A stretch of 25,095 nt of DNA from an uncultured virus (IMG/VR IMGVR_UViG_3300036398_005010). Taxonomy: Duplodnaviria > Heunggongvirae > Uroviricota > Caudoviricetes. How positions within the stretch are numbered: the first letter of the stretch is position 1; the number at the start of each line of letters is the position of its first letter. Location: IMG/VR virus record IMGVR_UViG_3300036398_005010, one strand, 5' to 3'. The position numbers and the translations under genes are program-made. This document shows, in pieces, positions 1 to 25,095 of the stretch. The notes under the pieces are model-generated. The model did no database searches. It was not told the DNA's origin and worked only from the letters and a program-made list of their open reading frames with translations.

Positions 1-1
1 C

Positions 2-100
2 ACCGGCATCCGCCCGGCGGGTGAACGGGAGATCGGCTGCATCACGGTCGAGAGCCCCCTGCAGAACTTCCTGATTCGGGACTACGTGGTCTCCTGCAAC
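2..100 (+). other. C-terminal splicing region (blocks F/G) of an intein inserted in the terminase P-loop
   Basis: Translation TGIRPAGEREIGCITVESPLQNFLIRDYVVSCN|SAKST fits the intein F/G pattern. It ends in Asn (98-100) followed by a +1 Ser (101-103) that belongs to the Walker A motif. Confidence 0.85.
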
Positions 101-1369
101 TCGGCCAAGAGCACCGTGATCGGGCTGCTCTGCTCGTGGCTGATCGGCCGGCACACCCTGGCCAAGCAGCTGCTGCGCATCCTCTACGTGTCGTTCAACA
201 TCGACGTGGCGCGCGGCAAGAGCCTGGCGATCAAGAACACGATCCAGTCGGGCGAGTACCAGGAGATCTTCCCCTGCGTGCGGCTCAGCAAGACCCGCAC
301 CGCCGATGAGCTCTGGTCGATCGACTTCGATTTCGCCGGCATCGATGTGCGCGGTGAGGACGCCTTCACGCTGGCCTGCGCCGGCCTGCAGGGCACGATC
401 ACCTCCAAGCGCTCGAGCCTGGTGATCCTGGATGACTTGATCAAATCCAAGAAGTCGATCAGCAACCCGGAGGTGCGCCGGGAGATGGAGGGCAACTGGA
501 ACAGCGTGATCGTACCGACGATGTTCCAGGGCGCCCGGGCGATCGCCCTGGGGACCCGTTTCCACTTCGATGACATGTTCGCCACGACGTTCGTCGAGAA
601 GAACGGCTGGCATGTGATGACCCAGGCGGCGCTGGACTTTGATGACGACGGCACGCCGCGCTCCTACTGGGAGGGGATGTGGAGCGCGCGCTACCTGCTG
701 GAGCTGCAGCGCAAGGACCCGATCGCGTTCGCCTACCAGTACCTCAACAAGGCGGTGCGCTCCACCGAGCTGGGCATGGCGCCGGACCTGTTCGTCAAGG
801 GGGTGGTGCCGGACGTCTTCGATGAGATCGGCGTCGGGATCGACTTCTCCTCAGGCCTGCGGGAGCGCAGCGACTACACGGTGTTCATGCTGGGCGGCCG
901 CGTGGACGACAAGGCCTACGTGATCGACATGCGCCGGATTCGCAGCATGGGCAACATCGAGAAGATCGAGGCCCTCTGCGACATGCTGCACGAGTGGAAC
1001 CTGGTCACCAAGGACGAGGCCGGCCGCTACCTGTCGACCTTCTCCGAGGTGGCGATCTGGCCGGAGTCGGTCGGCTACCAGAAGTCGTTCGAGGGGGACT
1101 TCAAGCGGGTGGCCTACCAGGAATGGGGGCTGACCAACCTGCGCGTGCAGCCGGTGACCGGGGTGCGCGGCGACAAGCTGGCCCGCTTCCGCGGCGTGAT
1201 GGGCCTGTTCCAGACCCACCGGGTGATCTTCAACAAGTACCGGGACTTCCAGGTGGTCTTCGATGAGGTGGTCAACATGGGGCACTCGTCCCATGACGAC
1301 TGCGCTGACGCCCTGCAGATCCTGCTGGACCGGCTGTTCCGCCGCGGCAACATCGAGGTGGAGTATTGA
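2..1369 (+). CDS. terL: Terminase large subunit, 5'-truncated by the window edge and intein-containing
   Basis: The frame is open from nt 2, so the GTG at 86 is not the real start. Motifs: Walker A remainder SAKST, Walker B LVILDD, coupling motif GTRF, RNase H-type nuclease motifs VGIDFS...SDYT and HDDCADA. Confidence 0.95.
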   Translation, partial: TGIRPAGEREIGCITVESPLQNFLIRDYVVSCNSAKSTVIGLLCSWLIGRHTLAKQLLRILYVSFNIDVARGKSLAIKNTIQSGEYQEIFPCVRLSKTRTADELWSIDFDFAGIDVRGEDAFTLACAGLQGTITSKRSSLVILDDLIKSKKSISNPEVRREMEGNWNSVIVPTMFQGARAIALGTRFHFDDMFATTFVEKNGWHVMTQAALDFDDDGTPRSYWEGMWSARYLLELQRKDPIAFAYQYLNKAVRSTELGMAPDLFVKGVVPDVFDEIGVGIDFSSGLRERSDYTVFMLGGRVDDKAYVIDMRRIRSMGNIEKIEALCDMLHEWNLVTKDEAGRYLSTFSEVAIWPESVGYQKSFEGDFKRVAYQEWGLTNLRVQPVTGVRGDKLARFRGVMGLFQTHRVIFNKYRDFQVVFDEVVNMGHSSHDDCADALQILLDRLFRRGNIEVEY

Positions 1370-1402
1370 GCTCTCGCCCTGTGAGCCGCAGCAAGCGCTT
1401 TG

Positions 1403-1410
1403 CCTAGGAT
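1403..1410 (+). promoter_or_regulatory. Putative -10 box CCTAGGAT, possibly giving a leaderless portal mRNA
   Basis: TAGGAT ends 6 nt before the ATG at 1417 and no Shine-Dalgarno is visible. The same motif recurs before other genes. Confidence 0.55.
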
Positions 1411-1416
1411 GACCCC

Positions 1417-3597
1417 ATGAGCCAGCCGACCCAGGACCGCTTCCGCCGGATCATCGAGGCGGCCCGCAACCGCGAGGGTGCCGCCGGCGTGGACACGATG
1501 ATCGTGTCGGGCCACCTGGCCCAGATGCGGCTGTTCATGATGCGGCAAGGGATCGAGTTCCTGCCGCGCCAGGACACCTACGGGTTCCGCAAGGCGTTCC
1601 TGGCCAAGGTCGTCGAGGAGAACGAAATCGATGCGCGCCTGGAGGGCGTGGTCGACGACTTCATCTCCGAGGGCAAGGGCCTGTGGTTCTTCCGGCCGGT
1701 GCGCGACAGCTACCGGATCATGTGGTTCAGCAAGGAGAACTACAGGGTCTACTACGACTCCCTGCAGGAGATCGAGGAAGTCGACCTGATCTACTCCTTC
1801 AAGGTGCGCCAGGGGCTGGGCGCGATCGCCGTGCAGGCGCCCGGCGGTTCGACCACCAAGTACGTGCGCCTGCAGGTCAAGCGCGACGAAATCATTGAGA
1901 CGATCAGCGAGGAGAAGCCGTCATTCGACACGCCGCTGATGTCGGTGATCGCTGCCAACAAGCGCACGGTGCGCAACAGCCTGGGCTTCGTGCCGGCGGT
2001 CGAGGCGTTCAACATGATGCGCTCCACCGGGATGGATGCGACCGGCGACTTCGACAGCTTCGCCGAGCACATCCTGGTGCATGACGCCCTGGTGCGGAAC
2101 ATCCGGGAGAACATCCGCTTCTACGGCAACCCCACCCTGGTCTCCAGTCGGCCGCGCCACGACCTGGTGGAGGCCGCTGATGGCGGCATGCCCCGGCGGC
2201 CGACGATCAGCAGCCAGGCGGGCTTCTCCGCCGAGGGGCGCCCGAGCACGCGCCACGACCTGACCGGTGCGCCGGCGGTGGGCGGAATGCGCGTGCCGCG
2301 GCTGATCACCAACATCGAGCCGACCGATCGGGTCAGCTACATCACCCCGAACGCGGTCAGCGGCGACCAGAACCTCTACGCCCGCCAGTACCGCGAGGAG
2401 ATCCGCAACGCCCTGGGCGGCGTGGACGAGCTGGGCATCTCCTCGGGGGCGACGGCCTACGAGATCAAAAGCCTGTTCGGGCGGGCGGCCACCACGGCGC
2501 TGCGCAAGTGCCGCGGGCTGCTCACCTACGGGCTGTGCAAGCTGCTGGCCCTGATGATCTTCCACGAGGAGCGCATCTTCCGGGAGAGCTTCTCAGCAGC
2601 GATCGGGCTGCAGCCGCCGGATGCGCCGATCCGCGAGCAGATCGGCGACGACGAGGCCTATGCCAAGGCCCTGGAGAAGCACGAGCAGGAGTACGCGGCC
2701 TACAAGCAGGAGCTGGAAGAACGCATCGAGGAGGCGATCGAGGAGCGCGAATTTCCCGATGGCGTTGTCGGCTTGATTCCCGACGGTGACCGGCGGGTGG
2801 ATTGGCGCTGGCGGGGGCCGGTGTTCGAGGAATCGACCGAGGACATCCTCAACCAGTCGATCGTCGTGCGCAACCTGCAGGAGCTGGGGGTCAATTCGAT
2901 CGAGGCGCTCAAGCATCTCTTCCCGAACAAAACCGACGAGGAGAGGAGCGCTATGCTCAATGGGTACCCGTTCAGGATGGCCCAGGCCACCCAACAGAGC
3001 ATTTCCACATTCCTCTCGCTCATCAACATGATGCGAGAGGTACCCCACCCGCAAGCCCCGGATCTACCGCTGCTTGCGGATGCTCGCCTCGATCTGGTTC
3101 CGTTCTTGTATCGAGCCTTTGATTTCCTCAAGCGTGAGCTGACCTATGCAGGACAGTACGGTGATTCCACAGGCTCCCCCGAGCCAGCCGAGCTCAATCC
3201 CATCGAGCGCGCCCGCGCCAACCTCGGCCTCGATGTCGCCGCAGGTGGCGCAGCCGAGCCTGACTTCGTACCCGACACAGCCCAGTCAGGCGCCGGCGGC
3301 GGATCCGTGGCAGCAGGCGTACCGCAACCTGACCGCCGGTTTGAGCGGGATGCCCGCCTCCCCGGCCCAGGCGCAACCCTGGCCAGCGACCCAGCAGGTC
3401 GAGGCCTACCAGGGGTTCTCCCCTTCCGCGGTGCCCAGCTACCCGCAGGCGCCCAGTCCGGTGATGCCGACCTGGCAGCCCCAAGCAATGCCGGCGTATT
3501 CGCCGACCTTGCCCAGCGCATGGCCCCAGAGCGCGCCCCTGGCCGCACCCGCCGTCGCACCTCTGGCCGCTCCAGCCGCCGCTCCAGCCGTCGGTGA
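1417..3597 (+). CDS. Portal protein (726 aa); the last ~150 codons overlap the next gene
   Basis: Lies directly after terL, has a suitable size, strong GC3 codon bias and a helical charged composition. Assigned by synteny, not by a diagnostic motif. Confidence 0.8.
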   Translation: MSQPTQDRFRRIIEAARNREGAAGVDTMIVSGHLAQMRLFMMRQGIEFLPRQDTYGFRKAFLAKVVEENEIDARLEGVVDDFISEGKGLWFFRPVRDSYRIMWFSKENYRVYYDSLQEIEEVDLIYSFKVRQGLGAIAVQAPGGSTTKYVRLQVKRDEIIETISEEKPSFDTPLMSVIAANKRTVRNSLGFVPAVEAFNMMRSTGMDATGDFDSFAEHILVHDALVRNIRENIRFYGNPTLVSSRPRHDLVEAADGGMPRRPTISSQAGFSAEGRPSTRHDLTGAPAVGGMRVPRLITNIEPTDRVSYITPNAVSGDQNLYARQYREEIRNALGGVDELGISSGATAYEIKSLFGRAATTALRKCRGLLTYGLCKLLALMIFHEERIFRESFSAAIGLQPPDAPIREQIGDDEAYAKALEKHEQEYAAYKQELEERIEEAIEEREFPDGVVGLIPDGDRRVDWRWRGPVFEESTEDILNQSIVVRNLQELGVNSIEALKHLFPNKTDEERSAMLNGYPFRMAQATQQSISTFLSLINMMREVPHPQAPDLPLLADARLDLVPFLYRAFDFLKRELTYAGQYGDSTGSPEPAELNPIERARANLGLDVAAGGAAEPDFVPDTAQSGAGGGSVAAGVPQPDRRFERDARLPGPGATLASDPAGRGLPGVLPFRGAQLPAGAQSGDADLAAPSNAGVFADLAQRMAPERAPGRTRRRTSGRSSRRSSRR

Positions 3598-4156
3598 TGG
3601 CTACCTCTCGTCCCTGAGCGACGAGAGCCTCGAGGTGCTGAACCACTTCGGCACCGAGGCCCCGGCCCTGCTGAACCGCTACGCCTGCACGGTGGAAGAC
3701 GCCCTGCTGCAGCAAGCCCAGCAGAGCACGGAAGCACTGCAGCAGCTGCAGCAACTGGGTCAGAACCTCCAGCAGATGGAGCTGGTGCTCAACGCCACCC
3801 TGGAGGACAACAAGGCCTACAACCTGTTGACCACCGAGCCCGAGCTGCTGGCCGACTACGTCAACGACTTCTTCGGGCCCGACGGCCCGGCACCGGTCGA
3901 ACTGCCCCAGGATCGCCTGGCTGCTGATGTGGCCGCGGCGGGCTATGCCCCTGCCGCCCAGCCGCAGCCCCAGGTGTACCAGCGTCCCCAGATCGACATG
4001 CCCGCCCCTGGCGGCCAGGCCGGTGGTGCGGGCGACTTCTGGGCGACCTTCCAGGAGGTCTCCCGCAACCAGCCCGATCAGGCCTGGCGCCTGCTGGCCC
4101 AGGCTCCCGCTGACGCTCTGCGCTCGCGGGTGCTGATCTCTGACGCTCCGGCCTGA
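3146..4156 (+). CDS. Putative capsid scaffolding protein
   Basis: Pro/Gln/Ala-rich disordered N-terminus followed by an acidic Gln/Leu-rich coiled coil (LLQQAQQSTEALQQLQQLGQNLQQMEL). Follows the portal gene; good codon bias after ~3600. Confidence 0.7.
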   Translation: MQDSTVIPQAPPSQPSSIPSSAPAPTSASMSPQVAQPSLTSYPTQPSQAPAADPWQQAYRNLTAGLSGMPASPAQAQPWPATQQVEAYQGFSPSAVPSYPQAPSPVMPTWQPQAMPAYSPTLPSAWPQSAPLAAPAVAPLAAPAAAPAVGDGYLSSLSDESLEVLNHFGTEAPALLNRYACTVEDALLQQAQQSTEALQQLQQLGQNLQQMELVLNATLEDNKAYNLLTTEPELLADYVNDFFGPDGPAPVELPQDRLAADVAAAGYAPAAQPQPQVYQRPQIDMPAPGGQAGGAGDFWATFQEVSRNQPDQAWRLLAQAPADALRSRVLISDAPA

Positions 4157-4173
4157 CAAGGAGGACCCTGGCG

Positions 4174-4557
4174 ATGATGTTGCCCAATCAAGTCGCGATG
4201 GCGACGACTCGCCCGGGTGGCTCCGTGCACCAGCTGATGGTGGCCCGGCCGTCCCAGGCCCACTCCTTTGGGCGGGCCCAGGACGTCCCGACGATGACGC
4301 AGGGCATCAACGGTTTCAACGACGCAGCCCGGCAGGCAGCGCAGGCTGGGCGCACGGAGCAGCACGCCATGGTCCAGGCGGCGCAGAACTTCGGGCCCCA
4401 GGTGTCGGAACACGAGGCGCGCAACGCGCAGAAGATCGCCGAGCAGAAGATCACTGCTTACGAGCTGTCACTGCGCCACAGAATGGCTCTGGGTGCGGCC
4501 GGCGTGGTGAAGTACTCGAACATGATCGAACTGGGCAACCTGCTGTCCCAGAGCTGA
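4174..4557 (+). CDS. Hypothetical protein (127 aa)
   Basis: Strong RBS AAGGAGG upstream; packed in the operon; start could be 4174 or 4177. Confidence 0.75.
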   Translation: MMLPNQVAMATTRPGGSVHQLMVARPSQAHSFGRAQDVPTMTQGINGFNDAARQAAQAGRTEQHAMVQAAQNFGPQVSEHEARNAQKIAEQKITAYELSLRHRMALGAAGVVKYSNMIELGNLLSQS

Positions 4558-4564
4558 GCAGCAG

Positions 4565-4891
4565 ATGGAGTCAGGCAGGTTCGCGAACAGTCCGCAGTTC
4601 CAGCAGCAGCTGCGGGACCTGCTGTACCGCCCCGGGGTCGACGACAGCGGGTACGAGACGTTGCCGATCACACCGCAGACGCCAGCCGCTGACTGGGAGC
4701 TGCTGAGCGGGGCGAGCTTCGACGTCAAGGTTCCCTACGTCCCCGGTCGCTCGCTGGAGGGCGTACCGAACGCCGATACGCCGGAGATGCGGGAGAAGAT
4801 CCGCAGGCGGCTGTTGCTGAATCCTGGCGGCAAGGAAGACCTGCCTGGGTTCCTCGAGAGGGCAATGATCCCGGCTTCCCCTTTAGGGTAG
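4565..4891 (+). CDS. Hypothetical protein (108 aa)
   Basis: Starts 7 nt after the previous stop; coding-like codon bias. Confidence 0.7.
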   Translation: MESGRFANSPQFQQQLRDLLYRPGVDDSGYETLPITPQTPAADWELLSGASFDVKVPYVPGRSLEGVPNADTPEMREKIRRRLLLNPGGKEDLPGFLERAMIPASPLG

Positions 4892-4952
4892 GCCCATCCC
4901 GGTAAGCGCCCCGCTTGCTGCAGCTAGCATGGCGTGAAATCTGCGCGCGATC

Positions 4953-5240
4953 ATGCGCCTCGCCGGCCAGCCAAGGATCTACGAAGCCCTGGCGGAGCAC
5001 TTCATCAGTGATGACGTGCCGCCTCAGGCTGCGCAGCACCTGGCTGCTGAGGTTGTCGCCCATGGCGCCGATGCCGACACCAGTATCGACCAGTTCTTCC
5101 ACTTCTACGAGCTGCTCAAAAGCAAGGGCTACTCAGAGGAGGCCGCCCAGCACCTGGCGGTCGAAATGATGGAGGGCCGGGAGCCTGAAAGCAAGGCCGG
5201 CATGCGCTTTGCGCGGGTGTATGGCGACTCTTCGTGCTGA
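4953..5240 (+). CDS. Hypothetical protein with an internal duplication (AAQHLAxE twice)
   Basis: Preceded by a GCTAGCAT box at 4923-4930; natural-looking acidic helical sequence. Confidence 0.75.
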   Translation: MRLAGQPRIYEALAEHFISDDVPPQAAQHLAAEVVAHGADADTSIDQFFHFYELLKSKGYSEEAAQHLAVEMMEGREPESKAGMRFARVYGDSSC

Positions 5241-6489
5241 ACCTGTGACCATTATTCCCAACGAGAACTACGTCGCCTTCTACAACCCCAGGGAGCGGCA
5301 CCACAGGGACTGGCTGCTGGCGGTGCTGGACCACCTGACGACTGTTGACCCCAAGGCGCTGAGCGAGGGCCCGCTGCGGGACCTGTGGACCCAGGGCGGT
5401 GTGACCGCTGAGGTGAGCGCCGAGGACGTGGCCCTGGCCCTGCCCCTGATCCGCGAGTTCGAGGGCCTCCACCTAGAGGCCTACCCGGATCCCAAGACCG
5501 GCGGCAAGCCCTGGACGATCGGCTGGGGCTCCACGCGTCTGGCCGACGGCCGGGAGGTGCGGCCGGGCGACAAGATCACCCAGCGAGAAGCTGACACCCT
5601 GCTGCAGATGCGGGTGAATGCCGACCGCGAGGTGATGGCCGGCCGCATCCCCACCTGGGGGCAGATGAGCGCGCCGCAGCGGGCAGCGCTGCTCTCGTTC
5701 GCCTACAACCTCGGATCTCACTGGTACGACGGCAAGGGCTTCGCCACACTCACCAAGGCGGTGCGGGAGGCCAACTGGGGCGCCGTGCCTGCGACTCTGG
5801 ATCTCTACCGCAACCCCGGCAGCAATGTGGAGGCCGGGCTGCTGCGCCGCCGGCGGGCCGAGGGCCGGATGTTCGCCAGCGGCACGACCGCGGCGGCCCC
5901 GGCCCCTGCTACTCCAGTGGCGGTGTACCCCAACCCGCTGCAGGTCTACCCGTACCGGCAGCTGGATTCGGAGACCGACCAGGCGCGGCGGATGTGCTTC
6001 TCCTCCTCGAACGCCATGTTGGTCGAGCATCTCAAGCCGGGCACGCTCAAGGGCCCCAACGGCGACGATCAGTATCTGCGCACGGTCAAGCGCTTTGGGG
6101 ACACGACCAGCATCCAGGCCCAGATGCGGGCCCTGGCGTCCTATGGCATCAAGGCGCGGTTCATCGAGAATGCCAAGCCTGAAACACTGGAGCAGCAGAT
6201 CAGCCGGGGGATCCCGGTGCCCTGCGGCTACATCCACCGCGGACCGGTGGATCGACCGACTGGCGCCGGCCACTGGCTGACCGCGATCGGCTTCACGGGA
6301 ACGGAGCTGATTGTGCACGACCCCTTGGGCCGGCCAGACCTGCAGAACGGCACCACGCTGAACACCAATGGGATCGGCATCCGGCTGCCGCGGCAGCTGT
6401 TCTTCCGACGCTGGGAGGTGGAGCCGATCGGTGGTGGCGCGTTCCGCTACGCCCCGGGCCGCGGCTGGGCGATCATCGCCGAGCGCTGA
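5221..6489 (+). CDS. Endolysin: GH24 lysozyme plus C39-like cysteine peptidase domain (start 5221 ATG or 5245 GTG)
   Basis: GH24 motif IREFEGLHLEAYPDPKTGGKPWTIGWG, FAYNLG and GLLRRRRAE. An Ala/Pro linker follows. Peptidase triad RMCFSSS / GHW / VHDP. Confidence 0.9.
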   Translation: MATLRAEPVTIIPNENYVAFYNPRERHHRDWLLAVLDHLTTVDPKALSEGPLRDLWTQGGVTAEVSAEDVALALPLIREFEGLHLEAYPDPKTGGKPWTIGWGSTRLADGREVRPGDKITQREADTLLQMRVNADREVMAGRIPTWGQMSAPQRAALLSFAYNLGSHWYDGKGFATLTKAVREANWGAVPATLDLYRNPGSNVEAGLLRRRRAEGRMFASGTTAAAPAPATPVAVYPNPLQVYPYRQLDSETDQARRMCFSSSNAMLVEHLKPGTLKGPNGDDQYLRTVKRFGDTTSIQAQMRALASYGIKARFIENAKPETLEQQISRGIPVPCGYIHRGPVDRPTGAGHWLTAIGFTGTELIVHDPLGRPDLQNGTTLNTNGIGIRLPRQLFFRRWEVEPIGGGAFRYAPGRGWAIIAER

Positions 6490-6499
6490 GGCCCTGGCC

Positions 6500-6919
6500 T
6501 CAAGAGAGGCGGATGACCAGCTGGCCGACCGGGAAGCGGACGATGTCGCCGGCCAGGAAGTTGGTCGGTGGGTTCACAAGGCCGTAGGTGAGGAAGTTGC
6601 CACCGCTCGCCGCGTTCCAGAAGCCGACGTAGGTCACGGCCGCCGCCGCCGCTGCTGATTCGGTGATCGAGATCGCGCTGATGTTGCTGCACTCTCGAGC
6701 GACGCCGCCAGGCACTGTGATTGGTGCACTGAAGCCGGTGACGGGGACCGCAATCCGCCCGGCGGGGACCAGCGTCACGGTGACGTCCGCCTGATCGCCG
6801 TCAATGCCCGGATCAGCGCTGTGCAGGCTGATGAACAGGTTGGTGAGCGGAGCCGCCGGGAAGCTGCTGCCGCGCAGCCAGTTGAGGTTGGCGTCAGCCA
6901 GGTAGCGAGAGGCCGGCAT
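6500..6919 (-). CDS. Small virion structural (tail/fibre-associated) beta-rich protein
   Basis: Matches a pattern common in phage structural modules (S.YL...L....LFISLHSADP...SN..AI...TYVGFWNAASGGNFL...GD.VRF..G.L.I). Confidence 0.7.
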   Translation of the reverse strand: MPASRYLADANLNWLRGSSFPAAPLTNLFISLHSADPGIDGDQADVTVTLVPAGRIAVPVTGFSAPITVPGGVARECSNISAISITESAAAAAAVTYVGFWNAASGGNFLTYGLVNPPTNFLAGDIVRFPVGQLVIRLS

Positions 6920-6987
6920 AGCGGTTCAGGTACTGCTGCTTATTCTGGCAGCCAAAACGCAAGGCACCTCTGGCAGGCGGCAGCTGA

Positions 6988-7749
6988 TCAGGAGATCCGC
7001 CGGATGCCGCCCACCAGGTCCACGGAGAAGCCCGCGCTGCCGGCAAGGGCCACAGCTCGCCCGACCCGGCCCTCCAGCTCGAGGGAGGCCGCCAGCAGCG
7101 CCGAGAGAGGCGTTAATCCGGTGCGGGCGGTCACTCCGAACCGGAGGCCCACCTCAGCGCTCAGCTCCACAGAGTTGACAGCGGCCAGCTCCAGGCGGAA
7201 GGGCAGCTGCGGCCACTGGGAGCTGCTGATCAGCAGCGTGTAGACCCCGGGGCCGACCGGTTCGCCGCCACCTCCGGTTCCAGCGGGCTGCCCTTGATCG
7301 GAGTCCTGCTGAACAGGCAGGGGCCGGGTGGCGGGCTCGATTTCGACCCTGGTGTACTCGTCATCCCAGTAGCCGGGATCAACGTAGAACGTGATCACCG
7401 GGATCGAAGCTGGGATCAACCGATCGGCAACAGGAAGCGGCAGGACGTCACCACTGGGCCCGCGAATGCTGAAGCTGATGTACTGCCTGGTGTACTGGTT
7501 GGTGCTGCTCAGCGCCAGGAGCAGCTGCGTCTGTTCCTCAAGCCGGAACGTGAAGAACAAGGTCTGCGTGCCGCTTTCGGCGCCGACCAGCCCTTCAATG
7601 ACCAATCGATCCCCGGTCAGGACCCCCAGGTCACGGGGGTCGTACACCGAGGCGTGGCGAACGTAGCGCGAGCGATTGAAATTCGGCTGCGTGTTGTCGC
7701 TGCAGCCGTAGGCGTTCGTGATCGCCTGGATCGCCTTGGACTGGTCCAC
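6988..7749 (-). CDS. Putative virion structural protein with C-terminal small-residue beta-strand repeats
   Basis: In the tail cluster; contains a YVDPGYWDDEY motif; C-terminus has Ala/Gly/Leu alternating repeats. Confidence 0.6.
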   Translation of the reverse strand: MDQSKAIQAITNAYGCSDNTQPNFNRSRYVRHASVYDPRDLGVLTGDRLVIEGLVGAESGTQTLFFTFRLEEQTQLLLALSSTNQYTRQYISFSIRGPSGDVLPLPVADRLIPASIPVITFYVDPGYWDDEYTRVEIEPATRPLPVQQDSDQGQPAGTGGGGEPVGPGVYTLLISSSQWPQLPFRLELAAVNSVELSAEVGLRFGVTARTGLTPLSALLAASLELEGRVGRAVALAGSAGFSVDLVGGIRRIS

Positions 7750-7755
7750 CTGGAA

Positions 7756-8112
7756 TCAAGCCTCCCAGGGCGGCGCCATCGGCACCACCGCTGGCGTGCG
7801 CTTAGCGGCGAGCATCCCGGCCAGGTCGGTGCGCATCTGGGCCACGGTGGGCTCCTCCTCGCCGGCACGGGCGTCGATGGCTGCTTCGAGCCAGGTGATC
7901 ACCGTGGCTTCTGTGAGGTTCTCAAACAGGGTGAAGTCCTCGGGGTCGGCACCACCTAGGGGTGCGTCGCCGTAGAGGTCGAGGGTGTTGGTGCCGTCGG
8001 CTCCGAACAGGCGCCAGTGGATCTTGCGGACGACGTTGGTGAGGGCGCCTTCGGCGGGTGCGGCATCGAGGCGCTCGATGCGCCAGGTGTAGGTGACGGT
8101 GGGTTCAGTCAT
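7756..8112 (-). CDS. Tail-fibre-associated protein (118 aa; start corrected to ATG 8112)
   Basis: Reads MTEPTVTYTWRIERLD...VVRKIHWR...FENLTEATVITW...PPW, a family that typically follows cyanophage tail fibres. RBS GAGGAG upstream. Confidence 0.8.
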   Translation of the reverse strand: MTEPTVTYTWRIERLDAAPAEGALTNVVRKIHWRLFGADGTNTLDLYGDAPLGGADPEDFTLFENLTEATVITWLEAAIDARAGEEEPTVAQMRTDLAGMLAAKRTPAVVPMAPPWEA

Positions 8113-8278
8113 TGGCGGGGTTCTCCTCGGGGGTGGGGTCGGCGTCGCCCTTGGGGACGATCTCGACAGCGTCCAGGAAGGCGCCGAGTTGCTGAGCGGC
8201 GAACTGCTGCAGCACGGTGTCACCGCTGGCCCGTGCTGCGGCGTAGGAGTTCACGATGGTGATCAGCTGGTCTTTCAT
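8105..8278 (-). CDS. Small protein missed by the ORF track (57 aa), possible fibre chaperone
   Basis: MKDQLITIVNSYAAARASGDTVLQQFAAQQLGAFLDAVEIVPKGDADPTPEENPAND. It fills the gap exactly, overlaps the next start and has strong GC3 bias. Confidence 0.8.
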   Translation of the reverse strand: MKDQLITIVNSYAAARASGDTVLQQFAAQQLGAFLDAVEIVPKGDADPTPEENPAND

Positions 8279-8292
8279 GGCGAGTGGTGGTG

Positions 8293-9150
8293 TCAGGCCC
8301 CGACGAGGCCGTGGGCGGTGAGGTCGTCGATGAGCGCCTTGACGCGCTCGGCGAGCTGGGCAACGGTGACGGTGGAGGTGGCGAACGCGGTGCGGGTTGC
8401 GGTGCCGGTGGGTGCGGCCCAGCCGGTCTTGCGGGAGCCGACGACGTTGTTGGTGCCGACCCTGTAACTGTCGGCGGTGTTGGTGAGTTGGATGTTGCCG
8501 GTGACGGAGAGCCGCTCAGTGCCGCTGGTGTTGTTGATCAGGACGTTGCCGCTGGATGTAATCCGCAGCCTGGTTATGAGACTGCTGCCGCCTTCTGGAC
8601 GAGTCCTCAGGTTTAGCAACATTGGCATATTACCTACTGAGGGTGTTCCGTCAACCCTAGAATCTATAGCTGCCCCGGTTATTATATTGATACCATCACC
8701 ACCCATGAAAAGCAAGATCCCAGCGTTGTCGTCGTTTTGCAAGACGCCGGTTCCTCCACGACTCCTGCCAAGGATGTAGCGAGGAACCGTGCCAGCGCTG
8801 GGCGTAGCAGAGCTATCGATTACAGAAAAAGAAGGGCTAGTCTGCCCCGTTCCTTCAAGCTGTACTGCTGGAACAAAGAACATCCCACCTGATATAGCAT
8901 CAACAATTATGTTTTGTCGCAGGCTATTTATGTCGCCTAGTATTAGCTCACCAGTTTCCAGGGATCGCGGGCTGCGGTTCCATTCATAGACTCCGCCGAT
9001 CTTGATGCTGGCGTAAATCTGCCCATCCGTCCCCAATACCGACGCTCCCGGCATGGCCGCCGCGTCATAGGGCACTGGCAGCGCGGTCTCGGTGAGCGCT
9101 TCAGTGCGCAGGCGCTTGCCGGAGCCGGTCTTCAGTTTGTCCATCGTCAT
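8293..9150 (-). CDS. Tail fibre / receptor-binding protein
   Basis: Fibre motifs LGRSRG...F.GGDG...VDGTP...MP...RLRITSSGNVLI and a C-terminal trimeric coiled coil (LAERVKALIDDLTAHGL). ATGA-type overlap with the upstream gene. Confidence 0.8.
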   Translation of the reverse strand: MTMDKLKTGSGKRLRTEALTETALPVPYDAAAMPGASVLGTDGQIYASIKIGGVYEWNRSPRSLETGELILGDINSLRQNIIVDAISGGMFFVPAVQLEGTGQTSPSFSVIDSSATPSAGTVPRYILGRSRGGTGVLQNDDNAGILLFMGGDGINIITGAAIDSRVDGTPSVGNMPMLLNLRTRPEGGSSLITRLRITSSGNVLINNTSGTERLSVTGNIQLTNTADSYRVGTNNVVGSRKTGWAAPTGTATRTAFATSTVTVAQLAERVKALIDDLTAHGLVGA

Positions 9151-9674
9151 GCCTCCGTATCAGGTGCGTGGTTTGCCAGCTCCAGCTCGACGGCACTGCC
9201 CCAGAACTTGAGAGAGGCATCTGCTTCCGCCCTGCCCTGCAGCCTGTCGCCGCGGGTTGAGGTGAAGCTTGTCTTGAACAGGCGGAACCCTTGGATCGGG
9301 AAAAACAAGGCCTCCTTGGGCGGGACCGAGATCCTCTGGGCGATCAGGATTTCCTGCAGTCCAGGGGTCTCATTGCCTCCCTGCTGAATCAGCCGAAGCT
9401 CAAACCAGCGAGGGACATCGACATAGTTCACGACTGCCAGAGGTGTCTCGAAAAAAACTTCCCCTGGCCGCAACTCCCTGTCGTTGTTGTCGGGATCCGG
9501 CGTGACGCCATCGCCGCCAGTGTCGGGGAGCGAAAAGTCCTTCGCTTCAGCGATGTCCGACCAGCCGGTTGTCAGGAAGCCGTTGTTGAGCCCCGGCGGC
9601 CTGACGAGCTGGATCGGTTTGCCGCTTGAGGGCTGGTCGGTGTAGATGCGCCAGGCGCGAGTAACTCTGGACAT
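9147..9674 (-). CDS. Putative tail structural protein
   Basis: Tightly packed between two tail genes; beta-rich sequence. Confidence 0.65.
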   Translation of the reverse strand: MSRVTRAWRIYTDQPSSGKPIQLVRPPGLNNGFLTTGWSDIAEAKDFSLPDTGGDGVTPDPDNNDRELRPGEVFFETPLAVVNYVDVPRWFELRLIQQGGNETPGLQEILIAQRISVPPKEALFFPIQGFRLFKTSFTSTRGDRLQGRAEADASLKFWGSAVELELANHAPDTEA

Positions 9675-9677
9675 GGA

Positions 9678-11414
9678 TCAGTAGCTCCTGGAAATGACAG
9701 AACGGGTCACTCGCCCGCGGATGGCGGTGTCGAAGGGCGGCCCGCCGAGCTGGCCGCTGCGGGCGTCGATGCCCAGGCCACCGACAAACACCGCATTGCC
9801 GGCGTCGTCCTGGCCGCTAAACCTCACCCGCCCGCCGTTGCGTTGCACGATGCTGCGCTGGATGCGGCGGGCGACCCGGGCTGGTGGCACCCGGTAGAAC
9901 TCCACCCCCGCCAGTGGAGCGGTCCACTGGTGGTTGATGGCCGTGATCAGCGAGCGCAGCCGGCGCTGCACGGGCTCCACCGGGCTCGGAGCAGGACCCT
10001 GGCCCACCTCGAACCAGTAGTTGTCGAGGGTCGCCTTGAGTCGTGCCACCAGGGCCAGCACCATCGCCTCGGCGCCGGATGTGAGCTGGCCGCCGGCGAC
10101 CAACTGTGATGCCAGCCGGTCCCAGCTGGCCTTGAACGCAGCGTGGAAGTCGTAGGTGTAGACGCACACCCCGTCAAAGCGGAACATGCCCTCGGCGAAA
10201 TTCAGCATCGGCCGCTCGAAGCCGTGCACCAGGGATGCGGCGATCGCATCGAGGAACAGGCCAGAGTCCTTGCGGGTCAGGGCCTCAAAGCCGGCCGGCC
10301 AGGAGGCGGCGTTGTAGTTGGCTACCAGGAAGCCCCAGACGTCATCGATCAGGGAGACGCGTGCGGCATTGATGATCCCCGCCGCCCCGGACTGGCTGAC
10401 CAGCAGCGAGGGGTCGATCGTCAGCGGCCTGATCTGCTGGGTGCTGCCTTCGCTCCAGAAGGAGTAGTCGCCGAACTGGGAGCTGGAGCCCGACACCACC
10501 ATCTGGCCGCCATCGAGGCAGACGAAATGCCGGTGTGCGCCCACGCCGATGGCGTTCACCGGGTTGATGAAACCACGGTTCCTGGACACGTAGCCCATGC
10601 CGTTGGCGCTGCTGGGCGTGAAGCCCCAGGTCATGATGTTCGGGTAGACCGAGTAGGGCGACAGCACCGAAGCATCCGCCAGCACGCAGCCGCCGCCCTT
10701 GGGGTGGGCGGGGTTGCCGGCAGCGGCATCCATCGGCAGCGGTGTCGGCACCTCGGTGAAGGCGCTGCTCACGACGCAGTTTTGGCCGTAGGGCACACCA
10801 CCGGGGAGGATCGTGGCGCCAGGGCGGAACACCATCGCAAACCCCTTGGTGGGGTTGTCGAAGTCGTCGATTTCCCAGCCAGTGAATTTCAGGTTGACCA
10901 GGTGGGAGCCATTGCCGCAGCGGAACACGTTGCGCTGCTCGTTGCCGGCCGTGGGGCGAATGATCGTGCGCCGCTGGAAGTTGGCACCCCAGATCGTGCA
11001 GAAATCAGGCACGTCCAACTCACCGGGCGTGCTCAAGCCATCGAGCAGCACAATCGACCAGGGCGTCACCTGGGAGAAGGAGCGCACCTGGTCCAGGGCG
11101 TACTCGATGTCGCGAAAGGCGTTCCAGGTGCTGCGGCCGTTGCGCTGGTTGGTGCCGTCGCTGCGCACGAAGAACGTATTCGGCGTGCGGAATTGATCAG
11201 TCGACAGCATCGACTCGGTGACGCCGCCATTGGCGATCCCGAGCGTGCGATTGGCCGCCAAGGTGCCACCGCCTCCTAGGCCTGCTCCAGCGTTGATGCG
11301 GGTGCTCTTGAGGGCCCGGGTCTGAATATCCTCGTTGAGCGCAACGAGGTTGCCGTCGGCTTCCGCAAACGTCAGTGGCTGCCCCCTGTTCAGGCGCAGT
11401 GTCAGGATTGCCAT
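9678..11414 (-). CDS. Large tail/tailspike-like protein (beta-helix-like core with an inserted helical domain); start probably ATG 11414
   Basis: N-terminal virion-anchor motif LRLNRGQPLTFAEADGNL; FFVRSDG...NGRS...AFRDIE.AL (pectate-lyase-like entry motif); SSSQFGDY; SGQDDAGN..VG. A -10 box only 3 nt from ATG 11435 favours the second ATG. Confidence 0.75.
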   Translation of the reverse strand: MAILTLRLNRGQPLTFAEADGNLVALNEDIQTRALKSTRINAGAGLGGGGTLAANRTLGIANGGVTESMLSTDQFRTPNTFFVRSDGTNQRNGRSTWNAFRDIEYALDQVRSFSQVTPWSIVLLDGLSTPGELDVPDFCTIWGANFQRRTIIRPTAGNEQRNVFRCGNGSHLVNLKFTGWEIDDFDNPTKGFAMVFRPGATILPGGVPYGQNCVVSSAFTEVPTPLPMDAAAGNPAHPKGGGCVLADASVLSPYSVYPNIMTWGFTPSSANGMGYVSRNRGFINPVNAIGVGAHRHFVCLDGGQMVVSGSSSQFGDYSFWSEGSTQQIRPLTIDPSLLVSQSGAAGIINAARVSLIDDVWGFLVANYNAASWPAGFEALTRKDSGLFLDAIAASLVHGFERPMLNFAEGMFRFDGVCVYTYDFHAAFKASWDRLASQLVAGGQLTSGAEAMVLALVARLKATLDNYWFEVGQGPAPSPVEPVQRRLRSLITAINHQWTAPLAGVEFYRVPPARVARRIQRSIVQRNGGRVRFSGQDDAGNAVFVGGLGIDARSGQLGGPPFDTAIRGRVTRSVISRSY

Positions 11415-11438
11415 GCCTTGCAGTCCGCCCGCCATGGC

Positions 11439-11446
11439 AGTCTAGG
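11439..11446 (-). promoter_or_regulatory. Putative -10 box CCTAGACT for the minus-strand tail operon
   Basis: Recurring motif, 24 nt upstream of ATG 11414. Confidence 0.55.
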
Positions 11447-11590
11447 GCTGCATGCCAGGTGCCTCCGCCCAGGAGCGACCTGCACGGAGGTTCAGTTGCC
11501 GCGCCGGGGAAACGGCAAAAACCCAGGCGCCCTGGTGGTGCCGGCTCACCGGCTGCCCCTGCCGCCGTTCTTCTTCGGGGCGGGTCGAGT

Positions 11591-12208
11591 CTAGGCAAGC
11601 TGGCGCCGGGGCTCATCCAGTAGCTGCTTGCCGAAGCAAGCGCCGGGATGCAGCGCATGCCGCATCGAGCGGTGCACCTGGGGGCGCAGCAGGGCGGCCA
11701 GGTCCTGCATCGGCCGCGGCGCCAGCATCAGGGCCGGGCCGGGTCGCTCACTGATGACGGCCCTGATGTTGTGGTGACTGAGCAGGTACTCCAGCAGGAC
11801 AAGGGCGTCCTCCAGGGAGGAGACCGGCAGCAGGCCACTGCCGAGCTGCCAGCGGCCCACGTCCAGCCACAGGCTGGCGATGCCGCGCACGCCGGCCACC
11901 CGCAGGGCTTCAAGGCTGTAGCGCTGGCCATCGTCCACCTGCAGTAGCTCCATGGTCCGCTCCAGCAGAGGGCTGTGCAGCCGGGCGCGGCGCAGGTCGT
12001 AGTACCCCTGGCCGGGCAGCATGTCGACATCCACTCGGACGCTGCCGCTGCCGCTGCGCTGCAGCAGTCGCACCTGGTGCAGCAGGTAGGTGGACTCGGT
12101 TTCCAGTCGCCGCAGCTCCAGCCAGGGGCGCTGTCTGGCCCCCTTGCGTCGCAGCTGCCCGCCGCCCAGGGCGTAGCCGACCGCCAGGCTGACGAACTGG
12201 GCGTTCAC
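11591..12208 (-). CDS. LAGLIDADG_2-type homing-endonuclease-like protein, catalytic acids apparently lost
   Basis: Motif 1 VGYALGGG, motif 2 IASLWLDVG, and the family C-terminal signature LLRPQVHRSMRHAL. GTG start with GGAGGT RBS; GTGA overlap with the upstream gene. Confidence 0.75.
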   Translation of the reverse strand: MNAQFVSLAVGYALGGGQLRRKGARQRPWLELRRLETESTYLLHQVRLLQRSGSGSVRVDVDMLPGQGYYDLRRARLHSPLLERTMELLQVDDGQRYSLEALRVAGVRGIASLWLDVGRWQLGSGLLPVSSLEDALVLLEYLLSHHNIRAVISERPGPALMLAPRPMQDLAALLRPQVHRSMRHALHPGACFGKQLLDEPRRQLA

Positions 12209-12828
12209 TGACCACCTCCCGGCAGGAACAGCGATCGCCGGCTGACGGGCGCATAGGGCAGCAGCGCCGTCTGCAGGTGAGCCGCCTGCTGCTGGTTGAA
12301 CAGCAGGCGTGGCTTCTGGCGCAGGCGCTGCTGCGGATCCTGGTCCCAGATCTCACCCTGGGCGCCGGTGAGCATGCGCAGCCAGCCGGCCACCAGCAGG
12401 GCTTCATCCTCCTGGCTGCCGACGCGCTTGAGCAGGAAGCTGCCGCTGCTCAGGGGCCTGGCGTTCTCGGCCCAGAGCCAGGCCGCGGCCCGGCCGCCCA
12501 GCAGCTCGAGCGCCGGCTGGGTGACCTGGCGGCGGCGGCGGGGGTAGAGCAGGTTGTAGATCGGCTGAAGCGCATCGCTGGTGACCCGCAGCCGGCAGAC
12601 GGTGGTGCGATTGCCGCTCTCGCGGGTGCTGGTCTGGTAGCGCCGCAGGGTAGCGGTGGTGGGGATATAGCGGCGCAGCTCGGCGGCCTTCTCATCGAGG
12701 AAATCAATTTCGCCCTCGCTACCCTCAATCACAGCTCGTATTCGGTAGCGGGTTGGCGTGCGGATGCGGTGCAAGTGCCCGTCTGCCAGGAATAGCCCGA
12801 GCAGGCCACGCGTGGCATCAGTGTCCAA
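12205..12828 (-). CDS. LAGLIDADG_2-type homing-endonuclease-like protein (probable TTG start at 12828)
   Basis: Motif 1 LLGLFLADG intact; LQPIYNLLYP...VT..AL; motif 2 degenerate (AAWLWAENA); C-terminal LLPYAP.S. Confidence 0.8.
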   Translation of the reverse strand: MDTDATRGLLGLFLADGHLHRIRTPTRYRIRAVIEGSEGEIDFLDEKAAELRRYIPTTATLRRYQTSTRESGNRTTVCRLRVTSDALQPIYNLLYPRRRRQVTQPALELLGGRAAAWLWAENARPLSSGSFLLKRVGSQEDEALLVAGWLRMLTGAQGEIWDQDPQQRLRQKPRLLFNQQQAAHLQTALLPYAPVSRRSLFLPGGGQ

Positions 12829-12845
12829 AATTTCGCCCCCTGAAA

Positions 12846-12885
12846 TGCAGTTACTGTAAGACCTGGCAAGCGTCCCGCCTGCCAG
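12846..12885. promoter_or_regulatory. Divergent promoter region: overlapping -10 hexamers and a 5'-UTR hairpin
   Basis: TTACTGTAA (12851-12859) reads TACTGT on + and TACAGT on -. A hairpin CTGGCAaGCG-tcc-CGCcTGCCAG lies at 12863-12885. Confidence 0.5.
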
Positions 12886-12913
12886 AACCCTCACTATCGG
12901 AGCGTTTCATCCC

Positions 12914-14062
12914 ATGTGGATCGAAAATGACTTTCCGAAGGTTCTGGGCGCCGAGCTGTATCGGCCCCACCCTGCCTACGTGGTTGAGATGGCCGTGGAC
13001 CCCGTCGTGGTTCACGATTTCGCCGCTCAACCCGGGCAAACGGTGGCGCTGGATCGGTATCGCTACTGGGGTAATCCTGGCACTAAGGATTCCCGAGAGC
13101 GGACTGCTGATCAAACAATCGGCACCAGTTCTTCTCGGAACATTGTCAAGGACAAGGTTCATGTGACCTTGAAGGAATATACCGGACCCGCAGACCCTCT
13201 CAACGCGTCTGCGCCCAGTACGTTCAAAGTTGCGCGCGAGACGCTGGTCACCGCGCAGAGGCTTTTGCTCGATACTGGTTCACTTCCGGTGTTCCATCAG
13301 AGCATCGGCTCTATGACCCTGCTTGACGATTACCGCCGCTGGCGTGATCGTGTTTTCGCCGACGAGCTGTTCAAAGCCGAGGCGAATGGCAAGGCTGACT
13401 CAACCCAGGGCGGATATTACTTCCCCAAGGGCAAAGCCAAAACCAACGCAACCACGGTCGCAGCCTATGCTGCGGGCCAATCGGCCAAGTTCGGCGTCAA
13501 GGATGACCTCCTCGAGGTTGTCACCCAGATGCGCGAGCGGAACATCCCCACGTTCGCCGATGGCTACTACCGCTGCGTCGCCAGCCCTGCTGCGATGAAG
13601 CACCTGCGCCAGGACAACGACTTCCGCGAAGTGGCTCGCTACGCGGGTCAGGGGATCGTTGACCCGATGCAACCTCACCTGGCACCTAACGCAACCTTCT
13701 ACCTCGGTAACGGTCCTGCGTACGGTCAAGCCGGCTTCGTCGCTGGTCAGCCGACGATGCCAACGGGCTTCCTTTTCGAGGGAGTTCGCTGGTTCGAGTC
13801 GACCAATCTTCCCGAGAAGAGCTTCACTGCTGACATCAACAGCAATGTTGGCGGCAGTGGCAGTGCGACTTATCAAGCGGCCCCCATGCTGTTCTTCGGC
13901 ATGCAGTCGGTCGGTATCGGCACTGGCGGTGAGAACGCCCAGATCTTGCTGAACAACAACGACGACTTCAGTCGGTTTATCATCATGATCTGGTCCCTGC
14001 TGGCTGGCTTCGAGATCCTCAACAAGGATTTCGTGACGGTTGCCTACTCGTTCGTGTACTGA
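12914..14062 (+). CDS. Major capsid protein (HK97-fold, N4-gp56-like)
   Basis: 382 aa; E-loop-like QPGQTVALDRY, VTLKEY, YRCVASPAAMKHLRQD and FEGVRWFESTN. GGAG RBS. Heads a two-gene unit closed by a terminator. Confidence 0.88.
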   Translation: MWIENDFPKVLGAELYRPHPAYVVEMAVDPVVVHDFAAQPGQTVALDRYRYWGNPGTKDSRERTADQTIGTSSSRNIVKDKVHVTLKEYTGPADPLNASAPSTFKVARETLVTAQRLLLDTGSLPVFHQSIGSMTLLDDYRRWRDRVFADELFKAEANGKADSTQGGYYFPKGKAKTNATTVAAYAAGQSAKFGVKDDLLEVVTQMRERNIPTFADGYYRCVASPAAMKHLRQDNDFREVARYAGQGIVDPMQPHLAPNATFYLGNGPAYGQAGFVAGQPTMPTGFLFEGVRWFESTNLPEKSFTADINSNVGGSGSATYQAAPMLFFGMQSVGIGTGGENAQILLNNNDDFSRFIIMIWSLLAGFEILNKDFVTVAYSFVY

Positions 14063-14077
14063 TCGGAGGTAACCACC

Positions 14078-14719
14078 ATGACCAAGAAGATCTTTCCCGG
14101 CAACTTCGTCAATCACCTCAGCAGCTACCAGGGTGAGGCCATTGTGGCCATCCCCGGCCTGCGCTACCACCACCTGATCGGCTACGCCAAGATCGGCGCC
14201 TCCAGCGCCACCGAGTTCGACGTGATCATCCCGTCGCCTGACAAGCGACCCGATGACAAGCCTCGGCCCGACATCGTTGGCATGAAAGTGCCAACCGGCG
14301 TCTGGCTGTACAAGGTGGGTCTGCGGGTGCTCGACTCCCGCAAGGACCAGGCCAAGGGCACGGCCCGCTCCGGCATCGTCGGCACCAACAGCGACCGCCT
14401 GAAGCTGGCCTCGGCCGTCAGCGTCACCGACGCCCTGACCGCCACTACGGCAGCTACCACGGCCCTGACCGTGGCGAGCACCACCATCGCCCCCGGCGCA
14501 GCCGCCAAGGCCCTGCTGCTGGCCGCCCCGATCCTGACCACCTCGGAGATCACCCTCAAGGTGTTCAATGACAACGGGACCACCGGCGCCGGCTCCGGTG
14601 TCACCTCCAACGTGTCTGGCGGCAGCTTCCTGGTTGCCGAGGCCTGCTGGTTCACCCTCGATGACGTGCCTGATGCCTCCGACTTCGGCGGGCTGCCGGC
14701 CATCGTCGAAACCCTCTGA
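14078..14719 (+). CDS. Putative capsid decoration/cement protein
   Basis: Directly after the capsid gene with a GGAGGT RBS; Thr/Ala/Gly-rich beta protein; followed by a terminator. Confidence 0.6.
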   Translation: MTKKIFPGNFVNHLSSYQGEAIVAIPGLRYHHLIGYAKIGASSATEFDVIIPSPDKRPDDKPRPDIVGMKVPTGVWLYKVGLRVLDSRKDQAKGTARSGIVGTNSDRLKLASAVSVTDALTATTAATTALTVASTTIAPGAAAKALLLAAPILTTSEITLKVFNDNGTTGAGSGVTSNVSGGSFLVAEACWFTLDDVPDASDFGGLPAIVETL

Positions 14720-14746
14720 GCGCTCTCTGCAGTGCTTGGTGTCATC

Positions 14747-14772
14747 GCCCGGGCCCAGTGCCCGGGCTTTTT
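14747..14772 (+). terminator. Rho-independent terminator
   Basis: GCCCGGGC-CCAGT-GCCCGGGC followed by TTTTT. Confidence 0.85.
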
Positions 14773-14802
14773 CATGCGCGGCGCTTGCCGGTACGGTTTC
14801 GC

Positions 14803-14810
14803 CCTAGGAT
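14803..14810 (+). promoter_or_regulatory. Putative -10 box CCTAGGAT
   Basis: Lies just after the terminator and 36 nt before ATG 14847; identical to the box at 1403. Confidence 0.6.
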
Positions 14811-14846
14811 CACCGAAAGACAGATCTGCCGCTTGAGCATCAGCGC

Positions 14847-15278
14847 ATGAGTCTCTACCTGAACGAGAAGAACGGCCAGATCGTGGAGCTGATCAGCTTC
14901 CACGACAAGGACAGCGCGATGATCCGCAACCAGGCCGGCACGATTTCCTACATCGCCCTTGCCGACCTGGTGGAGTACCAGCCTGGCAAGGGGCGCACTG
15001 GCATCAAGCCGGATGCTCCGCGCAGCAAGGAGAGCATCGACGAGGATGTGATCCCGACCCAGGTAATCCCGCCGGACACCCGGCTGAACCTGAACATGGC
15101 GACTGCCGAGATGATCGCTCAGCGGATCAAGGGTGTGGGCTACTCGACCGCCAAGAAGATCATCGAGATGCGCATGAGTCTGCCGGGTGAGCGGTTCGCC
15201 ACCCTGGATCAGGTACGCAGTGTCGGCCGGGTGGACTGGGATCAGGTGATCCAGGACGACCTGGTTTTCGTTGGTTGA
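14847..15278 (+). CDS. Helix-hairpin-helix (ComEA/HHH_3-like) DNA-binding domain protein
   Basis: RLNLNMATAEMIAQRIKGVGYSTAKKIIEMR...RFATLDQV matches the ComEA-type HhH pattern. Confidence 0.85.
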   Translation: MSLYLNEKNGQIVELISFHDKDSAMIRNQAGTISYIALADLVEYQPGKGRTGIKPDAPRSKESIDEDVIPTQVIPPDTRLNLNMATAEMIAQRIKGVGYSTAKKIIEMRMSLPGERFATLDQVRSVGRVDWDQVIQDDLVFVG

Positions 15279-15283
15279 ACCGC

Positions 15284-15291
15284 CCTAGAAT
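15284..15291 (+). promoter_or_regulatory. Putative -10 box CCTAGAAT
   Basis: Recurring motif in the short intergenic gap. Confidence 0.55.
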
Positions 15292-15318
15292 CAACCCGAG
15301 CCGGCACCTGGGCGACGG

Positions 15319-15804
15319 TTGGAGCTTTCCCCTTACGACAAGTCGCGCACCCGGTTTCACCTGGGCTTCAATAACGGCTCGATGATCCCTGCTGGGGATC
15401 TGGCGCGCCTGGAGGAAGCCATGGCTCGCATCCCCGACAGCTATTTCTACGGCCAGGTGCTGTACCAGCTGGATCGCTGCGACCGCACCTGGCGGCTGTC
15501 GGAGATCTTCCGGGACGAGACCCAGCCGATGCCCAGCCGCATCGAGCGGATCACCGGTGACACGGACCGGGCCATCTTCCAGTCCGACCCCCTGCGGGCC
15601 GATCGCGACTACCGCGAGATCTACCTGCGGGAAGTCGATAGGCTGGCAGAGACCCTTTACGTTCCCAACTACCGGCGGGAAGAGGTGCGGCGCTACGCCT
15701 TCGAGCGCAGTGGCTCCGAATTCATCATGGCAATCCCAGGCCCGGCAGATACAGCTGTCGGCACCCGGGTCGCCACCCTGACTGGTTCCATCAACTGGAG
15801 ATAG
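15319..15804 (+). CDS. Putative head-tail adaptor / head completion protein
   Basis: TTG start; helical 161-aa protein starting LSPYDKSRTRFHLG; position after the capsid genes. Function inferred from synteny. Confidence 0.55.
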   Translation: MELSPYDKSRTRFHLGFNNGSMIPAGDLARLEEAMARIPDSYFYGQVLYQLDRCDRTWRLSEIFRDETQPMPSRIERITGDTDRAIFQSDPLRADRDYREIYLREVDRLAETLYVPNYRREEVRRYAFERSGSEFIMAIPGPADTAVGTRVATLTGSINWR

Positions 15805-15807
15805 ATC

Positions 15808-17184
15808 ATGCCCGCCCCGATCCGAGCAGCTACCCCTGGGTCGATCGTGCCCTACAGGCCAAGCGGCGCCCTGGCGCGCGGGGCCAATCCGGGCGCGATT
15901 GTTCGTGGCGCCGGCGGAGTGGTCACCCCTTGGGTGCAGCGAATCACAACTGGCGCCGCCGCTGCCGCTGCTGGAATCCCAGCTGCCGCAGCGGCTCTAC
16001 CCGCCGCTGTCGGAGCGGCGACCCTGCCGTGGGTGGTAAGAAACTGGCGAGGCGGCCCCGGGGCCGAGAGTATGGCCGAACGCCGCGGTCTCAGCACCCC
16101 CACCCGGAGGCCAATCGGAGGCCTGCCGGCCAGCGCCCGGGTGCCATCCCAATACCCGGCGGGGGTGCCGACTGGTGTTGGTGGCGGCAACGCAGGAGCC
16201 AGCCGAGTGCCAGCCGCTGCATCTGGGTCATCGGCGCCTCGGTCCGCACCGGCACCCCAGCCCCGGTCGGATGGCTGGGCGCCTGCAGCTCAGCAGAACC
16301 CCCGCCTGCCGGCTGGTCGCAATGTGGCCATCGTGAATCCCCGCAGCCAGGCCCAGAACCGGGCCCTGGATCAAGCCGCCCAGAATGCAGGGCTGCCGGC
16401 CTGGAACTGGAAGGCCACCGAGAACGAAGCCGTCTTCAGGGCCGCTCAGTCGGCTGGAGAGGCTGCAGAGGCTGCCCGGCGAGCCCAGGGCGGCCGTGGC
16501 TACCTGAGCGCTGCGCCTGCCCTGGGCATGGGCATGGAGGCGGGTTCGCGCGGTGACTACGAAACCCCTGACCCCTCGCTGTCATTCAGCACGGACGGCG
16601 CCGGCGGCGTGACACCGCTGCAGGTTCAATCGACATCGCCCGGTGGGCTCCCTGCCGTTCTGGATCAGAGCAAGGCGGAGTATTGGCAGAGAGCCGATAT
16701 GCAGACCTGGGCGAACGCGAGCGAGGGCAACAGAAAGCTCGCCGAGCGCGCCATGGCCCGGGCCGGCTACAAGCCTCAGGCCGGGGCCCCGTCTGGGGAG
16801 GCTGGGGGTATTGGCCCGGTCGCCGATGGCCAAGCCTATGGACGGCAGCTGCAGGACCTTCAGGGGACTCGGGGGATTGGCCCCGTAGCCAATGGCGACA
16901 CCTACGCGCAGATGCTGAACATGCCTCAACAGCAAGCACCGATCACTCCCACTCAAGGCATCGGTCCCATCGCTGACGGAGACGCCTATGGAGCCCAGCT
17001 GGAGGCCATGCAGGGCACAACCGGAATGGGACCTCTTGCTGATCCGCAGACCTATGGAGCGATGCTGACCGGTGCCGACGAGCAGCGCCGGCGTGCTGCG
17101 GCCCTGTCGAACAGCTACGTCCGGGCGATCCAGTCGAGGGGCTATCAAGAAGCGATCCAGCAGCACGGCATGGGGCTGGGCTGA
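15808..17184 (+). CDS. Ala/Gly/Pro/Gln-rich protein with four C-terminal repeats; possible internal virion (ejection) protein
   Basis: GGAG RBS; 458-codon ORF coupled to both neighbours; low-complexity composition with repeats. Confidence 0.65.
   Translation: MPAPIRAATPGSIVPYRPSGALARGANPGAIVRGAGGVVTPWVQRITTGAAAAAAGIPAAAAALPAAVGAATLPWVVRNWRGGPGAESMAERRGLSTPTRRPIGGLPASARVPSQYPAGVPTGVGGGNAGASRVPAAASGSSAPRSAPAPQPRSDGWAPAAQQNPRLPAGRNVAIVNPRSQAQNRALDQAAQNAGLPAWNWKATENEAVFRAAQSAGEAAEAARRAQGGRGYLSAAPALGMGMEAGSRGDYETPDPSLSFSTDGAGGVTPLQVQSTSPGGLPAVLDQSKAEYWQRADMQTWANASEGNRKLAERAMARAGYKPQAGAPSGEAGGIGPVADGQAYGRQLQDLQGTRGIGPVANGDTYAQMLNMPQQQAPITPTQGIGPIADGDAYGAQLEAMQGTTGMGPLADPQTYGAMLTGADEQRRRAAALSNSYVRAIQSRGYQEAIQQHGMGLG
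16804..17067 (+). repeat. Four degenerate coding repeats G(I/M)GP(V/I/L)A(D/N)xxxY(G/A)xxL
   Basis: GIGPVADGQAYGRQL, GIGPVANGDTYAQML, GIGPIADGDAYGAQL, GMGPLADPQTYGAML. Confidence 0.9.
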
Positions 17185-17678
17185 TGAAGATGCCGCCCCG
17201 GAGTGGAACCGGATCCTCCTCGATCGCGAAGCTCTTTGGGCACCACTTGGGCACCAGGGAGACGCCTGATGGCCAGCGAAACAACCCGCAGAACGCCATG
17301 GGCATGGAGCAGCAGCAGCTGCTCTCCAGCAATCCCTACGGCGACGGTCGGATCGCCAGGCCGGTCACCGGACTGCAGATCACCCCGGCGGCCCAGCAGC
17401 AGATCGTGATGCGCCCTTCTGGCAGCCTGCCCGGTGGCGACAACCCGGTGATCCCGGGTCACCCGCAACAGATCGCCCCGACCAAGGTCCTGCAGAAGCT
17501 GGACAACCCCCTGCTGACCACCACGGCACCCATGGGCGAGTCGATGCGGCGGCCGATGGGCGATCCCGAGGTGGCGATCAAGCGCGGCATCCCCGGGCAA
17601 CTGGCCATGGGGCCAATGCCCAGGCAGTCGGGCTTCGACACGCGCAGGCCGGGGGCCATGCGACCGATCGGCGGCTGA
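17184..17678 (+). CDS. Hypothetical Pro/Gly/Gln/Met-rich protein
   Basis: TGATG overlap with the previous stop; coding-like GC3 bias. Confidence 0.7.
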   Translation: MKMPPRSGTGSSSIAKLFGHHLGTRETPDGQRNNPQNAMGMEQQQLLSSNPYGDGRIARPVTGLQITPAAQQQIVMRPSGSLPGGDNPVIPGHPQQIAPTKVLQKLDNPLLTTTAPMGESMRRPMGDPEVAIKRGIPGQLAMGPMPRQSGFDTRRPGAMRPIGG

Positions 17679-17722
17679 GTCAGTCTCCGTAGAATGGCTC
17701 TCAGGCCGATTGCCACAGCAAC

Positions 17723-18244
17723 ATGAGCAGCAGCAGCACCAACAAGCAGCCACTGCTGGTCGATCGGCCGCTGCACACCTTCGCCATCCTGGGCGCTTCG
17801 CCCTGTCTCACGGATCCGGCGAACTTCTCCAGCCTGGTGGCCGGCGGTCTGTCGCCACTGGTCGACTGCTCGGGCAATGACGGGGGTGTCGTCGACAGCT
17901 TGTCGATCATCGCCAACCAGGCGGGCACCACGGCCGTGTCGGTGCTGTTCTACGTGAGCAGCTCGCCGACAGTGTTCGGCATCACCGAGGCCAATGCCGC
18001 CCTGGTCGCCAGTGCTGTGGTGGGGTCGACTGCCGCCGGCGAGCGCACCAACGTGCCCCTGCCGCCCCTGTCGATTCCGGTGCCCAACCTGGGCGGCCAG
18101 AGCAGTGTCACCGAGGTGAGCAAGAAGAACACCGGCCTCTACGTGCCGGCCGGCGTCGTGCTCTACGTGGGCATCAGTGCCGCCGTCCTGGCGCCGACAC
18201 CGCTGACCAAGATCAACGTCTTCGCGCAGGGCGGCTTGTTCTGA
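17723..18244 (+). CDS. Putative virion structural protein (beta-sandwich-like)
   Basis: Preceded by CGTAGAAT (17688-17695); Ser/Thr/Gly/Val-rich; TGATG coupling to the next gene. Confidence 0.65.
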   Translation: MSSSSTNKQPLLVDRPLHTFAILGASPCLTDPANFSSLVAGGLSPLVDCSGNDGGVVDSLSIIANQAGTTAVSVLFYVSSSPTVFGITEANAALVASAVVGSTAAGERTNVPLPPLSIPVPNLGGQSSVTEVSKKNTGLYVPAGVVLYVGISAAVLAPTPLTKINVFAQGGLF

Positions 18245-19926
18245 TGGCCGGGCGAGTCGGGTCTCGGCTGGACCGGGGCCTGGGTCTCGCCTCGGTTGAA
18301 CGCCCCCTGAAGACCGGCAAGGCAGGCCTGTATGGCGGCCGCGGCGGACGTGGCGCCAGCACCGGCGGCGCCAACTACCCCTCGGTGCTCGAGGCCTACA
18401 ACCGCGACAGCGACTACAAGCGCTGGCTGGCCGGCAAGCGCCTGTTCCAGGGCAGCGGCAGCAGCTGGAGTGATGTGGAGCTGTCGTACCTGGTGTACAC
18501 GTTCCGGGACTTCGGCAACCAGGCCAACGGTCAGCGCAACGTCTTCACGCTGTTCCCCAGTCAGAGATCACCGGAGGGCTCCTGGACGGTGGTGAACCGG
18601 CACAGGGGAGCGGTGATCCTGCCCAGGGCGATCGAGCCCCAGCAGGTGACCCTCGATCAGACCCTGAGCCCGGATCGCCACCGGCTGATCCTGGATGTTT
18701 CCTCGCGGCTGAGTGCTTCCCAGCTGGCCGAATGGGAGGCCCTGATCGGCGACCAGTTTGAAGACTCGGCGATCGAGACAGCCAACGGCGTGCGGTTGCT
18801 GGACAGCGCGGACGGGGTGGTGGCGTTGACGCTGGTCGGGGTCGACCTGCAGGGCATGAAGCTGGTCTTTGACCTGAGCCGGCCGTTCATGCGGGTGCGG
18901 GTCAACCCGTACTACGACTACGGCTACTGGAAGCCGGTGCGCTACAACCCGGGTGCACCGGTGCGTTGGCGCGCCGATGGCAGCCGGCTGCTGTGCAGCT
19001 CTCATCGGCTGTACTGCAGCTGCCCGGACTTCTCTGGGACTAGGACTGCGAACATCCTGGGCGGGGCCAGCGGCAGCCAGGAGTTGTTCCCCAGGCCGGG
19101 TGCGGGGCGCACGACGAGCGGCCGGGGCGAGGAATCCCTGCTGGGTTACCGGGCGCGGTGGCGGGACCTGCCCCAGCGGGCGGACCAGCGGCGGGAGTGC
19201 AAGCACATCCACGCGGTGCGCTGGAGTCTGGGCTACCCGTTCTTTGAGCCCAGCGACTACCCGGTGGGTGATGAACAGCGGCAGTTCTTCGGGGATGCGA
19301 GTCCAACGCTTGGAGAAGAGGCGCTGTTCCGCTACCAGGCCCGCCGGCAGATCCAGCTGGACCAGACGGTGATCCCCCTGGCTGACTCCAACGGGCTGGT
19401 GGTCGACACGCGCAACATCATTCCGGCGGATGAAGCGGTCCCGCCGCGGCCGGACCGGCAATCGATCCTGTGGACCAGTCTGCGGGAGCCGCCGGCAGGG
19501 CGAGCCCGGATCGATGACTGGTGGTACAAGCGCGGCACCAACGAACTGCTGGTGTTCGACCCATCGGTGCAGCGCTTCGTGGATGCCAGCCGCCGGACGC
19601 AGGAGCGGCCGCCGGTGGTAGAGCTTTGGCCGGACGGCAAGCCGGCGCCCTCGAAGGCCCTGGTGTTTGCCACTGCCGTCACCGTGCAGGCCTCCGCCCC
19701 GGCGGCCCGGGCAGCAGTCGGTGCTGCGGCGCTCGCCAGCCCTGCGCTGGTCACTGCTACGGCGCCAGCACCAGCGGTTGCAACCGGAGCGGCGGTGATC
19801 GCCGTGCCCCCGGCTGTCACCGCCAGCGTGCCAGCACCAGGAGTTGCGACTGGCGGAGTCGCTCAGCCCCCCGCGGTAGCGGCCAGCGCCAGTGCACCGG
19901 CACCGGACGTGACGGAGACTGCCTGA
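18244..19926 (+). CDS. SWIM-type zinc-finger protein with a C-terminal Ala/Pro/Val/Thr repeat tail
   Basis: LYCSCPDF...ECKHIHAV (CxC...CxH). The C-terminus has repeats of the type AVTASVPAPGVATG. Confidence 0.7.
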   Translation: MAGRVGSRLDRGLGLASVERPLKTGKAGLYGGRGGRGASTGGANYPSVLEAYNRDSDYKRWLAGKRLFQGSGSSWSDVELSYLVYTFRDFGNQANGQRNVFTLFPSQRSPEGSWTVVNRHRGAVILPRAIEPQQVTLDQTLSPDRHRLILDVSSRLSASQLAEWEALIGDQFEDSAIETANGVRLLDSADGVVALTLVGVDLQGMKLVFDLSRPFMRVRVNPYYDYGYWKPVRYNPGAPVRWRADGSRLLCSSHRLYCSCPDFSGTRTANILGGASGSQELFPRPGAGRTTSGRGEESLLGYRARWRDLPQRADQRRECKHIHAVRWSLGYPFFEPSDYPVGDEQRQFFGDASPTLGEEALFRYQARRQIQLDQTVIPLADSNGLVVDTRNIIPADEAVPPRPDRQSILWTSLREPPAGRARIDDWWYKRGTNELLVFDPSVQRFVDASRRTQERPPVVELWPDGKPAPSKALVFATAVTVQASAPAARAAVGAAALASPALVTATAPAPAVATGAAVIAVPPAVTASVPAPGVATGGVAQPPAVAASASAPAPDVTETA

Positions 19927-19969
19927 TCTGGCAGGTGCCTAGAGTGCCAGGGCATTCAGTGCTGGCGCG

Positions 19970-20428
19970 ATGACGGGCACCCCGGTCTCCTATCCGTACA
20001 ACAACACGATCGGGGATTTCCTGAAAGGGTTGAACACGGAGGCCAACACTTACATCGTCAATCTGTATGCAGGTGCGGCATTTGTCTTCAGTGGGGCGCA
20101 TGCCACCAAAGCGGCCGTTGACGCGGCAAACACGCAGCTGGCCACCGGTAATGGCTACACGCAGAACACCAAGGCACTGACCAGTGTCTCGGTCGTGGTC
20201 TCCGGCAATGACGCGGCTTTCACGGCGGACAACCCGGAATGGGAAGCCAGTGGCGGCGCCATCGGTCCGGCGCGCGGGGCCGTCGTCTTCAATACCAGCC
20301 GCTCGGGCAGCCCGCCGGTGGTGGCCGTCGACTTCGACGGACAGAAGACCGCCGACGATGGCGCCCCGTTGCGGATCATCTGGGCCGCCGGGAAGATCAT
20401 CGACGTGCAGGTCGCCGATCCGGCCTGA
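19970..20428 (+). CDS. Small virion structural protein
   Basis: Pattern GNGYTQ..KAL...FTADNPEW...ARGAVVFN...VDFDG...G..L.I.W..G.I, typical of phage structural modules. A CCTAGAGT box lies at 19938-19945. Confidence 0.7.
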   Translation: MTGTPVSYPYNNTIGDFLKGLNTEANTYIVNLYAGAAFVFSGAHATKAAVDAANTQLATGNGYTQNTKALTSVSVVVSGNDAAFTADNPEWEASGGAIGPARGAVVFNTSRSGSPPVVAVDFDGQKTADDGAPLRIIWAAGKIIDVQVADPA

Positions 20429-20629
20429 TCATCGGCGAGTCCTGGAGCGCTCCACCAGGTTCGCCGGCGGGGCCGCCTTGCAGAGGCTGCCCAGGACGAC
20501 CTCTTCGGTGGTGGTCCAGCGCAATGCGCAGGCCAGGCAGACATGACGCCGGCGAACACTGCCATCGACGCGATGGCGGGTGCAGGTGACGGCGGCGTTG
20601 TCGCCGAGGTGGCACTTGGGGCAGCGCAT
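20429..20629 (-). CDS. NrdR N-terminal-like zinc-ribbon protein (66 aa, no ATP-cone)
   Basis: MRCPKC...V..TR...VRRRHVCLACALRWTTTE matches the NrdR zinc ribbon. Start corrected to ATG 20629. Confidence 0.8.
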   Translation of the reverse strand: MRCPKCHLGDNAAVTCTRHRVDGSVRRRHVCLACALRWTTTEEVVLGSLCKAAPPANLVERSRTRR

Positions 20630-20706
20630 CGATTGCCAGTGGCAGATGTGGCACTCATTCTGCCAGCCGTGGCTGTAGCCTGAGCCCACTGCCGCTGCCG
20701 CCCTGC

Positions 20707-21018
20707 ATGGACGTCGTTCAACTGGAGCTGGACCTGGGTCTCGACGAGCCCATTGGCGTGCCCGCCGCCCCGGAGATTCCGCACCCTTGCACGCCCGAGG
20801 GAATCGACGCGGACCGCAACCGGGTCGCCCTGCTGGACGCCCTCTATGCGGAGGACGGCCGGGGCTCGGCCGACCATCCGCTGCACGGCACCTACACCGG
20901 CCTGTACGAGACCTTCTGCACCAAGGTCGGCCGGATCATCGTCGATCTGATCGTCGTCGACCCCGAGATCGAGATCGGCGTGAGTGGCGGTGACCTGTTC
21001 CCCTCGCTACAGCCGTGA
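20707..21018 (+). CDS. Hypothetical protein with a cyanophage-type LY..DGR....HP.HGTYTGL motif
   Basis: Motif recalled from picocyanobacterial and cyanophage small proteins; GTGA coupling to the next gene. Confidence 0.75.
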   Translation: MDVVQLELDLGLDEPIGVPAAPEIPHPCTPEGIDADRNRVALLDALYAEDGRGSADHPLHGTYTGLYETFCTKVGRIIVDLIVVDPEIEIGVSGGDLFPSLQP

Positions 21019-21239
21019 GCGAGCCGCTGCGCTACCAGGAAGCGGCTGCTATGGCCCAGGCCCGGGCCCTGCTGGTGCGACTGAGCGACTTCCGCCAGAC
21101 GGCGCGCATTCCGGGTCCTATCCGCGCCGAGGCCCAGGCCCTGCTGCGCTGGATGCCGACGGCTGAGCGGCTGCGGAGTGTAACGCCATCACCCCTGGAG
21201 CGCCAGAACCGCGAAGAATCGCAACCTCAGCAAGGGTAA
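21015..21239 (+). CDS. Small BPSL0761-like hypothetical protein
   Basis: ARALLVRLSDFRQTARIPGPIRAEAQALLRWMP resembles the L..L....TPRVP..IR..A..LLRHYP pattern. Confidence 0.6.
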   Translation: MSEPLRYQEAAAMAQARALLVRLSDFRQTARIPGPIRAEAQALLRWMPTAERLRSVTPSPLERQNREESQPQQG

Positions 21240-21456
21240 GAGAAAGGGTAAGCCCCAGAATCAGCCCGAAAAACCCAAGCCACAGCAAGGGTTTTGGCGA
21301 TTGAAAAGGCCCTTGGTAAGGGAGAGGTCACGAGTTCAAGTCTCGTCAAGGGCTTCCTCAAAATCCAGCCAGGGACTACCTTTTGCCTCCGGTCACCTGG
21401 AGGCAGATGGAGGCATCTCGCGGCATTAGGGGTCAAAAAAGGGTAAATTTACCCTT
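21232..21456. repeat. Putative integrase arm-type/accessory sites flanking the att core
   Basis: AAGGGTAAG twice with a 12-bp period (21232, 21244); AAAACCC-N12-GGGTTTT (21270-21295); GGGTCA/GGGTAA 12 bp apart (21429, 21441); perfect 18-bp palindrome AAGGGTAAATTTACCCTT (21439-21456). Confidence 0.7.
21310..21354 (+). other. attP core: 3' half of tRNA-Thr(GGT), not a complete tRNA
   Basis: CCC-TTGGTAA-GGGAG (anticodon arm), AGGTC, ACGAG-TTCAAGT-CTCGT (T arm), CAAGGGC-T (acceptor 3' strand). No D arm or 5' half upstream. Adjacent to the integrase. Confidence 0.9.
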
Positions 21457-22594
21457 GGCGGAGGGCCAGGAGGTCATCGATCTGACCGTCGGAGCCCTGG
21501 CCGCCCGCTGCTCGGGAACCTTCGGGCGGGGGTTCCGGCTGCGGTCGGTGGGCCGGCGGCTGTACGTCCAGCTCAGCGGCCGCCGCGTGCCGCTGTACCT
21601 GGATTTCGACGCCGGTCCGGTGGACGTCCAGGAGCGGGCGCTGGCGCTGCTGCGCTTCCGCCACGACCACAAGGACCGGTTCGACTCGGACGCCTGGCAC
21701 GAGGCCTGTTTCGGGGAGGGGGTAAGAACGGGTAAAAGGTCGGGCCGCAAGGGCAAGAGCGAAAAGCACCGGCTGAACGTGAATGAGGTGGCGGCGATCT
21801 GGCAACGGTTCAAGCGGGCCCAGGGAGTGTCGGACGCCACGATCGAGCGGCACTACTTCAGCCACCTGCGCCGACTGGACCCGGAGCAGCCGCTGAGCGA
21901 CAGCTCACTGCTGCAGGCCATCGAGCAGACGAGTCCCAGGAGTCCCAGCAGAAGACGCGCTGTGGCTTTTCTGCGGCAGCTGTGTGAGCTGTGCGGACAA
22001 CCCTGGAACAGCGCCCTGCTGGATCCCCTGCAGAACGCCGGCATGGCGGTGGAGCACAGGCCCCAGGCGTTCTTCTCGGACGATGAGATCAAGAAGATCA
22101 CCAGCGGCGGCCTGAGTGCCCCCTGGCAGCGGATCGTGGTGCTGCTGGCGGTCTATGGCCTGCGACCCTGGGAGGCCTGGGTGGCTGAGCCCTCAAAGGA
22201 TCGCCCGGACTGCATTTGGATTCCGGCCGGGAAGACCAACCGCCATGGCACCACGCCGCCGCGTCAGGTGCCGCCGTTTCACCCGGAATGGGTGGAGGAG
22301 TTCCGGCTGCCCCAGCTCTGGGCCAAGCCGCTGCCATCCCTGAGCAGCAAGTCCCAGGCCGGCGCCCGGGTGAACCAGCACCTGCGCCGCCATGGCCTGA
22401 TCGGCGGGGAGGGGCAGACGTCCTACGGGTTCCGGCATGCCTACGCCCGGCGACTGCATTCGCCCCGCTACCGGGTGACCGATGCCCACGCCTCACTGTT
22501 CATGGGACACACCGTGGCGGCCCACCACAAGGCTTACCGCAGTTGGCTGGGAGGAGAGGATCCTATTGGGATCTACCTCGGCAGCCCTGGCTAA
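21407..22594 (+). CDS. int: Tyrosine recombinase (phage integrase); start uncertain (21383 TTG, 21407 ATG or later)
   Basis: Catalytic set YGLRPWE (R), GKT (K), FRHAYARR (HxxR), MGHT (H) and HHKAY (Y). Next to the tRNA fragment. Confidence 0.92.
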   Translation: MEASRGIRGQKRVNLPLAEGQEVIDLTVGALAARCSGTFGRGFRLRSVGRRLYVQLSGRRVPLYLDFDAGPVDVQERALALLRFRHDHKDRFDSDAWHEACFGEGVRTGKRSGRKGKSEKHRLNVNEVAAIWQRFKRAQGVSDATIERHYFSHLRRLDPEQPLSDSSLLQAIEQTSPRSPSRRRAVAFLRQLCELCGQPWNSALLDPLQNAGMAVEHRPQAFFSDDEIKKITSGGLSAPWQRIVVLLAVYGLRPWEAWVAEPSKDRPDCIWIPAGKTNRHGTTPPRQVPPFHPEWVEEFRLPQLWAKPLPSLSSKSQAGARVNQHLRRHGLIGGEGQTSYGFRHAYARRLHSPRYRVTDAHASLFMGHTVAAHHKAYRSWLGGEDPIGIYLGSPG

Positions 22595-22632
22595 CATGGC
22601 AGCTGACAGCTCTGTCACGGAGAGGCCGTCGG

Positions 22633-22908
22633 ATGGCGACCAGGAAAATCAACGGGAACACCTACTCGGAGTTCGCGGTCGTTGCCGGTGAGCCGCTGCC
22701 CGTGCGCACCCAGGGCGACCCGGACAATCCGGTTCCGACAATCGAGGGTCTCTCGATCCCTGAGCATGACTACATCAGTCTGAGCTACACCGGCGAAAAT
22801 CTGACCGGTGTGGTTTACAAGTCCGGCGGCAGCAGTGGCGAGACGGTGGCCACACTGACGTTGACCTACGACGGCAACAGCAACCTGACTTCCGTCACCA
22901 AGAGCTGA
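22633..22908 (+). CDS. Small virion/fibre-associated protein (91 aa; true start ATG 22633)
   Basis: MATRKING...GLSIPEHDYISLSYTGENLTGVVYKSGGSSGETVATLTLTYDGNSNLTSVTKS. The track's longer ORF overlaps int and its N-terminal part is spurious. Confidence 0.8.
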   Translation: MATRKINGNTYSEFAVVAGEPLPVRTQGDPDNPVPTIEGLSIPEHDYISLSYTGENLTGVVYKSGGSSGETVATLTLTYDGNSNLTSVTKS

Positions 22909-22911
22909 GCC

Positions 22912-23691
22912 ATGCAATTCAAGTTCAACCCCTTCACCGGGACTTTGGATGCAGCTGGCGGCGATGCAACCACTTCGCTGTTGAACCTGCTGGGGACAGT
23001 TGCCAATCAGGCGGCGCTGCCGAGCAGCGGCAACACCATCGGCGACGTTTGGCAGGCGGAGGATACCGGCGAGTTCTTCGTCTGGGACGGGACCGAGTGG
23101 GATGGGCTTGGAGATCTTGCTGGCCCTCAAGGCCCCCAGGGCCCTGCTGGGCCCCAGGGGCCGCAAGGGCCTGCAGGCCCAGCCGGGACGACTGGGGCGA
23201 CCGGGCCGGCTGGCCCTCAAGGACCCCAGGGCCCTGCTGGCGCCGACGCCACCTACAGCGACACAGCTCCCCAACCACTGGCCCAAGCGGCGAGCGCTGG
23301 AACTGACAACGCTGCTGCCCGCGCCAACCACCGCCATCAACGCGACACGGATCTGCTGGTGGTCAACCTGAGCGGCAGCCAGAGCGATCCGACTGCAGCG
23401 AACGGGATTGAAACTTTCACGTTCCAGTGGCCTGCGCAGATCCTGGCGTCGGCGCTCAGTGCGGAGACTGCAGCATCAGGATCGGCGTTTCAGGTCAACG
23501 CCCGACTGAACGCCAGCTCGATCTACAGCGTCCGCCCACAGATTGCGGTGGGGAGCACTACGGGCAGCAGCGGCACGCTGGCGATCACGACAGCAGCAGC
23601 TGGCGACGTTCTGCGATTCGACATCTCGCAGGCCGGGGGCGGGTGCCGACTGGCCAAGCTGTACCTCACCGTGCGGAGGAACGACGCATGA
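22912..23691 (+). CDS. Collagen-like fibre protein
   Basis: N-terminal FKFNPFTGTLD and LP.SGNTIGD.W...FVWDGTEW, then 14 Gly-X-Y triplets and a C-terminal beta domain. Confidence 0.85.
   Translation: MQFKFNPFTGTLDAAGGDATTSLLNLLGTVANQAALPSSGNTIGDVWQAEDTGEFFVWDGTEWDGLGDLAGPQGPQGPAGPQGPQGPAGPAGTTGATGPAGPQGPQGPAGADATYSDTAPQPLAQAASAGTDNAAARANHRHQRDTDLLVVNLSGSQSDPTAANGIETFTFQWPAQILASALSAETAASGSAFQVNARLNASSIYSVRPQIAVGSTTGSSGTLAITTAAAGDVLRFDISQAGGGCRLAKLYLTVRRNDA
23122..23247 (+). repeat. Collagen Gly-X-Y repeat (14 triplets)
   Basis: GPQGPQGPAGPQGPQGPAGPAGTTGATGPAGPQGPQGPAGAD, including a near-identical ~30-bp DNA direct repeat. Confidence 0.95.
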
Positions 23692-24356
23692 CGGCTCGGA
23701 GCTTCGTGCTGTTCGACCAACAGACCGGGGCGGTCCGGGATTACCCGAGGGTGGACGACGACCCAGTGCAGGGCCTCGACCCGCGCTACGCAGTTCTCCG
23801 GGTGGTGCGCGAGCCCGCCCCCGAAGTTCTCCCCGGCCAGCAGGCCAGCCAGACCCGCACGGTGGACCTGGAGGCCGGCGAATGGCGCTGGGGCTGGAGC
23901 GTTGTGGATCTGCCGGAGCCCGCGCCGCCTGCCGACTGGCGCACGTTTAAGCGGACGCTGTTGAGCCACCCCGCGATCAATGCCCTGCTGGGCGGCGGGG
24001 TGAGCACAGCCCCGGCTGCAGCGCTCAGCCTGCCTGCCACCCTGCTGGCTGCTGCTGGTGGCGGGGATGTGGACGATTTCCGGGCTGCCTGGCTTGGCCT
24101 CCGCCGGCTGGGGCTGGTGTCTGCCGAGCTGCTGCAGGAGGTTCGCGGGCTGGCGATTGCCCTCCACCTGCCCGATGGATTCGTGGCGGCACTGGGCGGC
24201 TCCCTGCGGCCTGCTGCCGCGAGCGTGGGTCAGGAGTGGGTGGACGCTGCCGGGGATCTTTGGGTGGTGGTTCAAGCTCGCGGCGAGGATGGCCAGTTCG
24301 CCTCCGATGACCCGGCGACCCCTAGCCAGGAATCGCTGATCTGGGAGAGGGTCTGA
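23688..24356 (+). CDS. Fibre-associated hypothetical protein (222 aa; start ATG 23688)
   Basis: ATGA overlap with the previous stop and a GGAGG RBS. Confidence 0.75.
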   Translation: MTARSFVLFDQQTGAVRDYPRVDDDPVQGLDPRYAVLRVVREPAPEVLPGQQASQTRTVDLEAGEWRWGWSVVDLPEPAPPADWRTFKRTLLSHPAINALLGGGVSTAPAAALSLPATLLAAAGGGDVDDFRAAWLGLRRLGLVSAELLQEVRGLAIALHLPDGFVAALGGSLRPAAASVGQEWVDAAGDLWVVVQARGEDGQFASDDPATPSQESLIWERV

Positions 24357-25095
24357 TGGCAATCATCTGGGTTGGGACGGGGAGGTTCAACGCCTACATC
24401 GGCCCTGTTCAGGATTACATCGACCGGGTGGTGGCTGCTGATGTAGCAGCGGGCAACACGCTGGGCCTAGAGGTTGGCGTGCGTGACGCCTACGACGTGT
24501 TCATCCGCGACTCAATCAACGTCGGCGACCTGGGCACCAGCGGCGGCGTGCTGAGCCAAGCCAACAGCATCATCAAGGCCGCGCCGATCATGGCCGGAGC
24601 CTGCACACTGGCCGGTGCGCTGGTGCCGTTGGTGGGGGCGGCGCCGACTCGGTTCGGCACTGAAGGCGGGTGGAATTACAACCGCAAGACGGGGCTGCAG
24701 GGGAATGGGACAAATAACTACATCAATAGTGGGCGCAATAACTATGCTGATCCACAAAACAGCAAACACGTTGCCGTGCGTGTCAGCACGATTGGCGCCG
24801 GCAGTATTTTTAACTCTGGTCCAGGCGGCACTGCTGGAAGAGCAGGTTTGACGGCTGATGGCTTTGCCAGTTGCAATAACGATGTGGGAACTTTTAATTC
24901 AGTACCCTTACCTGTTGTTGGCCTTATAGGGGTTTCTAGATCCAGTTCGATTAACTACACTTACAGAGCAAACTTGTCTAATACTACGGTATTAGCTAAT
25001 TCCGGCGCTCCTAATAACAGCAACATTCTATTTTATGCTCGACCAGGGACACCACCCGATTCTTACGCCACATCACGCCTAGCCTTCTACTCCAT
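24356..25095 (+). CDS. Putative receptor-binding/fibre tip protein, 3'-truncated and absent from the ORF track
   Basis: TGATG coupling; open to the window end: MAIIWVGTGRF...YIDRVVAAD...IKAAPIMAGA.TLAGALVPLVG.APT...YNRKTGLQGNGTNNYINSGRNN.ADPQNSKH...SRLAFYS, a cyanophage-type fibre family recognised from memory. Confidence 0.85.
   Translation, partial: MAIIWVGTGRFNAYIGPVQDYIDRVVAADVAAGNTLGLEVGVRDAYDVFIRDSINVGDLGTSGGVLSQANSIIKAAPIMAGACTLAGALVPLVGAAPTRFGTEGGWNYNRKTGLQGNGTNNYINSGRNNYADPQNSKHVAVRVSTIGAGSIFNSGPGGTAGRAGLTADGFASCNNDVGTFNSVPLPVVGLIGVSRSSSINYTYRANLSNTTVLANSGAPNNSNILFYARPGTPPDSYATSRLAFYS

Follow-up and report, generated by a model that had tools for sequence, protein, structure and literature searches.

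The major capsid gene of a freshwater cyanophage is adjoined by two I-SceI-like LAGLIDADG genes, here termed A and B, which appear to have diverged from one another within the I-SceI-type (LAGLIDADG_2) family and to have become fixed at this site. The best explanation for their distribution is vertical inheritance since fixation in one large clade of S-EIVl-related cyanophages. We tentatively favour a reading in which the pair constitutes a fixed nuclease cassette, with A cutting DNA and B binding without cutting, whose retention reflects a nuclease-based function, for example in competition between phages. In the following, ‘window’ denotes the whole stretch of viral DNA that was analysed (25,095 nucleotides; IMG/VR record IMGVR_UViG_3300036398_005010), and a near-identical record (G001) stood in for its assembly.

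Both genes reside on the minus strand, head-to-head with the capsid gene (12914..14062, plus strand; 382 amino acids; phrog_1357, E 2.3e-19). Gene A (12205..12828) encodes a two-domain LAGLIDADG protein of 207 amino acids from a TTG start at 12828, and gene B (11591..12208) encodes a second I-SceI-like protein of 205 amino acids from a GTG start. As the preliminary description of this DNA had stated, the two open reading frames (ORFs) are intact and overlap by GTGA (12205..12208, minus strand), such that the stop codon of A overlaps the start of B, and each is preceded by a good ribosome binding site. The Shine-Dalgarno sequence of B, GGAGG (12215..12219, minus strand), lies within the 3ʹ end of A and 6 nt before the GTG, and that of A, AGGGGG (12836..12841, minus strand), precedes the TTG at a site where relatives carry TAGGG(A/C/T)GAAA. 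Overlap between A and the start of B occurs in all 46 relatives compared, spanning 1-4 nt in 6 and 47-161 nt in 40. The TTG start of A is supported by aligned relatives, which begin at L/M-D-T, and by TTG as the start codon in 39 of 46 loci. An alternative GTG start at 12894, which would create a 229-amino-acid ORF, was rejected because only 19 nt would then remain before the capsid ATG and because the extension crosses a conserved non-coding box.

A terminator-like hairpin with a T run (11513..11535, minus strand) is located 56 nt past the B stop codon, which suggests that A and B form their own two-gene unit, even though one terminator was found against a mean of 0.7 in shuffled sequences and the signal is therefore weak. 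Transcription of the two genes probably proceeds jointly, in the direction leading away from the capsid gene, and translation of B is probably coupled to that of A. Codon usage had been called genome-like, and it is: A (GC3 0.84, CAI 0.68) and B (GC3 0.89, CAI 0.73) resemble the remaining genes of the window, whose CAI values range from 0.43 to 0.82. The description of the pair as lacking an intron or intein context also stands, given that an Rfam search of the window yielded 0 matches, and thus no intron, and that nothing interrupts the capsid ORF. Both proteins are basic (median isoelectric points 9.5 for A and 9.6 for B).

AlphaFold models of the two proteins are confident (pLDDT 90.9 for A and 92.8 for B), and their best Foldseek matches are I-WcaI (6x1j) and I-SceI, with values of E 1.4e-11 and TM 0.68 for A and E 5.2e-8 and TM 0.73 for B. 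Thus, each protein is a complete two-domain monomer, and the heterodimer envisaged in the preliminary description is unnecessary. The two are homologous over their full lengths (hhalign probability 95.7%, E 9e-9), share the C-terminal RP-x-hydrophobic-H-x-SM motif of canonical LAGLIDADG_2 proteins, and at about 205 amino acids match I-SceI and I-WcaI in length, as they do in fold. However, sequence identity to these solved enzymes is only 12-15%. The LAGLIDADG_2 (PF03161) scores of the window proteins, 21.2 bits for A and 12.8 for B, lie below the Pfam cut-off of 25, although one relative’s A attains 28.8 bits, and at E <= 0.01 the family is matched by 25 of the 31 relatives of A and by 5 of the 32 relatives of B. 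The homology to LAGLIDADG_2 is therefore real but distant, and the fold confirms the family resemblance that had been noticed from sequence. Both proteins consist of the LAGLIDADG core only, with no helix-turn-helix and no further Pfam domain found. A PHROGs search returned no family for A or B, tblastn with both proteins against the phage GenBank collection found nothing, and no relative of B came up when prokaryote genomes were scanned with its profile. A 405-amino-acid protein (P0130) that was considered as an A-B fusion is in fact the C-terminal part of B joined to unrelated sequence.

The pair is a constant feature of the clade. Loci were selected by their capsid genes, and after removal of 37 that were too short and 19 duplicates, 101 informative distinct loci remained of an initial 157. 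The slot beside the capsid gene holds A and B in 68 of these and a NUMOD4-HNH gene in the other 33; none is empty or half-filled. Both genes are intact in all 68 A+B loci, with no locus carrying only A or only B, and in every one A is a single ORF that covers HMM positions <=2 to >=195. Synteny therefore reveals a fixed rather than a patchy pair. Patchy presence with empty target sites, the pattern that identifies a mobile gene, was not observed among the 101 slots. In the sister clade, the occupant is a NUMOD4+HNH_3 endonuclease gene in the same head-to-head position relative to the capsid gene, and the capsid tree requires just one change between the two states. No transfer of a cassette between clades was seen on this tree, but co-conversion of the adjacent capsid gene could give the same pattern, and so the tree neither supports nor refutes homing. 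Both cassette types were twice found under one sample prefix (loci L113 and L145, and loci L041 and L102). Within the phage GenBank collection, this capsid is shared only with S-EIVl, at 64% identity.

Selection on the pair is strong. Among 21 pairs of loci with dS(A) < 0.7, which are not phylogenetically independent, ω ranges from 0.00 to 0.14 for A and from 0.02 to 0.13 for B. Medians over all 70 usable pairs are 0.20 for A, 0.43 for B and 0.04 for the capsid gene, and these all-pair values are higher partly because dS is saturated. The HNH gene of the sister clade has a median ω of 0.07 (15 pairs). In addition, GC3 tracks the GC content of the locus across genomes that range from 41% to 68% GC (r 0.98 for A and 0.97 for B). 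Low dN/dS and this tracking together refute decay and support long-term function. Fold, synteny and dN/dS were each named in the preliminary description as able to overturn its idea, and all three came out in its favour as regards maintenance of the genes.

The preliminary description had concluded that only one of the four acidic active-site positions is kept, which is probably wrong. Motif 1 of A reads LLGLFLADG, with D38 (A residues are numbered in the 229-amino-acid ORF), and motif 2 reads AAAWLWAEN, with E143. Motif 1 of B, AVGYALGGG, has no acid, and motif 2, IASLWLDVG, places D116 at position 7 and V117 at position 8. In the model of A, E143 lies two residues ahead of the first strand of domain 2, just as D38 does in domain 1. 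By this structure-based register, A probably retains both penultimate motif acids and B neither, for a total of two of four, and A would resemble I-SceI and I-WcaI in that an acid stands at the end of both its LAGLIDADG helices. HMMER and hhalign instead shift E143 and the D116 of B back by one residue, so that both align with the first D of the canonical WLWMDDG. Under that profile register, the second canonical acid is missing from A, which may be unable to cut both strands, and the original count would fit. The register of motif 2 is thus uncertain by one residue, and it cannot be anchored on I-SceI because sequence searches of the PDB with the A profile, the B profile and one intron ORF gave no LAGLIDADG match.

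Conservation at these positions was scored in 46 distinct loci. In A, D38 is kept in 45 and G39 in all 46, and position 143 holds E in 45 loci and D in the remaining one, with G as the next residue in 42. Position 16 of B (G16 in the window) is K in 22, R in 7, V in 7, G in 4 and other residues in 6, but is never acidic, and the V117 position also varies among relatives. If the model register is correct, the ‘non-cutting’ label once given to the pair fits B only.

These observations can be assembled into a tentative mechanism. A most likely is still a site-specific DNA endonuclease, whose dose might be held low by its conserved TTG start. B most likely recognizes specific nucleic-acid sequences without cleaving them and either cooperates with A or holds it in check, although this role for B is a guess. 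The 5ʹ side of the capsid gene would represent a nuclease slot, which the sister clade fills with NUMOD4-HNH under equally strong purifying selection. The most likely role of the pair would be that of a resident, free-standing homing-endonuclease cassette, kept by selection because it attacks DNA near the capsid gene of co-infecting relatives in which the alternative cassette or allele is present. Such cutting would favour its own flanking capsid module through interference competition or marker exclusion. Classical theory holds that homing endonuclease genes invade, become fixed and then decay, and yet A and B are intact across genomes of widely differing GC content. Persistence of the fixed pair requires an added benefit, which is assumed here.

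Several known systems share parts of this architecture. Like free-standing phage homing endonucleases and participants in collaborative homing, A and B stand outside any intron and abut an essential gene that in some relatives contains group I introns near its 5ʹ end. The names F-CphI and S-PM2 are reportedly attached to the cyanophage psbA case of collaborative homing. That case is cited in PMC10448857, which also describes nuclease genes at module boundaries, clustered near capsid genes and marking the limits of genetic exchange. Such free-standing genes are patchy in occurrence, whereas A and B are fixed and under strong purifying selection. An intron endonuclease of phage PhiPA3, according to PMC11620839, helps its phage in competition and so offers a precedent for a homing endonuclease that is beneficial against co-infecting relatives. 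The PhiPA3 enzyme belongs to another nuclease family and is intron-borne in a jumbo phage, however, and for A and B competition would be by analogy. Unlike I-SceI and I-WcaI, A and B are not intronic, are paired and are fixed in a phage clade rather than patchy, and B lacks the acids. The pair thereby presents a contrast between one protein with full catalytic-position acids (by the model register) and another with none, with HNH in the slot of the sister clade. The system lends itself to the question of why a fixed endonuclease persists, whether through competition during co-infection or through a job in the phage’s own cycle, and of what a catalytically dead paralogue contributes. With about 70 naturally diverged versions of a compact I-SceI-like enzyme, it is also a resource.

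The strongest competing explanation, which we consider somewhat unlikely, is that the slot holds a site-specific nuclease or DNA binder needed by the phage itself, for example in genome processing or packaging, in starting replication or recombination, or in late-gene control, and that A+B in one clade and HNH in the other fill it by non-orthologous displacement. A slot that is never empty, purifying selection on both kinds of occupant, vertical inheritance with full GC amelioration and the basic character of both proteins are all in keeping with such domestication. In S-EIVl, however, the slot lacks a gene of this kind and the genes upstream are co-oriented hypothetical ORFs, and the NUMOD4+HNH_3 gene of the sister clade is of a type typical of homing endonucleases. 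HNH proteins reportedly assist terminase (attributed to Kala et al. 2014), but the terminase of the window is about 10 kb away. WhiA provides another parallel. According to PMC3384342, the acid is the penultimate motif residue, and Thermotoga maritima WhiA has Arg and Gly there, comparable to the replacements in B (K, R, V or G at one position and a variable residue at the other). WhiA (DUF199) is also similar in fold and in vertical inheritance, but A and B lack its helix-turn-helix, A keeps its acids by the model register, and both rank closer to I-SceI than to WhiA, which appears at rank 46 in the Foldseek list of A and at ranks 41-45 in that of B.

Late-gene control was one of the roles proposed in the preliminary description, in which the pair would act as a non-cutting DNA-binding complex controlling late or capsid transcription; shielding of target sites and nicking were the others. 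The 85-nt gap between the start of A and the capsid ATG (12914) is as described, and domestication gains from the compact divergent control region that the pair and the capsid gene have in common. The gap contains TTACTGTAA (12851..12859), the window form of a conserved CTATAGTA box, followed on the plus strand by a stem-loop (12863..12885) and by the capsid Shine-Dalgarno sequence GGAG (12899..12902). TTACTGTAA had been read as a -10 element on both strands. It aligns with the conserved box of relatives and likely serves the capsid gene as a -10-type element; a minus-strand role would be putative. A sigma-70 consensus scan of positions 11300-13200 returned no promoter, and CTATAGTA with 1 mismatch does not recur elsewhere in the window. 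The stem sequence varies among relatives while pairing is kept. Folded as single sequences, the window segment reaches -13.7 kcal/mol (z -3.2), and z is below -2 in 24 of 41 relatives; RNAalifold gave no consensus pairs for the leader, where MAFFT had placed the stems out of register. The same layout of box, covarying hairpin and Shine-Dalgarno sequence is present in the HNH clade, so the leader is independent of A and B and nothing ties the pair to the capsid promoter. A non-cutting regulatory mechanism likewise finds no support if A keeps both catalytic-position acids, as the model register indicates. That a nuclease of unrelated fold has taken the place of the pair argues for a nuclease-type role over a regulatory one.

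A more specific proposal, which we view as unlikely, is that the slot is obligatory and houses a homing-endonuclease-derived nuclease that acts in the phage’s own life cycle (processing, packaging or recombination-dependent replication). Two unrelated folds, a LAGLIDADG pair and a NUMOD4-HNH, would have been exchanged once, and B, as a dead paralogue comparable to WhiA, would guide or hold back the active enzyme A and possibly shield the phage’s own site.

Introns and recombination near the capsid 5ʹ end count in favour of the preferred cassette reading. Group I introns are found around this end (13 matches in 9 of the 11 loci searched), and their ORFs are of HNH and canonical LAGLIDADG_2 types. 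Capsid genes are interrupted in 6 of 68 A+B loci versus 0 of 33 HNH loci, numbers too small to establish a link between the introns and A. Derivation of the intron LAGLIDADG ORFs from A was considered and rejected. Against the A profile they reach E 7e-19 to 1e-13 in a four-sequence search space, compared with about 1e-80 for true A genes in a larger ORF set, and these weaker scores indicate a separate lineage. Identity between pairs of loci is highest at the capsid 5ʹ end and the gap and then drops into A, a gradient that could stem from ordinary recombination around a highly conserved gene.

It seems improbable that A and B are purely selfish free-standing genes, of no use to the phage and sustained only by ongoing homing into vacant or rival sites within a large mixed population. 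According to PMC10448857, such elements typically sit next to conserved essential genes, as this pair does, and a rival nuclease in the same slot and intron-borne endonucleases nearby would also be expected. However, none of the 101 slots is empty, the cassette switched only once on the capsid tree, and B, with its degenerate motifs, is conserved as strongly as A.

An RNA role, in which B and perhaps A would be a maturase-like or RNA-binding protein acting on capsid introns or on the leader hairpin, is very unlikely. The bI3 maturase (2ab5) is among the fold matches (rank 15 for A and rank 43 for B), and LAGLIDADG maturases, according to PMC3384342, lost endonuclease residues and gained nucleic-acid binding, which would suit a very basic B without catalytic acids. 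A covarying leader hairpin 22 nt from the start of the gap and the group I introns in relatives’ capsid genes would furnish possible substrates. The capsid gene of the window is intronless, however, and interruption affects only the 6 A+B loci noted above, while a similar leader hairpin exists in the HNH clade without B. Moreover, maturases normally are encoded inside the intron that they assist, whereas A and B are free-standing outside the capsid gene. Finally, decaying homing-endonuclease remnants, which the missing acids of B and the sub-threshold Pfam scores might suggest, can be dismissed given ω far below 1 in unsaturated pairs, full-length single ORFs in 68 of 68 loci, confident fold predictions and invariant residues that number 27 in the A alignment (31 sequences) and 30 in the B alignment (32 sequences).

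Metatranscriptome contigs from four runs, derived from a relative about 97% identical to the window, include none over A and B, at a depth of 3-6 that says nothing on expression of the pair. Those recovered cover the capsid gene from positions 12877, 12879 and 12913 onward.

The two minus-strand LAGLIDADG genes placed head-to-head with the major capsid gene, A and B, form an I-SceI-type pair that is fixed in one clade of related phages and occupies a slot common to an HNH nuclease in the sister clade. Their neighbours belong to a phage structural module comprising terminase, a portal-like protein, lysin, tail-fibre-like genes and the capsid gene. In the window, B (11591-12208, minus strand) encodes 205 aa from a GTG start, and the longest ORF called for A spans 12205-12894 on the same strand. 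Sequence comparison makes the TTG at 12828, which yields a 207-aa protein, the most likely true start of A, because most relatives start at an aligned L/M-D-T and the sequence upstream is conserved non-coding; across 46 distinct related loci this codon is TTG in 39, GTG in six and ATG in one. The TGA of A overlaps the GTG of B as GTGA (12205-12208, minus strand), GGAGG lies 6 nt upstream of the B start, and AGGGGG precedes the A start. The overlapping ORFs with a good RBS, the 85 nt between A and the capsid ATG at 12914, and the genome-like codon usage stand as the preliminary description gave them; A has GC3 0.84 and CAI 0.68, B has GC3 0.89 and CAI 0.73, and other window genes have CAI 0.43-0.82. 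An Rfam search of the window returned zero matches, and the terminator-like hairpin 3ʹ of B (11513-11535) is a weak candidate, being the one hairpin found by a scan that averages 0.7 in shuffled sequence.

The A ORF overlaps the B start in all 46 loci, by 1-4 nt in six and by 47-161 nt in 40. In these 40 (L027, L034, L042, L056 and 36 more) A has lost its junction stop and continues into B in another frame, producing a C-terminal tail on A (WDVS-IRSARTELL...). Conservation of this tail may merely reflect the N-terminus of B.

Both proteins score below the 25-bit cut-off of Pfam LAGLIDADG_2 (A 21.2, B 12.8), and matches at E ≤ 0.01 were obtained for 25 of 31 A relatives and five of 32 B relatives. 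The top Foldseek matches of both are I-WcaI and I-SceI (A: E 1.4e-11, TM 0.68; B: E 5.2e-8, TM 0.73), with I-DmoI, the bI3 maturase and WhiA at lower ranks. These matches indicate that A and B, as modelled, are each a complete two-domain LAGLIDADG monomer rather than a half that needs a partner. The two share homology from end to end (hhalign probability 95.7%, E 9e-9), and both are basic (median pI 9.5 and 9.6). A search of 1.84 billion representatives with the B profile gave 87 matches at E ≤ 1e-3, 68 of them at E ≤ 1e-10, so judged by sequence the B family is small.

Motif counts across the 46 loci bear on the catalytic state of each protein (numbering from the 229-aa ORF of A). Motif 1 of A, LLGLLLADG, has D in 45 loci and G in 46; motif 2, AAAWLWAEG, has E in 45 and D in one, and the residue after it is G in 42, the window having N. 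Positions A138 and A142 do not vary, in keeping with the small residues expected at motif positions 3 and 7. Domains 1 and 2 of the A model have their first strands beginning at residues 40 and 145, respectively, so that D38 and E143 each lie two residues before the first strand of their domain. Motif 1 of B ends in G-x-G, where x is K in 22 loci, R in seven, V in seven, G in four and other residues in six, and is never acidic; motif 2 ends in D-x-G, with D116 at position 7 in 45 of 46 loci and position 8 variable, and the modelled strands begin at 18 and 119. By this strand-based register, which is uncertain by ±1 residue, A would retain both of its acids and B neither. The earlier count of one acid kept out of four is therefore probably wrong, though only probably, since canonical relatives read WLWMDDG and both HMMER and hhalign align WLWAEG of A without gaps, placing E143 on the first D, and PDB sequence searches with the A and B profiles and an intron ORF gave no LAGLIDADG match on which to set the register. 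In WhiA, Arg and Gly occupy the acid positions (PMC3384342).

With B as the selecting gene, 17 viral loci were recovered, each in the order capsid ← → A, B. To avoid circularity, loci were also selected by capsid, using the window protein (best 80 of 424 matches) and that of L088, the one exception (best 80 of 387). Of the 157 capsid-selected loci, 19 were set aside as duplicates and 37 because the first exon was not located or the upstream sequence was shorter than 1400 nt. The 101 informative loci comprise 68 with A+B and 33 with an endonuclease ORF of about 120-133 aa (NUMOD4+HNH_3) in the same head-to-head place; none has A only, B only or an empty slot. In all 68, A is a single ORF spanning profile positions ≤2 to ≥195, and B spans ≤2 to ≥160. 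A capsid tree of 79 rows, with deep branches unresolved, requires one change between A+B and HNH. The only cultured relative, Synechococcus phage S-EIVl (capsid 64% identical), carries neither A-B nor the HNH gene in the slot. No LAGLIDADG_2 match outside the A/B locus was found in four near-complete records (two with terminal repeats) and the partial G001, a record near-identical to the window. A search of prokaryote genomes with the B profile found no relative, and a literature search mostly lacking subscription journals found no paper on the pair. Roughly 2 kb upstream of its capsid gene, the HNH-type locus L100 also encodes a full sigma-70-family sigma factor (161-1102, plus strand; regions 1.2, 2, 3 and 4); such genes likewise occur in L105, L109, L113, L116, L124, L127 and L135, and none was seen in the window.

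With regard to function, A would still cut DNA, judged from its motifs, whereas B would bind without cutting, working with A or restraining it. We tentatively favour the possibility that an action on co-infecting relatives is what maintains the cassette. Endonuclease competition in SPO1/SP82, reportedly described by Goodrich-Blair and Shub in 1996, is one precedent. Another is an intron endonuclease that aids phage competition (PMC11620839). That the phage itself needs a nuclease in this slot is a less probable explanation of why the cassette is kept. Purely selfish persistence is improbable, and an RNA role for the pair more doubtful still.

Decaying remnants, the contrary case raised in the preliminary description, have almost no probability given the low omega values and the agreement of GC3 with locus GC. 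Nei-Gojobori dN/dS was computed for 1035 pairs from the 46 loci, and in 70 of them, not independent of one another, dS was usable for A and B alike. Where dS(A) was below 0.7 (21 pairs), omega was 0.00-0.14 for A, 0.02-0.13 for B and 0.00-0.07 for the capsid gene; medians over all 70, where distant pairs are near saturation, were 0.20, 0.43 and 0.04, and the median for the HNH gene was 0.07 (15 pairs). GC3 ranges from 0.29 to 0.90 in A and from 0.29 to 0.92 in B, tracking the GC of the remaining locus (r 0.98 and 0.97). These sequence measures refute decay and show A-B to be a long-resident, vertically inherited pair under strong purifying selection.

The gap between A and the capsid gene measures 81-98 nt in all 46 loci and contains, in order, the SD of A, a CTATAGTA box (window form TTACTGTAA, 12851-12859), a stem-loop, GGAG and ATG. 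The stem-loop (window 12863-12885) varies in sequence and keeps its pairing, with aligned stems also in L019-L098 and L100-L172; folding gives z < -2 in 24 of 41 relatives (median -2.0), and the window segment has -13.7 kcal/mol (z -3.2). Because the HNH clade has a comparable arrangement that includes a covarying stem of its own, the leader is judged to belong to the capsid gene independently of A-B. The stem-loop possibly stabilises the late mRNA at its 5ʹ end. Many HNH-clade loci have a conserved TAAGTCGAA loop. Lake metatranscriptome contigs of a ~97% identical relative cover the capsid gene (12877-14100) and begin, in two runs, at 12877 and 12879, inside the stem-loop, a weak hint that capsid mRNA begins just downstream of the CTATAGTA box. 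The capsid gene (12914-14062) has GC3 0.71 and CAI 0.55, both lower than in its neighbours (GC3 0.84-0.90), although no other gene in the region is as well conserved.

The 5ʹ end of the capsid gene is an intron hot spot in relatives, where a single gene can carry as many as three group I introns (L065). Rfam gave 13 group I intron matches in nine of 11 loci searched; interrupted regions are L047 2691-3900, L050 1280-2500, L016 170-2800, L054 2398-3500, L065 1950-3850 and L077 1-1032. Splice-junction reading would place the first L047 intron after codon 4, and two L016 inserts (one carrying a LAGLIDADG ORF, one after codon 283) had no Rfam match. Among the proteins encoded by intron ORFs are antisense HNH proteins (L047, L050, L016) and canonical LAGLIDADG_2 proteins, in which the motifs read GDG and MDDG (L054, L077, L016, L065); the latter were rejected as members of the A lineage, forming a separate lineage by profile comparison. 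Interruptions occur in six of 68 A+B loci versus none of 33 HNH loci, numbers too small to compare.

Compared pairwise along their length, six pairs of loci are most alike over the 5ʹ end of the capsid gene, the intervening gap and the 5ʹ end of A; identity then drops into A and B, where synonymous divergence often exceeds that on the capsid side. When L082 is compared with L092, identity is 88-90% in the middle of A, at locus positions of about 2800-3250, and 99-100% in the flanks (B and the capsid gene); the differences in A are mostly synonymous (dN 0.007, dS 0.37), and the stretch is a short imported or converted patch. In other phages, nuclease genes are described at exchange boundaries and near capsid genes (PMC10448857). 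The window also carries, amid structural and tail-fibre genes, a 403-aa ORF (21383-22594, plus strand) with a match to phrog_1, a family of phage integrases (E 2.2e-12).
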